Shown here: in pieces, positions 1 to 64,000 of the stretch | Layout of the letters: each line of letters opens with the position of its first letter | Position numbering within the stretch: position 1 is the first letter of the stretch | Assembly (NCBI GenBank): GCA_963738405.1 | Contig: CAVTWJ010000005.1 | Span: 46,140-110,139, forward strand | DNA length: 64,000 bases | DNA from: a candidate division FCPU426 bacterium | GTDB lineage: Bacteria; Oederibacteriota; Muellerivitia; Muellerivitales; Muellerivitaceae | Reading direction: 5' to 3' | Program-made: the position numbers and the translations under genes | Notes under the pieces: model-generated | Databases searched by the model: none | Seen by the model: the letters and a program-made list of their open reading frames with translations, nothing else | Told to the model about the DNA's origin: nothing

Positions 1-387
1 GAGGGGGAAAGATCTTTTCCGGGAGTTCCACAAAGAGGGGCGGACTGGACTTGGCCAGCGACACTCACAAAAAACAGGCACAGAGCTATAAACCAAAAAA
101 CCTTGGATTTAAAAAGTTTTTGGTCATTCCTTACTTCAAATGTCATTTTCACAAAAAATGCAAACAAAGCTTCTCCCCAGGGCCAACCACAAGGCTTGTT
201 AACCGGTTAACCTCGAGGAATTATAACGTTATACTCAGGATAATTCTTGTATTTCGCACTAAAAAGAAGGGCTAAAAAGGGGCCTTTTAAAGGGTTTTTA
301 AAAATTTAACATTTGAATGATCTTTAAGCGGATCACATGGGAAATTTTTACCCAATTCTGCAAGGCTTCATTGGACGGAATTCGATG

Positions 388-732
388 CTACGATTGATCA
401 ATCCTTGGTGCGTCTTCCCATAACATGTCCAAATCATAGAAACTTCTCGCCTCGGGTTTGAAAATATGAACCACCACATCGATGTAATCCAAGATGTACC
501 AGTTGATATCTTTGGCGCTCAATATCGGGCGGATGCCCTTTTCTTTTTTGAGTTTATCTTCCACCGAATCGGCCAAAGCGCGAATCTGCGGGTCCGACCC
601 GCCCGTGCAGAGGACAAGGAAATCGGCATAGTTCACCAAATTTCCTACGTCGAGGGTTTTGATGTCAATCGCCTTTTTGTCTTCAAGCGCTTCAATCACA
701 GCCTTTAGAATTTCTTTATGTTCAGTGTTCAA
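388..732 (-). CDS. rsfS: Ribosome silencing factor RsfS (Iojap family)
   Basis: Motifs LEDKKAIDI, ADFLVLCTGGSDPQIRALAD, WYILDYIDVVVHIF..EAR.FYDL..LW; follows nadD as is usual. Start uncertain: TTG at 732 with AGAGG upstream preferred; the ORF extends to 765. Confidence 0.95.
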   Translation of the reverse strand: MNTEHKEILKAVIEALEDKKAIDIKTLDVGNLVNYADFLVLCTGGSDPQIRALADSVEDKLKKEKGIRPILSAKDINWYILDYIDVVVHIFKPEARSFYDLDMLWEDAPRIDQS

Positions 733-733
733 T

Positions 734-1003
734 TCAGCCTCTTGGATTTTGACGTACATGATCAATGGCCCGAGCTAACTCCACCAATAAATCAGTCTTG
801 AACTGCTGGCGAAGCTCTTCCAATCTTGTAAAGAGATAACCGCGTTCCGTTACGTGATACTTTGGGGGAAGCCGGTTAAGCACAATCGCTAGAATATCCA
901 GTCTTTCTTTTTCCGAAAGATTTATATCCTTGAAAGCGGGCTCCACCAGTATTTCCTCCAGTGATCTTCGCGCCGCCTCTTCCATAAAATTAACCAAGTT
1001 CAT
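734..1003 (-). CDS. ComFB-family protein (late competence development ComFB domain)
   Basis: 89 aa with N-x-MEE start motif and LDILAIVLNRLPPKYHV, typical of ComFB domains; lacks the Cys cluster of Bacillus ComFB. Confidence 0.8.
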   Translation of the reverse strand: MNLVNFMEEAARRSLEEILVEPAFKDINLSEKERLDILAIVLNRLPPKYHVTERGYLFTRLEELRQQFKTDLLVELARAIDHVRQNPRG

Positions 1004-1012
1004 CCCAATATC

Positions 1013-1645
1013 CTAAAGATAGAATTTTTGATTATGAATGTACTGTTCCACGGGCTCCGGCACCAAATACTTAATACTTTTCCATTCCCGCACTTTCTGG
1101 CGAATATCCGTGGAGCTGATGTCGGAAGTTGAAATATTTTCAATGATGACATTGTCGAGTATATGCGATTCCTCCGGACGCGAAGACGAACCCAACATCT
1201 TATAGTTAAATATTTTCCCCGCATCATAACCAGGACGAGGCACCGCGATAAACCGGCAAAGTTTTAGTAAAGCGTCTATGTTTTTCCAAGTGGATATTTC
1301 CATCAAAACATCCGCTCCCACAATAAAGTAAAGTTTAGCGTCCTCGCCATAAACTTGGGAAAAATGCCGGACCGTATCAATGGAATAGGATCGGCCCCCG
1401 CGGTCAATTTCGAAATCAGAAACTTCAAAGCACGGGTTCCCCACCGTGGCCAAATGCACCATGATGGATCTTTTGCGGGGTTCCAAAAGATCCGTCGGGT
1501 CTTTACGGGGCGGTAAAAAGGCAGGGACAAAAATCACTTTGTCTAAGTTGTACTTTGAGCGGATTTCCTCAGCGACGATTAAATGGCCGTAGTGAATGGG
1601 ATTAAAAGTTCCCCCAAAAATGGCAATCGACTTTGAACCGCTCAC
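1013..1645 (-). CDS. nadD: Nicotinate-nucleotide adenylyltransferase
   Basis: IFGGTFNPIHYGH, SYSIDTV, FIVGAD, ISSTDIR motifs; GTG start overlaps the Hsp70 stop (GTGA). Confidence 0.96.
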   Translation of the reverse strand: MSGSKSIAIFGGTFNPIHYGHLIVAEEIRSKYNLDKVIFVPAFLPPRKDPTDLLEPRKRSIMVHLATVGNPCFEVSDFEIDRGGRSYSIDTVRHFSQVYGEDAKLYFIVGADVLMEISTWKNIDALLKLCRFIAVPRPGYDAGKIFNYKMLGSSSRPEESHILDNVIIENISTSDISSTDIRQKVREWKSIKYLVPEPVEQYIHNQKFYL

Positions 1646-3396
1646 TCTCCCAAATCCTTCAGGAAAGAATTGATCATATCGCCCGTAAGAAACTCGTTTT
1701 CATTTCCCTCTTGAGGAGCGCTGGCGGGTGGCAGGTTCGGGGCGTCTCCAACGGGAATCTTCGTTTTCTCCAGGGCGGCTTTTTCTGGCTGTCCCTGCGG
1801 GGTTTCCTTCTCGGGCGAAGCGGAAATAACCCTTCCTTTCGCGGCCGCTATAAGCTTATCCAATTCGTCACGTGTTAGGCCGCTCGTCGCCGATACTTTC
1901 ATTTGTTGTGTTTGGCCCGACGCGACATTTTTGGCTGTAACATTTACGATTCCGTTAGCGTCAATTGAAAAGGTAACTTCGATTTGGGCCGCTCCCGCAA
2001 CTGCCGCTGGAATCCCCAGGAAAGAAAAGAAGCCTAATGTTTTATTATTGGTTGCGATTTTCGACTCACCCTGCAACACCTTAATGTTGACGGAGGTCTG
2101 CATGTCTTTAACCGTGGAATATAGTTTGCTCATCTTTGTAGGAACCGTGGTATTCCGGGGAATAATCGCGCTAAAAGTTCCCCCTAAAGTTTCCACGCCG
2201 AGTGAAAGCGGAGTAACGTCCAGAAGCAAGGCGTTTTTAACGTTTCCATTGATAATCCCAGCCTGAATGGACGCTCCTAACGCTACCGCTTCGTCTGGGT
2301 TTACTTTCGTGTTAGGTTCTTTGTTGTAGAATCTTTTTACAACCTCGCGAACTTTCGGCATCCTCGTCATGCCGCCAACCAAAAGCACCTCGTTCAAATC
2401 CACAGGCGCGAGATTCGCGTCTTTGAGGGCCTTTCGGCACGGCTCAAGCGTTCTCTCCACCAACGGAGCCACTAACTCCTCGAAAAGTTCACGGGATATG
2501 GCATAAGAGAGATTAAGAGGAATTCCGTCTTTCTTAGCGATAAATGGAAGATTAATATCAGTTTTGGGAACTGTGGACAGGTCACATTTTGCTTTTTCGG
2601 ATGCTTCCCGGAGTCTTTGGATCGCGACTGGATCCGCACGAAGGTCCAACCCGGTTTCGGATTGAAATTTCCCCAGGACCCATTCCATAAGGCTTTGATC
2701 AAAATCGTCCCCACCCAGATGGGTATCACCACACGTTGAAAGCACCCGGTACAACCCGTTTAACAGTTCGAGCACTGTAACGTCGAGGGTCCCTCCGCCC
2801 AGATCGTAAACGACGATCTTTTGATTTTTTTTGGTATCAAAATCGTAGGATAAGGCGGCTGCGGTGGGTTCATTGATAATCCGCAAAACCTCAAAACCCG
2901 CAATTTTACCGGCATCCTTTGTGGCTTGACGTTGGGAATCGTTGAAATACGCCGGAACCGTAATAACAGCCTGCGTTACTTTTTCACCGAGCTTGGTTTC
3001 AACATCTTGTTTTATTTTCTGGAGGATAATCGCGGATATTTCTTCGGGAGATTTAAGCTGGTTATCCAGTTGGACCCGAATATCACTGTTTTCCGATCCC
3101 CCTAAGTCGTACGAAACGAGTGTTTTATCCTTTTGGACATCATCATCGGTAATCTTTCGGCCTATGAACCTTTTTATCGAGGAAACAGTTCCTTTTGGAT
3201 TCGTGAAGGCCTGATGTTTGGCATCCAATCCGACCAACCAACTACCCTGAGCCGTTAACGCTACTACGGAAGGTGTGGTACGGTAACCATCCGAATTCGG
3301 AATAACTTGAGGTTCCCCGCTCTTGAGGAAGGCCACACAAGAATTGGTTGTTCCCAGGTCGATTCCGATAGCAACGGTAGCTGCACGTTCAGGCAT
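1642..3396 (-). CDS. Hsp70/DnaK-family chaperone lacking most of the alpha-helical lid
   Basis: [49 protein letters not shown] and [11 protein letters not shown] linker; SBD-beta present; a Pro/Glu-rich tail follows helix A instead of helices B-E. Confidence 0.93.
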
Positions 3397-3410
3397 AAAC
3401 CTTCCTTAAC

Positions 3411-3992
3411 CTAAGCTTTTTTGCCATAAACATAGCCCATGGCCAAACTTAAAGTTTTTTTTGCTTCATAGTCATCTGAATTATATTTTAATAGTCTTTC
3501 AAAGCAAGCTACCGAATCTTTGAAATTCCCTTGATACCCAAAGAGGATCCCGAGGTTGAAATGAGCATTTACAAACCCTGGTATTAATTTCGCAGATGCC
3601 ACCCACTCATGCTGGGCCTGGTTCCAATTGTCTTTATCCTGAAAAAATTCATTCCCTTTAAAGAAATGAAGCTCCGCTTCTATTTCTTCCTTTGATTTCT
3701 TTAAATTCAGCAGCCCTTTTTTAACCCCCACCAACAAGCCCATTTCCTTTCGGATATCGTTTCGGACCTGAAAATTATAGATTTCACGCTTCAGAGGATC
3801 GCTTAAAACATTGTAAGCCTCAACAATTTCCATTGTTTTCTCAATAGCCGATTCCACTTGGCCTGGATTGGTATCGGGGTGATTCTGGAAAATAAGTTGT
3901 TTATAGGTTTCTTGCAAATGTTGCAGGTCAATGGGGGGATAGATCTTAAAAATTTCATAATAATTTTTTTTTGCCACTTCGTGATACCCCAT
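3411..3992 (-). CDS. J-domain (HPD) protein with C-terminal TPR repeats
   Basis: NYYEIF...YKQLIFQNHPDTNP...IVEAYNVLSDPLKREIYN J-domain, then TPR-like AHFNLGILFGYQGNFKDSVACFERLL. Confidence 0.88.
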   Translation of the reverse strand: MGYHEVAKKNYYEIFKIYPPIDLQHLQETYKQLIFQNHPDTNPGQVESAIEKTMEIVEAYNVLSDPLKREIYNFQVRNDIRKEMGLLVGVKKGLLNLKKSKEEIEAELHFFKGNEFFQDKDNWNQAQHEWVASAKLIPGFVNAHFNLGILFGYQGNFKDSVACFERLLKYNSDDYEAKKTLSLAMGYVYGKKA

Positions 3993-4091
3993 CAAAAGTA
4001 AAGAGATTTAGAATTCCGTAATCCGAGACTAATTTGGCAAGTCAACTATACTAGCATGAAAAAAAGTTTAATTTTAAGGTAAATGGACGCC

Positions 4092-5228
4092 CTAATACAA
4101 AAGGGTTTGAACCATGTTATCCCGATGAACCGCTTCTTCCGGCGTCGAAGGGCCTAATTTTTCTCGAATTTCTTTGGTCCTCAACCCTTTTATTTTTTCC
4201 AACAGGCTCGAATCGAAACTCGATAGCCCCTTAGCAAATTCCAAGCCGTGAAGGGTTAGAATTTTAACCATTTCGCCTTTTTTCCAATCGCCTTTAATCA
4301 GTTTGATTCCGGAAGGCAAAAGACTCTTATGACCCTCGAGGGCCTTGCGCGCGCCTTCATCCACCCAAATTTCCCCTTTGGGCCTCACACTCCAAGCCAG
4401 CCATCTTTTACGACTATTCATTTTGACAACGGATGGATAAAAGTAAGTTCCGACTTTGTGACCCTCACAAATCTTTTGGAGGATTTTTACGTCCCTGCCA
4501 TTGGCGATGACCATTGGGATGCCGGACAACATCATTTTTCGCGCAACACGGATTTTAGTGGCCATACCTCCCGTCCCTACACCGGACCGGGTTCCGGTGG
4601 CTCCCCGATCATAACGTTCATCCCATGCGGTGATTTCTGAAATAAGTCTCGCGTTTGGATTCTGCCTTGGGTCATCCTCGAAGAATCCGTCCGTATCTGT
4701 CAAGATGATCAAAAGGTCCGATTCAGTCCAGTGGCTGACCAACATGGCAAGCGTATCGTTGTCTCCAAACTTTATCTCTTCTACCGCGACCGTATCATTC
4801 TCATTCACTACCGGAATAACTTGGTTTCTCAGAAGTTCCAAGAAAGTATTGTGGGCATTGGTATAGCGTTCTCGATCCGACAAATCCTCTTGTGTTAAGA
4901 GGATTTGAGCCACCTTGAGGTTTTTATTTTTAAACAATGTCTGATAGGCCTGCATCAATCGGCATTGGCCAATGGCCGCTAAGGCTTGAAGCCGTGGAAT
5001 TTCCCTGGGACGCTTTTTAAGATTCAATTCATGCATTCCCGCGGCAATCGCGCCAGAAGTGACAATGATCGTTTTAACTCCCCCAACCTGAAGACTATGA
5101 ATTTGTTTGGCCAGCGAGCGCAAAAAATGGTTTTGAATCCCCTTGGTTTTACCCTCGGTCAATAAACTGCTCCCAACCTTCACAACAATGCGTTTGATGG
5201 GAGGCAATTTCCTGCGGTCAGCTTTCAT
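4092..5228 (-). CDS. proB: Glutamate 5-kinase with PUA domain
   Basis: RIVVKVGSS, VTSGAIAAG, VNENDTVAVEEIKFGDND, GTGGMATK, C-terminal PUA (KSLLPSGI, VHRDNM). ATG at 5228 overlaps the obgE end. Confidence 0.96.
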   Translation of the reverse strand: MKADRRKLPPIKRIVVKVGSSLLTEGKTKGIQNHFLRSLAKQIHSLQVGGVKTIIVTSGAIAAGMHELNLKKRPREIPRLQALAAIGQCRLMQAYQTLFKNKNLKVAQILLTQEDLSDRERYTNAHNTFLELLRNQVIPVVNENDTVAVEEIKFGDNDTLAMLVSHWTESDLLIILTDTDGFFEDDPRQNPNARLISEITAWDERYDRGATGTRSGVGTGGMATKIRVARKMMLSGIPMVIANGRDVKILQKICEGHKVGTYFYPSVVKMNSRKRWLAWSVRPKGEIWVDEGARKALEGHKSLLPSGIKLIKGDWKKGEMVKILTLHGLEFAKGLSSFDSSLLEKIKGLRTKEIREKLGPSTPEEAVHRDNMVQTLLY

Positions 5229-6513
5229 GGCGGGTCTCCAAGCGATTGGGTTCGTAAAAAAGTTCTTTATTCCCCAAAAAAACGGTGTCACCCGGCTTCG
5301 CGCCTTGGCGGTGCAGTTCGCCGATCACCCCCAAGCGTTTGAGGATCTTTTGAAATCTTTCGAGGCCGTCCCGGCTTTCAAACCGGGTCATGGCGACCCA
5401 TTTATCCACTTCGCGCCCCGAAACATGATATCCGCTTCCTTCCTTCCAGACCCGGAAACGGGCTTTGACTTCGTATTTTACTTCTGATTCGGGCCCTATT
5501 TCATCCATCAGGGGCAAGGGTTCCTGGACCCTTTTCCATGTTTCTTCCAAAAGGGCCGCCAGACCTTCTCCCGATACGGCCGAGATCAGAAAAACTTTTA
5601 TTCCCTTTTTAGAAAAACTTTTCGCCCAAGCCAAGGCTTTCTCCTTTTCCAAGAGGGCGTCCGCCTTGGTCAAGACGAGAATCTGCGGTGTTTTTTTAAA
5701 TCGGGCGCTGTGATTAAAAAGTTCCCGGTCAATGGTCTTAATTTGACGCTGAAGGTCCTTCAAATCTTTGACCGACGTTAAGTCGACGAGGTGAAGAAGA
5801 AGCCGGGTGCGTTCGAGATGCCTTAAAAATTTGATCCCCAAGCCCTTTCCCTGGCTTGCCCCTTCAATCAGCCCCGGCATATCGGCCATTACAAAATTTC
5901 TATTTTCAGAAAGGGAAATGACGCCCAGCTGGGGTTCCAGTGTCGTGAACGGATAATCGGCGATTTTGGGGCGGGCCTTCGAAACTCTTGAAAGGAGAGT
6001 GGATTTCCCGGCGTTCGGAAAGCCTAAGAGCCCCACATCCGCGAGGAGTTTAAGCTCCAACCGCAATACTTTTGTTTCTCCAGGTTCCCCATTTTCCGCC
6101 AAGCGGGGCGCCTTTTGAGTCGCGGTGGCAAAAGTTGTGTTTCCTCGGCCGCCACGGCCGCCTCTGGCCACGAGAAATCTTTGGCCGTTCTCCCGCATAT
6201 CGGTGATGAGCTCGTGATCCGGGGACCAGACCATGGTGCCCACCGGAACATGGATGACCACCGGCTCGGCGGCCCTGCCATGCTGATTTTTGCCCTTGCC
6301 GTGTTCGCCGTGTTTGGCGCGGAAGAGAGGGCGGTATATAAAATCCACGAGGGTTCGGGTATCGAGGCGCGCTTCCAGAATTATATCCCCGCCGCGGCCG
6401 CCATTGCCGCCGTCCGGTCCGCCGCGGGGAATATATTTTTCCCTTCGGAAGCTGGAACAACCGTTCCCCCCCTGCCCCGCTTCCACCGTGATTACCGCTT
6501 CATCAACAATCAT
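5218..6513 (-). CDS. obgE: GTPase ObgE/CgtA with C-terminal OCT domain
   Basis: Gly-rich Obg fold (FRREKYIPRGGPDGGNGGRGG), GFPNAGKST, YPFTT, DMPG, TKAD; start taken at MIVDEA (6513). Confidence 0.97.
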   Translation of the reverse strand: MIVDEAVITVEAGQGGNGCSSFRREKYIPRGGPDGGNGGRGGDIILEARLDTRTLVDFIYRPLFRAKHGEHGKGKNQHGRAAEPVVIHVPVGTMVWSPDHELITDMRENGQRFLVARGGRGGRGNTTFATATQKAPRLAENGEPGETKVLRLELKLLADVGLLGFPNAGKSTLLSRVSKARPKIADYPFTTLEPQLGVISLSENRNFVMADMPGLIEGASQGKGLGIKFLRHLERTRLLLHLVDLTSVKDLKDLQRQIKTIDRELFNHSARFKKTPQILVLTKADALLEKEKALAWAKSFSKKGIKVFLISAVSGEGLAALLEETWKRVQEPLPLMDEIGPESEVKYEVKARFRVWKEGSGYHVSGREVDKWVAMTRFESRDGLERFQKILKRLGVIGELHRQGAKPGDTVFLGNKELFYEPNRLETRHES

Positions 6514-6550
6514 GAGATCAGCTTTCAAACATAATGAGACTGCCCACAAA

Positions 6551-6580
6551 TAAAAAAACCCCGCCCTTTGGGACGGGGTT
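6551..6580 (-). terminator. Intrinsic terminator after rpmA
   Basis: Minus strand AACCCCGTCC-CAAA-GGGCGGGGTT followed by TTTTTA, just after the rpmA stop. Confidence 0.75.
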
Positions 6581-6594
6581 GGGACAAAGGAGTG

Positions 6595-6855
6595 CTAAAC
6601 AGTCTGGGGTGCGACGCTTACTTTCTTCGTGCCACCTCGAAATTCCCTGAAACTTACTTCTCCGGAAATCTTGGCGAACAGAGTATCGTCCTTGCCCACA
6701 CCCACATTGAGGCCGGGTTTGTACCGAAGGCCTCTTTGACGAACGAGAATGCTTCCCGCCGTCACAAAATTTCCGCCGTGCGCCTTGATTCCCAGACGCT
6801 GGCTATTGCTATCTCTGCCGTTCCGGGTGGAACCACCCGCTTTATGCTGACCCAT
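6595..6855 (-). CDS. rpmA: 50S ribosomal protein L27
   Basis: [40 protein letters not shown]. Confidence 0.97.
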
Positions 6856-6874
6856 TTTCCTGCTCCCTTTTCAA

Positions 6875-7189
6875 TTATGACTGAATGATTTTTTCGATGG
6901 TCACCGAGGTAAACTTGGGGCGTGAACCCTTCGTTTTCATGGTGTTTTTCCGGCGAGTGTAGCGAAAAACCCGGATTTTTTTCCCTTGGGAATTTACAAG
7001 TATCTTTCCCTGCACCTTTGCTTTTTTGACTTCATCATGTTTGATCTTCAAGTGGCCATTGTCTTCTAATAGAAGGACTTGACTGAATTCAATTGCATCT
7101 CCGGGATTGCCACCCAGACGGTCCACCTTAATCACGTCCCCTTCGGCAACACGGTATTGTTTTCCCCCGGTTTGTATGACGGCGTACAT
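6875..7189 (-). CDS. rplU: 50S ribosomal protein L21
   Basis: MYAVIQTGGKQYRVAEGD; GGAGG Shine-Dalgarno; rplU-rpmA order. Confidence 0.97.
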   Translation of the reverse strand: MYAVIQTGGKQYRVAEGDVIKVDRLGGNPGDAIEFSQVLLLEDNGHLKIKHDEVKKAKVQGKILVNSQGKKIRVFRYTRRKNTMKTKGSRPKFTSVTIEKIIQS

Positions 7190-7238
7190 TCAAAACCTCC
7201 TGAAAATGTGGCCCTATTAGCCGAGCCAAAGAAAAGTG

Positions 7239-7267
7239 AGTTTATTCAGGGGAAATGCTCTTGTCAA
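7239..7267 (-). promoter_or_regulatory. Sigma70-type promoter for rplU-rpmA
   Basis: TTGACA (7267-7262), 17 bp, TAAACT (7244-7239). Confidence 0.65.
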
Positions 7268-7279
7268 GCATTTGTCGGC

Positions 7280-8212
7280 CTAATACCAAAGAAGAAGACC
7301 GAATAAACTGGTACTGGTAATGAAACTGGAACTAATTTGGGAGGGTCTCCAGGCATAACCCAATTCATACTCCAGTTTCCCAAGATTGTATCTAAGACCG
7401 GCCCCGGCGGAAAATCCCCCGTTTAGGTTGTTCGGATCACTAAACCGGTAGCCGACCCTTAGCGCGAGGATACTGCGGTGCCAATATTCAACCCCAACGG
7501 ATGCTTGATTCCCTTCGCCCTGGACGTAAAACCCTTCTACGCTTGATAAAAGAGTAGATGTAGGGGAAACAATTAAGGGCCGGGATAATGCCAATCGAAA
7601 TGTTAGGGGAAGAGGGTCTTGTGAACCATCGCTGGGTTGATATTGAACCGCCGGGCCGATGTTTTGGGCGACTAAGGCGATATCGGTTTCCAACAATTGA
7701 ACCTTGAAACCTAAATCCAAAGCCTCCACAAACGCCTGTTTATCTCCAAGGACCGAATAGAGCGTTTTTAACGCCCCCCCTACCGCGATAGCGCCAAACT
7801 GTTGAGCATCGGCTACCGTTAAAAGATAGTCACTCACATTCACCGGGGGATCTGTGGCAAGAGTATTCGAGATGGGCGGCATATGCCGAAAAATTAATTG
7901 TCCCCCTATATTTCCATAGTTTTGTGTGGGGACCGCCACAGAAAGCGCTTCGGTTTCTACTCCCGCAAACCCTTCTACATGATCGAGTCCCAAACTATAT
8001 TTGGATACACGAGACAAGCCAGCCGGATTATAACCAATGACATAAACGTCATCGCCGAATGCCGCATAGGTTCCGCCCAAGGCCGCTGGCCGAACACCAA
8101 TAGGGCTTTTCAAAAGATCCGCGCCGGTGGTTCCGGCGTCCTGACCTAATAAACGCACGGGAACGAAAAATAAAAGAAAAAGGAAAAGAGGCGTGGGTTG
8201 CGAATGTCTCAT
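7280..8212 (-). CDS. PorV/PorQ-family outer-membrane beta-barrel
   Basis: Signal peptide; ADLLKSPIGVRPAALGGTYAAFGDD...YNPAGL N-terminal motif of PorV/PorQ/FadL-like barrels; LPLTFRLA, ALRVGY; aromatic C-terminus. Confidence 0.8.
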   Translation of the reverse strand: MRHSQPTPLFLFLLFFVPVRLLGQDAGTTGADLLKSPIGVRPAALGGTYAAFGDDVYVIGYNPAGLSRVSKYSLGLDHVEGFAGVETEALSVAVPTQNYGNIGGQLIFRHMPPISNTLATDPPVNVSDYLLTVADAQQFGAIAVGGALKTLYSVLGDKQAFVEALDLGFKVQLLETDIALVAQNIGPAVQYQPSDGSQDPLPLTFRLALSRPLIVSPTSTLLSSVEGFYVQGEGNQASVGVEYWHRSILALRVGYRFSDPNNLNGGFSAGAGLRYNLGKLEYELGYAWRPSQISSSFITSTSLFGLLLWY

Positions 8213-8259
8213 TGAGCCAAACTAACACCCCCTTCAGGAAGGGGTCAAGAAGAGACGCC

Positions 8260-9798
8260 TTAGAGCTCCCCCCTTAAACCCAAACCGACGATTGTGGGGG
8301 ATGAAAAGCCCGAATCCGGCCAGGAAACATTCCCTGTCGGAGATTGCGAAACATAGGCATAGAGGCCAAGATAGGGTTTCCATCGCCATTCGGCTCCCCA
8401 TTCCCCCGCCAAATTCATTCCCAATGTTTTGCGCAACAGAACCCAGACGCTTGATCGGTCAGAAAAATTCAATCTCATTTCAGAACCGAAATCGTAGTCC
8501 CAATTTCCCGCAGAATCTTCCAAACATTCAATGGTCCATTGGGTCTCGAAAGAAGATATCCCCAAGACACGCGGAAGGGGCACCAGAAATTCACCCTGTC
8601 CCCGGCCGCCATCCTGGTTCCCCGAAGGTAGCGCAAGGTGAAGATACCCAAATCTCAGACGCCAGCGATTGTCGTTTTGGAAACCAACTCCGCCCTCCGC
8701 TTCCAATAGGTCCCCATTGGGTTGAACCGATTTGGATCCTTCTAAAAATATATTCCAGTCATCCTGTACAAACTTCACTCCGGATACCCAGCTGAATTCG
8801 GTTGGCACTTCATTTGAGAAATCAAAACGAAAGGATCCGTGGGCGGTCAAGACACCGATCAAGTCAATCCATTCTGAATTCTGGACGTAGCCCTTCGAAA
8901 CCTGACTTGAAATCCCTGATAAACTCCAATTTTGGAAATCCAACCCCATACCCCATTGGCTTTGAATCATCTCGGCCAAGTCGATTTTTCCACGCAAACG
9001 GCCGCCACCTTCTTGAACCGATTGATCACCATCCGTTGAGAAAGCCCAATAGGGCTTGAGGGTGGCGGTCAGCCATTCCCCATCAGTCCAGGTTAATTTG
9101 GGGCTGAGAACCGCCCAATTCAGTGTTGAGGATTCTTGAAGGGCCAACCCCAAAAGAGAAAGTTGCCAAAAATCATCCTGATATGGAACCGCGCTCGCTT
9201 CCAAGCCGTAGGACGGGTCGGATGAACTAATTCCATTCGAATTGGTTTGACGGGCGGAAAGAGAAAAAGAATAATTTTTTGCGTCCATCTCAAAAAATCC
9301 ATTTTCGGAAATGTTTCCGGCTATCCCTCCCGAATACTTCAGATGGGTCTCATCCTGTGTTGTCAAATCTCGAACCACAACCGCTCCCGCGGCCCCTTCA
9401 GGTCCCAACCAAGCCTCTGAAGGAAGGTCAAACCAATCGGCGGTCCATCCTCCTGGAAAATTAGAAAGAAAAGGCGTCATGCCAAACGGATTGGCTATGT
9501 CCTCGAAGAAAAGGCCCGAAGAAGTAGAAAAAGCCCCAATCCCAGGATGATTTTGGGGATTGTTCAAATTCCAACCCGGGAGACCCGCGCCTGATCCGTT
9601 GAGGTTGTGATATTCCCTGTTTTCCGAAAACCTTTGGATGTCCGGTGGAAGGTCCCCCAAATATTGATCGACACCGGAAAAGTTCAAAACTTCCCCTTCC
9701 CGAAAGGGCTGATAGGGGTCCGGGGAAACTTGAGCAGATAGGGGGGATACCGCAAGCGTTAAAAAAAATAAAAAAATGAGTTCAGCCGCTGAGATCAA
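8260..9798 (-). CDS. Putative outer-membrane beta-barrel with degenerate TonB-receptor-like plug
   Basis: Signal peptide from TTG 9798 (GGAGG upstream; the longer track ORF runs into the tRNA); LPSEAWLGPEGAAGAVVVR resembles the plug-end motif; many amphipathic strands; ends VGLGLRGEL. Confidence 0.55.
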   Translation of the reverse strand: MISAAELIFLFFLTLAVSPLSAQVSPDPYQPFREGEVLNFSGVDQYLGDLPPDIQRFSENREYHNLNGSGAGLPGWNLNNPQNHPGIGAFSTSSGLFFEDIANPFGMTPFLSNFPGGWTADWFDLPSEAWLGPEGAAGAVVVRDLTTQDETHLKYSGGIAGNISENGFFEMDAKNYSFSLSARQTNSNGISSSDPSYGLEASAVPYQDDFWQLSLLGLALQESSTLNWAVLSPKLTWTDGEWLTATLKPYWAFSTDGDQSVQEGGGRLRGKIDLAEMIQSQWGMGLDFQNWSLSGISSQVSKGYVQNSEWIDLIGVLTAHGSFRFDFSNEVPTEFSWVSGVKFVQDDWNIFLEGSKSVQPNGDLLEAEGGVGFQNDNRWRLRFGYLHLALPSGNQDGGRGQGEFLVPLPRVLGISSFETQWTIECLEDSAGNWDYDFGSEMRLNFSDRSSVWVLLRKTLGMNLAGEWGAEWRWKPYLGLYAYVSQSPTGNVSWPDSGFSSPTIVGLGLRGEL

Positions 9799-9824
9799 AC
9801 CATCCTCCCGGGAAACTGCGGAAA

Positions 9825-9901
<77 letters not shown>

Positions 9902-9925
9902 TTAAGATCAGCCTAAACCCTAAAG

Positions 9926-11731
9926 CTAATTATGACTCAACTGCTCGATGGACTGAAGCTTGGCCATGGCCTTGCTGATATTATTCTTGGCGTTTACGTT
10001 AGTGGGATCCAACTTCAAACAATCTTGCCACTTTTGTACAGCCTCGTGAATATTGCCGTTAATATAATTGTTCACCCCTTCGTAGTAAAGCGCCTTGACC
10101 TTGTCCGCGTCGACCTTTTCCTGGGACTGTTGGCCGGTCATTTGTTGGATTTGATCGTTGGCTTTCTCGTTGTTTGGATCAATGGAAAGAACACTCTCGT
10201 ATTTTGACTTCGCGTTCACCTTGTCGCCGGAAGCAAACAACGTGTCACCCTCTTGCAATAAACTGTCGACTTTAGTTCGTGTTTCCTTTTTGATGCGGAA
10301 TAGATTCTCCTTCACTTCTACGTTGGTTGGATCTATGCGGTAGGCGGCTTCCATGGCTTCCAATGCCGATTTCAAATCTCCGGCTCCCATTTTCTTTTTT
10401 CCAACGGCCAGTGATTTTTCCAAATCCGCCACTTGAAGGGCTTTGATCTTACGAATTTTTGCCTGTACTGTTGAACTCGAAGGATTAACTTTTTTAGCCA
10501 TTTGGTATTTCGCTAAGGCCCCGGAGTAATCCTTCTCGGCTGCCAATTCGTTTCCCTCGGCCAAAAGGGCCTTCACCTGCTCGCCGTTCGCCACCTTCGT
10601 GCTGGCAATAGCGTTCTTTACCTCCGCATTGTCAGGATCCATTTCCAAAGCCGCATTCCATTCGCTCAATGCCTTTAAATTATCCTTGTTTTTTTGAAAT
10701 TTCAGACCTGCCTGATAGTGCTTCTCGACCTCGGTTTCCAATTTCTTTTTCGCGTCGGCGATAAAATCATTAGCCTGTTTGTTGATGATGGCATCAGGTT
10801 GGTATGTAAGAACTTTCTGCCATTCGGCGATGGCATCCGAATAGCGGTTGTTCAACAAAAAACCATTGGCCTTGTCCATATGGGCGTTGATAGCAGCGTC
10901 AATGGCCTGGGCCTTCCCCACCGCAGCGTTTGAATCCTTGGGGTTCAATTTAAAAGCATGATCAAAGGCATCCTCCGCCTCGTCATAAAGGCTGTTATCG
11001 TAGTAAGCTACCGCCAAGTTGTAGTAGGTTTCATCCAATGAGTTTACGTCTTGGGACGCAGCGGGTTTAGTGGTTTCAATCTCGATTGATTTCTTGAAGT
11101 TCTCGATGGCCTGATTAAAATTGCCCAGGTTGTAATAAGAAAAACCCAGGTACTTATAGGTAGGGGCATCTTTTTGTATTAGAACCGCCTTTTCCATATA
11201 ACCAACAGCTTCTTTGTATTGCTTTTGTTGGTAATTTAAGACCCCAAGATCAAATAGTGCATTGAAGTTTGCGTCATCATTGTTGAGTTTCAAATCTAAT
11301 ATTTGTTGCTCCAGTTCTTCGGCGCCATTGTAATTTTTTTGACTCATCGCGATTTTGGATTGGCATTGATATAGATACAGCATGATATCTTTATTATCGG
11401 GTTTGATTTTCAAGACATTTTGAAAATGGGTGATCGCAGTTGAACAATCCTGTTTTAAAAAAGCAGAAATCCCCAGACAGCTTTCCATCAACTCGCGGGA
11501 CTGCGAATCGTTTGGATTCAGCCTGACACAGGTTTCAAATTCCGGTTCAGCCAAATCATATTGGGATTGTTTTAAATAGCTAACCCCCAAATTGAAATGA
11601 GCCGTTGGATCATTGGGGTTGGATTTGATGGCGTCTTGCAAAGCTTGAATCTTGGCGTCTTGTGCCTTCAGTAACAACGGGAAAAGGAAAAGTAGAAGGA
11701 GGGAAAAACAAAACAAGGGATTCCTTCTCAT
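9926..11731 (-). CDS. Exported multi-TPR protein
   Basis: Signal peptide (MRRNPLFCFSLLLLFLFPLLLKA) followed by many TPR repeats (AHFNLGVSY, YYNLAVAYY, W..AL..DP.N); GGAGG before ATG 11731. Confidence 0.85.
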   Translation of the reverse strand: MRRNPLFCFSLLLLFLFPLLLKAQDAKIQALQDAIKSNPNDPTAHFNLGVSYLKQSQYDLAEPEFETCVRLNPNDSQSRELMESCLGISAFLKQDCSTAITHFQNVLKIKPDNKDIMLYLYQCQSKIAMSQKNYNGAEELEQQILDLKLNNDDANFNALFDLGVLNYQQKQYKEAVGYMEKAVLIQKDAPTYKYLGFSYYNLGNFNQAIENFKKSIEIETTKPAASQDVNSLDETYYNLAVAYYDNSLYDEAEDAFDHAFKLNPKDSNAAVGKAQAIDAAINAHMDKANGFLLNNRYSDAIAEWQKVLTYQPDAIINKQANDFIADAKKKLETEVEKHYQAGLKFQKNKDNLKALSEWNAALEMDPDNAEVKNAIASTKVANGEQVKALLAEGNELAAEKDYSGALAKYQMAKKVNPSSSTVQAKIRKIKALQVADLEKSLAVGKKKMGAGDLKSALEAMEAAYRIDPTNVEVKENLFRIKKETRTKVDSLLQEGDTLFASGDKVNAKSKYESVLSIDPNNEKANDQIQQMTGQQSQEKVDADKVKALYYEGVNNYINGNIHEAVQKWQDCLKLDPTNVNAKNNISKAMAKLQSIEQLSHN

Positions 11732-11755
11732 GAGAAAAACCTCCAAATAATTTAG

Positions 11756-12991
11756 TTAGGGATTAGAAGTTGTTGCGTCAAGAATCAGCAGGTCATCGAC
11801 TGGATTCGTTCCGCCTTGTTGGCAGCGGATCATTGTGCCATCGAAAGACCATGACAATTCGGAAGTATAGTCAAAATGTTGCGCTGTTTTCAACCAAGTT
11901 ACATTCAACCCATCCGCAGTCATAACCCATATTTTTCTATCCCAAACAAAGGCAATTTTGTTACCAGCCGGATGAAAAGCTGGATGAAACCCAAGAGTAG
12001 GGATGGGAGTAGATGCAGTGAAGTATAAAGTCTTCGTTATATTTTTATTTAGATTCGTTTTTTCCAGTTTCCGCTTTTTCCCCGCGAGTCGTTCATAAAC
12101 CAAGGATTGACTGTCCGCGCTCCAAGTCGGAAGCTCCGCCCCGAAGGTTTGCGGGAGCAATTTGAAACTTACTTCATTAGAGTTGGGCAAAACCTTTGCG
12201 CTATAAAGATAGTAGATTCCGTTCTTCGCTTTTTTTCTCGAAACTAAAATTTGTCCGTCAGGCGAGAGTAATCCCGACTCCGCACCGGTAGGACTGGGCA
12301 CAAAGTCGGCGGTAAAGCTATTGTTAAAGACAGTTTCAGATTTAATCCAAAGTGCCGTGGAATCACAATTCTCAATCAGCGCCTCCCTTCTAATCCTATC
12401 CTGTAGAGCTTCCACCCTTGCCCTTTGCTCGGGCGCAACCAAAGCCGCGGGATAGGCTTCAACAAGCGCTCGCACCAATTCTCCGGAATCTTTGTATTTT
12501 TTTTGATAAAAAAGGGTGGTTGCTGAACTGAGCTGAGAAGAAATAACTGTTTGTACCGCATTGTGAATCTGAGCGTCTGAAAAACACATGTCCAAAGCCT
12601 TTTTGGAGTACTCGACTGCTTTGTTTTGGTCTTTTAGTTGGTTCCGGTAGAGATCCGCCATTTTAAGTAATCCACGGAGATCCTCATCGGTGCCAGGGAA
12701 TTCAGAATCGATTTTTTCATACCAACTGATGGCTTCGTCATATTGTGACCCAGAGATATCCATAGCAGCCATCCTTGAATAGATAACCGCCTTCAGTTCA
12801 GTCTGGGGATGGTTTTTAAGATAATCTTGATAGGCCTTTAACGCCTGTTCCCGAAGGCCCTTTCGATCCAAGTCAGATGCCGTTTCGAACGAATCTGAAA
12901 AAATATGACATCCCCCCAAAAACAAAGTCAGGACCAAAAAACATCCCAGGATATTTGGGCTTTTAGGATTAAGGCTCAAGTCAAACTCCAA
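11756..12991 (-). CDS. Lipoprotein with TPR domain and TolB/PD40-like beta-propeller repeats
   Basis: Lipobox LFLGGC; BamD/YfiO-like TPRs (YQDYLKNHPQT, YEKIDSEFPGT); PD40-like repeats LSPDGQ, PTWSADS, PAFHPAG, SWSFDG. Confidence 0.72.
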   Translation of the reverse strand: MEFDLSLNPKSPNILGCFLVLTLFLGGCHIFSDSFETASDLDRKGLREQALKAYQDYLKNHPQTELKAVIYSRMAAMDISGSQYDEAISWYEKIDSEFPGTDEDLRGLLKMADLYRNQLKDQNKAVEYSKKALDMCFSDAQIHNAVQTVISSQLSSATTLFYQKKYKDSGELVRALVEAYPAALVAPEQRARVEALQDRIRREALIENCDSTALWIKSETVFNNSFTADFVPSPTGAESGLLSPDGQILVSRKKAKNGIYYLYSAKVLPNSNEVSFKLLPQTFGAELPTWSADSQSLVYERLAGKKRKLEKTNLNKNITKTLYFTASTPIPTLGFHPAFHPAGNKIAFVWDRKIWVMTADGLNVTWLKTAQHFDYTSELSWSFDGTMIRCQQGGTNPVDDLLILDATTSNP

Positions 12992-12992
12992 T

Positions 12993-14738
12993 TTACTTCG
13001 TTAGTATGATGATATCGACTCGACGGTTTCGCATATGCGCAATTTCGGTCCCCGATATTTCCAACGGCGCTGCGGTTCCATGTCCTCGCGCATAGAGGTT
13101 ATCGGGAGAAATATTTTCTTTTTCAACTAAAAACCGCATGACGGAATCCGCGCGATACTGGGAAAGTCTAAGTGACTCATCCTCACTTCCTTCATCATCC
13201 GCATGCCCTTCGATATAAACCCTGGAATTGGGATATTTACGGATGAGACGAGCCACTTGAGCTAGATAGTTTTCATAGTCGAGGGACACCTCACTATTGC
13301 CCTCTCGGAATGACAGGCTCGGCAATTTGATGACACCCGACAAACCAAGGGGTTGAACATTCTCGGGCATCTTAGGCGGGGCTGGCGGTCTTGGAGCCGC
13401 GGCCTCCACCGCAAATACAGGCGCTTCCCTCTCTCCGATTGCGGTTGGAGAAACCCTGAAAATGGGGTCGCTGGCTAAAACTTGTTGCCCCCTCGTATCC
13501 ACCGTCCTCAAGTTATAGTTCGCGAAAATTCCTCCCGCCACCACATTTCCATTGGCATCCTTGCCGTCCCAGGCGATTTCCCTTGGGGGAACACCCTTGC
13601 CACTATAAGTCCTTAAAATATTTCCTTTTGGATCCGTGATTTCCAATGACCAATTTTTAATATCCGTTCGAGCCATCGGCTTGAGCTCAAAGGTGGCTTG
13701 TTTTAGGGAACCTGTTTTGAAATCCGCGATTTGAGGTTGAATTTGAACAGCAACTTGCTTTGCAGGGGGCTGAATTTTTTCTTCCGGTTCTAACTCGAAG
13801 GTTAACGAAAACCTTTGAGTGTCACCCAATGCCCCAAATGGAACTAAAGCGTAATCCAGTTCCCAGTCTTGGAATTTTACCCCGACCCCCATCGAGGCGC
13901 CCGATAAACCTCCCAGATCCTGGTTAAAATCATTCAAACTATAGCCCCCCCGCAGCGCAACCGAAACGTTCTTATCCCCGATCCAAACCTCTCCCCCCGC
14001 GTTATAAATCGGATCACTATCAATCGCTTTTTGGACATCCACATCCACCACAAAATGCGTGGGATCCTGTGGTTGAAACCGATAGGCTAAGCCGGCTCGA
14101 TAAACCATGGGAAGATCTTCTTGGGTTGAATATTGCGAAAAACTGGATAATTGTCCCAAATTTTGTACTGAAAGCCCCAGAGTTAATTCTCTGTGATCCG
14201 TCGAAAGTAAAAGACCTCCATCTACCGCTTCGCCTGTGGCAGAAAATGTTAGTAAATTACTGTTAATGAATTTCGCCCCAATCCCGAAGGAAACATTAGG
14301 ACCAAATGACTGTCCGAACCCGAGTTCAATGGCAAGGTCACTCGCACTTCCAGGAATAGCCGATGGATTATTGGTTGAATTGAAGGATGGGACAAAATCA
14401 TAAGAGGCTCCCAATCCCAATGTGCTCCCAGGGTTTAAGGGAACCGCACCCGCTAAAAATTCATAGTTTGTACCGGCCAAATAGGAAATGTGTTGAGCGT
14501 TGATTTCCAAATGTTGGATTTGAGCAAGGCCCGCAGTATTCCAATAGGGCGCGGTGGGATCGTCCGCAACCGCCGTAAAAGCTCCACCCATGCCCGCGCC
14601 ACGAACTCCTGTTGGGATTTCCAAGAATTGGACACCTGTCGAACTAATGCTGTCCGCACGTAAAAGACATGGGGAAATAAATGTAATGAAAAAGATAAAA
14701 CACAAAACAGCAAAATTAGAGAAATGTCGTTGGGGCAT
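12993..14738 (-). CDS. PorV/PorQ-family barrel fused to FlgD-like Ig domain and OmpA-like peptidoglycan-binding domain
   Basis: FLEIPTGVRGAGMGGAFTAVADDPTAPYWNTAGL (PorV/PorQ); ITDPKGNILRT...WDGKDANGNVV (FlgD-Ig); IEGHADDEG...LSQYRADSV...RNRRVDI (OmpA_C). Confidence 0.85.
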   Translation of the reverse strand: MPQRHFSNFAVLCFIFFITFISPCLLRADSISSTGVQFLEIPTGVRGAGMGGAFTAVADDPTAPYWNTAGLAQIQHLEINAQHISYLAGTNYEFLAGAVPLNPGSTLGLGASYDFVPSFNSTNNPSAIPGSASDLAIELGFGQSFGPNVSFGIGAKFINSNLLTFSATGEAVDGGLLLSTDHRELTLGLSVQNLGQLSSFSQYSTQEDLPMVYRAGLAYRFQPQDPTHFVVDVDVQKAIDSDPIYNAGGEVWIGDKNVSVALRGGYSLNDFNQDLGGLSGASMGVGVKFQDWELDYALVPFGALGDTQRFSLTFELEPEEKIQPPAKQVAVQIQPQIADFKTGSLKQATFELKPMARTDIKNWSLEITDPKGNILRTYSGKGVPPREIAWDGKDANGNVVAGGIFANYNLRTVDTRGQQVLASDPIFRVSPTAIGEREAPVFAVEAAAPRPPAPPKMPENVQPLGLSGVIKLPSLSFREGNSEVSLDYENYLAQVARLIRKYPNSRVYIEGHADDEGSEDESLRLSQYRADSVMRFLVEKENISPDNLYARGHGTAAPLEISGTEIAHMRNRRVDIIILTK

Positions 14739-14767
14739 GTAAACCCTGTGATTAAAGGTTTTTTCGG

Positions 14768-14798
14768 ATTATAACACGTGAAAACCGTGCAGTGTCAA
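14768..14798 (-). promoter_or_regulatory. Promoter for the PorV-OmpA envelope cluster
   Basis: Extended -10 TGtTATAAT (TATAAT 14773-14768), with TTGACA 19 bp upstream. Confidence 0.55.
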
Positions 14799-14904
14799 CG
14801 AACCCCCACCGATACCGCTTATCGACCTCCCTTTCGCCCCAGTAAAGATTTCATAACATCAGCCCCATCTTAGTCCCCCAACTTCCGAAGCCCAGCCTTC
14901 GCGA

Positions 14905-14932
14905 TTGCTACCTCAACAATTGCTGTTATAAT
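14905..14932 (+). promoter_or_regulatory. Promoter for ppiD-like gene
   Basis: TTGCTA, 16 bp, TATAAT with TGn extension. Confidence 0.5.
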
Positions 14933-14977
14933 GCGCAAGTTTTTCAACCATCCAACACATTTTTTGGAGTTCATCTC

Positions 14978-16444
14978 ATGATGCGCACCTTACGCGATAA
15001 AAAAACGATGCATGTAATTTTATGGCTTCTGATTGCCGCTTTCGTCATTGGCTTCCTTTTTCTGGCTAGCGGAAGGTGGTTAATGAAGGGAAATACGCAA
15101 GACCCTAATACCCTCGCCCAGATTGGAGACCAAAAAATCAGTTATTCTGATTTCGATAAAGCCTATCAACCCGCCTATGACAATTTGTTTGGCCGGGCTG
15201 AAATTGAACCCTCTCCAGAGCAAACCAAACACTTAAAAGAAGAAGTGTTAAACCAGTTGATTGACGAGGCGATCTTAGAAAAAACAGCAGAAAAGCTTGG
15301 CCTTTCCGTTTCCATGGACGAGGTGGCCAGCGCCATTCAAAAATCCTCTTATTTTCAGGATGAAAGCGGAAAATTTGACGCAAACATCTATTTCAAACTT
15401 CTCCAACAAAACAATCTGACTCCCGCGCTATTCGAAGCGTCCCAACAACGGCAAATGTTGATTCAAAAAATTCAAGGGTTGTTGGACCAAAGCTATCTTT
15501 ACGCACCCTCCGACGTGGAATCCTTTAAAACTTTTCTCAACCGGGATCTCAAGGCTTCCTACATTTCCTTGAGCCCCTCGAGCTACGAAAAAAACATAAC
15601 CGTTCATGAATCTGATCTACAGGATTATTTTGAGGCCCATCGTGAAAGGTACGATATAAAAGAACAAGCCAAAGCCAGGCATATCCTTATAAGCGTTCCA
15701 TCCACCGCCGGTATGGCCGATCAAGCCAAAGCCAAACAAACTTTGGACGATCTTCGGTCTCAAATACTCGCAGGAAAAACAACATTTGCGGCTGCTGCCA
15801 TTAAGTTTTCCCAGGATACCGGAAGCGGGAAAAAAGGCGGTGAATTGGGCTGGCTGGATAGGGGAATGACGGTTAAGGAGTTCGATGAGACCCTGTTTCA
15901 CTTGAAAAAAGGTGAAATTTCGCAGCCTGTTCAGACAAAATTCGGCTACCACCTCATTCAACTTGAGGATTACCAGGGGGCCCACAAAAGCGAATTTTCA
16001 GAGGTTCGTGGCAAAGTTGAAAAGCAATATCGTCAAGAAAAAGCGATCAACCAAATTATTGCCCTTTCAGGACAAATTGGCTCCAAGCTTCAATTACATG
16101 AGACTCTTGAGCAAATTGGAAAAGAGTTGTCGCTCACGGTTTCTCAAACCCTTTGGTTCAATCGTCGGGCTGAAATACCTCACTTAAAAGATTCTCTTTC
16201 GGCAGCCGAAACCTTGAGCGACCTTTATACCGGCCAATGGAAAGGACCCCTTTCCATTGGCGAATCTCAATATTTTTTCCAGGTCACCGAAGAAAAACCA
16301 GCCCAACCTTTGAAAAAAGAAGATCCATCCGACCTTGCCCGCATTTACGAGACCTTTAAAAAGGACCGTGTAAACCTCTGGCTTAAGGATTTTTTAGAGG
16401 AACAACGAAAAGAACTGAAAGTTAAAACTTTCCTCACCGAATAA
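14978..16444 (+). CDS. PpiD/SurA-family periplasmic chaperone (SurA N-domain plus parvulin PPIase)
   Basis: N-terminal TM anchor, SurA_N-like region, parvulin motifs ARHILI, SQDTGS..KGGELGW, ISQPVQTKFGYHLI. Confidence 0.88.
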   Translation: MMRTLRDKKTMHVILWLLIAAFVIGFLFLASGRWLMKGNTQDPNTLAQIGDQKISYSDFDKAYQPAYDNLFGRAEIEPSPEQTKHLKEEVLNQLIDEAILEKTAEKLGLSVSMDEVASAIQKSSYFQDESGKFDANIYFKLLQQNNLTPALFEASQQRQMLIQKIQGLLDQSYLYAPSDVESFKTFLNRDLKASYISLSPSSYEKNITVHESDLQDYFEAHRERYDIKEQAKARHILISVPSTAGMADQAKAKQTLDDLRSQILAGKTTFAAAAIKFSQDTGSGKKGGELGWLDRGMTVKEFDETLFHLKKGEISQPVQTKFGYHLIQLEDYQGAHKSEFSEVRGKVEKQYRQEKAINQIIALSGQIGSKLQLHETLEQIGKELSLTVSQTLWFNRRAEIPHLKDSLSAAETLSDLYTGQWKGPLSIGESQYFFQVTEEKPAQPLKKEDPSDLARIYETFKKDRVNLWLKDFLEEQRKELKVKTFLTE

Positions 16445-17012
16445 GTCCCAAACGGTTCAATTCGGGTAGGAGCCAATCGACCGGTAAACCAAGCACGTTG
16501 AAATAATCTCCAGAAAGATCGTTAATCCATTTTCGTGCCTGCCCCCTAATGTCATAGGCGCCGGCCTTGTCATAAGGCTCCAGGGTTTGGGTGTAGATAT
16601 CCATCTCTTCTTTCCTCAACCGTCGAAAACCTACTCGACTCACTTCCAATTTGATACCTATTTTTTTACCCCCCGGTCCCAAGAGAGCCGTTCCCGTAAA
16701 AACATAGTGTTGATATTGGGATAACCGCCGTAGTACCCACAACACTTCCTGGGCATCTTTGGGCTTGCCCAACAAGGCATTCCCCGCCACCACTACCGTA
16801 TCGGCACCAATGACATATTTATTTGGATTTCGTATGGAAACTTCCTCTGCCTTTTGAAAGGCCAAACGCCGGACTAGGTGTTCGGCGGTTTCACCTCGGC
16901 GGGGAGTTTCATGAATACCCAGGGGCGGACTGACCCGAAAGTTAACGCCCCAAAAATCAAGAATAGCCTTACGCCTGGGAGATTGAGACGCGAGTAAAAG
17001 TTGGGCAGGCAG
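16434..17012 (-). CDS. maf: Maf-family nucleoside triphosphate pyrophosphatase
   Basis: LLLASQSPRR, IGADTVV, LGKP, DKAGAY, NVLGLP. The frame is open from CTG 17012; the track's TTG start at 16865 would cut off the N-terminal motif. Confidence 0.92.
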   Translation of the reverse strand: MPAQLLLASQSPRRKAILDFWGVNFRVSPPLGIHETPRRGETAEHLVRRLAFQKAEEVSIRNPNKYVIGADTVVVAGNALLGKPKDAQEVLWVLRRLSQYQHYVFTGTALLGPGGKKIGIKLEVSRVGFRRLRKEEMDIYTQTLEPYDKAGAYDIRGQARKWINDLSGDYFNVLGLPVDWLLPELNRLGLIR

Positions 17013-17022
17013 AAGAAATTCC

Positions 17023-17277
17023 CTATTTCGCGAAATACAACCCGGTAATCGCCCCGATTAGTCCGAACAGATTCAAAAATATTTTGATCCCAAAGGTGAG
17101 GACAATGATGCGCAGATTAAACACTAGGGGTTCGTCAAAACCCAAGGTAAACCCCTTGATAAAAACATCGTGAAAAAAACCAGCCGGAATTAAAAGGGCC
17201 ATTAATTCGCCGAAATACCCGCCCAAAATCCCACCCAACAAAACGAAAAGAAAAGAAGTTCCAATGTTTTTAGCCAT
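17023..17277 (-). CDS. Small membrane protein, DUF4321-like
   Basis: 84 aa hydrophobic; G.ILGG..GE and LNL.II.LTFG....LN..G.IG pattern; commonly found upstream of maf. Confidence 0.75.
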   Translation of the reverse strand: MAKNIGTSFLFVLLGGILGGYFGELMALLIPAGFFHDVFIKGFTLGFDEPLVFNLRIIVLTFGIKIFLNLFGLIGAITGLYFAK

Positions 17278-17288
17278 CTCTATTCTCC

Positions 17289-18095
17289 TTAACGATGAAT
17301 TCGATGGTCTTGAGGCGTGGTTACAACCACACCCAACGCCCGGATAGCTTCCTGAGCCGCCAGCTGTTCTGCTTCTTTTTTACTTTTGCCGACGCCACGG
17401 CCAATGACTTCCCCGGCCACCTTGCAGGCCGCCTCAAAATTGCGGTTGTGGTCTGGGCCCCACTCCCTCACCATGTCGTAATGAGGGGCCAATTTCCGGG
17501 TTTTTTGAAAATGTTCCTGCAATAAGGTTTTATGGTCTTTCTCAAGCCTGCCGGTAAAAACACCTTCGATATCATCCTTAAGAAGGCCTAAAACAAGTTT
17601 CCCAGCTGTCTCTAACCCATGGGTTAGATAAACCGCGCCAATGACCGCCTCTAAAGCGTCAGCTAAAAGGGAAGGCCGATTTTTACCACCAGTTTTTTCC
17701 TCACCTTTCCCCAGCCTTAAAAAGCGCCCCAAGTCGAGTTCCTTAGCCTTGTCCCCCAAAACCTGGGCGCTTACGACTACGCTTTTCACTTTAGAGAGTC
17801 CGCCCTCGGTCACCTCTGGGAAAGTTTCAAAAACATATTGGGATACAATCAGACCTAAAACAGAATCGCCTAAAAATTCTAGTTTTTCATTATTCTTTTG
17901 AGAATTCAGTTTTCGTTCATAAGAAAAGGATTTATGGGTCAGCGCTTCATTCAGTAACCCGTAGTTTCCGGTGGGAATTCCTAATCGTCGTGTCAATTCT
18001 TTTAGTTCGACTACCCGGGTCTTTTCCAATTCTTCCCCAGACGGCGAAACTCTCTTGGCGTTAGGAATTAAACTTTTTAACAACGAGAGAGACAT
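17289..18095 (-). CDS. rnc: Ribonuclease III
   Basis: ALTHKS, NEKLEFLGDSVL, LADALEAVIGA, dsRBD (KTLLQE, GPDH, GKSKKEAEQ.AA); start uncertain, overlaps fabF. Confidence 0.96.
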   Translation of the reverse strand: MSLSLLKSLIPNAKRVSPSGEELEKTRVVELKELTRRLGIPTGNYGLLNEALTHKSFSYERKLNSQKNNEKLEFLGDSVLGLIVSQYVFETFPEVTEGGLSKVKSVVVSAQVLGDKAKELDLGRFLRLGKGEEKTGGKNRPSLLADALEAVIGAVYLTHGLETAGKLVLGLLKDDIEGVFTGRLEKDHKTLLQEHFQKTRKLAPHYDMVREWGPDHNRNFEAACKVAGEVIGRGVGKSKKEAEQLAAQEAIRALGVVVTTPQDHRIHR

Positions 18096-19305
18096 TGTGG
18101 CCCCCGAAGCCCAAGGAATTGGAAAGACAACAGTTTAAAGGCCTCACACGCTTCACGTTGGGTATGTAATCCAAATCGCATTCCGGATCAGGAGTCTCGA
18201 GGTTAATGGTCGGCGGCATAACACCTTGACCAATCGCCATGACACAAGCGATATACTCAATTCCGCCAGCGGCCCCCAAAAGATGTCCGGTGGTTGACTT
18301 GGTGGAAGAAATAGAAACCTTTTTTGCGTGTTCCTTGAAAACCGATTTAATGGCCATTGTCTCGAATTTATCGTTATAAGGGGTGGAAGTTCCATGAGCG
18401 TTAATGTAATCAACATCTTGTGGAGAAATACCAGCGTCTTTTAGGGCAAGAGCCATCGACCGGGCAGCCCCGGCACCATCTTCTGCGGGGGTCGTCATAT
18501 GGTAGGCGTCACAGGTCATACCGTAACCCGCCGCTTCAGCGTAAATGCGGGCCCCTCGGCCAAGGGCATGATCAAGCGATTCTAAAACCACGACTCCAGC
18601 CCCTTCACCCATCACAAATCCCGAACGGTTTTTGTCAAAGGGTCGGCTGGCTTTCATGGGATGGTCATTTCCATCCGTGCAAAGGGCGTGCATATTGGAG
18701 AACCCTGCATAACCCAATTCGGTGATACAGGCTTCGGTTCCGCCTGCAACCACAATGTCCGCTTCACCATTTTGAATCCATCTTGTGGCTTCCCCAATCC
18801 CATGGGCGCCGGAGGCGCAGGCTGAAACCGTACCGGTATTGGGGCCTTGGGCTTTAAGGTAAATCGCCACCATTCCAGAGGCCATATTGATGATCATCAT
18901 TGGAATCAAAAAGGGAGAAACCCTGTCCGGGCCCTTTTCCATCAGCCGGGTATGTTGCTCTACCAGAACCGGAAGGCCGCCGATTCCGGACCCAATGAGT
19001 ACTCCCACCCGGGTCCGATCTTCCGTGGATAAATCCAAGCCCGCATCCTTTACCGCCTGGAGAGAGGCCGCCACAGCGTATTGGACAAAATAATCCATTT
19101 TCTTGATGTCTTTTTTTTCAATCCCAAACTGAACGGGGTCAAAGCCCTTTACTTCCCCGCCAATACGGCAAGGAACCCGAGAAGCGTCGAATCGGGTTAA
19201 GGGGGCAATCCCGCTCTTTCCATCGCAAATATTTCTAAAAAAGTCGATGGGATTGTTTCCGTTCGGTGTGATGGCACCCAAGCCGGTCACGACGACACGT
19301 TTCAA
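18061..19305 (-). CDS. fabF: 3-oxoacyl-ACP synthase II
   Basis: RVVVTGLG, SACASG (catalytic Cys), INAHGTST, GHLLGAAG, SNSLGFGGHN. Confidence 0.96.
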   Translation of the reverse strand: MKRVVVTGLGAITPNGNNPIDFFRNICDGKSGIAPLTRFDASRVPCRIGGEVKGFDPVQFGIEKKDIKKMDYFVQYAVAASLQAVKDAGLDLSTEDRTRVGVLIGSGIGGLPVLVEQHTRLMEKGPDRVSPFLIPMMIINMASGMVAIYLKAQGPNTGTVSACASGAHGIGEATRWIQNGEADIVVAGGTEACITELGYAGFSNMHALCTDGNDHPMKASRPFDKNRSGFVMGEGAGVVVLESLDHALGRGARIYAEAAGYGMTCDAYHMTTPAEDGAGAARSMALALKDAGISPQDVDYINAHGTSTPYNDKFETMAIKSVFKEHAKKVSISSTKSTTGHLLGAAGGIEYIACVMAIGQGVMPPTINLETPDPECDLDYIPNVKRVRPLNCCLSNSLGFGGHNVSLVVKKFNS

Positions 19306-19339
19306 GAAATCCTCCTCTTTATCTCAACAACCGTCGAAC

Positions 19340-19576
19340 TTATTCCGAGGCCTTGGACTTGATATAGGTAATTGCGTCGCCAACCGATTTAATCTTCTCG
19401 GCATCTTCATCGGGTATTTCCAAATCAAACTCTTCCTCAAAGGCCATGACGAGTTCAACTGTATCGAGCGAATCAGCTCCCAAATCATCCACAAAAGAAG
19501 CTTCCGGTTTCACCTGCTCCGCTTCTACGCCCAACTGATCAACAATAATCTCTTTCACCTTGTCTTCTAAAGCCAT
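19340..19576 (-). CDS. acpP: Acyl carrier protein
   Basis: [25 protein letters not shown] before ATG 19576. Confidence 0.97.
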
Positions 19577-19654
19577 TGAAACAACCTCCTGATTTGTTAT
19601 CGGCTTTTCGCCGAACGAAAACCACAACCTAACTCTAGCCGAAAATGCAGTTTC

Positions 19655-20395
19655 TTATATCACCATTCCCCCGTCAACGCAAATCACTTGTCCGGTGATG
19701 TATCTCGCACCATCTGAAGCTAAGAAAATGACCGCTTGGGCTACATCATCCGTTTCTCCCAAGCGTCCCAATGGGATTTCTTTGAGAACTGCTTCGGTAG
19801 CCTTTTCATTCAACGCTTGAGTCATCTTTGTTTGAATGTAACCTGGGGCCACGGCATTACAAGTGATGTTTCGGCTTGCGAATTCCCTTGCCGTTGTTTT
19901 TGTCAAACCGATCAACCCCGCTTTGCTTGCGGAATAGTTTGCCTGACCCGCGTTTCCCTTAATTCCAACAACCGAAGTTATATTTATGATTCGTCCCGAT
20001 CGCGCTTTCATCATGGGCTTTATAAATTCTTTCGTCATAAGAAAGGCGCTTTTCAAATTCGTGGAAAGAACCGCGTCCCAATCACTTTCGCTCAAGCGCA
20101 AAACCAGATTGTCGCGCGTAATACCCGCGTTATTAACCAAAACATCGGCCTTCCCAAATGTTTCCAGCACCTTCGCAGCAAAGGCTTCAACTTCAGAAGC
20201 TTGAGATACATCCACCCTCAATGTCAGGGCTTTCACACCGCAAGCCAATAGTTCAGCGTTCGTTTCATCAAGCCCTTCCGGCTTAGAACCACAGATAGCC
20301 ACCGAAGCCCCGGCCCTGGCAAATTCCAATGCGATTGCTTTGCCAATTCCTCGACTACCGCCCGTGACTACCGCGACCTTGTCCTTGAAATTCAT
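19655..20395 (-). CDS. fabG: 3-oxoacyl-ACP reductase
   Basis: TGGSRGIG, NNAGITRD, GQANYSASKAG; located in the fab operon. Confidence 0.96.
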   Translation of the reverse strand: MNFKDKVAVVTGGSRGIGKAIALEFARAGASVAICGSKPEGLDETNAELLACGVKALTLRVDVSQASEVEAFAAKVLETFGKADVLVNNAGITRDNLVLRLSESDWDAVLSTNLKSAFLMTKEFIKPMMKARSGRIINITSVVGIKGNAGQANYSASKAGLIGLTKTTAREFASRNITCNAVAPGYIQTKMTQALNEKATEAVLKEIPLGRLGETDDVAQAVIFLASDGARYITGQVICVDGGMVI

Positions 20396-21321
20396 AATGC
20401 TCCTGTCAAAATTTCAAAAGAAGCGGGATCCCCAACGCTTTGAACCGATGCGTCCTTCAAAATTTTTCCAATCAATCCGTTCAAAACCTTGCCCGGGCCC
20501 AATTCAACGAAATTTTTAATCCCACGGGAAGAAATAGATTCCACAACCCTTATCCACTGAACGGGTTTCAGTAGTTGGCGGACCAGGCTTTCACGAATCG
20601 CAAGCGGATCCTTTATTTCGACCGCGTCAATGTCCGAAATATAAGTAATTTTCGGCTCATGAAATGTCGCCAGCGCTAATGTTTTTTGATACTCATCCGC
20701 CGCAGGTTTCATGAGGCTGCTATGAAAGGGTCCGCTGACCGGTAAAACCATAGCCCGTTTGGCTCCCAGAGCCTTTGCCTTCTCACAGGCTAGAGAAACC
20801 GCCCCTAGATCGCCTGAAATCACAATTTGCCCGGGGCAATTGACATTCGCCGGCTCCACAATTCCTTTTTCCAATGCTTGGACGCAAGCTTCCCGCACCT
20901 TTTCCTCATCCAAACCCAGGATAACCGCCATCGTCCCCCGGCCTTGTCCAGCCGATTCCATCAGTTCCCCACGGCGGCGGACCAATCGAAGGGCGTCCTC
21001 GAAAGACAAAACCTCGGTTTCAACAAGGGCGCTGTAGGCCCCCAAACTGTGGCCCGCAACGGTGTTGGGTCTCAAGCCCGCCTTATGGAGCGCCCTGCTA
21101 ACCGCTACGGAGTGGGTAAGAATCGCGGGTTGAGTATTGGGAGTTTTCTTAAGTTCCTCTTCCGGCCCCTCGAAACAAAGTCCGGAAATAGAAAACCCAA
21201 GGATGGAATCGGCTTGGGCAAACAATTCAGCGCACTCAGGATAGGCATTCGCCAACTCTTTACCCATCCCCACAAATTGGGAGCCCTGGCCTGGAAAGAC
21301 CCACGCGGTTTGGAGCATCAT
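20392..21321 (-). CDS. fabD: Malonyl-CoA:ACP transacylase
   Basis: FPGQGSQ, TQPAI, GHSLG, VSGPFHS, ELGPGKVL. Confidence 0.96.
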   Translation of the reverse strand: MMLQTAWVFPGQGSQFVGMGKELANAYPECAELFAQADSILGFSISGLCFEGPEEELKKTPNTQPAILTHSVAVSRALHKAGLRPNTVAGHSLGAYSALVETEVLSFEDALRLVRRRGELMESAGQGRGTMAVILGLDEEKVREACVQALEKGIVEPANVNCPGQIVISGDLGAVSLACEKAKALGAKRAMVLPVSGPFHSSLMKPAADEYQKTLALATFHEPKITYISDIDAVEIKDPLAIRESLVRQLLKPVQWIRVVESISSRGIKNFVELGPGKVLNGLIGKILKDASVQSVGDPASFEILTGAL

Positions 21322-22313
21322 TACCACCTCACCACGCTGGAAGCGAGGGTAGTTCCAGCTCCAAAAGCCACGAAAACCACGATGTTTCCTTTTTTAATTC
21401 GCCCCTCCCCGACCGCATGATCAAGGGCAATCGCCACGGAGGCCGCAGAGGTATTTCCAACCTTCTCGATATTGACAAAAAATTTTTCTTCGGGCAATCC
21501 CAACCGTTCGGCGATGGCTTGAATAATCCTAAGGTTTGCCTGATGGGGAATAATAATATCCGCCTGAGTCAGGGTAAGACCGGCTCTTTTGAGACCCTCC
21601 AGAACGGCGTCCGCCATCACCTTCACCGCGATTTTGAAAACTTCCCGGCCCTGCATCTTGAGCGTGTGGAGTTTATCCTTAACCGAGCTTTCGCTGGAGG
21701 GAAGACGGCATCCCCCGGCTGGAATTTTCAAAAGATCCGCCTCAAGGCCGTTTGCGCTCATAAAAGTGGAGAGGATTTCTTTTTCACCCTCGCCCACTTC
21801 GCCCAAAATCACAGCCCCTGCCCCGTCCCCAAAAAGCATACAGGAACCTCGGTCGGTCCAATCGATAAAAGCCGTCAATTTTTCTCCACCCACAAGGAGT
21901 ATTTTTTTAAACTGCCCGGACTGAACAAGGGCCTTGGCGACCGATATTCCGTAAACAAAACCTGAACAGGCCGCCGAAATATCAAAAGCCGCTGCGCGGG
22001 AAGCACCAAGTTTCGCCTGAACAAAACAAGCGGTTGCCGGAGTAGGCATATCCGGAGAAATGGTCGCTACCATAATGAGATCCAAGTCCGCCGGAGAAAG
22101 TTTAGCCGCTTCCAAGGCCTTTTTGCCGGCTTCAACCGCCAGATCGGAGGTGAACTGATCGGGCCTCGCCATGCGTCTTTCCTTGATGCCCGTTCGCGTT
22201 ATGATCCATTCATCGGTGGTTTCAACCAAATTCTCGATATCTTTATTGGTGATGACTTTTTCGGGAATATAGGACCCAGTTCCTAAGATGCCAATCCGGC
22301 TCAATTCGCTCAC
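21321..22313 (-). CDS. fabH: 3-oxoacyl-ACP synthase III
   Basis: AACSGF, FGDGAGA, PHQAN.RI, GNTSAAS. Confidence 0.96.
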   Translation of the reverse strand: MSELSRIGILGTGSYIPEKVITNKDIENLVETTDEWIITRTGIKERRMARPDQFTSDLAVEAGKKALEAAKLSPADLDLIMVATISPDMPTPATACFVQAKLGASRAAAFDISAACSGFVYGISVAKALVQSGQFKKILLVGGEKLTAFIDWTDRGSCMLFGDGAGAVILGEVGEGEKEILSTFMSANGLEADLLKIPAGGCRLPSSESSVKDKLHTLKMQGREVFKIAVKVMADAVLEGLKRAGLTLTQADIIIPHQANLRIIQAIAERLGLPEEKFFVNIEKVGNTSAASVAIALDHAVGEGRIKKGNIVVFVAFGAGTTLASSVVRW

Positions 22314-23374
22314 GTTGTTTCTCCCTGGGGCTTTACGTCCAGCTTGTCGTTCACTTGGCCAAATTGAATAATTTGTTCTTTCAAAACCTGGTTCATATTG
22401 CGATTAAGGCATTTTAAGGTGGCTCGGATGGCGTTTTTCATGGTCACGGCGTTGGATTTTCCATGACTTATAAGGCTGAGCCCGTCGATTCCCAGCAAAG
22501 GCGCACCGCCATACTCTTTATAATCCACACTTCGCTTGAAGCGTCGGAAGGCAGGACCGGCCAGAATCCCCCCTAAAAGCGTAAAGAGATTAGAGCGCAT
22601 TTCTTTTTTCAACAAGGTAAACACAAGTTCCCCGACGCCTTCAATGGCTTTTAAGGTCACATTTCCGACAAAACCATCACAAACCGTAACATCGCAGTTT
22701 CCATTGACGATGTCGCGCCCTTCAATATTACCGATATAGTTCAACGGCACTTTTTTAAGGAGGGCTTGGGTTCCGAACACCAATTCATTGCCCTTGGTTT
22801 CTTCCTCGCCGATGGAAAGAAGGCCAACGCGCGGTTCCTTGAAATTCAAAACCGTACGGGCAAAAACATCACCCATGAGGGCAAATTGAAGAAGGTGTTT
22901 GGCTTTGCAATCCACGTTAGCGCCCGCGTCCACTAAAACGGAAACGCCATTGACGCTAGGAACCATGGTCACAATAGCTGGCCGATAAACCCCATCCAGA
23001 CGGCCGCAAGTCATCAGCGCCGAGGCCATGGTGGCTCCCGAATTGCCAGCCGAGCAACAGGCATCCACTTCTTTTCGCTTTACTAGCTCGTGGCATCGAA
23101 CAATCGAGGAATCTCTTTTTTGTTTGCAGGCCTGGGCGGGACTTTCATGCATTTCAACGACTTCACGGGCGTCAACGATGGAGATGGAGGATTTGGGGTA
23201 ATCACCAGCTGTGGAAAGTACCTTTTCGATCTCTTCTTTTTTTCCGACCAATACCACTTGAAGATCGTGTTTGGCCATTTCCATGACTTCAGCGTCTTTG
23301 ACGGCCATCACCGCACCCAGCACGATTTCTCGCGGGGCGTGATCACCTCCCATGGCATCAAGGGCGATTTTCAT
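22310..23374 (-). CDS. plsX: Phosphate acyltransferase PlsX
   Basis: IALDAMGGDHAP, SAGNSGA, DAGANVD, CDGFVGNV, YGGAPLLG. Confidence 0.97.
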   Translation of the reverse strand: MKIALDAMGGDHAPREIVLGAVMAVKDAEVMEMAKHDLQVVLVGKKEEIEKVLSTAGDYPKSSISIVDAREVVEMHESPAQACKQKRDSSIVRCHELVKRKEVDACCSAGNSGATMASALMTCGRLDGVYRPAIVTMVPSVNGVSVLVDAGANVDCKAKHLLQFALMGDVFARTVLNFKEPRVGLLSIGEEETKGNELVFGTQALLKKVPLNYIGNIEGRDIVNGNCDVTVCDGFVGNVTLKAIEGVGELVFTLLKKEMRSNLFTLLGGILAGPAFRRFKRSVDYKEYGGAPLLGIDGLSLISHGKSNAVTMKNAIRATLKCLNRNMNQVLKEQIIQFGQVNDKLDVKPQGETT

Positions 23375-23389
23375 GAAAGAGGAATCAAC

Positions 23390-23572
23390 TCAGGCGATAT
23401 CGACGGTGACGACTTCTTTTCCCTTGTAGTAGCCGCAATTAGGGCAAACGCGGTGGGGCAGCTTCGCGCTCTTGCATTGCGGACACACCGAAAGGGATTT
23501 CGTCTTGATCTTCCAATTAGTACGGCGTTTATCGCGGCGCTGGCGGGAATGCCGCCGTTTTGGGTTAGCCAT
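23390..23572 (-). CDS. rpmF: 50S ribosomal protein L32 (zinc-ribbon type)
   Basis: MANPKRRHSRQRRDKRR, CPQC...HRVCPNCGYY. Confidence 0.97.
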   Translation of the reverse strand: MANPKRRHSRQRRDKRRTNWKIKTKSLSVCPQCKSAKLPHRVCPNCGYYKGKEVVTVDIA

Positions 23573-23641
23573 CACATCCTCCGAATCAATGTCAGGCGGG
23601 CAAAGCCCGCTTCCCGCTTCGCCCTTAGAGTTTAAAGGGCT

Positions 23642-24166
23642 TTAAGATTTCCAATTTTTAAGGGCATCCCACCGTGCATCGGGGGGAGGTCCTGAACATT
23701 TACATGTTTCTTTATTTAAATCACACCCACAATGACCACAAAGTCCCAGGCAATCCTCCCGGCATAGGGAACGCATGGGTACGGACAATATAACTGTCTG
23801 CCGTATCTGATCCCCAATATCCAGGATTTCACCGTCGAAATAAACGGTTTCCATCTCGCCAGGATTAAGGGCTTTTTCCGGTTCCTCACCCTGAACAGCC
23901 TCAGCGATTGGCCGGTAATGAACCTCAAAAAAAGACTTATATTCTTCTTCAAACCCTTTGAGACACCGATCACAAATCAACTTTAGCTTGCCTGAGACCC
24001 AACCCTTGGCCGATATTTGGCCGCCACCTTTTGATACCTGGCAAAATATTTCGCAGGGTGAAGCGATGAGACCCGGGTCCAGGTCAATGCCTAGTGATGA
24101 GACCAAGCCTTTTTCATGGATTACAGCGTCTTCCCTATCAAGGGCGCGCAACTCAACCGTCAGCAT
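23642..24166 (-). CDS. yceD: YceD/DUF177 family protein
   Basis: CDRCL, LCREDCLGLCGHCG, D.RW.AL; upstream of rpmF. Confidence 0.92.
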   Translation of the reverse strand: MLTVELRALDREDAVIHEKGLVSSLGIDLDPGLIASPCEIFCQVSKGGGQISAKGWVSGKLKLICDRCLKGFEEEYKSFFEVHYRPIAEAVQGEEPEKALNPGEMETVYFDGEILDIGDQIRQTVILSVPMRSLCREDCLGLCGHCGCDLNKETCKCSGPPPDARWDALKNWKS

Positions 24167-24262
24167 CTACCGCGCTCCTCCCCAAAATGCCCCTTCCCAA
24201 AGCTTAAGAGCGCTTAAAGCTCAATCCAAATGGGGTGAAAAGGCTGATAAAAGCAAAGGGGG

Positions 24263-24292
24263 ATTATAAAAATCTGTCTCTTTCAGTGTCAA
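24263..24292 (-). promoter_or_regulatory. Consensus sigma70 promoter for yceD-rpmF-plsX-fab operon
   Basis: TTGACA (24292-24287), 18 bp, TATAAT (24268-24263). Confidence 0.75.
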
Positions 24293-24353
24293 GAAAATAG
24301 CAGAACTTTCAGGCATCTCAAAGGCAGATTTCCCCTTTGGATTTGCCAAGAAA

Positions 24354-24869
24354 TCACCTCATGCCGTTTCGTTCACGAAGAGCCTTCTGGACTACCGGAG
24401 ACACAAAACCGCTGACATCTCCACCCAATTTCGCCACTTCTTTGATGGAACTGGAGGAAACGAAAATAAATTTCTCGTTCGGGACTAAAAAAACCACCTC
24501 AATGTTGGGATTAAGGGTTCGATTAATAAGCGCCATTTGGAACTCAAACTCAAAATCTGAAACAGCTCGCAACCCTCTGAAAATGATCCCGGCTTGAATT
24601 TCCCTGGCGTAATCCACCAACAACCCTGTAAAGGAGGAAATGATGACTTTGGGAAAGTGCTCTGTCGTCTTCTCCAAAAGCTCCACCCTTTTTTCAATCG
24701 AAAAAAAGGCGCTTTTGGAGGGGTTGGCTACCACCGCGATATGCAGTTCGTCGCAAAGTTTCAAGGCCCGGCTCGCGATATCCAAGTGGCCGTTCGTGAC
24801 AGGATCAAACGATCCCGGATATAAACCCACGACCCTTTGGGGAGCCGTTTTTTTTGCCGCTGGCGTCAT
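24354..24869 (-). CDS. coaD: Phosphopantetheine adenylyltransferase
   Basis: YPGSFDPVTNGH, RGLRAVSDFEFE, VSSS..KEVA. Confidence 0.97.
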   Translation of the reverse strand: MTPAAKKTAPQRVVGLYPGSFDPVTNGHLDIASRALKLCDELHIAVVANPSKSAFFSIEKRVELLEKTTEHFPKVIISSFTGLLVDYAREIQAGIIFRGLRAVSDFEFEFQMALINRTLNPNIEVVFLVPNEKFIFVSSSSIKEVAKLGGDVSGFVSPVVQKALRERNGMR

Positions 24870-25444
24870 TTCCCCGCTCCGGATTCGTTATGAAACAGGC
24901 TCAACATGGTATCTCCATACTTTTTCTGGCGGACTAAAGCATAAGGAAATTCAGGGTCAAAGTCGATGTCCTTGGACTCGTGCTCAATGGAAAAGAGACC
25001 TCCGGGAACCAGGATAGGATAGGTTTTCAGCATTTTTTGAACCTTTTGGGCTACTCCCTGCTCATAGGGAGGGTCCGCTAACACTACCTCAAATTGGCTT
25101 CCCCTTTGGTGGAGAAAAAAGAAGGCTTTCGAAACCTCCATCGTCAGTAGTTGAATACCCGACCCCTGGGCTTTGGCGTCCAGCCCCAGCGCACTAAGGT
25201 TTTCCTGGATTAATTTGACGCTGTCGAAAGATTTGTCCACAAAGACCACTTCCGAGGCTCCTCGACTCAACGCCTCAATCCCCAGGTTTCCTGTCCCCGC
25301 GAAAAAATCAACGACCCGGCATCCCTCCAGGGAACCGAGCATGTTGAAAAGCGCGCCCTTCACCTTGTCTGAAGTGGGCCGGATCTTCTCGTGGGAGGGG
25401 GCCTTGACGGCTCGACTCCGATATTTTCCAGCGATGATTCTCAC
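24866..25444 (-). CDS. rsmD: 16S rRNA m2G966 methyltransferase
   Basis: MRIIAGK, RPTSDKVK, DFFAGTG.LGIEALSRG, DPPY. Confidence 0.95.
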   Translation of the reverse strand: MRIIAGKYRSRAVKAPSHEKIRPTSDKVKGALFNMLGSLEGCRVVDFFAGTGNLGIEALSRGASEVVFVDKSFDSVKLIQENLSALGLDAKAQGSGIQLLTMEVSKAFFFLHQRGSQFEVVLADPPYEQGVAQKVQKMLKTYPILVPGGLFSIEHESKDIDFDPEFPYALVRQKKYGDTMLSLFHNESGAGK

Positions 25445-25530
25445 AATCCCACTCTTTCATAGTAAAAATCTTTGCAAGCGAAAGTCTCGTCCTTCCCTTT
25501 CAGTTTAAACTGAATCAATCCATGTCTTCT

Positions 25531-27900
25531 CTAGGATATTTGGGCCAGATCCAACAGCTCCCGATAACGAACCTCCAGTTTTTCACGCAAAAAAGTTTGG
25601 GTGGGCTTTTCAAGCCGGGGATCCTCCGCAAGGATACTTTCCGCCTTTTGGCGGGCCTGATCGACTAAATCCCCATCCCTTTTTAGATCGATCAAGCCTC
25701 CCTCCCGACGGCCTGACTGGGCCAAACCGAAAATATCCCCCGGCCCCCTCATCTTCAAGTCCATTTCCGAAAGCTTGAACCCGTCCAGGGTGGAAACCAT
25801 GGTTTTCATGCGAAGAATCGCATCCGAGGAAATGACGGGGGAGGTTAGAAGGTAACAATAAGAAGCTTGCTCGCCCCTCCCCACCCGGCCCCGCAGTTGG
25901 TGCAATTGGGCCAAACCGAAACGCTCGGCGTGTTCCACCACCATCACTGTGGCGTTGGCGATATCCAGCCCCACCTCCACAACCGTGGTCGAAACCAGTA
26001 TCTGAATCCCCTTCTCCAAAAACTTACCCATCACCTCGTCTTTTTCCTCTTTTTTCATCCGGCCGTGCAAGAGGCCCAATTTGAACCCATGAAAGGTCTC
26101 GCGCCTGAAGAATTCATACATCTGGGTGGCTGATTTGAGAAAATTTTTAGATTCCTCCACCACGGGGTAAACAATGAAAGCCTGCTCTCCCTTTAAGACC
26201 CTTTCCCTCACCTTCTGATAAACCTCGTTTTTCTGGGACTCCATACGCCAGAAAGTCTGTATCGGCTTACGGCCCTTCGGGAACTCATCCAAAAGAGAAA
26301 GATCCGTGTCCCCGTATTCGGTCAAAACCAGCGCCCGGGGAAAGGGCGTGGCAGTCATCATCAGCGCGTCGGGCCATCGGCCCTTCTCCTCCAGCCCCGC
26401 CCGCTGTAATACACCGAACTTATGCCGCTCATCGATCACCATAAACCCCAGATTGGAAAACTGAACCTTTTTCTCCAAGAGGGCGTGAGTGCCCACTGCC
26501 ACGTCCGCCCCACCCTTTCGAAGCGCCTCCAGTACCGTCCTTTTTTCCCCGGCTTTCATGTCGCTGGTTAAAAGCACGGTCCGCAGACCCTCCGACCGGA
26601 GAATCTTTTCAAGAAAACGAAAATGTTGCTGGGCCAATATTTCGGTCGGAGCCATTAGGGCGCTTTGAACGCCCGAGTCGGCGGCGTAGAGAAACGAAAT
26701 GGCAGCCACTAGGGTTTTACCGCTACCCACATCCCCCTGCAAAAGCCGGTTCATGGGAAAGGGTTGGGCCAAGTCTTCCCGAATTTCCTTGAGGACTCTC
26801 TTCTGCGCCGTCGTCAGCTGGTAAGGAATGGTTTTTCGAAAGGCCTTCACCCGGGGGCCGTCCAATTGATAGGCCCTTCCCTTCTGCCGCCGTTCAATTT
26901 CCCGGCGCTTCAACAAGAGATAGGTTTGAAGGGTCAGGAACTCTTCAAAAGCCAGGCTTTGGCGGCCCTGTTCAAAATCCTCTAGACTCTTCGGCCGATG
27001 GAGCTGTTGAAGGGACTGGCGCAAGGGAACGCCTTCCGACGTCAGGGCCTGGTCCAAAAAATCCGCCCCCAATTCAAAAACCTTTTCCATCAGGGTCCGC
27101 CAAAAACTTTGGTCCAGGGTGGGGGTCGAGGGATAAAACACCAGTGGCTTCCCCTCCCGCAGGGACTTTACTTCTCCCTCATCCAGAAACTCATGGGTCC
27201 CAGCCCGACCCACAATTTGCCTTCCCCAGGGGGTCACCTGGGCCTTGTCGTGCAGAAGAACCCAGCGGCCGTTCTCGATTTCCTTTTTAAGATAAGGCCT
27301 ATTAAACCAAACCCAAGTCAGCCGGCCCGAAGCATCTTGTAGATTCACCTTCAGGACTTCCTGTTTGCCCTTACGGGATTGCGAAATCCCGTTGATTTGG
27401 GCCAGAAAAAAAGCCGCTTCCTCAGCCGTTCCCTTCGCCAAAGGAACTAGAAGAGTGTGGTCGACAGCCCATTTGGGCGTGAAATAAAACAGATCTTCCA
27501 TCGTCTTGAGACCCAACAAACGAAAGGCCCTCTGCTTGGAAGCGGGAATCAGGTCCTGGAGCGGGAGTGTCGGGTGCCGGGTTGGCGCAGGCATCGCTTT
27601 TAACGACTTTATCTTCTCCAGCCACTCGGGCAGATCCCGAAGGGCGTTTTGAACCAGTCTTTGTCTCTGGTTTTTTTCCAACGAAAGATATTTTGAAAAA
27701 TCACTAGAAAGGGCCGAAAGCCCTTCGCCGATCTCAGGCATTTGCTTGAACAGGGGGCCGTTTTCCATCATCCAACGGTCGATGGCCTCCATCAGGAACT
27801 TATCTGCCCCTCCCACCACCGACCGGTTGGTGAAACCCTGACGTTCCTCCAGTTTTAAGGGGTGAATCCATTTCAGGAAGGGATGAAGCGGTGCAGGCAT
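25531..27900 (-). CDS. recG: ATP-dependent DNA helicase RecG
   Basis: RLLQGDVGSGKT, APTEILA.QH, VGTHAL, DERH (motif II), MTATP, QLHQLRGRVGRG, DL.MRGPG. Confidence 0.95.
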   Translation of the reverse strand: MPAPLHPFLKWIHPLKLEERQGFTNRSVVGGADKFLMEAIDRWMMENGPLFKQMPEIGEGLSALSSDFSKYLSLEKNQRQRLVQNALRDLPEWLEKIKSLKAMPAPTRHPTLPLQDLIPASKQRAFRLLGLKTMEDLFYFTPKWAVDHTLLVPLAKGTAEEAAFFLAQINGISQSRKGKQEVLKVNLQDASGRLTWVWFNRPYLKKEIENGRWVLLHDKAQVTPWGRQIVGRAGTHEFLDEGEVKSLREGKPLVFYPSTPTLDQSFWRTLMEKVFELGADFLDQALTSEGVPLRQSLQQLHRPKSLEDFEQGRQSLAFEEFLTLQTYLLLKRREIERRQKGRAYQLDGPRVKAFRKTIPYQLTTAQKRVLKEIREDLAQPFPMNRLLQGDVGSGKTLVAAISFLYAADSGVQSALMAPTEILAQQHFRFLEKILRSEGLRTVLLTSDMKAGEKRTVLEALRKGGADVAVGTHALLEKKVQFSNLGFMVIDERHKFGVLQRAGLEEKGRWPDALMMTATPFPRALVLTEYGDTDLSLLDEFPKGRKPIQTFWRMESQKNEVYQKVRERVLKGEQAFIVYPVVEESKNFLKSATQMYEFFRRETFHGFKLGLLHGRMKKEEKDEVMGKFLEKGIQILVSTTVVEVGLDIANATVMVVEHAERFGLAQLHQLRGRVGRGEQASYCYLLTSPVISSDAILRMKTMVSTLDGFKLSEMDLKMRGPGDIFGLAQSGRREGGLIDLKRDGDLVDQARQKAESILAEDPRLEKPTQTFLREKLEVRYRELLDLAQIS

Positions 27901-28130
27901 GGTTCCTCTTATGGCTAATAACAGCTAGACCCATAACAATAAGTCCGAAACAAAGGTAAAACCCCAAAAAAACTTGTTATTCTTGAAAATCTTTGCTTAT
28001 AATGCGCGTTCTTGGTTGGACCCCCAAAGCAGTTCCATTCCGCTTTTGATGTCCCGCCGAATCGAGATTCCTAGGAATCCAAAGGCCCTTTTCGAAAGGG
28101 TCAACCGTTATGGACGAGGAGAAGGTCACA

Positions 28131-28424
28131 ATGGCTCAGGTTTGCGACATTTGCAGCAAGGGACCGATCAAGGCCCGCAAAATCACCCGCCGTGGTAAAT
28201 CGAAAAAGTCGGGCGGGATCGGACTCAACATTACCGGTATCGCTTTGCGCCGCCAAATGCCCAATTTGCAGTCCATCCGGGCCGTCATCAACGGGAAACC
28301 CCAGCGTGTCTTGGTTTGCACCCGCTGCCTGCGGACGGGCAAGGTTCAAAAGAGGCAGGCCGTTCCAAAGGTTAAAACAGCGCCTGTTGCCGCTCCGGCC
28401 GCAACTGCTCCGGTTACCGCTTAA
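28131..28424 (+). CDS. rpmB: 50S ribosomal protein L28 (long, Zn-binding type) with Ala/Pro tail
   Basis: CDICSK...RRGKSKKSGGIG...RRQMPNLQ...VCTRCLR; divergent from recG. Confidence 0.93.
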   Translation: MAQVCDICSKGPIKARKITRRGKSKKSGGIGLNITGIALRRQMPNLQSIRAVINGKPQRVLVCTRCLRTGKVQKRQAVPKVKTAPVAAPAATAPVTA

Positions 28425-28443
28425 ACAATTCAGTTTCATCATA

Positions 28444-28484
28444 AAAGCCGTTTCTTCCCTTCTGGGAAAGTAGCGGCTTTTTTA
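28444..28484. terminator. Intrinsic terminator between convergent rpmB and lipoprotein gene
   Basis: AAAGCCG...CGGCTTT stem followed by a T run. Confidence 0.6.
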
Positions 28485-28485
28485 T

Positions 28486-28902
28486 TTATCGAAGGGCCCT
28501 TCCCTTTAATTTCCAGACTCCGCCCTTCCAGCCCCAGATAAAAGTTTCACTGGAATGGCTCTGGACGCTCAAGGCTTGAAAAACCCAGTTCAGTTTGACC
28601 TTGGCCGTGGAATCGTTCACCCAGGCCATGGAAGCGATCTGCCCGCCCGTCAAGGTGGCGTCTTGAACCCAGCTTTTGGTCAAGGCCGATTTGAGCGAAT
28701 CGGCATTATCGTAATTGCCGTCGGTCATCCGATACATATCGGTAAAGTTTCCTTGGACAGCGGAAGCGGTGAAATTATCCACCGCCTGCTTGAGGGCTTG
28801 TTCCCTCGACACCTTTTCATCCGGTGTCATGGAACAGCCGCAAAACAGGATAAACAAACCAAGTATTAAACTGATCCTGCCGGTATTAATCACCTGTCCC
28901 AC
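28486..28902 (-). CDS. Hypothetical lipoprotein (possibly NTF2-like fold)
   Basis: Hydrophobic stretch with LFCGC lipobox; helix-then-strand pattern ending W.WKGGVWKL. Confidence 0.6.
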   Translation of the reverse strand: MGQVINTGRISLILGLFILFCGCSMTPDEKVSREQALKQAVDNFTASAVQGNFTDMYRMTDGNYDNADSLKSALTKSWVQDATLTGGQIASMAWVNDSTAKVKLNWVFQALSVQSHSSETFIWGWKGGVWKLKGRALR

Positions 28903-28944
28903 CCTTCCTCAAACCATGACGGTCAGCCGTATAGGTAATAGATT

Positions 28945-29406
28945 TCAAGCCTTGGTTTCTTCGTACTTTTTTTCGATTTGAGTGATCTCATCGATACGAC
29001 GCTGGTGGCGATCCACACCACTAAAGGGGGTTTGCGTCCAAATTTGCACGATTTTAAGGTTCAGGTCCACGGGAAGGTCCCTTCCGGCTAACGAAAGCAC
29101 GTTGGAATCGTTGTGGTCCCTCGTATCGTGCGCCATCTTTTCGCTCGTCACCAAAGCCGCGCGGATACCGGGAACTTTGTTGGCGGCGATGGACATTCCA
29201 ATTCCGTTGCCGCAAACCACAATTCCACGCTCCGACTGGCCCGACGATACGCTCACGGCGACCTTTTCGGCGAAGAGGGGATAATCGGAAGGTTCGGCGT
29301 TATAACTACCCATATCCGTCACCTCATGCCCCTTGCCCTTCAAGAAAGCAACCACCGCTTCCTTGACGGTAAACCCAGCGTGATCCGACCCAATGGCGAT
29401 TTTCAT
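28945..29406 (-). CDS. rpiB: Ribose-5-phosphate isomerase B
   Basis: IGSDHAG, DYP, CGNGIGMSIAANKVPGIRAA, HNDSNVL, RH.RR. Confidence 0.95.
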   Translation of the reverse strand: MKIAIGSDHAGFTVKEAVVAFLKGKGHEVTDMGSYNAEPSDYPLFAEKVAVSVSSGQSERGIVVCGNGIGMSIAANKVPGIRAALVTSEKMAHDTRDHNDSNVLSLAGRDLPVDLNLKIVQIWTQTPFSGVDRHQRRIDEITQIEKKYEETKA

Positions 29407-29425
29407 GTTTGCCTTCTATTCAAGC

Positions 29426-29875
29426 CTAGGCAAAATGCCCGGCGGATTTATTTAAATAATCTTCAATTTGTTTCAAAGTAACTCGATATGCGTCGATTGG
29501 TTGACCCACGGGATCTTCAATATCTCGTTCGCCATCACCGGCCACCTCCGACAACATTCTGACCTTCGGGCTTAAATCGGGCATTTTTTTTAAAATCATT
29601 TCTTTGTGCCGGGCGGTCATGGTAACGATCAAGTCGCTTTCTAAAACCAGGGGTTTGGAGAGGGGTTGGCTTTGGTGCGGTTCCAGGTCGAATCCCTTTT
29701 CCTTAGCGGCTTCCACCGCTTCGGGTGCGGCCGGCACTCCAGGAAAGGCCGCCAAGCCGGCTGAAAAAACCGAAAGACCCCATCCTTTTTCTTGGGCCAT
29801 TTTTTTCAAAAGACCTTCCGCCAGAGGGCTCCTACAGGTGTTGCCGGTGCAGACAAAAAGAACCTTTTGGGGCAA
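29426..29875 (-). CDS. Low-molecular-weight protein phosphatase, YwlE (arginine phosphatase)-like
   Basis: VCTGNTCRSPLAE P-loop with Thr, SAG, DI.DP; tsaC-LMWPTP-rpiB order. Confidence 0.85.
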   Translation of the reverse strand: MPQKVLFVCTGNTCRSPLAEGLLKKMAQEKGWGLSVFSAGLAAFPGVPAAPEAVEAAKEKGFDLEPHQSQPLSKPLVLESDLIVTMTARHKEMILKKMPDLSPKVRMLSEVAGDGERDIEDPVGQPIDAYRVTLKQIEDYLNKSAGHFA

Positions 29876-29898
29876 CCTAGCCTCCGGAAGGAAACGAT

Positions 29899-30558
29899 TT
29901 ATTCGCTGATCATGTGGTCCAAGAGTCTTTCAACCCTGGCCAGTTCCTCCGCCGAGACAATGCCGTTGCGAACAAGCGAGAAATTTTTTCGGTCAATGCG
30001 GACCACGGCGGTCTCCCCGCCCAGGGGACAAATTCCCGCGTCCAGAACTGCGTCCACCTTTTCAAGTATCTCCGGGTCCACGTCCTCAAGCCGGACCGGG
30101 CTGTTCCCGCCGGTGAAATTGGCGCTCGACACCGCCAAGGTGTCGCCAACGTTACGTAAAAGTTCCAGCGCAATCCCATGGTCAGGGCACCGCAGGGCCA
30201 CCGTTCCATCCGGGCCCACCGCGCCAGGCGAGAGGGAAGAAACCTTAGCCCGGCGGATTAAGGTCCAGGGGCCAGGCCATATTTTTTTAAGAGTATCGAG
30301 ATCCCTTTCCCGAAAATCGGCTATTTCCAAGGCCACTTCGGGACGGGAAATGAGAATCGATAGGGATTGGTTGGCTGGCCGGTCTTTCAAAGCGAAGATG
30401 CGCTTCAAAGCCTCAGGTTTTTTCAGGGAACAACCAATGTCATAAACCGTATCGGTCGGAAAAACAGCTATCCCACCCTCTTTAATAACCTTCGCCACCT
30501 GCAGAAGGTTCGAGGGGGTATAGGGTAAGGATTTATTGTCTGTTTTCTCGCCAGCCAT
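29899..30558 (-). CDS. tsaC: Threonylcarbamoyl-AMP synthase (YrdC/Sua5 family)
   Basis: FPTDTVY, LK.RP, WPGP.T, VALRCPDH, SSAN; no Sua5 C-terminal domain. Confidence 0.88.
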   Translation of the reverse strand: MAGEKTDNKSLPYTPSNLLQVAKVIKEGGIAVFPTDTVYDIGCSLKKPEALKRIFALKDRPANQSLSILISRPEVALEIADFRERDLDTLKKIWPGPWTLIRRAKVSSLSPGAVGPDGTVALRCPDHGIALELLRNVGDTLAVSSANFTGGNSPVRLEDVDPEILEKVDAVLDAGICPLGGETAVVRIDRKNFSLVRNGIVSAEELARVERLLDHMISE

Positions 30559-30683
30559 GGTATTCCGTTCTTGGTTGGTAATGTTGAACCAACGTCTTCT
30601 CGAGATATCTTCTCAAACAAACGCTGAATTTTCAGCTGTTTTTGAAGAACTTTCAAGGGTGCGAAAGCGTTATTGTTTGAAAA

Positions 30684-31958
30684 TCATTTCCGGTTCAGGG
30701 CCCGCCAGGCGATATCTTTTCGAAATTGCGCTCCCTCGAAATGAATCACTTCAAGGGTCTCATAGGCCCGTTGAACGGCCTTTTCAATCGTGGTCCCTAT
30801 TCCCGTGACGCAAAGAACCCGCCCCCCGTTGGTGGTGATAGCGCCATTTTTTAAGGCGGTTCCCGAGTGAAAAACCATGCTATTGGGTAACTTGCCTGCT
30901 TCTTCCAGGCCCGAAATTTCTTGCCCCTTGGGGTAGCTCCCGGGATAACCCTTGGCCGCCATCACCACACAGGCTGCGGGCCGGTCGTCCCATTCGATTT
31001 TGAGGTGGGACAATTTTCCCTGGGCCACGGCCATACAAACGTTGACGAAATCGGTCTTCAGCCGGGGCAAAACCACTTGGGTTTCCGGGTCGCCAAATCG
31101 GCAGTTATATTCAATAACCTTAGGGCCGTCCTTGGTGATCATCAACCCCGCGTAAAGAACACCCCGGTAGGTAATGCCCATGCTTCGAAGAGCCGCGACC
31201 GTGGGTTTAAGTATTTTTTCTAGGATTTCCTCATCCATCTTTTTCGTAACCACCGGCGCTGGGGAATAGGCTCCCATGCCGCCCGTATTGGGCCCCTGGT
31301 CCCCGTCAAATATGCGCTTGTGGTCTTGGGCGCTCACCATAGGAACAATATTTTCACCGTCCACAAACGCGAGTACAGAGGCCTCCTCACCCACCAAGCA
31401 TTCTTCAATCAAGACTCGAGCCCCGGCTTTTCCGAAGACCTTCTTCTTCATAGCCTCATCCAAGGCCTGTTCGGCTTGCTTTATATTCTCGCAAACCGTA
31501 ACGCCCTTCCCCGCAGCCAATCCGTCCGCCTTGATGACAATGGGCGCTCCTTCTTCGTGGATATAGGCCAGGGCCTTCTTGTAACTGGTAAAGGCGGCCG
31601 CTTTGGCAGTCGGAATTTGATGATCCACCAACAGTTTCTTGGTGAAAGTCTTGCTGGCTTCCAGCTCAGCCCCAGCCTTCACAGGCCCAAAAACCATCAC
31701 CCCTCTTTTCATCAGCTCATCGGCTAAACCTAGGGAAAGTGGAACTTCCGGACCAATCACCACCAGCTTGGGCTCATGTCTTTCAGCCCATTCAACCAGA
31801 CCGGGGATATCGTCCGACAATATGTCGATACATTCGGCGATTTGAGCGATCCCGGCATTTCCAGGGGCGCAATAAATTTTAGGTTTGCGGGATGACTTGG
31901 CCAGGGCCCAGCAAATTGCGTGTTCCCTCCCCCCCGAACCTACAACAAGGATGTCCAC
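30684..31958 (-). CDS. purD: Phosphoribosylamine-glycine ligase
   Basis: GSGGREHA, KADGLAAGKGV, QDHKR..DGD.GPNTGGMGAY, EYNCRFGDPE. Confidence 0.97.
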   Translation of the reverse strand: MDILVVGSGGREHAICWALAKSSRKPKIYCAPGNAGIAQIAECIDILSDDIPGLVEWAERHEPKLVVIGPEVPLSLGLADELMKRGVMVFGPVKAGAELEASKTFTKKLLVDHQIPTAKAAAFTSYKKALAYIHEEGAPIVIKADGLAAGKGVTVCENIKQAEQALDEAMKKKVFGKAGARVLIEECLVGEEASVLAFVDGENIVPMVSAQDHKRIFDGDQGPNTGGMGAYSPAPVVTKKMDEEILEKILKPTVAALRSMGITYRGVLYAGLMITKDGPKVIEYNCRFGDPETQVVLPRLKTDFVNVCMAVAQGKLSHLKIEWDDRPAACVVMAAKGYPGSYPKGQEISGLEEAGKLPNSMVFHSGTALKNGAITTNGGRVLCVTGIGTTIEKAVQRAYETLEVIHFEGAQFRKDIAWRALNRK

Positions 31959-31979
31959 AAGAGCCCTCGATACTTTTTA

Positions 31980-33554
31980 TTAGTGCTTAAAGTGTCTGTA
32001 AGTCGTAAAGATCATCGGGATGCCATGCTGGTTGGCGGCCTCGATGACTTCTTTATCCCGAACGCTTCCGCCCGTTTGAATAATGGCCGCAACCCCCGCC
32101 TTGGCGCAGGCATCCACACTGTCCCTGAAAGGCAGTAAAGCGTCGGAAGCCATCACGCTTCCCTTGGCCTTTTCTCCCGCTTGGGCGATGGCAATTTCCA
32201 ATGATCCCACCCGGTTCATCTGCCCCGCGCCCACTCCCAGCGAAACCCCATTCCGAACTAGCACAATGGCGTTTGACTTCACGTGTTTGACCAGCTTCCA
32301 GCCAAATTCCATATCCTTTGCCAGTTGCGGGTCCGGTTGTTTCTCGCTGACAACTTTATATTGGGTCTTATCTTCAGGGGCCTGGTCGAAATCCTGAACC
32401 AGAAAGCCTCCCTCAACCCGGCGCACATGGTATCCGGCAGTAGTTCCCTTGGTTCCGCCCAAACCTTCCAGGCTCATAACCCTCAGGTTCTTACGAGCCT
32501 CAAAGGCCTTCAAGGCACCAGCATCGTAAGATGGGGCCATGATGATCTCGAAGAAGCTCAGTTTTTCCAATATCAGTTGGGCTGTTTTTTCATCCACCAG
32601 CCGGTTCACCGCCACAATTCCGCCAAAGGCGGAAAGGGGGTCAGCCTCGAAAGCCTTGGTAAAGGCTTCGGCGATATCCGAGCCTATGGCCGTCCCGCAA
32701 GGGTTGGTGTGTTTGATGATCGTAGCCGCAGGGTCGTCAAATTCCTTCACCAGCATTAAAGCGGCGTCCGCGTCCATGATGTTGTTGTAGGACAGTTCCT
32801 TACCCTGTAATTGCTTGCCATTCACAATGACCGGCAGCGCCGTATTCCTCTCTTTATAGAAGGCGGCAGGCTGGTGGGGATTCTCTCCATAGCGCATTTC
32901 CTGAAGCTTGACCCCCGAAAGGGTAAAGACATCGGGCCAGGTCTTTTCAGATAGATGCTTGTGAAGATATTCGTGAATCATCCCGTCATATCGGGAGGTG
33001 TTTCCAAAGGCCTCAATAGCCAATTCCTGGCGCAATTTAAAGGTGGTGGCGCCGTTGTTTTCTTTCATTTCTTTGACGATATCGGCATAACGGGCGGGGC
33101 TAACGACCACCGTCACACTTCGGTAGTTTTTGGAGGCCGAGCGGATCATGGAAGGCCCGCCAATGTCGATATTTTCAATGGCTTCGTGCAGTTCCACATT
33201 GGGCTTGGCGATGGTGGCCTCGAAGGGATAGAGGTTCACGCAAACCAGGTCGATCGGCTTAATGTGGTGTTTTTCGATGGTGGCCATGTGTTCGGCGTTG
33301 TCCCGAAGGGAAAGCAGTCCTCCGTGAACTACCGGATGCAGGGTCTTCACCCGCCCATCCAGCATTTCGGGGAACCCAGTCACTTCAGAGATGTCCTTAA
33401 CGGGCAGTCCTGCGTCCTTAATGGCCTTGGCAGTTCCCCCGGTGGAAATCAGTTCCACCCCGTGTTCCACCAACACCTTGGCGAAGTCGATTAATCCTGA
33501 TTTGTCCGAAACACTTAATAAAGCCCTTTTTATTTTTACTAGGTCTTCCGCCAT
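31980..33554 (-). CDS. purH: Bifunctional AICAR transformylase/IMP cyclohydrolase
   Basis: RALLSVSDK, GRVKTLHP, IDIGGPSM, RYGENPHQ, KH.NPCG, KSNAI. Confidence 0.97.
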   Translation of the reverse strand: MAEDLVKIKRALLSVSDKSGLIDFAKVLVEHGVELISTGGTAKAIKDAGLPVKDISEVTGFPEMLDGRVKTLHPVVHGGLLSLRDNAEHMATIEKHHIKPIDLVCVNLYPFEATIAKPNVELHEAIENIDIGGPSMIRSASKNYRSVTVVVSPARYADIVKEMKENNGATTFKLRQELAIEAFGNTSRYDGMIHEYLHKHLSEKTWPDVFTLSGVKLQEMRYGENPHQPAAFYKERNTALPVIVNGKQLQGKELSYNNIMDADAALMLVKEFDDPAATIIKHTNPCGTAIGSDIAEAFTKAFEADPLSAFGGIVAVNRLVDEKTAQLILEKLSFFEIIMAPSYDAGALKAFEARKNLRVMSLEGLGGTKGTTAGYHVRRVEGGFLVQDFDQAPEDKTQYKVVSEKQPDPQLAKDMEFGWKLVKHVKSNAIVLVRNGVSLGVGAGQMNRVGSLEIAIAQAGEKAKGSVMASDALLPFRDSVDACAKAGVAAIIQTGGSVRDKEVIEAANQHGIPMIFTTYRHFKH

Positions 33555-33591
33555 AAACATCTCCTTAAATTGAATGATTTAACCCCTCAGC

Positions 33592-34215
33592 TTAAGGGGA
33601 GATTTTGACCCGCCCATGCTCAACTTTAATTTTTCCATCACAAAACAGCTTTACCGCCTCGGGGTAAATATGGTGTTCAACCTTGAGGACCTTTTCGGCC
33701 AAGGTCTCCGGCGTATCCTTGACAGATACGGGAACCGATCCCTGCAAAATGATGGGACCCGCGTCCACACCCTCGGTCACAAAATGAACCGTGGCGCCCG
33801 ATTCTTTCTCCTTGGCAGCGATCACCGCCTCATGCACATGATGACCGTACATGCCAGCTCCGCCAAATTTAGGTAAGAGGGCCGGGTGGATGTTCATCAT
33901 GCGATGAAGGAAGGGTTTGATCAAAACAGGGGTCAGAATGCGCATATAGCCCGCCAGGCAAATGAGGTCGACCTTCTTGTCTTGGCATAAGCTCAGGATT
34001 TCCTGGTCGTAGTGCTCCCGTGAACCCTGAAATTCTTTGCTTGAGATGGAAATGGACTCGATGTCATGGGCTTCGGCTCTCTCCAGCGCTTTAACCCCGG
34101 GTATATTGGAGAAGACGAAAGAAAACTTGGCCTTAAAGGAACCCGCTTCACAGGCGTCGATCAATGCCTGAAGGTTGGAACCTCCGCCCGAAGCCAAAAC
34201 CGCTATGCGAATCAA
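33592..34215 (-). CDS. purN: Phosphoribosylglycinamide formyltransferase
   Basis: LASGGGSNLQA, LAGYMRIL, NIHPALLP, GATVHFV..GVDAGPII. Confidence 0.97.
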   Translation of the reverse strand: MIRIAVLASGGGSNLQALIDACEAGSFKAKFSFVFSNIPGVKALERAEAHDIESISISSKEFQGSREHYDQEILSLCQDKKVDLICLAGYMRILTPVLIKPFLHRMMNIHPALLPKFGGAGMYGHHVHEAVIAAKEKESGATVHFVTEGVDAGPIILQGSVPVSVKDTPETLAEKVLKVEHHIYPEAVKLFCDGKIKVEHGRVKISP

Positions 34216-34246
34216 AAGACCACCCCTTTAAGAACACCTAATTATT

Positions 34247-34342
34247 CACCACCAAGGCACCAAGACACCAAGAAAACCATCAATGTTTTTAAACCTAAAT
34301 CTTAGATTTTGCCTTACTTGGCGTCTTAGCGTCTTGGCGGTA
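34247..34342. repeat. Palindromic element copy 1 (26-bp arms of 8-bp units, 44-nt AT-rich spacer)
   Basis: Left arm CACCACCAAGGCACCAAGACACCAAG (34247-34272); right arm CTTGGCGTCTTAGCGTCTTGGCGGTA (34317-34342). Confidence 0.9.
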
Positions 34343-36341
34343 AATCATTTGTTATCGTTTGGAGGAGTTGGAGAAGGTTTTGCTTGGCCTGGGCGTTGTC
34401 CGGGTCCAACTGAAGCGTCCGTTGGTACATGGCTTTGGACTCCGCCTTATGCCCCAGCAGGAACAGGCAGTTGGCCTCGTCCACCAGCGCTGGAACGCAG
34501 GTAGGATAGTCGAAAACCAATTTTTGATAAATCACTAATGCGCCCGAATAATCCTTGCGGCCTACTTTGTCACGGGCTTCACTGTAGGCCTGCAGTTGAA
34601 AAATCAATTGAGGATCTAGGGCAATGGCCCTTTTCATTTCCGCATCGGCTTCCGATGCCCGGCCTAGCCTTTCAAGGGTCTTACTCTTTTTAAAATGCAC
34701 GAGCACATAATCCGGTTCCAACGCCGTAACCTGATTGAAATCCTCAAGCGCCTTTTCATCATCCCCCATTTGCCCCCGGTTCTCGTAAGTCGATCCCCTC
34801 AAATAAAGGGCCATGACATTCAGGGGGTCCAGTCGAATTGAGTTGTCGTAAGCCTTTAAGGCCCCTTCCCATTGTTTCGATTCGGATAACCCCACCGCCC
34901 ATTTCAACTGCACATCCGCCCATTGCTTCTCAAAAGCCGTCCAGATTTGAAAAAGGCATAGCCCCGATGCCAAGAGGGTCAGGGCCAGCCACGTGAATCG
35001 GACCCCCGCCAGCGAGGTTTCTTTCGCTTGTATGGGAAAACCCGCCATGCGGTAAAAGCGCTGGGAAAGGGCCACCGGAAGAGCCGCCAAAAAGAGCAGG
35101 GGCACCAACGTGGTTGGAAGGGTGCTGTTGAGGTCGAAAAGATTATCCAGGGCCGCCCCGCCCAAGGCCGCGAATGCCCCCGCACCCAAGGCAGGGGGAA
35201 TGGCATTGGCTTTATAGAGTTTCCACCATTGGTAAAGCACCGCTCCCCAGAAGGCCAAAAGCAATCCCAAGCCGATAAACCCCGTCTGGGCTATCCACGA
35301 AAGCACCCAGTTGTGGGGGTCGTTCACCTCGTAGCTTCTTTGGGTTTGACCCATCATCAGGCTCAAGGGCCGGTAGGCCGGGTATAGGGCCGAAAAGGTT
35401 CCGAAACCCACCCCGGTTAATGGGTGGTCCAAAATCATCTTCCAAACCCCCGACCAAAGCTGTCGGCGGAAAACGACGGAAGGATTTTGCGGGTCCGCCA
35501 AAGGGCCCAATATTTGAACCGCCGGGTATGCGCCTAACAGGAAGGTCCCGCCCAATAAAAGCAAAAGGGAATTTCTTTGGTTTTTCCCTTCCCCCTCCGC
35601 CTTGGTTCCCAAAAGAAAAAAAACGAGGAACAAAATAATTCCAAATCCCAAGCCCAATATTCCCGCCTTGCTCCGGGTTAAAAACAATGCGCCCAGGCTC
35701 AGGGCCGTCGTAAGTATCCAAACCATTTTGGTGATCGGTTGCCCGGCGCGAAAGTAAAGGGCAAGACCTACAGGCCAAACCAAAAGAAGAAACCCGGCCA
35801 AAAAGTCCGGGTTTCCCATCCCGGCAATCGGGTGGCCTGAATATTGGTTTTGAACCAAATCAAGGAGCGGCCCCTTGCCCCATCCAGCGGCTTGAGCAAT
35901 CGCCCTGATCGAACTTCCCAGGGCCGCCGCCATAAAGACAATTAAAAGATTTTCCGCCTGCCAAAGTTCCATGCAGACCAGCGTGAAAAGAAGAAAAAGC
36001 AAAAGAAAGCAGATCCAATTTCCCCAGGCTTCCCAGCCGATTTGGGAACAAGGTGAAAGAAGTACGGTCATAGCCGTCCATAAAACCAAACCCAGAAGGG
36101 GCCATAGGGCCGCCGAATAAGCCCATTGGATCTTTTGCGTTTGAAAAACCCGCCAGAACCATAGGGCCAGGGCCAAGAACACCACGATCCGACAGAGGGA
36201 TACTTTAGGAAGAAGAAGGTCCATTCCCTTGTCCTGCGTGATAAAAGGCACCAGAAACATAACTAGAACGGATAAAAATAACGGGGCGCGGTCCAGCGCC
36301 AATTCCCATCCTAGAATTTGATTCGGTGGAGTTTCTTTCAC
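34326..36341 (-). CDS. O-antigen ligase (Wzy_C)/O-OTase-like membrane protein with C-terminal TPRs
   Basis: Multi-TM; GNPDFLAG, LTRSKAG, R..LW....MI.DHPL.GVG.G.F, PHN motifs; TPR tail. Confidence 0.85.
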   Translation of the reverse strand: MKETPPNQILGWELALDRAPLFLSVLVMFLVPFITQDKGMDLLLPKVSLCRIVVFLALALWFWRVFQTQKIQWAYSAALWPLLGLVLWTAMTVLLSPCSQIGWEAWGNWICFLLLFLLFTLVCMELWQAENLLIVFMAAALGSSIRAIAQAAGWGKGPLLDLVQNQYSGHPIAGMGNPDFLAGFLLLVWPVGLALYFRAGQPITKMVWILTTALSLGALFLTRSKAGILGLGFGIILFLVFFLLGTKAEGEGKNQRNSLLLLLGGTFLLGAYPAVQILGPLADPQNPSVVFRRQLWSGVWKMILDHPLTGVGFGTFSALYPAYRPLSLMMGQTQRSYEVNDPHNWVLSWIAQTGFIGLGLLLAFWGAVLYQWWKLYKANAIPPALGAGAFAALGGAALDNLFDLNSTLPTTLVPLLFLAALPVALSQRFYRMAGFPIQAKETSLAGVRFTWLALTLLASGLCLFQIWTAFEKQWADVQLKWAVGLSESKQWEGALKAYDNSIRLDPLNVMALYLRGSTYENRGQMGDDEKALEDFNQVTALEPDYVLVHFKKSKTLERLGRASEADAEMKRAIALDPQLIFQLQAYSEARDKVGRKDYSGALVIYQKLVFDYPTCVPALVDEANCLFLLGHKAESKAMYQRTLQLDPDNAQAKQNLLQLLQTITNDLPPRR

Positions 36342-38137
36342 GGGAGTATTTGCCTTTTTAAGGAAAGGGCCCGGTCGTTATGGGGGTCCAGGCGTAGCAC
36401 CTCATCCAGCTGGCTCAAGGCGGTTTTCATGTCCTTTTTCACGAAGAGGGCGTAGGCCAGGTTGAAATGGCCCTCGATGGAATTGGGGTCCAACACCACG
36501 CTTTGGCCGTAATAAGCGATGGCTTGGTCCAGGTTCCCAGGATTCTTATCTGCCTTGAAAAAATAAACGTTTCCGAGGTTCAGGTAGGCTCCCGCCGCCG
36601 AGGGATTGAGGGATATTTCTTTCTTATAGGCCTTTTCAGCCTCATCCATCAGGTTCAGTTTAGCGTCCACGTTTCCCAGCCGGTGATACAGATCGGCATT
36701 CGCGGGGTTTTGGGAGATGGCGCTTTCCAATTTTTGTTTTTCCCCCGGCAAATCGGTTGGAAGGTCTTTCAAAAAGTCGCTCGAAGGAGGGGCGGACAGC
36801 CGGGATAAAACTGCCGGGATGGAAAAGACGAAACCAAACAGAGAAAGGGTCAAGAGACCGGCCGTGAATATCTTCCCGGAGTTTTCCGAGAATCGGAATG
36901 TCTTCCCCGACTCAAAAACATTTACAAGCCAGGCTGTTGCCAACCATAGAAAGCTTCCAACTCCTGTTAGTCTGCAGTTGTAATCAAATAGGTTCGTAAA
37001 ACCGGCGCCCACAATGCCTAAAAATAATCCCATCGAAGCAAAATCTTGGGTTTCTTCCCCATCCCGGCCCGCCCAAAGAGCTGCCAGGGGTTTTCCAGCC
37101 ACCCTCAGCCAAAAAAGACTCGCCAAAAACAATCCCACCAGTCCCAATTCCACCCAAAGTTCCAAAAACTCATTGTGAACGTGCTCGGCAAAAGTGTTGT
37201 CCTTTTGCATTTCCTGGTTCAGTCTTCCGCTCATGAAATCAGGAAAACCCATGGAAAATTGATTGATTCCCCACCCCAAGATGGGTTTTTGCATCGCCAT
37301 TTGCGCGGCGCCTTTCCATACTTCCAATCTTTCCGTAGGCCGGTTGCCCAATCGGGCGCCGAAAAAGACAACCCCAGCCAATACCACAAGGGTCACCAGC
37401 GCCACGGCCCACCTGACCCGTCGATCCTGGTAGGGCTTCATACCCATCAAAACCACGAGCAGGACAAATTGGGCGACCAGGGCTAAGAGACCCGCCCGGC
37501 TTCCGGTTAGGATCAAATTGGCGAGCGCTAAAACCCCAACCGCGATTCGAAACCAAACTTCCCTATTCTGATTATTCCACCCCATGGGTTTGACCAGCAG
37601 GACCGGCCAAGAAAGAACCAAGAAGGCCGCAAAGACGTTGGGGTTGCCGAAGAGGGAGTAAATGCGGTCCGGCTGCCCGCCCGGTAAATGGGGGATAAAA
37701 CCCCAAAGAAATTGTTGGGCTAACCCATAGAGGCAAACCAGCACATAAGCCCAACTCCAACCCAGCGAGGCCGCTTTTCGGGAGTTTGGGTCCTGCCGGG
37801 CCAAGAGGTACAGGCCAATCCAAGGCAGAAAACGGCCCAAGAAATCCTGGCCCGCCGTGGGCATGGAGCTCCACGCCACCGAAAGACAGGCCCAGGCCAT
37901 GTATAGGAAAAGGAAAATCTCCAAAGCCGACCAGCGAAGGACCCGTTCTTTTAACCCGGTCAGGGTCCAAAGGGTTAGGAGTAGAAAAAAGCCCAGAAGG
38001 GGTGCGAAGTCTTTGTAATCAATATCTCTAAAGGAGGGCAAAAGGCCCGTACAAAGGGTGACTAAAATCCAAGCGAACGCCATCCATTTGTTGCCAGTAC
38101 CCACGCCCGCATTAGACCCTTTATCGGGATTATTCAC
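36338..38137 (-). CDS. O-antigen ligase (Wzy_C)/O-OTase-like membrane protein with C-terminal TPRs
   Basis: R.YSLFGNPN.FA, LTGSRAG, R..VW....M...P..GWG, HVHNEFLE..VELG; TPR tail. Start taken at GTG 38137, which overlaps the murJ stop. Confidence 0.85.
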   Translation of the reverse strand: MNNPDKGSNAGVGTGNKWMAFAWILVTLCTGLLPSFRDIDYKDFAPLLGFFLLLTLWTLTGLKERVLRWSALEIFLFLYMAWACLSVAWSSMPTAGQDFLGRFLPWIGLYLLARQDPNSRKAASLGWSWAYVLVCLYGLAQQFLWGFIPHLPGGQPDRIYSLFGNPNVFAAFLVLSWPVLLVKPMGWNNQNREVWFRIAVGVLALANLILTGSRAGLLALVAQFVLLVVLMGMKPYQDRRVRWAVALVTLVVLAGVVFFGARLGNRPTERLEVWKGAAQMAMQKPILGWGINQFSMGFPDFMSGRLNQEMQKDNTFAEHVHNEFLELWVELGLVGLFLASLFWLRVAGKPLAALWAGRDGEETQDFASMGLFLGIVGAGFTNLFDYNCRLTGVGSFLWLATAWLVNVFESGKTFRFSENSGKIFTAGLLTLSLFGFVFSIPAVLSRLSAPPSSDFLKDLPTDLPGEKQKLESAISQNPANADLYHRLGNVDAKLNLMDEAEKAYKKEISLNPSAAGAYLNLGNVYFFKADKNPGNLDQAIAYYGQSVVLDPNSIEGHFNLAYALFVKKDMKTALSQLDEVLRLDPHNDRALSLKRQILP

Positions 38138-39732
38138 GGTTTTCGTCTTCCCGTAACCCAAACCAACCCGCTCATTTTCATCCAACGGGCTAAAAGGTAA
38201 TAAACCACCCCCCCGGCCAAAACCGGGAAGAGGAAATTCGTTACTCGAGGCCAGTACAATGGATTCTGAATGAGTAGTTCTCGAATCATCCATGCCACTA
38301 TCCCCATGATGGCCGTGGCGAAAATAATTTTGATGCTTTCACTCCAAAGAAAAGCCCAATGAAGAGTTACTTTTACTTTTTTCAAATGTGTCAAAAGCCA
38401 GATTAAATTAACCAAGGACCCAACTCCTGAAGCGAGTGCCAGCCCCCAAAAACGCATATGAGAATCAGCCACAAACAGAAAACCTGCTAAGTTCAAACCT
38501 GCGTTAGATCCCATAGCCCAGAGAGAAGACACCACAGGTATTTTCGAATTCCCTTTTGCGTAAAAAGCGGGAAGAAGAATCTTGACACCGGTGGAACCAA
38601 CCAACCCCAGGGCATAGATCGCAGTGGCCTCTGCAGATGCTTGGCTGGCTTCCGGGGTGAACCGCCCATGCTGAAAGGCGAGAAGACAGGCCTCCTGAGC
38701 GGTAATCCAAATTCCGACTGTGCAGGGCACCATCACGAACAATCCTGCCGAGAGAGCTTTAGAAAGCGTATCCGCAAATTCCTCTCCTTTTTTCGATTTT
38801 GATAGGCGTGATAAAAGAGGGAATACAACAGTGGCAATGGAAACCCCGAAAATTCCATAAGGAAGCTGAAATAGGCGGTTTCCGTAATAAAGATATGTCA
38901 CGTAACCCGTAGCAAGAAATGACGCAAAAAACTGGTTCACTAAAATGTTCACCTGCAAAACCGAAGAACTCACGACGGCCGGGCCCATCAATCGTAACAT
39001 CTCGGCAACGCCTTTATGGTTAGGAGGCCAACTCAACTTGAACCGAGCCCCCTCCCTATCTGCCGGAGGGATCTGAACCAACCATTGAAGGAGCATTCCA
39101 AGGGTCATTGAAAGGGTCCATAGCTGAACGTTGCGTATCTCCTCCATCGGAGTTTCCGCTTTAAAAACTTTCAGCAATAGAACACCCGCGATGATTTGAA
39201 TGAGGTTCATGAAAACCGGAGCAAAGGCGGGCCAGGTGAACTTGTGGAGAGAGTTAAGGGTGCCCATCCAAAGGGCCGCCATGGAAACAAAGGCCAAAAC
39301 AGGGAACAAAAACCGGGTCAATTGCACCGTGAGCGCGAACTTGTCCGGGGATTGGGTAAAGCCATGGGCAATCACCCAGACGATCTGGGGCGCAAAGAGG
39401 ATTCCTAGGGCTGAGAGTCCACCTGTAACTAATAAAAGTAGGGTGAAGACCTGCGAAGCTAGTTTCCAGGCATCCTTCCGGTTTCTCAGACGTGAAGTCA
39501 GCGCGGGGATAAAGGCGTTGGATAAGGCCCCCTCAGCGAACAGGTCGCGAAGAAGGCTGGGAATGCGGATGGCCATGAAGTAGGAGTCCGACATCCATCC
39601 CGCGCCGAAAAGGGCGGCGTTGAGCTGGTCGCGCATGAAACCCGTGATCCGGCTGATGGAGGTAGCGAAGGTCACCAGTCGGAAATGCCCGCCCAGTCCC
39701 GATTGGGCCGCCGAGCCCTTGGAATCACCCAT
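38134..39732 (-). CDS. murJ: Lipid II flippase MurJ
   Basis: SRITGFMRD, A.RIP..LR.LFAEGALS.AFIP, RL.QLP.G.FGV, FYA; divergent from rpsT. Confidence 0.95.
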   Translation of the reverse strand: MGDSKGSAAQSGLGGHFRLVTFATSISRITGFMRDQLNAALFGAGWMSDSYFMAIRIPSLLRDLFAEGALSNAFIPALTSRLRNRKDAWKLASQVFTLLLLVTGGLSALGILFAPQIVWVIAHGFTQSPDKFALTVQLTRFLFPVLAFVSMAALWMGTLNSLHKFTWPAFAPVFMNLIQIIAGVLLLKVFKAETPMEEIRNVQLWTLSMTLGMLLQWLVQIPPADREGARFKLSWPPNHKGVAEMLRLMGPAVVSSSVLQVNILVNQFFASFLATGYVTYLYYGNRLFQLPYGIFGVSIATVVFPLLSRLSKSKKGEEFADTLSKALSAGLFVMVPCTVGIWITAQEACLLAFQHGRFTPEASQASAEATAIYALGLVGSTGVKILLPAFYAKGNSKIPVVSSLWAMGSNAGLNLAGFLFVADSHMRFWGLALASGVGSLVNLIWLLTHLKKVKVTLHWAFLWSESIKIIFATAIMGIVAWMIRELLIQNPLYWPRVTNFLFPVLAGGVVYYLLARWMKMSGLVWVTGRRKP

Positions 39733-39734
39733 TG

Positions 39735-39763
39735 TTGACAGCCCCCCTGCCTTCTATTAATAT
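39735..39763 (+). promoter_or_regulatory. Sigma70 promoter for rpsT
   Basis: TTGACA (39735-39740), 17 bp, TAATAT (39758-39763). Confidence 0.7.
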
Positions 39764-39806
39764 GTGCCCTCGTTTTTCATTGCCTGTAAAAACCGTTGGA
39801 GGATCC

Positions 39807-40067
39807 ATGCCGCTTATTAAGTCCGCGATTAAAGATGTCCGCCGCACCGAACGCCGCACTATTCGCAATTCCGCCGAGAAAAACCGCATCCGCACCGCCA
39901 TGAAAGCCGTCCGCAACGCCAAGACCGCCGAAGAAGCCAAGAAGAACCTCGTGACCGCCATCAAGACCCTGGACAAGGCCTGGTCCCATGGGATTTACAA
40001 GCGCAATACCGCTTCCCGCCACGCCGCCCGTCTTTCGGCTTTCGTGGCCAAGAAGTTCAAAGCCTAA
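39807..40067 (+). CDS. rpsT: 30S ribosomal protein S20
   Basis: MPLIKSAIK..R...RR..RN...K...RT..K, LDKA...G....N.ASR...RL; GGAGG SD. Confidence 0.95.
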   Translation: MPLIKSAIKDVRRTERRTIRNSAEKNRIRTAMKAVRNAKTAEEAKKNLVTAIKTLDKAWSHGIYKRNTASRHAARLSAFVAKKFKA

Positions 40068-40091
40068 TCTCAACTCCCTTTTCGTTTCACT

Positions 40092-40125
40092 AAAAGGCGT
40101 TCGTTACCCAACGAACGCCTTTTTT
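40092..40125. terminator. Bidirectional intrinsic terminator between rpsT and holA
   Basis: AAAAGGCGTTCGTT-ACCC-AACGAACGCCTTTT perfect stem flanked by A and T runs. Confidence 0.85.
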
Positions 40126-41152
40126 ATTTTCGGTATACCCCTGCTTTCGACGGCGCAGTCCATTTCAATAGCCATGTTTCCAAAGCAACGGACACCGCAT
40201 CCTTGCCCAGCCGCCCGGTTACCATCCCCGCTTGAAGGTGAATTAAATCCCTCAGAGCCTCTTTTAATTCCGACGCCTTGTACTTGCCACTTTGATCCCA
40301 TAACACCTTAACCCGGTAGGGGTTCAAACCCATCTGGGAAGAGAGTGCCCCTTGGTCTAAGCCCTTGGCGCGTCCCATACACATCCCCAGTAATTCCCTG
40401 ACCCTTCCATAAAGCAAAGCCAAGGTTCCGGGGTCGGGGCCTCCCGGCATTTGGGAAAGCATCCGCAGAGCCTTTTCCCCCTGCCTTGAACCCACGGCGT
40501 CCAAAAAGGGAAAAACCTCGGCCTCAACCCCGGGAGCCGGCAGTTCTTTCACATCCTCCGTCGTGGCACTTTTTCGGGGATGGATCATCAGGGCCAGCTG
40601 TTCCAAGGCCCTTTTCAGATAGGCCAAGTCCGGGCCGATTTTTTGCACCAAAAGCTGGGAAGCGTCTTCTGGCAGTGCAAGCCCCAAAGTCTGAGCCTCG
40701 ACCTTGACCATGGCGGGGATTTTCCAATCGGGTATTTCGGAGCATTGCACTGCCCAACCTGACCGCTCGAAGGCATTGACGGCTTTGGCGTTTTTGCGCA
40801 ATCCTTCGGCGAGAAAGATCAAATAAGACGACCCATTCAAATTGGCGGCGTAATCCTTAAGCCGTTCCACTGCATCATCCGACCTTCCGCCCAGGAATTT
40901 TTCGGCCCGTTTGACAGTGAGAAGTTGGCTTTGGGAAAAAAGCGAGACCGTTTGAGCCGCGTTGAGCACATCGCCGATGGAATGTACCCCGCCCTCAAAA
41001 ATCTGATACTCGGCTTGGGGATTGGCCAGATCAAAGGCCTTTTTGTAGGCTTGAACCCCTTCGGAAATCACACCCTCGGCTTCGCCGAATAGCAAAACCA
41101 GGTTGGCCAGGGGGCCCTTTTTGAGCCGGGATTGGAAATCGTCAAAGTACAA
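40124..41152 (-). CDS. holA: DNA polymerase III delta subunit
   Basis: LLFGE, AQTVSLFS..L..VK, LEQL, VF...DA; leuS-lptE-holA-rpsT synteny. Confidence 0.88.
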   Translation of the reverse strand: MYFDDFQSRLKKGPLANLVLLFGEAEGVISEGVQAYKKAFDLANPQAEYQIFEGGVHSIGDVLNAAQTVSLFSQSQLLTVKRAEKFLGGRSDDAVERLKDYAANLNGSSYLIFLAEGLRKNAKAVNAFERSGWAVQCSEIPDWKIPAMVKVEAQTLGLALPEDASQLLVQKIGPDLAYLKRALEQLALMIHPRKSATTEDVKELPAPGVEAEVFPFLDAVGSRQGEKALRMLSQMPGGPDPGTLALLYGRVRELLGMCMGRAKGLDQGALSSQMGLNPYRVKVLWDQSGKYKASELKEALRDLIHLQAGMVTGRLGKDAVSVALETWLLKWTAPSKAGVYRK

Positions 41153-41170
41153 AGGTTGCCCCTATTTCGT

Positions 41171-41911
41171 TCATTCCAAACCCTGGGGTATTTGCTGAAT
41201 GGGCTGGGCGTTCAATCCCGGAATGGAAAAGGTGGAGGGGCCGGAAGGGGCCGGGGCGCTCTGGGCGGAAGGCGTTCCCATGGGAATAATTCCCTGAGGC
41301 GCTTTGGGCGCCTGTGCCTTCACGTAAAAGAAAGTGATGCCTACCAGCTGCCCATCCACAATCAAGTGAATGGTGTAGAGGCCCACATCCTTAGGCAAAC
41401 CCGTCTGGCCGAATTGCGCGTTCATGTCGTTCATGTCGGCGGTGGCAGTAACTAAATACCATTGGTAGGTTTGGTTTTCGATGGTCAGGAGGCGGTCAGT
41501 GAATCCCACCGTAAATTCCTGGTCGTGCTTTAAAATTTTGAACCCTAAGGGATTGTAGATTTCAACCGACACCGTGTGGATTCGGCTGGCGGGCTTCATG
41601 AGAAAGTAGGCGAAATAATTGATCTGCTGGTTTTTATCCAGGTAGAAGTAATTGACGCTGTCCGCTGGATATTCGTTGACGATCTTGGAGCAGGTGATCA
41701 TGTGGCTCACCACAACCTCCTGGTTGGGTGCGGGGGCGGCAGAAGGCCCAGCGCCGGGCGCGTCGGTGACTACGTTTCCCGTCTGGCTTTGAGGGGCGTT
41801 TTTGGGGATGCCCCCCGTGATCCATTGCAGGTCGGCCCAGGCGGTTGAGACCCAAACCAGTGCGCCGACCAGTGCTATACCCTTGAGGATATTTAAGTTT
41901 TTCATTTCCAT
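41171..41911 (-). CDS. Hypothetical exported protein (beta-rich core, Pro/Ala-rich linkers)
   Basis: Signal peptide ending AWA; 246-aa ORF in operon context; no family recognised. Confidence 0.6.
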   Translation of the reverse strand: MEMKNLNILKGIALVGALVWVSTAWADLQWITGGIPKNAPQSQTGNVVTDAPGAGPSAAPAPNQEVVVSHMITCSKIVNEYPADSVNYFYLDKNQQINYFAYFLMKPASRIHTVSVEIYNPLGFKILKHDQEFTVGFTDRLLTIENQTYQWYLVTATADMNDMNAQFGQTGLPKDVGLYTIHLIVDGQLVGITFFYVKAQAPKAPQGIIPMGTPSAQSAPAPSGPSTFSIPGLNAQPIQQIPQGLE

Positions 41912-41943
41912 TCCCTTTCGGCCCGGGTTTCACAATATCAACA

Positions 41944-42564
41944 TCAGTTCCCCTGCAAAACCCTTTCAACCACCCGCCGGGCCATATCCTGCTCCAATTG
42001 CTGGAGGGCCTGGTCCCGGGTTTGGGGGATGGCCCCCACATTGTAAGTCGTGTAGTAATAAACGCTGTCGGTCAGGCCTGTGACTTCCGTCAGGGTCTTG
42101 TTTTCCACGTGGTCCAGGGCCACGGCGTCGTAATCGAGTGAAATCAGGTACTGCAAAACCGCGTTGGTTTTGGGGTCCTGAACCTGCGGTGTTTCGCTGT
42201 ACTTTTTGATCGTCACCTTCACCACCATGTCCGAATGGTCCGGGTCCTCAATGCCGACCCGCCCATCCAGTTGAAATTGCTGGATCAGGTTTTGAGTGAG
42301 GGCCGTATCCAAACCGAACCAGCTGGTTCGGTTTTCAGTCGGCGCGACCCCGACGGTTTTAATATAGGACGGAATAATCATAATGGAGGGACGGCACCCC
42401 GACAAAATAAACCCTGTCACCACCAAGACACCAAGACACCAAGAAAGACAAAATGTTTTAGATCTATATCTTTTAAAACCGTTTAAACCTTTACGTTTTT
42501 TCTCAATAAATGTTTCCTTGGTGTCTTGGTGCCTTGGTGGTGGAATGGGCGTTGTCTTTTTCAT
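41944..42564 (-). CDS. lptE: LPS-assembly lipoprotein LptE-family protein with extended signal peptide
   Basis: Lipobox LSGC; P..IKTV.V...ENRT, LT..L...F..DGR, C-terminal helix; ATG overlaps the leuS stop (ATGA); position between leuS and holA. Confidence 0.8.
   Translation of the reverse strand: MKKTTPIPPPRHQDTKETFIEKKRKGLNGFKRYRSKTFCLSWCLGVLVVTGFILSGCRPSIMIIPSYIKTVGVAPTENRTSWFGLDTALTQNLIQQFQLDGRVGIEDPDHSDMVVKVTIKKYSETPQVQDPKTNAVLQYLISLDYDAVALDHVENKTLTEVTGLTDSVYYYTTYNVGAIPQTRDQALQQLEQDMARRVVERVLQGN
42418..42542. repeat. Palindromic element copy 2, inside the lptE coding sequence
   Basis: Left arm CACCACCAAGACACCAAGACACCAAG (42418-42443); right arm CTTGGTGTCTTGGTGCCTTGGTGGTG (42517-42542); 73-nt AT-rich spacer. 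Confidence 0.92.
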
Positions 42565-45065
42565 GCGGGCCTCACAATGAAATTCGCCAGCTTGTCCTGA
42601 ACCCAGATCAATTTTTGGACCTTTGATCCTTCGAGACATTTCAGCACCTTTTCATCCATTTCCAAAAGAACCTTCACCTTCGATTCGTCAATTCCCATCG
42701 GGACCGTCAAGCGGGAGCGCAATTTCCCGTTGATTTGAACCGCAATCTCCACCACGTCCGCCTTGAGCCAGGCGGGGTCGTGGGAGGGCCAACCCCCAGC
42801 GAAAAGTCCGCCTTCTTTGCCCAAGCCCTTCCACATTTCCTCGGCGATATGGGGGGTGAAAGGGCCCATCAGCCTCACCAAGGCTTCCAGCGCTTCCCGG
42901 ATTAAAGAAGTTTTAGCGTCTTCCTTGTCTTTATAGTCGGTCAGCAAGTTGAGCAGTTCCATCATAGCGCTGATGGCGGTATTAAACCGGAACCCCCCCA
43001 CCATGTCCTCGCTCACCTTGGCGATGGTTTGGTGGGTTTTGCGTTTCAGTTCCTTATCGGCGTCGGTCGACGCTTCCGGCTTACCGTTTGTCGCCGCGTC
43101 CAAACGTGATAGAAATTCCTGGTAAAGCTTCCAGACCCTATTCAAGAAACGGAAGCCACCTTCAACCGCCCGATCGTCCCATTCGACATCCCTTTCAGGG
43201 GGGCCGATAAAGAGGGTATAGAGGCGGAAGGTATCGGAGCCGTATTTGTTAATCAAGTCATCCGGCTGTACCGAGTTGCCCTTACTTTTGGACATCTTGA
43301 CCCCACCCTTGGTGATCATGCCCTGTGTAAAGAGACGGGCGAAGGGTTCGTCGAAATTAATAAAACCCTGGTCTTTTAGGACCTTGGTGATGAAACGGGA
43401 ATACAGAAGATGCAGGATGGCGTGTTCCACCCCGCCGATATATTGGTCCACGGGAAGCCATTGGTTAACGGTTTTCTTGTCGAAGGCCTGGCCGGAATCC
43501 TTGGCGGAGACATAGCGCATGTAATACCAACTGGAATCGACAAAGGTATCCATGGTGTCGGTTTCACGCCGGGCCATGCCCCCGCACTTGGGGCAGGTGG
43601 TATTGACGAATTCGGGAATGCTTTTTAAGGGGGATTCGCCGGTCGGTTTAAACTCCACCGCACGGGGCAGCTTCACCGGCAGGTCCTTGTCGGGAACCGG
43701 AATCCAGCCATCCTTCTCGCAATGGATCATCGGGATAGGAGCGCCCCAATAACGCTGGCGGGAAATCAGCCAGTCCCGAAGGCGGTAGGTGACCGCTTCT
43801 TTCCCCAGACCCTTTTCCTTGAGCCATTCGGACATTTTCTTTTTGGCTTGCGATACGGATAACCCATCCAAGAAACCGGAATTGATCAACTTGCCGTCGT
43901 CGGTATAGGGTTCGGCTTGCGGATCATAAACATGGCTTTCGGCCTTCCAAGCATGCTTGACCTCGTCGGTAGGGTCGATGACCTGGATGATATGGATGTT
44001 ATATTTCTTGGCGAATTCAAAGTCGCGGGTGTCGTGGGCCGGAACCGCCATGATGGCCCCCGTGCCGTAATTGGTCAGCACATAGTTGGCGATGAAGATG
44101 GGTATGGCCTTGCCGTTGACCGGGTTCGTGGCCTTCACGCCGATATCCATACCCAGTTTCTCGGCATTTTCGCCGATTCGGTCTGTGGAGCTTTGTTTTT
44201 TCACCTTCTCCACAAAGGCCTTTACTTCGCCTTCCTGGGGTTTGCCTTTCACGAGCGGCAGGACCAGGGGGTGTTCGGGTGCCAGCACCATATAGGTGGC
44301 TCCAAACAAGGTATCGGGACGAGTGGTGAAGACGGTGATGGTTTCGCCCGATCCTTCCACCTTGAAATCAACCTCGGCACCTTCGCTTTTGCCGATCCAG
44401 TTTTTCTGCATGGTCTTGACCCGGTCGGGCCAGTTTTCGAGCCGGTCGATATCTTTCAAAAGCCTTTCGGCGTAGGCGGTAATTTTAAAAAACCATTGTT
44501 CCAGGTCCTTTTGCTCCACTTCCGAATCGCAGCGCTCGCAATGGCCATCCGTCACCTGCTCGTTGGCCAAAACCGTCATGCAGGAGGGACACCAGTTCAC
44601 ATAGGCTTTCTTGCGGTAGGCCAGCCCCTTTTCGTAGAGGCGCAAGAAGATCCACTGGGTCCAGCGGTAGTAATCGGGAAGGCAGGAAACCACCTCTTTA
44701 TCCCAGTCGTAGCCCATGCCCCAGTCGTAGAACTGGCCCTTCATGCGCTCGATATTCTTGAGGGTCCAATCTTCGGGGTGGATTCCCTTTTGAATGGCGG
44801 CGTTTTCGGCCGGTAACCCGAAAGCGTCAAAACCCATGGGGTTCAGGACGTTATGGCCCTTGGCCCGGAAGTAGCGGAAAACCGCGTCCCCGATGATGTA
44901 GTTGCGTCCGTGGCCGGCGTGGAGAAAGTCCCCTGAAGGGTAAGGAAACATGACCAGGGTGTAATACTTGTTTTCAGGTTTGGACAGGTCGCAGGCAAAG
45001 ACTTTGGCGTCTTTCCAGTGGCGTTTCCAGCGTTGTTCGATTTCGGCGAAGTTATAGGCTTCCAT
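42561..45065 (-). CDS. leuS: Leucine--tRNA ligase
   Basis: MFPYPSG..HAGH, FTTRPDT editing domain, DW.ISRQRYWG.PIP, KMSKS. Confidence 0.98.
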   Translation of the reverse strand: MEAYNFAEIEQRWKRHWKDAKVFACDLSKPENKYYTLVMFPYPSGDFLHAGHGRNYIIGDAVFRYFRAKGHNVLNPMGFDAFGLPAENAAIQKGIHPEDWTLKNIERMKGQFYDWGMGYDWDKEVVSCLPDYYRWTQWIFLRLYEKGLAYRKKAYVNWCPSCMTVLANEQVTDGHCERCDSEVEQKDLEQWFFKITAYAERLLKDIDRLENWPDRVKTMQKNWIGKSEGAEVDFKVEGSGETITVFTTRPDTLFGATYMVLAPEHPLVLPLVKGKPQEGEVKAFVEKVKKQSSTDRIGENAEKLGMDIGVKATNPVNGKAIPIFIANYVLTNYGTGAIMAVPAHDTRDFEFAKKYNIHIIQVIDPTDEVKHAWKAESHVYDPQAEPYTDDGKLINSGFLDGLSVSQAKKKMSEWLKEKGLGKEAVTYRLRDWLISRQRYWGAPIPMIHCEKDGWIPVPDKDLPVKLPRAVEFKPTGESPLKSIPEFVNTTCPKCGGMARRETDTMDTFVDSSWYYMRYVSAKDSGQAFDKKTVNQWLPVDQYIGGVEHAILHLLYSRFITKVLKDQGFINFDEPFARLFTQGMITKGGVKMSKSKGNSVQPDDLINKYGSDTFRLYTLFIGPPERDVEWDDRAVEGGFRFLNRVWKLYQEFLSRLDAATNGKPEASTDADKELKRKTHQTIAKVSEDMVGGFRFNTAISAMMELLNLLTDYKDKEDAKTSLIREALEALVRLMGPFTPHIAEEMWKGLGKEGGLFAGGWPSHDPAWLKADVVEIAVQINGKLRSRLTVPMGIDESKVKVLLEMDEKVLKCLEGSKVQKLIWVQDKLANFIVRPA

Positions 45066-45100
45066 GGATTTCCTTGATTTTGTGTGGGAAAAGAGGGTTG

Positions 45101-45129
45101 ATTATAGCCAACCCCTTCCCGGCTGTCAG
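45101..45129 (-). promoter_or_regulatory. Promoter for leuS operon
   Basis: CTGACA (45129-45124), 17 bp, TATAAT (45106-45101). Confidence 0.65.
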
Positions 45130-45172
45130 TATTTGGAAAAAGCGAGGAATCAAAAAACGGAAGGCAAAAACC

Positions 45173-45862
45173 CTATTCCATCCCCAAGCGGTTGATATCC
45201 ACCGACTCAAGGATTGGCTTATCCACCAGTCCACGAGCCGCCTTCAACATGGTCCGGCCCAACCTTTCGGAGGTGGTGATAAATTGGGGAAAGATGGGAA
45301 GAAAGATCGTTAAAAGAGGACCAGCTACGGTGTAAAAAAGTTGGTACCACCCGGTTTTTGAACGGACGCCCTTAATGGGTTTGATTCCTCCTGGGCGGAC
45401 CATCACCGCCGGTTTGAATTTCATGGACAAAAGCTTGTTTTCGATGCGCCCCTTCACACGAGCCCACATCACAGGCCCCTTTTCCGTACTGTCGGTGGCT
45501 TGGCCCGATACATAGCAAAAGCTCATGCTGGGGTTTAATTTGAGAAGGGTTTGGGCCGCGGAAAGGGTCAGGTCGTAAGTGATTTTAGTGTAAGCCGCCT
45601 CATCCAGCCCCACCGAGGTAGCGCCGAGAGCGAAGAGACAGCTGTTGTAACCCCGCAGTTTGGCCTTCACCGGCTCGAAATTAAAAAAGTCTTTTACCAG
45701 CAATTCTTTTAATTTGGGATGGCTTCGCCCGCAGGATGTCCGCCCGACGGCCAAAACCCTTTCCACGCCCGGATCGTCCAGGCAGGTCCGAAGGACGCCA
45801 GAGCCGATCATTCCCGTTGCGCCAAAGAGCACAACTTTCAATTTTTTATTCGCGGATTTCAT
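45173..45862 (-). CDS. NAD(P)-binding Rossmann protein (atypical SDR/epimerase, CC3/TIP30-like)
   Basis: FGATGMIG, FCYVSG, WARVKG..EN, RPG.I. Confidence 0.8.
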   Translation of the reverse strand: MKSANKKLKVVLFGATGMIGSGVLRTCLDDPGVERVLAVGRTSCGRSHPKLKELLVKDFFNFEPVKAKLRGYNSCLFALGATSVGLDEAAYTKITYDLTLSAAQTLLKLNPSMSFCYVSGQATDSTEKGPVMWARVKGRIENKLLSMKFKPAVMVRPGGIKPIKGVRSKTGWYQLFYTVAGPLLTIFLPIFPQFITTSERLGRTMLKAARGLVDKPILESVDINRLGME

Positions 45863-45869
45863 TGAAGGC

Positions 45870-46607
45870 TCAATTCACGAGGTGCCTGCGGGAAAATGTC
45901 ACCGTCACCAAAAGGAAAAGGCTGTAGAGGGAGAAAAGTCCCAGGATGAGGGAGGACTGGTTTTTGGCCAGGGAAATCATGGCCGCCGAGATCCAGGGGG
46001 TGAAGATCAATTCATGGTGAACAAGATCCGTCCAGGCCCGGAAAGACTGGTAAAAATCCACCACGAACCAGGCGTGGATCAGAGGCACCATCCAGACCGC
46101 ATTTTTGGACCCGCCCAACAAGGATGTAGCGGCCAGAAAAAAAAGAAAACCGGACCCAACCCAATAAACCAGGGGCCAGGGTGCGGGAAGCTCTATTCCA
46201 ACAACCACCGCCCTGCCCAGAAAGGTCCATCCGCTTAAAAACATGAGGGAAAGGGTTAAATCCACCACGCCCCCAAAAACCAGAAAGGCGTTCAAAACCA
46301 GCTTGGGATGAAGCACTTGAATATCCGCCACCACATGGCTGGAGGAGGAAGTCATGTACCGGATCCCCAGGATAAATTCCCCTGCGGTGGGGATCAGGCG
46401 GTCCCGGCACCACAAAACCTCAGCGAACCACAGGAAAAGGGTGATGGACAACCAATAGGCCTGTCCATTGAAGGTAAAGCAGGCTACCCAGGCCAGAAAG
46501 GCCGAAAACAAAAGGTCCACGTAATAACCCGCCAGCTGACGGATCGACCCGGGGCGGGGGCTTTTTTTCTTGGGGTCGGTATGGGTGGTGGTCGTGGCGT
46601 CCGTCAT
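45870..46607 (-). CDS. Hypothetical membrane protein (RDD-like N-terminal half)
   Basis: Several TM helices; R.LA...VD...T.G..ILGIR pattern; ATG 46607 overlaps the upstream stop. Confidence 0.5.
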   Translation of the reverse strand: MTDATTTTHTDPKKKSPRPGSIRQLAGYYVDLLFSAFLAWVACFTFNGQAYWLSITLFLWFAEVLWCRDRLIPTAGEFILGIRYMTSSSSHVVADIQVLHPKLVLNAFLVFGGVVDLTLSLMFLSGWTFLGRAVVVGIELPAPWPLVYWVGSGFLFFLAATSLLGGSKNAVWMVPLIHAWFVVDFYQSFRAWTDLVHHELIFTPWISAAMISLAKNQSSLILGLFSLYSLFLLVTVTFSRRHLVN

Positions 46608-47080
46608 GATTGATTTAAACTCAAGAGCATGGCTACCTCGTCGCAATCCGTGAATTTGGCGCAATGGACGCAATCACCCCATATTTTCTGGGGGAGCGTC
46701 AATTTTTCAACCTTCTTAAAACCCAGCTTCTCGAAAAACTCGATCTGATAGGTCAGGGCAAAAATTCTTTGCAGCCTCATGTCTTTGGCGTCCGTCAGGC
46801 AAAAATCGACCAACCGGCGCCCCACCCCCTTGCCCTTCCAGTCTTCCCGAACGGCCAGGCTCCTGATTTCAGCCAAATCTTCCCCCACAGCATGAAGGGC
46901 TACCACGCCTGAGAGGGGTGCCCCCTCCCCCTCCTCTGCCACGGCAAAATCCCTGATTTTATCAATGACTTGGGCATAGGGTCTTGGCAGAAGGAGGCCT
47001 TGGGAAGAATAGGTGGCGATCAGGTTCAGAATGGCCCGAGTGTCGGACGGCCTGGCCTTGCGGAGAATGGGATGAGTCAT
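46604..47080 (-). CDS. GNAT acetyltransferase, short N-acetylglutamate synthase (ArgA-like)
   Basis: LLPR, LAEIRSLAV....G.G.G..LV, FALTY...FF, LP.KIW.DC..C.KF..CDE.A. Confidence 0.85.
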   Translation of the reverse strand: MTHPILRKARPSDTRAILNLIATYSSQGLLLPRPYAQVIDKIRDFAVAEEGEGAPLSGVVALHAVGEDLAEIRSLAVREDWKGKGVGRRLVDFCLTDAKDMRLQRIFALTYQIEFFEKLGFKKVEKLTLPQKIWGDCVHCAKFTDCDEVAMLLSLNQS

Positions 47081-47093
47081 GGGCCCCTATAAT

Positions 47094-47135
47094 AAAAAAA
47101 GCTGGCCTCCCAATCCAAGGGAAACCAGCTTTTTT
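47094..47135. terminator. Intrinsic terminator after the 47148-48032 gene
   Basis: AAAAAAAGCTGG...CCAGCTTTTTT stem with A/T tails. Confidence 0.7.
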
Positions 47136-47147
47136 AAAAGGTTTATC

Positions 47148-48032
47148 TTATTCGGAAATGAACACCACGCCGCCGCCGAGGAATAATCCGACCGCGCCGC
47201 CCAAATCCAATCCAGCAAAGGCTTGGAGTTGAACATCTTTTCCGGTACGGATACCCACCAAGAGGGGCGTACCACCCGCCCCGTTGTAAACCAATCCGTT
47301 GGTCGCCAATTCGCCGAAACCCGTCAACTCGGAGCTGAAGGGATATGCCACGCCCAAGTCCAATTGGAAATAAGAAAAACTGTACGAAACCGAATGGGTT
47401 CCGGTATAGGGAGGGACAATATTCGGAACGGTGTTGCTGTAGGTTTGAACGTACAAGCCCAGTTTCCCATTCAATTGCAAACCATCTGGCAGAGTGTACG
47501 TAATGACGCCATAGGGATCGAATGCAAAGGCCGAATAGCCATAAAGGTTGTTCGACAAGGGACCGAGTGAGAAATCCAGTCCAGCGGCAACATTAAGATT
47601 GTCCGTGTCGCCCACATTCTTGAACCCGTATTTCCCGCCAAAATTCAGAAAGTAAATACCGCTGGCGCCTCCTGCCGTGAAAAAGGAGGTATTAACATTG
47701 ACCAGGATCTTGTCGGTGATCCCATAGGATACCCCTACCGGAATTTGAAGCGCACTGCCCCAGGTATCAAATGCCAAATGGGCCCCGCCCATCCACTGCC
47801 CCTGGTTCAATACGGTCGCGGTGTCGCCGATGATGTAACCGGGCTTGCCGCTCAGGTTGGCACCGTCGATTACACTTTTTTCCCCTTCTTCCACGTGCTT
47901 CCTGTGATGAACGGCAGGTTTTTCCTCGGCGGCTTTCTTCTTTTTCGTCGCCGCAGCGGCTGGCGAAAGGCCCAGGCTTAAAGCGAAGATCACGGACAAG
48001 ACCAACAAAGCCAAACGGTTCCAAAGCTTCAT
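47148..48032 (-). CDS. Hypothetical outer-membrane beta-barrel protein
   Basis: Signal peptide, basic N-terminal segment, then Gly/aromatic amphipathic strands. Confidence 0.6.
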   Translation of the reverse strand: MKLWNRLALLVLSVIFALSLGLSPAAAATKKKKAAEEKPAVHHRKHVEEGEKSVIDGANLSGKPGYIIGDTATVLNQGQWMGGAHLAFDTWGSALQIPVGVSYGITDKILVNVNTSFFTAGGASGIYFLNFGGKYGFKNVGDTDNLNVAAGLDFSLGPLSNNLYGYSAFAFDPYGVITYTLPDGLQLNGKLGLYVQTYSNTVPNIVPPYTGTHSVSYSFSYFQLDLGVAYPFSSELTGFGELATNGLVYNGAGGTPLLVGIRTGKDVQLQAFAGLDLGGAVGLFLGGGVVFISE

Positions 48033-48082
48033 GTTTAATCCCCCGGATATTAATATTTTTTGCGGCTATTTCGGTTTGTAGC

Positions 48083-49801
48083 TTACCGAGAAGCTCGCAT
48101 TCTGGCAAACAGTTCCTTGGCGTGAACCCGTGATGTTTCGGAAATCGGTTCCCCTCCAAGCATTTTGGCCAGTTCCTCGATGCGTTTCTCTTCCGTTAAA
48201 CGGTAAACATTCACCGAGGTCTTTCCACCGTCGAAGGATTTAACCACTTGGTAATGGTAATCGCCCAATCCGGCGATCGGCGCCAGATGGGAAATACAGA
48301 AGACTTGTTTGGAAGAAGCGAGACGCTGCAGCAGTCCCGCCACCGCCGAGGCGGTGCGGGCGCCGACACCGGTGTCGATTTCATCAAAGATGAGCGTATT
48401 CACGTCATCGCTTTCAGCCAATACCGCCTTCAAGGCTAGCATGACCCGGGAGGCCTCCCCGCCACTAGCTACCTTGGCCAGGGGACGCAGAGGCTCGCCC
48501 GGGTTGGCCGAAAACATGAACTCGACCTTGTCAAAACCGTGCGGCGTGAGCGCCAGGCCCTTAGCTTCCTGACGAACGGGGCTGGATTCATCCTCCTGGG
48601 GCGTCACCTTGGCTCCCAGTTGGGCTTGGGTCAACCCGAGCTCTTTCAAGGCTTCCTCAACCCGATGGGCCAACCCATCGCCGGTTTCGACCCGGCGGTG
48701 GCTCAAGGCAGAGGCTTGTCGGAGGTAGTTTTCCGAGGCCGAGACGATTTCTTTTTCAATCTCCACTAATCTTTGTTCCCGTCCCAGGAGCGACTTGAGA
48801 TCTTCCTCAATTTTTCGGTGATAGGCCAAAATTTCGGCCACCGATCCCCCGTATTTCTTCTTGAGCGTCGTCAATAGATCGATGGTTTCTGAAATCTCCT
48901 GAAATTCCTCTTCCGTAAAGGCATAGCCTTCCAGCTTCTGGGTCAGGTCGTAGGAAAACTGGTTCAGGGATTCCTGCAGGACGGCGCCCGTTTCAACCAT
49001 CTTTTCCAGGTCCGGGTCGAGACGGGAGGCGTCCTTCAGGCGGCCTAAGGCTGTTCCCCACAAACCAGTGACTCCCCCGCCCCCTTCCTCATCCATTTGC
49101 CGTTGGGCTTCCTGTAAATACCCCGTGATTTTCTCGGCATGCTTGAGCTTTTGGTATCGTTGGAGCAGTTCTTCCTCGTTGAGGGACTCAAGCTTGGCCC
49201 TGCCGATTTCCTCCGCCTGAAATTGAAGTAAATCCGTCTTGCGGGCTATTTCCCGGGGGTCGCCGCCCAGGGTCTCCCTTTCATCCAGCAGAGCCTTGAG
49301 GGTTTGGTAGGCCCGGCCCGTAGATGCGAGTTCTAAGTCTAAATGGCCGAAAGCGTCGATCAGATGACGGTGCTTGTGGGTATTAAAAATGGCCTGGTGC
49401 TCATGCTGACCGTGGATATCCACCAATCCTTCGCCCACTTCCGCCGCCAGAGCGGCGGTGGCGATTTCGCCGTTGATGAAACTGCGGGTCTTGCCGGAGG
49501 CGCGGGTGAATTCACGTTTGATATGGATTTCACCGCCCTTGGGATCGATGCCCTTTTCATCCAGCAAAGCGATCACTGGATGACCCTTTGGGATTTGGAA
49601 AAGGGCCTCCACAATCGTGCGGTCGCCCCCGGCGGGCAGCAATTCGGAGTCAATGCGGTCACCCAAGAGGAAATAGAGGGCGTCCACAATAAGGGATTTG
49701 CCCGCGCCCGTCTCGCCGGTTAAGACATTAAACCCAGGCCCGAATTCCAGGCTCACGGATTCGACTATGGCGAAGTTTTTAATGGAGAGCTGGCGGAGCA
49801 T
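48083..49801 (-). CDS. recN: DNA repair protein RecN
   Basis: L.IKNFAI, LTGETGAGKS, DIHGQHEHQ, ASGGE.SR.MLALK, IFDEIDTG, ISHL. Confidence 0.97.
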   Translation of the reverse strand: MLRQLSIKNFAIVESVSLEFGPGFNVLTGETGAGKSLIVDALYFLLGDRIDSELLPAGGDRTIVEALFQIPKGHPVIALLDEKGIDPKGGEIHIKREFTRASGKTRSFINGEIATAALAAEVGEGLVDIHGQHEHQAIFNTHKHRHLIDAFGHLDLELASTGRAYQTLKALLDERETLGGDPREIARKTDLLQFQAEEIGRAKLESLNEEELLQRYQKLKHAEKITGYLQEAQRQMDEEGGGGVTGLWGTALGRLKDASRLDPDLEKMVETGAVLQESLNQFSYDLTQKLEGYAFTEEEFQEISETIDLLTTLKKKYGGSVAEILAYHRKIEEDLKSLLGREQRLVEIEKEIVSASENYLRQASALSHRRVETGDGLAHRVEEALKELGLTQAQLGAKVTPQEDESSPVRQEAKGLALTPHGFDKVEFMFSANPGEPLRPLAKVASGGEASRVMLALKAVLAESDDVNTLIFDEIDTGVGARTASAVAGLLQRLASSKQVFCISHLAPIAGLGDYHYQVVKSFDGGKTSVNVYRLTEEKRIEELAKMLGGEPISETSRVHAKELFARMRASR

Positions 49802-49807
49802 GGGGAC

Positions 49808-49836
49808 ACTATAAAACCATAAAAAGGCAAAATCAA
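49808..49836 (-). promoter_or_regulatory. Promoter for apparently leaderless recN
   Basis: TTGATT (49836-49831), 17 bp, TATAGT (49813-49808), 6 nt, ATG. Confidence 0.6.
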
Positions 49837-49846
49837 AGACTCATCT

Positions 49847-49993
49847 CACCGCCAAGACACAAAGACACCAAGAAAATCACAAACAAATACGGGAAGTTCT
49901 AAAACTTTTTACGACTCATCAAACATTCAGCTCTTAAGAGGTTTTGTAAGCATCAAAAATTCTTTAACTTGGTGTCTTTGTGTCTTGGTGGTG
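49847..49993. repeat. Palindromic element copy 3 (intergenic, between divergent genes)
   Basis: Left arm CACCGCCAAGACACAAAGACACCAAG (49847-49872); right arm CTTGGTGTCTTTGTGTCTTGGTGGTG (49968-49993); 95-nt AT-rich spacer. Confidence 0.92.
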
Positions 49994-50016
49994 AATTGTT
50001 GGTTTATAATCCGCCC

Positions 50017-51201
50017 ATGAAACAATTCGACGTCATCGTTATCGGAGCCGGGGGCGCGGGCCTCTTTTGCGCCAAGGAGGCGGGCCAAAGGGGCCGGAAT
50101 GTATTGGTGCTGGACCACAACCCCAAGGCGGGCTCCAAGATTCTCATTTCCGGCGGGGGACGGTGCAATTTCACTAATCAAAACGCCGGGCCAGAAAATT
50201 ACCTTTCGCAAAACCCCCATTTCTGTAAGTCAGCGCTGTCCCGCTTCACCAGCTCCGACTTTCTGGACCTGGTGAAAAAACACCAAATCCCCTTTCGCGA
50301 AAAAAAACTGGGCCAGCTCTTTTGCGACCTTTCGGCCCAAGACATCGTGGATTTGCTCCTGAAGGAATGTGAGATTGGGAAAGTTCAAGTCAATCTTGGG
50401 GTCAAGGTTCTATCGGTAGAAAAGGCCGGTCTGTTCAAGGTTTGGACTTCGGAGAATCTCTATGTGTCTCATTCCCTTGTCGTGGCTACCGGCGGACTTT
50501 CAATTCCTAAACTTGGCGCCACCGATTTTGGATACGAATTAGCGAAGCAATTTGAAATCGGCGTCGTCCCAACCCGGCCCGCCTTGGATGGTTTTCGTTT
50601 TTCCAAGGAAGACGAAAAGAGATTCGGCGACCTGACCGGTCTTTCGGTGGATTGCACCGCCTCCTGTGGGGGAAAGGACTTCCGTGAAAACGTGTTATTC
50701 ACCCACGCCGGCCTTAGCGGTCCCGCCGCCCTGCAAGCTTCTCTCTATTGGGAACCGGGGGATCCCCTAACCCTCAACTTCTTCCCCGACGAGACCGAGG
50801 AAAGCCTCGTTCAGTGGTGGGTGGAGCAAAAGAACGCTTCTAAATCCGAAGCCAAAACCCTATTGAGTCAAAGGATTCCTTCGCGTCTGGCCGAAAGGTT
50901 ATGCGAGCTTTATCTTCCCCCTCGGGCGACCGCTTACCAAATGTCGGATAAGCAAATGAAGGAGTTCACCCAAACCTTGACGGCCTTTTCCCTCACGCCC
51001 CACTCGACCGTGGGCTATTCAAAGGCCGAAGTCACCAAGGGGGGGGTAGACACAAAAGAACTTTCATCCCAAACCATGGAAAGCCGCAAGGTGAAGGGCC
51101 TTTATTTTATTGGGGAAGTGGTGGATGTGACCGGCTGGCTGGGCGGCTATAACTTCCAATGGGCCTGGTCCTCCGCCTGGGCCGCCGGGCAGGTGGTTTA
51201 G
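50017..51201 (+). CDS. HI0933/YhiN (BaiN-like) NAD(P)/FAD-dependent oxidoreductase
   Basis: IGAGGAG, KILISGGGRCNFTN, ATGGLSIP.LG, LFTH.GLSGP, AEVT.GGV, GE..DV.GWLGGYNFQWAWSS. Confidence 0.92.
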   Translation: MKQFDVIVIGAGGAGLFCAKEAGQRGRNVLVLDHNPKAGSKILISGGGRCNFTNQNAGPENYLSQNPHFCKSALSRFTSSDFLDLVKKHQIPFREKKLGQLFCDLSAQDIVDLLLKECEIGKVQVNLGVKVLSVEKAGLFKVWTSENLYVSHSLVVATGGLSIPKLGATDFGYELAKQFEIGVVPTRPALDGFRFSKEDEKRFGDLTGLSVDCTASCGGKDFRENVLFTHAGLSGPAALQASLYWEPGDPLTLNFFPDETEESLVQWWVEQKNASKSEAKTLLSQRIPSRLAERLCELYLPPRATAYQMSDKQMKEFTQTLTAFSLTPHSTVGYSKAEVTKGGVDTKELSSQTMESRKVKGLYFIGEVVDVTGWLGGYNFQWAWSSAWAAGQVV

Positions 51202-51320
51202 GCCTATAAATCAAGGCAAAGAGTTCCCCTCGTCTCATCGCTTAGTTCTAGCCTCCAAATAACTTCTAAGTATAATGTGCCCTTGTTTCAGCTTCCTATT
51301 TCCAAAGAAAAGGTAGAAAA

Positions 51321-52328
51321 ATGGAAAAATTCAATCTGGATGGTCCCGCCGCGTTTGTGATTCCGCACTGGAGCCAAGGTTCCGCCATGGAACGCAAGTG
51401 GCTGGATGAGACTTTAGAGAGGATCAAACTGCAAACCGACCCCAACTGGGTCATCTTGATCGGTGATGGCAATTCCCCCTCCGCTGAGGCCAAGGATTAT
51501 TTGAACCAACTCGAACAGGAATACGCCGGCAAGCTCAAGGTTCTTTATATGAACCATTCGGACGGCCCGGGCCATGCCCGCAACGTCTGCATCCAATACG
51601 CCTACGAGCAAAAATATCCTTTCATCGTTTTCATCGACGCCGACGACCTAACCCACCCATGGCGGGTGGAAGTGGTACGCGATATCTTCAAGAAAAATTC
51701 CAACGCCGGGGTGGTTTACAGCACCTTTAACGTGATCGACGAAAACGGAAAACCCACGCCCTACGCCAAGTGCTCCCAGTCCATCGTGGAGATCCTGGAA
51801 TCCCACAGCAACGCCCCCCAGGGCAAGGACGCCTGGATCAACATCTGCACCGAGGCAGGCTACACCAACCTAACCTCCACAACCTCAGTCCTGACCGGTA
51901 TCGCTCGGGACATTCCCTTCCCCGGGGAAAAGGCCAGCGAGGACTATTACGCCTGGCTTTGCTACTCGGCCAGCGGCGCGGAGTTTGTTTTCACACCCCT
52001 GACCCCCACCAACTACCGTATTCCGCAAAACACCCAGGGGTCGGCCTCGCGCAGCCGCGAGGGTGGAAAGTCGAAGTTTTACGAGACCAAGTGCCGGGTG
52101 GACGCGGCGGGCGTGGAAAAGGCCATTGAGCTGGCCCAGAAGCGCGGCGCGCTAGATGAGGTGAAAGCCAACGACATCCGCGCCAAGTTCTACGTCAAGG
52201 AAGCCGTGACCATGTTCCGCGAGAACGAGATGGGCCTGGCCAAGATGTGCGTTGATAACGCCGTGAAGCGCAACGCCGCCTTGGCGAACAAGCTCATCGC
52301 CGAAAAGGGTCTTTCCAGCCTTAAATAA
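51321..52328 (+). CDS. Glycosyltransferase family 2
   Basis: FVIP, Q....W..LI.DG.S, GPG.ARN, FIDADD (DxD), SED. Confidence 0.85.
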   Translation: MEKFNLDGPAAFVIPHWSQGSAMERKWLDETLERIKLQTDPNWVILIGDGNSPSAEAKDYLNQLEQEYAGKLKVLYMNHSDGPGHARNVCIQYAYEQKYPFIVFIDADDLTHPWRVEVVRDIFKKNSNAGVVYSTFNVIDENGKPTPYAKCSQSIVEILESHSNAPQGKDAWINICTEAGYTNLTSTTSVLTGIARDIPFPGEKASEDYYAWLCYSASGAEFVFTPLTPTNYRIPQNTQGSASRSREGGKSKFYETKCRVDAAGVEKAIELAQKRGALDEVKANDIRAKFYVKEAVTMFRENEMGLAKMCVDNAVKRNAALANKLIAEKGLSSLK

Positions 52329-52353
52329 AGACGGAAGTTCCAAGAGTCACCAG

Positions 52354-52386
52354 GCAGGGGCCTCCAAGGAGCCCCTGCTTTTTTTA
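52354..52386 (+). terminator. Intrinsic terminator after GT2 gene
   Basis: GCAGGGG-CCTCCAAGGAG-CCCCTGC followed by a T run. Confidence 0.75.
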
Positions 52387-52391
52387 TGTCC

Positions 52392-54545
52392 TCACTTAGG
52401 TGTCTTCACAATCCCAAAAGCGCTGGATGGCACGATGCTGAATTGGGACCGGCCAGGCGGCCTCCACAAAAGATGTAGATCGGCGCGAACTTCCCCCAGG
52501 TTGGCCCTTTCATCAAAAAGCTCGATCCGGTGCGGTCCTTTGGTGAGTTCTATGAAGGTTTGGCCCGCCCCCGTTTTTTCAATCACCTGCCGGTCATCCA
52601 ATAACATCCTCTCGTGATCGGTCGCCAGAACCAGAAACCCATATTTGCCTTTTTGGGGCGCGTTCAAAACCCCGTTCCATTGAGCCGAAAAAAGCGGGCC
52701 CGGCAATGGAAAATCACCCAGATTGGTGAAATTCACAATTGGATCCCACCTGACAGCGCTTGGGACGCCCGAAAAATTACCCGTCACAAAATATCGTCCC
52801 AAGAGGCCCCTACGGTCTGCGGGGCGGACAGCCCCTTGGGAAGCCGGGTCCCAATAGTAAAAATAAGCCATGGGAAAACCCCAGGGGTCCTTCATTTCTT
52901 CTTCCATTCCCCCAGGATAAACCTTCTTCAGCAATTCCAAGGTTGGTTCTTTTCCATCCTCCAAAACGAAACAAATCTTTTCGTTGAGTGGGACGTCCGG
53001 CTTAAGGGCTTCTTTTAGGGTCAGGAGTTGGATACGTCTCGCCTGGTCGTAACAAATAAACTTGACGGTTTCATGACCCCAAAAATACGGGGTCAACTCA
53101 AACAAAACGCCCGGGCGGGAGATTACTTCTTCACCCACCCGGGTCGCTTCCGGCATGAAAGACTTCCAACTAGTCCTGTCTCCTGTTTGCTGTTGAAAAT
53201 AAACGTCAAAATTTTGGTAAATGGCGAAGGCAAAACCCATGGCCAGAAGCAACCACGTGATTCTTTGAAACCTTCCGAGCCTCTCCCTGGCCCCGCGAAG
53301 AATGGCTATGACCGGCAAGGCGGCTAGGATGGACACGAAGGGGGCGGCACCCACGATTCTTTGGAACCCAAGGTAATCGGAGGCCAATATCATGGGAAGA
53401 CTCATTACCAGAAGGCCTGAAAGGGTATAAAAACAAACCCTATCCTTCCAATTCCACAAAGCGTAGAAAAAGCCAATCCAAAACAAGAAGGATGTGACGT
53501 CATCCAAAAGTCGATGGCCCAGAATCCCCATACAGGGATAAGGGACTTCAAGTCGGTTAAACATGAGCGCCCAATCCGCCAGGTTCTTAAATAGAGGCGC
53601 AAGGCTTTTTTGAGCGGCGATTTCATTGCCGATCCAAAGTTCTGATTCTCGGGTCCCCAAACTTCCCTGTTGGACCCATGAGAGGAGAATGGGAAAAGCT
53701 ACGACGATAAACGCCCCCCCCATCAGAGTGGCTCTATTCCAGCGCGCGCCAGGGTGTTTTTTGCCCTTTTCATACAGGAATAGAATAAACAGGAACACCG
53801 GCAACACTTTTAACGATTGATAGGTGTAGAGGCTCGCGCCCATCAAGACGCCGACCATCAGGAAATCCATTCCCCTTTGGGTTCGAAGGGCTTTCCACCA
53901 AAAGACCAATACGGCAAAGGTGAAAAACGGCACCAGGATGCTGGGAAAAGCGCATCTCGCCGTCATGAAATGCCATCTCATTATCCCCAACAGCGCCAAA
54001 CCGACAAGGGCTAATGCTTTTCCGCCCATACTTTGAAAAAACCGGTAATAAATCGACAGGCCAGAAATGGATAGGAGAATAAAAAAGGCTTGGAGCGAGA
54101 ATGCAGTCGGTGAAAAAAAACTAAACCAACCAGCCAAACCGTAAATGGCGAGAGGAGGATGATGGAGAAAGTTTAACTGGAGAGGCGGAAGTTGATGTCC
54201 CCTGAGAAGCCGGAGGGCGTCCAAACCCATGGCGCCCTGATCGATGAATAGTCCCGGCGGATTTGAGGAAATCCCGAAGAAGCCAAAAAACAATATTAAA
54301 ACCCCAAGGACACACAATATTCCCATCTCGGCGCCGGAGGAAAAATCCCGACCCGACCCGGATGGGAATTGAGGAGGGGAACTTAAACCATTGAACAGAT
54401 AGAGGGAAAAAAGAAAAAGCGGAAAACCAACACCCCATGCCAGGGGATTTCCCGAGGATGTGAAAAGGAACTGACTTGTCGCCCCCACAACGACAAATAA
54501 AACGAGAAAAACTAACCCTTTCACCTCACTCTTCATAACATTCAC
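52392..54545 (-). CDS. GT-C (ArnT/PMT-like) membrane glycosyltransferase with C-terminal PA14 domain
   Basis: Multi-TM N-terminus with PPG...DQ and HPPL; C-terminal GL.G.YF...F...R.DP..NF...FSAQW.G...P..G.Y.F....D...LDD (PA14). Confidence 0.78.
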   Translation of the reverse strand: MNVMKSEVKGLVFLVLFVVVGATSQFLFTSSGNPLAWGVGFPLFLFSLYLFNGLSSPPQFPSGSGRDFSSGAEMGILCVLGVLILFFGFFGISSNPPGLFIDQGAMGLDALRLLRGHQLPPLQLNFLHHPPLAIYGLAGWFSFFSPTAFSLQAFFILLSISGLSIYYRFFQSMGGKALALVGLALLGIMRWHFMTARCAFPSILVPFFTFAVLVFWWKALRTQRGMDFLMVGVLMGASLYTYQSLKVLPVFLFILFLYEKGKKHPGARWNRATLMGGAFIVVAFPILLSWVQQGSLGTRESELWIGNEIAAQKSLAPLFKNLADWALMFNRLEVPYPCMGILGHRLLDDVTSFLFWIGFFYALWNWKDRVCFYTLSGLLVMSLPMILASDYLGFQRIVGAAPFVSILAALPVIAILRGARERLGRFQRITWLLLAMGFAFAIYQNFDVYFQQQTGDRTSWKSFMPEATRVGEEVISRPGVLFELTPYFWGHETVKFICYDQARRIQLLTLKEALKPDVPLNEKICFVLEDGKEPTLELLKKVYPGGMEEEMKDPWGFPMAYFYYWDPASQGAVRPADRRGLLGRYFVTGNFSGVPSAVRWDPIVNFTNLGDFPLPGPLFSAQWNGVLNAPQKGKYGFLVLATDHERMLLDDRQVIEKTGAGQTFIELTKGPHRIELFDERANLGEVRADLHLLWRPPGRSQFSIVPSSAFGIVKTPK

Positions 54546-55165
54546 CCTTGGCCTTTAGTCCCATCAAGACTCGCCAACCCTTGGCCATGGTCGGGGTCCA
54601 TCATCGGTTCTCCGGTCGTAACCGGGTCGGCCAGCCATAGGGCTTGGAAAAGCTGAAGGCGCATTTCATCAAACTTTCCATTCGTGAACAAATTCTCTGC
54701 TCTTTGAACAATTTTTTGAACTTGCATTTTTCGATATTCACGCATTTTCAATTCCATCAATGGGCCTAGCCAATTTTTCTCCATTAGAAACTTTATACCC
54801 GTTTCCGCTCGCAATAAAACCGCCCTAGCGAAAAGCGGATTTTTTATCAAAATTCCCAAATCAAAACGAACTAAACTCCGGATTATTCGGGAAGCCTCCT
54901 GAACTTTTTTTGGAGTTTTCTCGCCAAAGGTCAAAGCCCAAAGATCTTCCAACCCCGATTCCAAGGCCATGCTTCGTTCGTCGAGCTGTTGGGGATGGGT
55001 TGCGCAATCTTGGCCCAGTGTTTTCATTTCGGCGCAGGCGGCAAGATTGAGGAGTTTTTCGAAAGGAAGAGTGTAATAGGATTCGCCAGCGCGGACGGCT
55101 GTCAAAACAAAAAACAAACCAACAGTTGTTATGAAAAGAAGGGGCTTAAGTTTTTTCCGCTTCAC
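54542..55165 (-). CDS. Hypothetical exported protein
   Basis: Signal-peptide-like N-terminus; start and stop overlap both neighbours (GTGA). Confidence 0.55.
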   Translation of the reverse strand: MKRKKLKPLLFITTVGLFFVLTAVRAGESYYTLPFEKLLNLAACAEMKTLGQDCATHPQQLDERSMALESGLEDLWALTFGEKTPKKVQEASRIIRSLVRFDLGILIKNPLFARAVLLRAETGIKFLMEKNWLGPLMELKMREYRKMQVQKIVQRAENLFTNGKFDEMRLQLFQALWLADPVTTGEPMMDPDHGQGLASLDGTKGQG

Positions 55166-55872
55166 GGTTCAGGGGTAGGCGTCGGGTCCGGGGGACCCTT
55201 TTTAGCCTCGGCGGACAAAACCTTCGAAGGCTCGCTTTCCTTCCCATTCGCCCCTAGGGCGGTAAAGACCAGGTAATATTTTTTCCCCGGTTCCAGGTAT
55301 TTCAAAACAGCTTCATCCTTGCCAAAAGGAGCCTCGTTCGCCCGGATATAGGCTCCCTTGGGTGATTCACAATAGTAGGCGTTGTAGCCAGCCAGGTTTT
55401 TTGTGCCTGGATCGGTCCATTGGGCCATCTTCGCGGTCTTGACCAAATCGATTCGGCCTCGAGGCATAAGGTCCAAATCGCTTTTTAAAACCACCTTCAT
55501 TTTCGGGGAAAACATCAGCTCAAGCGATCTCACCCCTTCGGCTAAAGGTTTATCCTTCAGCACTTCTCTGACCTGGAAATGAAAGGGAGATTTAAGGGAG
55601 GAAGTTAAATAGTATTGGGACGAACGCAAAATCTTTGAATTCAGCTTAAAAAACGGCCCCTTGGCCCCCTCACGGCTATAGACGTTGTAACCCTGAACCA
55701 AAACCTGGTTCGGATCCTCCCAGAATAGGATCAAATGGCTTTCATCGATCTTCTGGGCCTTGAGGACCAAGGCTTCCGGGACGGCTTTCTTATCCTCTCC
55801 CCTGGCCAAACCTGTGGATAGGCAGCAGAAAAGCCCGGCGGCGAAGCATAAGGAAACAAAAGAATATTTCAA
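55162..55872 (-). CDS. Exported protein with two fibronectin type III-like domains
   Basis: L.W....V.GYNVY...GPF.KLN and W.....LAGYN.Y...LEPGKKYY...TA....G.ES.PS; PT-rich tail. Confidence 0.7.
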   Translation of the reverse strand: MKYSFVSLCFAAGLFCCLSTGLARGEDKKAVPEALVLKAQKIDESHLILFWEDPNQVLVQGYNVYSREGAKGPFFKLNSKILRSSQYYLTSSLKSPFHFQVREVLKDKPLAEGVRSLELMFSPKMKVVLKSDLDLMPRGRIDLVKTAKMAQWTDPGTKNLAGYNAYYCESPKGAYIRANEAPFGKDEAVLKYLEPGKKYYLVFTALGANGKESEPSKVLSAEAKKGPPDPTPTPEP

Positions 55873-55904
55873 GGAGGGTTCTGCCTTTCAGAAATGATTA
55901 CAGA

Positions 55905-58900
55905 TTATACGACGGCTGGTTGTTTGGGATCCGCCGAGCCCAGGGGATAAGCCATGGGTTCTTCGGCGCCCGCAAGGATAGCCTTGGCCGTTTCCATAGC
56001 CTTTTCCATCTTGGGGTACCTGATGTGGCGATAGCCCCTTACTTCCTCAGGAACACTCAAGGCCCGGACCCAGCGGCGGTACTCGACGGAATTTTTATAT
56101 TCAAACCGGTCCACCATTTCCTGATACCAGCTCCGAAAAGCTTTTTCCCTGCGGTGCCATGAAGGCATGAGGAGGCGCAAAAACTTCATGCGCTTCATGA
56201 TTTGCAGCATCCAATCCCGGCTCTCGAAATCGAACTCGATCCCGAACCCTAGGATGTCGAAATGGGGCCGATTGATATGCTTGTAGATGATCTTGTCCCC
56301 GCCCTTCAAATCGACCTTGTAGCGCTTGGCGTCTTTCTTATATTTTTCCGGGCTCGTTAAAAGATGGGCCACATAGATTTCGTCCTTAATTTCCATGACC
56401 TTGTGCAGGTATTTGACGACCACTTGGGTAGCCGCGAAACCCTCCGCGGCCTTGTCTTTTTTCAACAGGGTAAGAACCCGATCCCGGTAACCCTTAGCGT
56501 AGGCCAAATTCTCGAACTCCATCAGGTCGTAGAGGCGGGTCACAAATTGAAGCCGGGTTTCCTCATCCCCTTCCCAGGCCTTCAGGAATCCGTCCGCCAA
56601 CTCTCGGTATTGCTTTGCCCGGGTCTCTCCCAAGATGAGCGATTTGATCTGCATCACTTCCTGGAAACCCATCCTCACCTCAGCATTGTATTTTTCCGGG
56701 TGCAGGGCCAGGTCTCGCCCCAAATGAAAGGCCTTGATGTTGTGTTCGGCGGCGCGGGAGGGGAAATTTTCTTTAATGGACTCAATCAAGTCTTCCAGAC
56801 CCAATGGCAGAAGGCCCCGCTGAAAGGCCACCCCCAAGAGAAGCACATTCACAAACACCTTGTTGCCCAGGTACTTTTCGGCGATCTGGCTCATGTCCGC
56901 GCCCAAGTAGTCCTTGGTGTATTTTTTGAAAAGCTCGCCCAATTGGGCGGTGGAAAAGTCGTCCTGCCCCATCAGGGTTAGGATGGTGTGGGTCTTGTGA
57001 GTGTTGACCACTGAGTGGGTGTATTCCTTGGAGCCGACCCTAAAGTTCATCTTGGGATCGATGCCCCGGGCCGCCTCCAGGATATCCAGCCCCAGTAGCA
57101 GGTCGGCTTTCCCCTGGGGAAAGAGGGGAGACACCACTTTTTTGCGCTTCGAAAAGGTTATCTGCGAATAGACCCCGCCATTTCGGATGGCGATTCCCTT
57201 CTTGTCGCAGAAGGTGACGTGATAGCCCTTTTTCCACGCGGCCCGCACCAGCACCGCCGTGGAACTGCCGATACCCATGCCGCCTACCCCGGCCAAATAA
57301 CCTCTCCAGTCATTCTCAAAATCTAACGATACGGGAAGGGGCAGGGTTTCCGGGTTTGGCAGGGTAAGGGTCGGGGCCTTATGGTTGCGGACAATGGTCA
57401 ATTCTTCAAAGGATGGACAGGCCTTGATGCGGGTACAGGCCATGTCGGAAACGCAGTAGGAAAGGTCGGTTGCCACCTTGGGTCCGTAAACGGTGTCTTC
57501 AATAGCTAACCCCGGACAACCAGTCAAATTGGTGCATTCCAGGCAGTATTCGCAAGTGTGATCATTGATGTTGATGCGTTTTTGCTTCGGGTGGTAGCCC
57601 AGGTTCGCGCTTTCCCGGCTCATTTTCTGGCGAAAACGTCGGTGGTAGGTGATGCCGCATTCCTTGTCGGCGATCACGAACTTAACCCCATCCTCCAAAA
57701 TCATTTCCTCGAGCAATTCCCGATAGGCCATCCGGTCCTCCGGGTTGACCCTTGCGATGGAAACATCCTGCCCCTCGGTTAATCCCGAAAGCACCTTCTC
57801 GATGTCCTGGGCGAAGGTGGGGTTGCCCATGAGGTCCTGGTCCATACCGGGGTGGGGCTGATGGCCCGTCATGGCGGTTGTTTTGTTGTCGAGCACAACG
57901 TAAAGAACGTCTTGGTTGTTTTTGATGGAATCGGAAATTTCAGAAAGACCGGAATGAAAAAAGGTCGAGTCGCCGATAAAACAAACGCTCTTGTTGGTGG
58001 AAAAGGGCGAAAGACCCGCCCCCGTGCCGCCGCCCAAGCCCATGCCGATATAGTTGTGCATGAGGGGCCCGTTGGGGGGCATGAATAAGAGAACATAACA
58101 ACCCGCGTCGCCGTGAAACAGAATGTCCAAAGGTTTGCGCTTGTACTTTTTCTTCATAAAGGCGGGGTCTTTGAAATCGGAAACCAGTTGCAGGAAAACC
58201 GAGGCCGAATCCCGGTGGGGGCATCCGGGGCAGAAGGAGGGCGTGCGCTTGGGGATTTCCATCTCTACCTGTTCCAGCGAATCTAGGAAGGTAATTTCTT
58301 TTTTCACCTTGGCGCTGGAACGTTCGTACTTGTCCAGCAAGGGAGCCAGGATTCGCATTACGACCGCCGGGCTCAAGCCCTGGTCGGTCGGAAAACCAGT
58401 AAGGTCATCCGGAAACTCCTTGCCCCAAACCGTGGGCATTTCGGGAATCTTGCCCGACTGGTGAAGGTCCATGACGATATTACGCACTTGGCTTTCGATG
58501 AACCGGCGCTTTTCCTCCACCACTACCAGATTCTTGGAATGTTTCAGTATTTCTTCCACTGCCTGAGTATCGACGGGATAGGTCAAACCCAACTTCAGGA
58601 TAGGAATCTTTCCGGTCAAACCAAACTCGGCCAGGGCTTGCTCCAAATAAGTGTAGGAAGCCCCGGCAGTGATAAAGGCTAGGCCATTTTTGCCGTCACC
58701 GGGGATGATTTGGTTCAATCCTCTCTTACGGGCACCGTCGATCAATCGAGGGAATCTGACTTCCAGAGCCTCTTTTTCAAGATGGATGGTATGGGGTGGA
58801 AGAACGATGCTGTATTTGACATCGATGGTGGAACTGTCGATGGTGACCTTATTGAGGGTGGTGGTTCCCTTGGGGGGCTCATTGGGGAACACCTCAACGC

Positions 58901-59453
58901 ATCCCCCGCCTTCTGCCGTATAGGTGATCAACAGGTAGGCGATAAAAAGATCCGCTTCCTCGGACAACTCAAAGGCCACCTTGACCCAGTCTTTAATTTC
59001 CTGAAAAGTGGCGGGTTCCAAAACGGGAATAAAAAGATGGTCCGAAAGTCTGCGGGAATCGACCGGCACCTGTGTGGTGTCGCTCCAAGGGTCGTCCCCA
59101 ATGACGATGACGCCAGCTCCCTTATGGTCTTTTTTGGCCAGGCTGGCTGCAAAGAGGGCGTCGGCGGCGACATGGAATCCTACCGATTTCATGACGGCGA
59201 TGGCCCGTAAACCGGCGATCTGGGCCCCGTTGAGGCGGGCGGCGGATAGTGCTTCGTTATTGGCGATTTGGGCGAGGATGCCCTTTTCTTTTAGGTAGGG
59301 GGTGATATTGGCGGCGGCCTCAAATACATCCGCAACCGGGGACCCGGGATAGCCGGTCAGGAGGTTCATCCCGGCTTCCAGTCCACCCTTCACGATCAGT
59401 TCGTTCCCCGTGAAGGTTTCGGTGCCTTTTTCTTTCAAAAACCGTTGATCCAT
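55905..59453 (-). CDS. Indolepyruvate:ferredoxin oxidoreductase family protein (fused alpha/beta)
   Basis: GYPGSP, R.P.FCPGCPH, GDAGC, GDSTFFHSG...LDN.TTAMTGHQ (TPP), C..C..C...GCP ferredoxin, GVGGMG gamma-like domain, KDE.YVA C-terminal domain. Confidence 0.9.
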   Translation of the reverse strand: MDQRFLKEKGTETFTGNELIVKGGLEAGMNLLTGYPGSPVADVFEAAANITPYLKEKGILAQIANNEALSAARLNGAQIAGLRAIAVMKSVGFHVAADALFAASLAKKDHKGAGVIVIGDDPWSDTTQVPVDSRRLSDHLFIPVLEPATFQEIKDWVKVAFELSEEADLFIAYLLITYTAEGGGCVEVFPNEPPKGTTTLNKVTIDSSTIDVKYSIVLPPHTIHLEKEALEVRFPRLIDGARKRGLNQIIPGDGKNGLAFITAGASYTYLEQALAEFGLTGKIPILKLGLTYPVDTQAVEEILKHSKNLVVVEEKRRFIESQVRNIVMDLHQSGKIPEMPTVWGKEFPDDLTGFPTDQGLSPAVVMRILAPLLDKYERSSAKVKKEITFLDSLEQVEMEIPKRTPSFCPGCPHRDSASVFLQLVSDFKDPAFMKKKYKRKPLDILFHGDAGCYVLLFMPPNGPLMHNYIGMGLGGGTGAGLSPFSTNKSVCFIGDSTFFHSGLSEISDSIKNNQDVLYVVLDNKTTAMTGHQPHPGMDQDLMGNPTFAQDIEKVLSGLTEGQDVSIARVNPEDRMAYRELLEEMILEDGVKFVIADKECGITYHRRFRQKMSRESANLGYHPKQKRININDHTCEYCLECTNLTGCPGLAIEDTVYGPKVATDLSYCVSDMACTRIKACPSFEELTIVRNHKAPTLTLPNPETLPLPVSLDFENDWRGYLAGVGGMGIGSSTAVLVRAAWKKGYHVTFCDKKGIAIRNGGVYSQITFSKRKKVVSPLFPQGKADLLLGLDILEAARGIDPKMNFRVGSKEYTHSVVNTHKTHTILTLMGQDDFSTAQLGELFKKYTKDYLGADMSQIAEKYLGNKVFVNVLLLGVAFQRGLLPLGLEDLIESIKENFPSRAAEHNIKAFHLGRDLALHPEKYNAEVRMGFQEVMQIKSLILGETRAKQYRELADGFLKAWEGDEETRLQFVTRLYDLMEFENLAYAKGYRDRVLTLLKKDKAAEGFAATQVVVKYLHKVMEIKDEIYVAHLLTSPEKYKKDAKRYKVDLKGGDKIIYKHINRPHFDILGFGIEFDFESRDWMLQIMKRMKFLRLLMPSWHRREKAFRSWYQEMVDRFEYKNSVEYRRWVRALSVPEEVRGYRHIRYPKMEKAMETAKAILAGAEEPMAYPLGSADPKQPAVV

Positions 59454-59594
59454 CGTCCGATTACCTTACCTTTGGAGTGGTGTTTTATCAACTAAACAAA
59501 GGCCTTTAAAAGCATGTTCTCAACACATTCTTCATGTTTAACAGCCATGGAGGCGAATAGAAGCGAAAAATATTTTAAGTTTTGATAAGTGTTC

Positions 59595-60632
59595 TCAAAT
59601 GTAAGGCAAGGGGTCAACGGCCTTGCCGTTCTTGCGGATTTCAAAATGTAGGTGAGGCCCCGTTACCCTTCCCGTGGCGCCAACCCTTCCAATCAATTGC
59701 CCGCGGCGGATTTTCTGTCCCTGTTGCACAAAAATTTTGGACAAGTGTCCGTAAAAAGTTATGAAGCCATTGCCGTGCGCGATTTGGATGAGGTTTCCAT
59801 ATCCGCCCGAAATACCGGTGAAGATAACCCTCCCCCCCGCCGCGGCATAAACCTTGTCCCCGTATTTCGCCCTTAAATCCACGCCCGAGTGATGGCGGAC
59901 ATCCCCGGTGAGCGGATCGGATCTCTTTCCAAAAGGCGAGGTGATGATTCCCCACCGGCCCAGGGGGTCGCCGAAGATTCCCCTTTTGGAAAAATAGGTT
60001 TGCCAATCCTGGGTCATGCGTAGGGGCTTGGCGCCGGGAATAAAAAGCACATCTCCCGCCTTCAGGGTTTTCCACCACCACCAATGGATGTCATTGACCG
60101 ATTTCAAAACTTTCGGGTCCGCCTTGTAACGTGCGGCAATGATTGGGAGAGTTTCGCCCGGCTGAACGGTATGCAACACTCCCCTTTCGTTAAGGATGTT
60201 CACCGAATAGTTCAGCTTGGCCTTCATGGGCAGACCCGGATTCGCCCCAATCAGGGTGAAGAGGTCTATTTTATTGTCACCCGCGATGGTCCAAAAGTTC
60301 TCGCCTTCATCGACCTTATGGACTTCTTTCAAAGCCTTTGGATCTCTTAGGCGTTTGATGTCGATAACGTCGGCGGAGGTAGCGATATGGGTCACCGGAC
60401 CCGTCGGGGCCAGGGTTTCACCCACGGTTGGGACCGCTGTGGCTGGGGAAACTGGGGCAGGCGTGAGAATGATTGCCGCCGGAGTGGGTATCGGTAACTC
60501 GGCGGGTGTTTCAACACCGGGAGTTTCGAGAATCCGTTCGCTGGGCGGGGGGGCGGGAGTGTGCGAACAACCCACTAAAAATAGACCTATGGCTAAAAGC
60601 GGGAGAGTGAACAGCCTGGGAAAAAGCAGCAT
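59595..60632 (-). CDS. LysM + M23 peptidase lipoprotein
   Basis: Lipobox LVGC, Pro/Thr linker, two LysM-like repeats (H.V..GE....IA), H.GVDL, YGHL, TGPHLHFE. Confidence 0.9.
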   Translation of the reverse strand: MLLFPRLFTLPLLAIGLFLVGCSHTPAPPPSERILETPGVETPAELPIPTPAAIILTPAPVSPATAVPTVGETLAPTGPVTHIATSADVIDIKRLRDPKALKEVHKVDEGENFWTIAGDNKIDLFTLIGANPGLPMKAKLNYSVNILNERGVLHTVQPGETLPIIAARYKADPKVLKSVNDIHWWWWKTLKAGDVLFIPGAKPLRMTQDWQTYFSKRGIFGDPLGRWGIITSPFGKRSDPLTGDVRHHSGVDLRAKYGDKVYAAAGGRVIFTGISGGYGNLIQIAHGNGFITFYGHLSKIFVQQGQKIRRGQLIGRVGATGRVTGPHLHFEIRKNGKAVDPLPYI

Positions 60633-62546
60633 TTAGGAAACGACACCCAACCGTAGGGCGTTCTGGTTCTTCAGAAGTTCCCTTACCCCTTCGGCCACTT
60701 GGGAAGGTTCTAAACCACAAAGTTCCCGCTGTTTCTTGGGGCTGGCGTGTTCGATGTATTCATCCGGAATGGCGATCTGTTTAACCGCGCAATCGGTAAT
60801 GCCATGGCGTTGAAGGACTTCTAATATCCCGCTTCCAAAACCGCCTATCAAGACATTTTCCTCCAGTGTCAAAAGAACCTTGTGGTCGCGGGCCAAGGAC
60901 AGGATCAAATCCTCGTCCATAGGCTTCACGAACCGCATATTGGCAACGGTGCCTTCCAGCCCTTCTTTTTTAAGCAATAGACGGGCCGCCTTGGCCACAC
61001 CCACCATGCGTCCAACGGCCAAAAGGGCGTAATGCCGGCCTTGTTCGATGATTTCGCCCTTGCCGATCGCCAGTTTCCGGAAGCCCTTTTCCAAGGCCAC
61101 TCCCTCGCCATTGCCCCTGGGATAGCGCAAAGCGATGGGGCCATCGTGTTCGACCGCCGTATAAAGCATTTGGCGCAATTCGTTTTCATCCGCAGGGGCC
61201 ATCACGGTCAGGTTGGGGATACAGCGAAGATAGGTAAGGTCGTAAACACCCTGATGGGTCTCACCATCTTCACCAACCAATCCTCCCCGATCTAAGGCAA
61301 AGACCACCGGCAGTTTTTGCAGACAAACGTCATGAATTATTTGGTCGTAGGCCCTTTGAAGGAAGGTGGAATAGATGGCCACCACGGGTTTCAAGCCCTC
61401 ACAGGCAAGCCCCGCCGCCATGCAGACCCCATGGCCTTCGGCGATACCCACGTCGGCAAACCGGTCGGGATAGGTTTCCCCGAATTTCTTCAGGCCCGTT
61501 CCCTCCGGCATAGCCGCCGTAATGGCAAATAGGTTCGGATGGTCTTTCCCAAGTTCAATCATGGCGTCGCCGAAAACTTTGGTGTAAGAAGGCGGCGCGC
61601 CAGGTGTGGGCGGGGTCTGGGTCATTCCCGTTTCTTTATCGAACACGCTGACCCCGTGGTATTTTTCAGGGTTTTCCTCGGCGGGAGCGTATCCCTTGCC
61701 CTTCTTGGTGATGACGTGAAGGAGGACCGGGCCCTTGAGCTGTTTCACCCTTCGGAAAATCTCAACCAAAGTCTTCATATCGTGACCATCAATGGGGCCG
61801 TAATAACGCAGTCCCATTTCCTCAAAAAAGGTCCCGGGTGTGACAAAACCCTTCAAGGATTCCTCGGCGTGATGGGAAATGTTGATGACCTGCTTGCCCA
61901 TGGGAAACTTTTGGATCATGTGCTCAAAGTTGGCCTTGGCCTCGTTAAAGGTCTTTCCTGCCAGTATTTTGTTTAGGTAGGAAGACATGGCCCCCACGTT
62001 GGGGGAAATGGACATTTCGTTGTCGTTCAGAATGACCGTTAGGTTGAGTTCGGGATGGGTGCCGATGTTGTTCATAGCCTCCATGGCCATGCCGTTTGAA
62101 ATGGAAGCGTCGCCAACCACGGCCAGCACGTTGAAGTTTTTCTTTTGAACATCTCGGGCCAGGGCCATGCCGTAGGCCGCCGAGAGGGCCGTTCCGGCGT
62201 GTCCTACCGCGAAGGTGTCATATTCGCTTTCGTTGCGCTTTGGGAACCCGCAAAGCCCCTCGAATTGGCGAAGGGTCGAAAAACGGTTCATACGTCCTGT
62301 GATCACCTTGTGGCCATAGGCTTGGTGGCCCACATCCCAAACGATGCGGTCCTGGGGGGTATCGTAAACATAATGCATGGCCAGGGTCAGTTCTACCGTG
62401 CCCAGGCTGGCGCCCAGGTGCCCGCCGGTTTTGGAGACCGATGTCACTAAAAAGTCCCTTATTTCCTCTGCCACCTTGGGCAGGGCTTCCTTAGGCAGGG
62501 TGCGTAACTGTTGTGGGCTTTCGATTTTATCCAGGTACTGGTACAT
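60633..62546 (-). CDS. dxs: 1-deoxy-D-xylulose-5-phosphate synthase
   Basis: GGHLGASLG.VELT, WDVGHQAY.HK, GD..ISNG..LNDNEMSIS, DRGGLVGEDG.THQG. Confidence 0.97.
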   Translation of the reverse strand: MYQYLDKIESPQQLRTLPKEALPKVAEEIRDFLVTSVSKTGGHLGASLGTVELTLAMHYVYDTPQDRIVWDVGHQAYGHKVITGRMNRFSTLRQFEGLCGFPKRNESEYDTFAVGHAGTALSAAYGMALARDVQKKNFNVLAVVGDASISNGMAMEAMNNIGTHPELNLTVILNDNEMSISPNVGAMSSYLNKILAGKTFNEAKANFEHMIQKFPMGKQVINISHHAEESLKGFVTPGTFFEEMGLRYYGPIDGHDMKTLVEIFRRVKQLKGPVLLHVITKKGKGYAPAEENPEKYHGVSVFDKETGMTQTPPTPGAPPSYTKVFGDAMIELGKDHPNLFAITAAMPEGTGLKKFGETYPDRFADVGIAEGHGVCMAAGLACEGLKPVVAIYSTFLQRAYDQIIHDVCLQKLPVVFALDRGGLVGEDGETHQGVYDLTYLRCIPNLTVMAPADENELRQMLYTAVEHDGPIALRYPRGNGEGVALEKGFRKLAIGKGEIIEQGRHYALLAVGRMVGVAKAARLLLKKEGLEGTVANMRFVKPMDEDLILSLARDHKVLLTLEENVLIGGFGSGILEVLQRHGITDCAVKQIAIPDEYIEHASPKKQRELCGLEPSQVAEGVRELLKNQNALRLGVVS

Positions 62547-62557
62547 GAATCTCCGTT

Positions 62558-63016
62558 TTACAAAGGAAGTATCGGGTAAAGGGCTAAAGCGATCCCAATA
62601 CCCAGGGCCGCCCCGGCAATAACCTGCTTAGGGGTATGGCCTAAAAGTTCTTTCAATTTTTGCTGTGGAATGGGCCGGGATTCTTCCAGGTCTTCCATCA
62701 TCTGATTCAGAATCTTGGCCTGCTGGCCCGCCGCCCTGCGCACCCCCGCCGCGTCCGTCATGACAATCAGGGCCATTCCGACGGAAAGCCAGAACGCCGG
62801 GGAATCCCAATGGGTGTCCAGGCCGATTTCGGTGGCCAAACCGCACACAAAAGCCGAGTGGGAGCTTGGCATGCCGCCCATGCCGACAAACAAACGGAAG
62901 TTGATTTTATGGTGCTGAAAATAGTAAATCAACACTTTCATCCCCTGAGCCACCACCCATGAAATCGTGGTGACATAGAAGATATTGGTGTAATGGTGGT
63001 GTTCGAAGGGGTTCAA
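62558..63016 (-). CDS. Divergent PAP2 family protein (DUF212)
   Basis: AQ..K, GGMPSSHSA, DA.GVRRAAG.QA.ILN, LKELLGHTP.QV.AGA.LG. Confidence 0.92.
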   Translation of the reverse strand: MNPFEHHHYTNIFYVTTISWVVAQGMKVLIYYFQHHKINFRLFVGMGGMPSSHSAFVCGLATEIGLDTHWDSPAFWLSVGMALIVMTDAAGVRRAAGQQAKILNQMMEDLEESRPIPQQKLKELLGHTPKQVIAGAALGIGIALALYPILPL

Positions 63017-63018
63017 AT

Positions 63019-63915
63019 TTAGGTGGTCCTCGTCGCCATATATAAAGCGATTTCCTTTAGGGGTTCGGCCTTGCGGCCGAAGGGCTTCAAAGCCGCTAGT
63101 GCATCCTTCGTCAGACGTTGGACTTCCAACTGGGATTTCTCAAGTCCCACGGCGGCGGGATAGGTCATTTTTCCCCTCTCACGGTCGCTTCCGGCAGATT
63201 TACCCATTTTTTTGCTGTTCCCCGTCTCATTCAAGATATCGTCCACGATCTGAAAGGCCAACCCAGCTGATTGGCCATATCGGGTGAGGGCCTTTAATTT
63301 CTCAGAGGATACCCCCGCCAATAGGGCTGGCAAGCGAACGCTAGAGAGAAGCAGGGCTCCCGTCTTGCGCCGATGAATTGAAAAAACTTTAGCAAGTTTT
63401 GGAATCTTCTTTTCGGAAAGAACGTCATCCACTTGCCCCCCCACCATTCCCGGATAACCAGCGTGATGGGCCAGTTCGCTTACTACCTGGGACAAGTTCT
63501 TTCGATAGCGGGGGCCATAAGCTTTTGGGTTGGCGGCCCATTCAAAGGCTAGGGTTTGAAGTCCGTCTCCCGCTAGTATGGCCATGGCTTCCCCAAAGAC
63601 CTTGTGGTTGGTCTTAAGACCGCGCCGGTAGTCGTCGTTGTCCAAAGCCGGAAGGTCGTCGTGGATCAGGCTGTAGGTATGAATCAGCTCCAGAGCGCAG
63701 GCGATAGGCAGAGCTTCCTTAGCAGATAGGCCAACCGCTTGGGCAGAAGCCAAGCAAAGAACCGGCCGAAGGCGTTTCCCGCCAGCGAAGACGCTGTATT
63801 TCATGCTCTTCCAAAGTAAGGGAGGGCAGTTGGAACCATCCCGAAAGACCTGATGAAGTCCCTTGTCCACAACTTGGCGCTTTTGTTTTAGGTAAGTTTT
63901 TAATGAAAAGGGCAT
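63019..63915 (-). CDS. ispA: Polyprenyl (farnesyl/geranylgeranyl) diphosphate synthase
   Basis: GGKRLRP, LIHDDLP..DNDD.RRG, GQ..D, KTG, FQIVDD. Confidence 0.93.
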   Translation of the reverse strand: MPFSLKTYLKQKRQVVDKGLHQVFRDGSNCPPLLWKSMKYSVFAGGKRLRPVLCLASAQAVGLSAKEALPIACALELIHTYSLIHDDLPALDNDDYRRGLKTNHKVFGEAMAILAGDGLQTLAFEWAANPKAYGPRYRKNLSQVVSELAHHAGYPGMVGGQVDDVLSEKKIPKLAKVFSIHRRKTGALLLSSVRLPALLAGVSSEKLKALTRYGQSAGLAFQIVDDILNETGNSKKMGKSAGSDRERGKMTYPAAVGLEKSQLEVQRLTKDALAALKPFGRKAEPLKEIALYMATRTT

Positions 63916-63920
63916 TCGGA

Positions 63921-64000
63921 TTAGCTCTTGGATTCGTCGTCTTTGGGTTTGGCCGTGGCTGTCTTCAGGAGGGTTTTAACTTTCTTTTCAATCTCGACCA
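63921..64000 (-). CDS. xseB: 3' end of exodeoxyribonuclease VII small subunit (partial)
   Basis: Translates as ...VEIEKKVKTLLKTATAKPKDDESKS*; matches the XseB C-terminus pattern and the xseB-ispA-dxs order. Confidence 0.6.
   Translation of the reverse strand, partial: VEIEKKVKTLLKTATAKPKDDESKS

Follow-up and report, generated by a model that had tools for sequence, protein, structure and literature searches.

Most of the signal peptide of LptE in this bacterium is probably supplied by a domesticated palindromic element, which lies in frame in the first part of lptE and is translated from an ATG coupled to the end of leuS. The lptE gene encodes an outer-membrane lipoprotein and is normally essential. 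The element is one of many copies of a repeat dispersed through the genome, and copies of it are also present in the lptE leader of relatives. Coordinates given without a contig name refer to the window, that is, the whole stretch of 64,000 nucleotides that was analysed.

The lptE gene is located on the minus strand at 41944-42564, with the ATG at 42564, the stop at 41944 and 206 codons from the leuS-coupled ATG in the list of open reading frames. A Pfam profile search matched residues 68-201 to LptE, PF04390 (E 3.5e-10; 41 bits, cut-off 23), and this was the single LptE match in the whole genome. The TGA of leuS (42563-42561) overlaps the ATG of lptE, reading ATGA, and the GAGG motif found ahead of this ATG is also present in two relatives of the same genus (G002 and G003). 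The parts of the locus are:

42561-45065, minus strand: leuS, leucyl-tRNA synthetase (list of open reading frames; Pfam tRNA-synt_1_2 at 1.3e-70, tRNA-synt_1 and Anticodon_1)
42570-42573, minus strand: GAGG, a Shine-Dalgarno-like motif 5 nt ahead of the lptE ATG, with a putative function as such
42394-42564, minus strand: LptE leader, 57 codons from the ATG to the lipobox Cys
42514-42547, minus strand: gene-proximal arm of the element, three CACCAAG heptamers on the gene strand, encoding the hydrophilic PPPRHQDTK
42447-42513, minus strand: AT-rich spacer, encoding the basic stretch ahead of the h-region, with no in-frame ATG, GTG or TTG
42417-42446, minus strand: distal arm, three CTTGGTG heptamers on the gene strand, encoding SWCLGVLVV, most of the h-region
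42394-42405, minus strand: lipobox L-S-G-C, residues 54-57, with the Cys57 codon at 42396-42394

The leader read from this ATG has an n-region of 36 residues with a net charge of +9, followed by an uncharged run of 20 residues (mean Kyte-Doolittle value 1.89) and then the lipobox, for which the consensus is [LVI][ASTVI][GAS]C. With a basic n-region, a hydrophobic h-region and a lipobox in this order, it fits the layout of a type II signal peptide. The Cys at residue 57 lies beyond the usual type II length of about 15-30 residues, and a lipoprotein leader so far above the usual length counts against the explanation preferred here.

The original prediction, which was made from the sequence alone, had read the same leader, MKKTTPI-...-TGFILSG-C, from the leuS-coupled ATG to Cys57. 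It had also placed a palindromic element inside the leader, and this was borne out. The element comprises 131 bp (42417-42547) that are read in frame, and its inverted-repeat arms (42418-42446 and 42514-42542) are 29 nt long, 93% complementary and separated by 67 nt, so that it covers about residues 6-50. The arm coordinates agree with the assignment of the basic n-region to the spacer and of most of the h-region to the distal arm. The claim that the leader would be too short without the element was roughly right, in that removal would bring the Cys to about residue 15, compared with a shortest position of 17 among 25 orthologues.

When folded as RNA, the 211-nt region around the element reaches -78 kcal/mol compared with -50 +/- 4.6 in 200 shuffles (z -6.1), with no shuffle as low, and it forms a stem of about 30 bp. 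A terminator scan found no intrinsic-terminator-like site at the element, and no Rfam match came near the gathering score; the best one had 30.2 bits against 135, and the matches were to generic long-hairpin miRNA models only. A stem of this length within a coding region is a plausible substrate for RNase III, and cleavage by this enzyme could separate the ATG from the h-region on the message; the stem could possibly also gate translation. One independent contig, obtained from soil DNA runs of one study, matches 42481-42603 without any difference and spans only part of the element. No RNA run was listed for 41900-43100, and the runs listed were three soil DNA runs of one study with small shares.

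On its other side, lptE is separated from holA (40124-41152) by one extra open reading frame. This frame of 246 codons (window 41171-41911, minus strand) splits the usual lptE-holA pair; its product begins with what resembles a signal peptide and has no match in Pfam. A search for signal peptidase II (PF01252) found no gene in this genome (90.7% complete); the gene was detected in all three relatives of the genus and in 17 of the 21 genomes searched. Signal peptidase II genes form tandem pairs in G001-G006, G008 and G012, i.e. in most genomes of the family. The LptD model (PF04453) gave no match in this genome; it matches only two of 14 control genomes and is too narrow for a judgement.

Start codons found in frame from the leuS stop to the Cys codon are the ATG at 42564, one TTG and two GTG in the distal arm (42426-42418), and a last TTG three codons ahead of the Cys. 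The codons in the distal arm would place the Cys at residue 11, 10 and 9, respectively, and leave no n-region. It had been claimed that no other in-frame ATG, GTG or TTG leaves an n-region, and this holds for all the remaining candidates, which put the Cys at residues 4-11. A start at the leuS-coupled ATG, with translation through the whole element, would be the most likely one in this genome. The uncharged run of 20 residues in this form falls within the 12-20 residues of the other orthologues, all but G001. The frame is open from the leuS-adjacent ATG in all four genomes of the genus despite spacers that cannot be aligned. A second ATG is found near the distal arm in G002 and G003, and the long form is therefore not required there.

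Translation might instead begin at a non-canonical ATT in the spacer (42507-42505), which is located 6 nt after an AAGGAA motif. The leader would then have about 38 residues, a more usual length, and the proximal arm would be left untranslated as a ribosome-binding region. Two relatives agree with this reading, in that the ATG of G007 follows an AAGGA on the inner edge of the proximal arm at the same distance and the ATG of G012 follows GAAGGAAGG. However, ATT start codons are rare, the site adjoins a very stable stem, and the leuS-coupled ATG and the GAGG motif are kept together in G000 (this genome), G002 and G003. We therefore regard the ATT start as unlikely, and with it the whole signal peptide would still be supplied by the element.

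It is very unlikely that the element is a mere intercistronic hairpin between leuS and lptE, with LptE starting at the TTG or GTG codons of the distal arm and the long frame open by chance. An open frame is not rare in itself, since no stop interrupts 91 of the 318 frames (0.29) that run through the 53 paired copies of this genome, and 38 of the 53, in a family with mostly intergenic copies, are not crossed by a stop-free frame of 100 codons. GGTG-like ribosome-binding motifs are also found ahead of the distal-arm codons. Such a start would, however, leave 8-10 residues and no n-region before the Cys, which is below all the other 24 orthologues, and the start codons would be buried in the stem. 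The frame is also open in three more members of the genus with unrelated spacers. Even then the start codon and the residues of the h-region would be derived from the element. The hydrophobic core would thus come from the distal arm whether translation starts at the preferred ATG, at the ATT or in the distal arm.

A search of 41 related genomes found LptE in 39, and 25 loci were examined, this genome included; 20 were from these genomes and five were additional. In all 25, leuS lies directly upstream of lptE and a Cys is present at the aligned lipobox position. The element or its remnants were found in the lptE leader of eight genomes, and the loci are divided as follows:

Leader without the element: 16 genomes
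Leader with full arms: G000, G002, G007 and G009
Leader with degenerate or partial arms: G003, G001, G012 and G005
Copy of a CGCCAAG variant farther upstream in the same leuS-lptE gap: G006

In the 16 orthologues that lack the element the leader is an ordinary one, as had been anticipated for an alignment of relatives, and places the Cys at residues 17-29; lptE then starts at or beside the leuS stop (ATGA, TGATG, TTGA and similar). In the orthologues with the element, the distal arm is kept in the same frame, and the last heptamer starts 31 nt ahead of the Cys codon in G000, G002, G007, G009 and G012, representing four genera. The start candidates are an ATG in the spacer of G007, a TTG in the spacer of G009 and an ATG just past the remnant of the proximal arm in G012. 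There is no usable start between the leuS stop and the spacer in G007 and G009, so the h-region is encoded by the arm in both. In G007, G009 and G012, which belong to three genera, the only workable start is within the element, and the whole signal peptide would be derived from it. The distal arms kept in frame and these internal starts support the idea, put forward in the original prediction, that a repeat has been domesticated as a targeting signal.

The arms of G000 and G002 are identical at 44 of 46 positions (about 96%), and the spacer cannot be aligned between species. At four-fold sites of the flanking leuS and lptE the same two genomes are identical at 119 of 232 positions (0.51), and the identity is 0.41-0.54 in comparisons with seven relatives. 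The arm identity is far above that of the four-fold sites, and the arms are thus held at the nucleotide level. Selection at the protein level on the h-region would not explain this. The cause is either selection on the DNA or RNA, or copying from other members of the repeat family.

A tree was constructed from the C-terminus of LeuS together with LptE (25 rows, 648 columns, quick search). The four members of the genus form one group, G012 and G007 form a pair, and G009 and G005 each have a neighbour that lacks the element. The carriers do not form one clade, and at least five changes are needed, two of which are forced by well-supported branches; the observed distribution is matched by 13 of 500 shuffles of the labels. 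A single old insertion is consequently not proven. The identical boundary at -31 would nevertheless favour one old insertion followed by losses, and the copy at another place in G006 shows that the leuS-lptE gap has been hit more than once.

The shared position could also be the result of repeated independent insertions at a preferred junction between A-rich and T-rich sequence, as is found in every signal-peptide coding region, and we consider this possible but not probable. The patchy distribution with its five changes points in this direction, as do the CGCCAAG-variant copy elsewhere in the gap of G006, the spacers that differ beyond alignment between species and the outer flanks of the 53 copies in this genome, one of them rich in A and the other in T. 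The same layout also recurs in a gene for cytochrome c assembly (ccs), described below. On the other hand, boundary and frame are identical in the five genomes of four genera, and the degenerate copies in G003, G005 and G012 resemble old insertions in decay. Repeated insertion bears on the history only, and the coding role is untouched by it.

The 3.18-Mb assembly contains 53 paired copies of the element, together with 29 left-only and 21 right-only matches, among which some single ones of 15 nt are due to chance. Paired copies are about 75-240 bp long with arms of about 30 nt and an AT-rich, variable spacer of 30-130 nt. In the consensus of the arm, the CACCAAG heptamer occurs three times with a spacing of 8 nt, and the outer end is of the TTCACC type. 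None of the 53 copies was seen to end in a direct repeat indicative of a target-site duplication. When all frames are enumerated, the arms prove stop-free in each, except for a TGA when the spacing base is A, and in any frame one arm is always polar (H/Q/T/K/P/R) and the other always hydrophobic (L/G/V/W/C).

A hairpin selected as RNA or DNA was considered for the family and rejected, as two matched changes in both arms were found against 107 changes in one arm among 39 well-registered copies (mean of 7.1 with shuffled partners). The spacing bases of the two arms pair in 24 of 78 cases. Since compensatory changes were not seen, the element is best described as a pair of word arrays and not as a hairpin kept perfect by compensation. 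The long-spaced arm pairs at C22:43105-43740 and C20:53008-53856 contain no transposase, but nested degenerate copies or an unrelated small open reading frame.

Two other copies are found in the window:

34244-34347: copy with hybrid arms (CACCAAG / CGCCAAG-like), between two co-directional genes
49846-49998: copy between divergent genes, with the ATG of the right-hand flavoprotein gene 16 codons past the arm

At the first of these, an open reading frame of 671 codons has its last residues, LPPRR, and its stop within one arm (34326-34347), so the element has reshaped a C-terminus as well. Single arms are also found in frame elsewhere in the genome. Those at C9:26075, C12:79039, C14:239783 and C22:50780 are read as PPSLQDTK-like peptides in the linker that follows the membrane segment of four paralogous open reading frames of 674-828 codons. 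Solo arms are in frame at C2:114381, C7:26667 and C9:362355, in one glycoside-hydrolase-like and two large membrane-protein open reading frames, as guessed from their sequences. No partner arm was found within 400 nt of the single arms inside long open reading frames.

In two further genes of this genome, an ATG just outside a copy opens a frame that runs through the copy into an envelope protein. One is a cytochrome c assembly protein (PF01578, contig C9), where a conserved ATG is followed by the in-frame element and then by the h-region. Arms or remnants are present at nine of the 18 loci compared (G000, G001, G002, G003, G005, G006, G009, G011 and G012), and the other nine have ordinary signal peptides. 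The ATG is within the spacer in G005 and G009, which makes the arm the h-region there as well. Upstream of the ccs orthologue in G008 (L156), the position of the CACCAAG element in other genera is taken by a different short tandem word, CATCCGTGTT-like. Ahead of the other gene, which encodes an outer-membrane-like fn3 protein (C19:30784-32850, L149), lies a composite copy of 200 nt that has a CGCCAAG unit nested in it. An ATG upstream of this copy opens the frame that passes through it, and the last arm of the copy encodes the hydrophobic stretch ahead of a probable cleavage site.

A different arrangement is found at C23:279082-279168 (L150), where an outer arm end, GGTGGTGA, lies 5 nt ahead of the TTG start of a secreted peptidase-like protein with a signal peptide of its own. 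The arm end at C23:279082 is likely to be the ribosome-binding site, and arm ends may serve in this way.

The exact 23-mer of the arm was found in at least 119 loci of a collection of species-representative genomes. Among the matches listed there are many phyla, including Azospirillum, Magnetospirillum, Geothrix, Terriglobia, Verrucomicrobia, Desulfuromonadales, Burkholderiales and Fischerella, and 77 of the 119 have both arms. Long pure tandem arrays of the octamer occur at L134, L056 and L104, as if the arms expand by slippage. A comparison of shared flanks with the arms masked found an open reading frame for PDDEXK_3 (PF13366) starting about 40 nt inside a single arm at L063, L113 and L137, which are from other phyla.

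The genome analysed here has two PF13366 genes (NCBIfam GxxExxY), and both are bracketed by inverted word arrays whose outer ends resemble those in lptE:

C19:29780-30260 (L173): PF13366 gene with CGCCAAG arms (8-nt spacing)
C22:201150-201650 (L172): PF13366 gene with CACAGAG-type arms (about 10-nt spacing)

When 28 PF13366 loci in relatives are added to these two, flanking inverted arrays that reach the score threshold used are present in 19 of 30. Exact CACCAAG arms surround the gene at five loci in relatives (L181, L182, L196, L178 and L185). As PF13366 genes are found between arms of the same style, the copy in lptE is a gene-less member of that family. The family is a cross-phylum one, in which full-length members carry a gene for a small GxxExxY (PF13366) PD-(D/E)XK nuclease between the arms. 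No published description of a GxxExxY/inverted-array repeat family was found in the literature searched. Searches for PDDEXK together with inverted repeats gave nothing relevant among the papers listed, and no paper was found that contains the 15-mers of the arm. A survey from 2012 gives the function of GxxExxY as unknown.

We propose that a gene-less hairpin copy of this mobile family was inserted in the signal-peptide region of lptE, between a short basic N-terminus and the hydrophobic core. With stop-free arms, one polar and one hydrophobic, a copy in frame would be read as an added, charged n-region followed by an h-region. The insertion would have been harmless to mature LptE because the leader is predicted to be cut off at the lipobox Cys. 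The distal arm would since have become the working h-region. The old leuS-coupled ATG would now be followed by translation through the whole element, giving a lipoprotein signal peptide of 57 residues, and in some other genera a new start codon would have arisen in the spacer. The anatomy of the locus, its conservation and the link to the family are observed, and the start site, export and cleavage are inferred.

A broader reading is that cleaved leaders are a systematic safe harbour for the family, with gene-less copies repeatedly adopted as signal-peptide modules (LptE, the cytochrome c assembly protein and the fn3 protein). Copies would be ready-made for this because the arms are stop-free and polar-then-hydrophobic in every frame. 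It would further hold that the perfect arms, having been retained, make translation of lptE depend on the ribosomes of leuS to melt the stem, which would tie outer-membrane assembly to translation capacity. We put this forward as a doubtful suggestion. The domestication of a single copy in lptE, as proposed above, already offers a simple route by which a genome may absorb selfish DNA, where cleaved leaders make insertions cheap and an arm that is hydrophobic in any frame takes over the h-region. It also has a practical side, in that programs that call start codons or predict signal peptides will treat such genes wrongly. The large orphan family of GxxExxY proteins would gain another visible effect on its hosts.

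Long N-terminal extensions of signal peptides are known from autotransporters, in which an extended signal peptide region precedes a normal n-h-c signal peptide. The LptE leader shares the long extension. However, the extensions of autotransporters are a conserved protein motif and not a mobile DNA repeat, and the proteins are not lipoproteins, whereas the leader of LptE is derived from a mobile repeat and belongs to a lipoprotein.

REP/REPIN sequences with their RAYT transposases resemble the family in having two inverted arms with a variable linker, in being very numerous and in being mostly intergenic. REP arms are small imperfect palindromes tagged with GTAG or CGTC, and they are associated with the RAYT transposase. 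In contrast, the arms of the lptE element are direct arrays of heptamers that are unable to self-pair, and the gene associated with the family encodes a PD-(D/E)XK nuclease. MITEs are similar in their small size and terminal inverted repeats, but the copies studied here lack target-site duplications, and those with a gene hold a PF13366 nuclease and no known transposase.

In-frame palindromic repeats as such have already been described, according to a review (PMC10969869). RPEs, ERIC, BOX and the QMITE of Coxiella share with the lptE element that a short multicopy palindrome is translated in frame within a host protein, as stated in parts of that review and of another paper (PMC5896051). The likeness to Rickettsia palindromic elements in the original prediction stands for the mode of action but not for family membership. 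The sequence family and host phylum differ, as judged from host and arm structure, and the arms of the lptE element are tandem heptamer arrays. RPEs are placed in a surface loop of the mature protein in the accounts cited, whereas the element in lptE is part of a targeting signal that would be cleaved. The words 'signal' and 'transmembrane' are absent from the main text of the review, and searches for MITEs or Rickettsia palindromic elements combined with signal peptides gave nothing relevant in the literature searched. Nor was a description found there of a palindromic repeat turned into the export signal of a normally essential outer-membrane lipoprotein and conserved at the nucleotide level across genera. 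What is new here is that a repeat forms a lipoprotein signal peptide and is kept across genera, and that the repeat/nuclease family itself is undescribed in the literature searched.

The Ssn GIY-YIG nucleases with their NTS/SRM repeats are comparable, as a small nuclease gene is accompanied by its own dispersed hairpins across phyla (Chenal et al. 2025, PMC11893778). From the sections of that paper cited here, they differ in having a GIY-YIG fold in place of PD-(D/E)XK, and SRMs are single hairpins of about 30 bp in place of heptamer arrays. Identity of the element with Ssn/SRM was rejected, as the GIY-YIG gene on contig C9 is flanked by different repeats and one on C21 is merely beside a weak copy. 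The closest likeness is to the GxxExxY cassettes (PF13366 / TIGR04256), which share its style of arm, with a heptamer word repeated at a spacing of 8-10 nt, inverted arrays and outer ends of the TTCACC/TTGAACC type. The copy in lptE lacks the gene of these cassettes, and acting as a signal peptide would be a side effect in the host.
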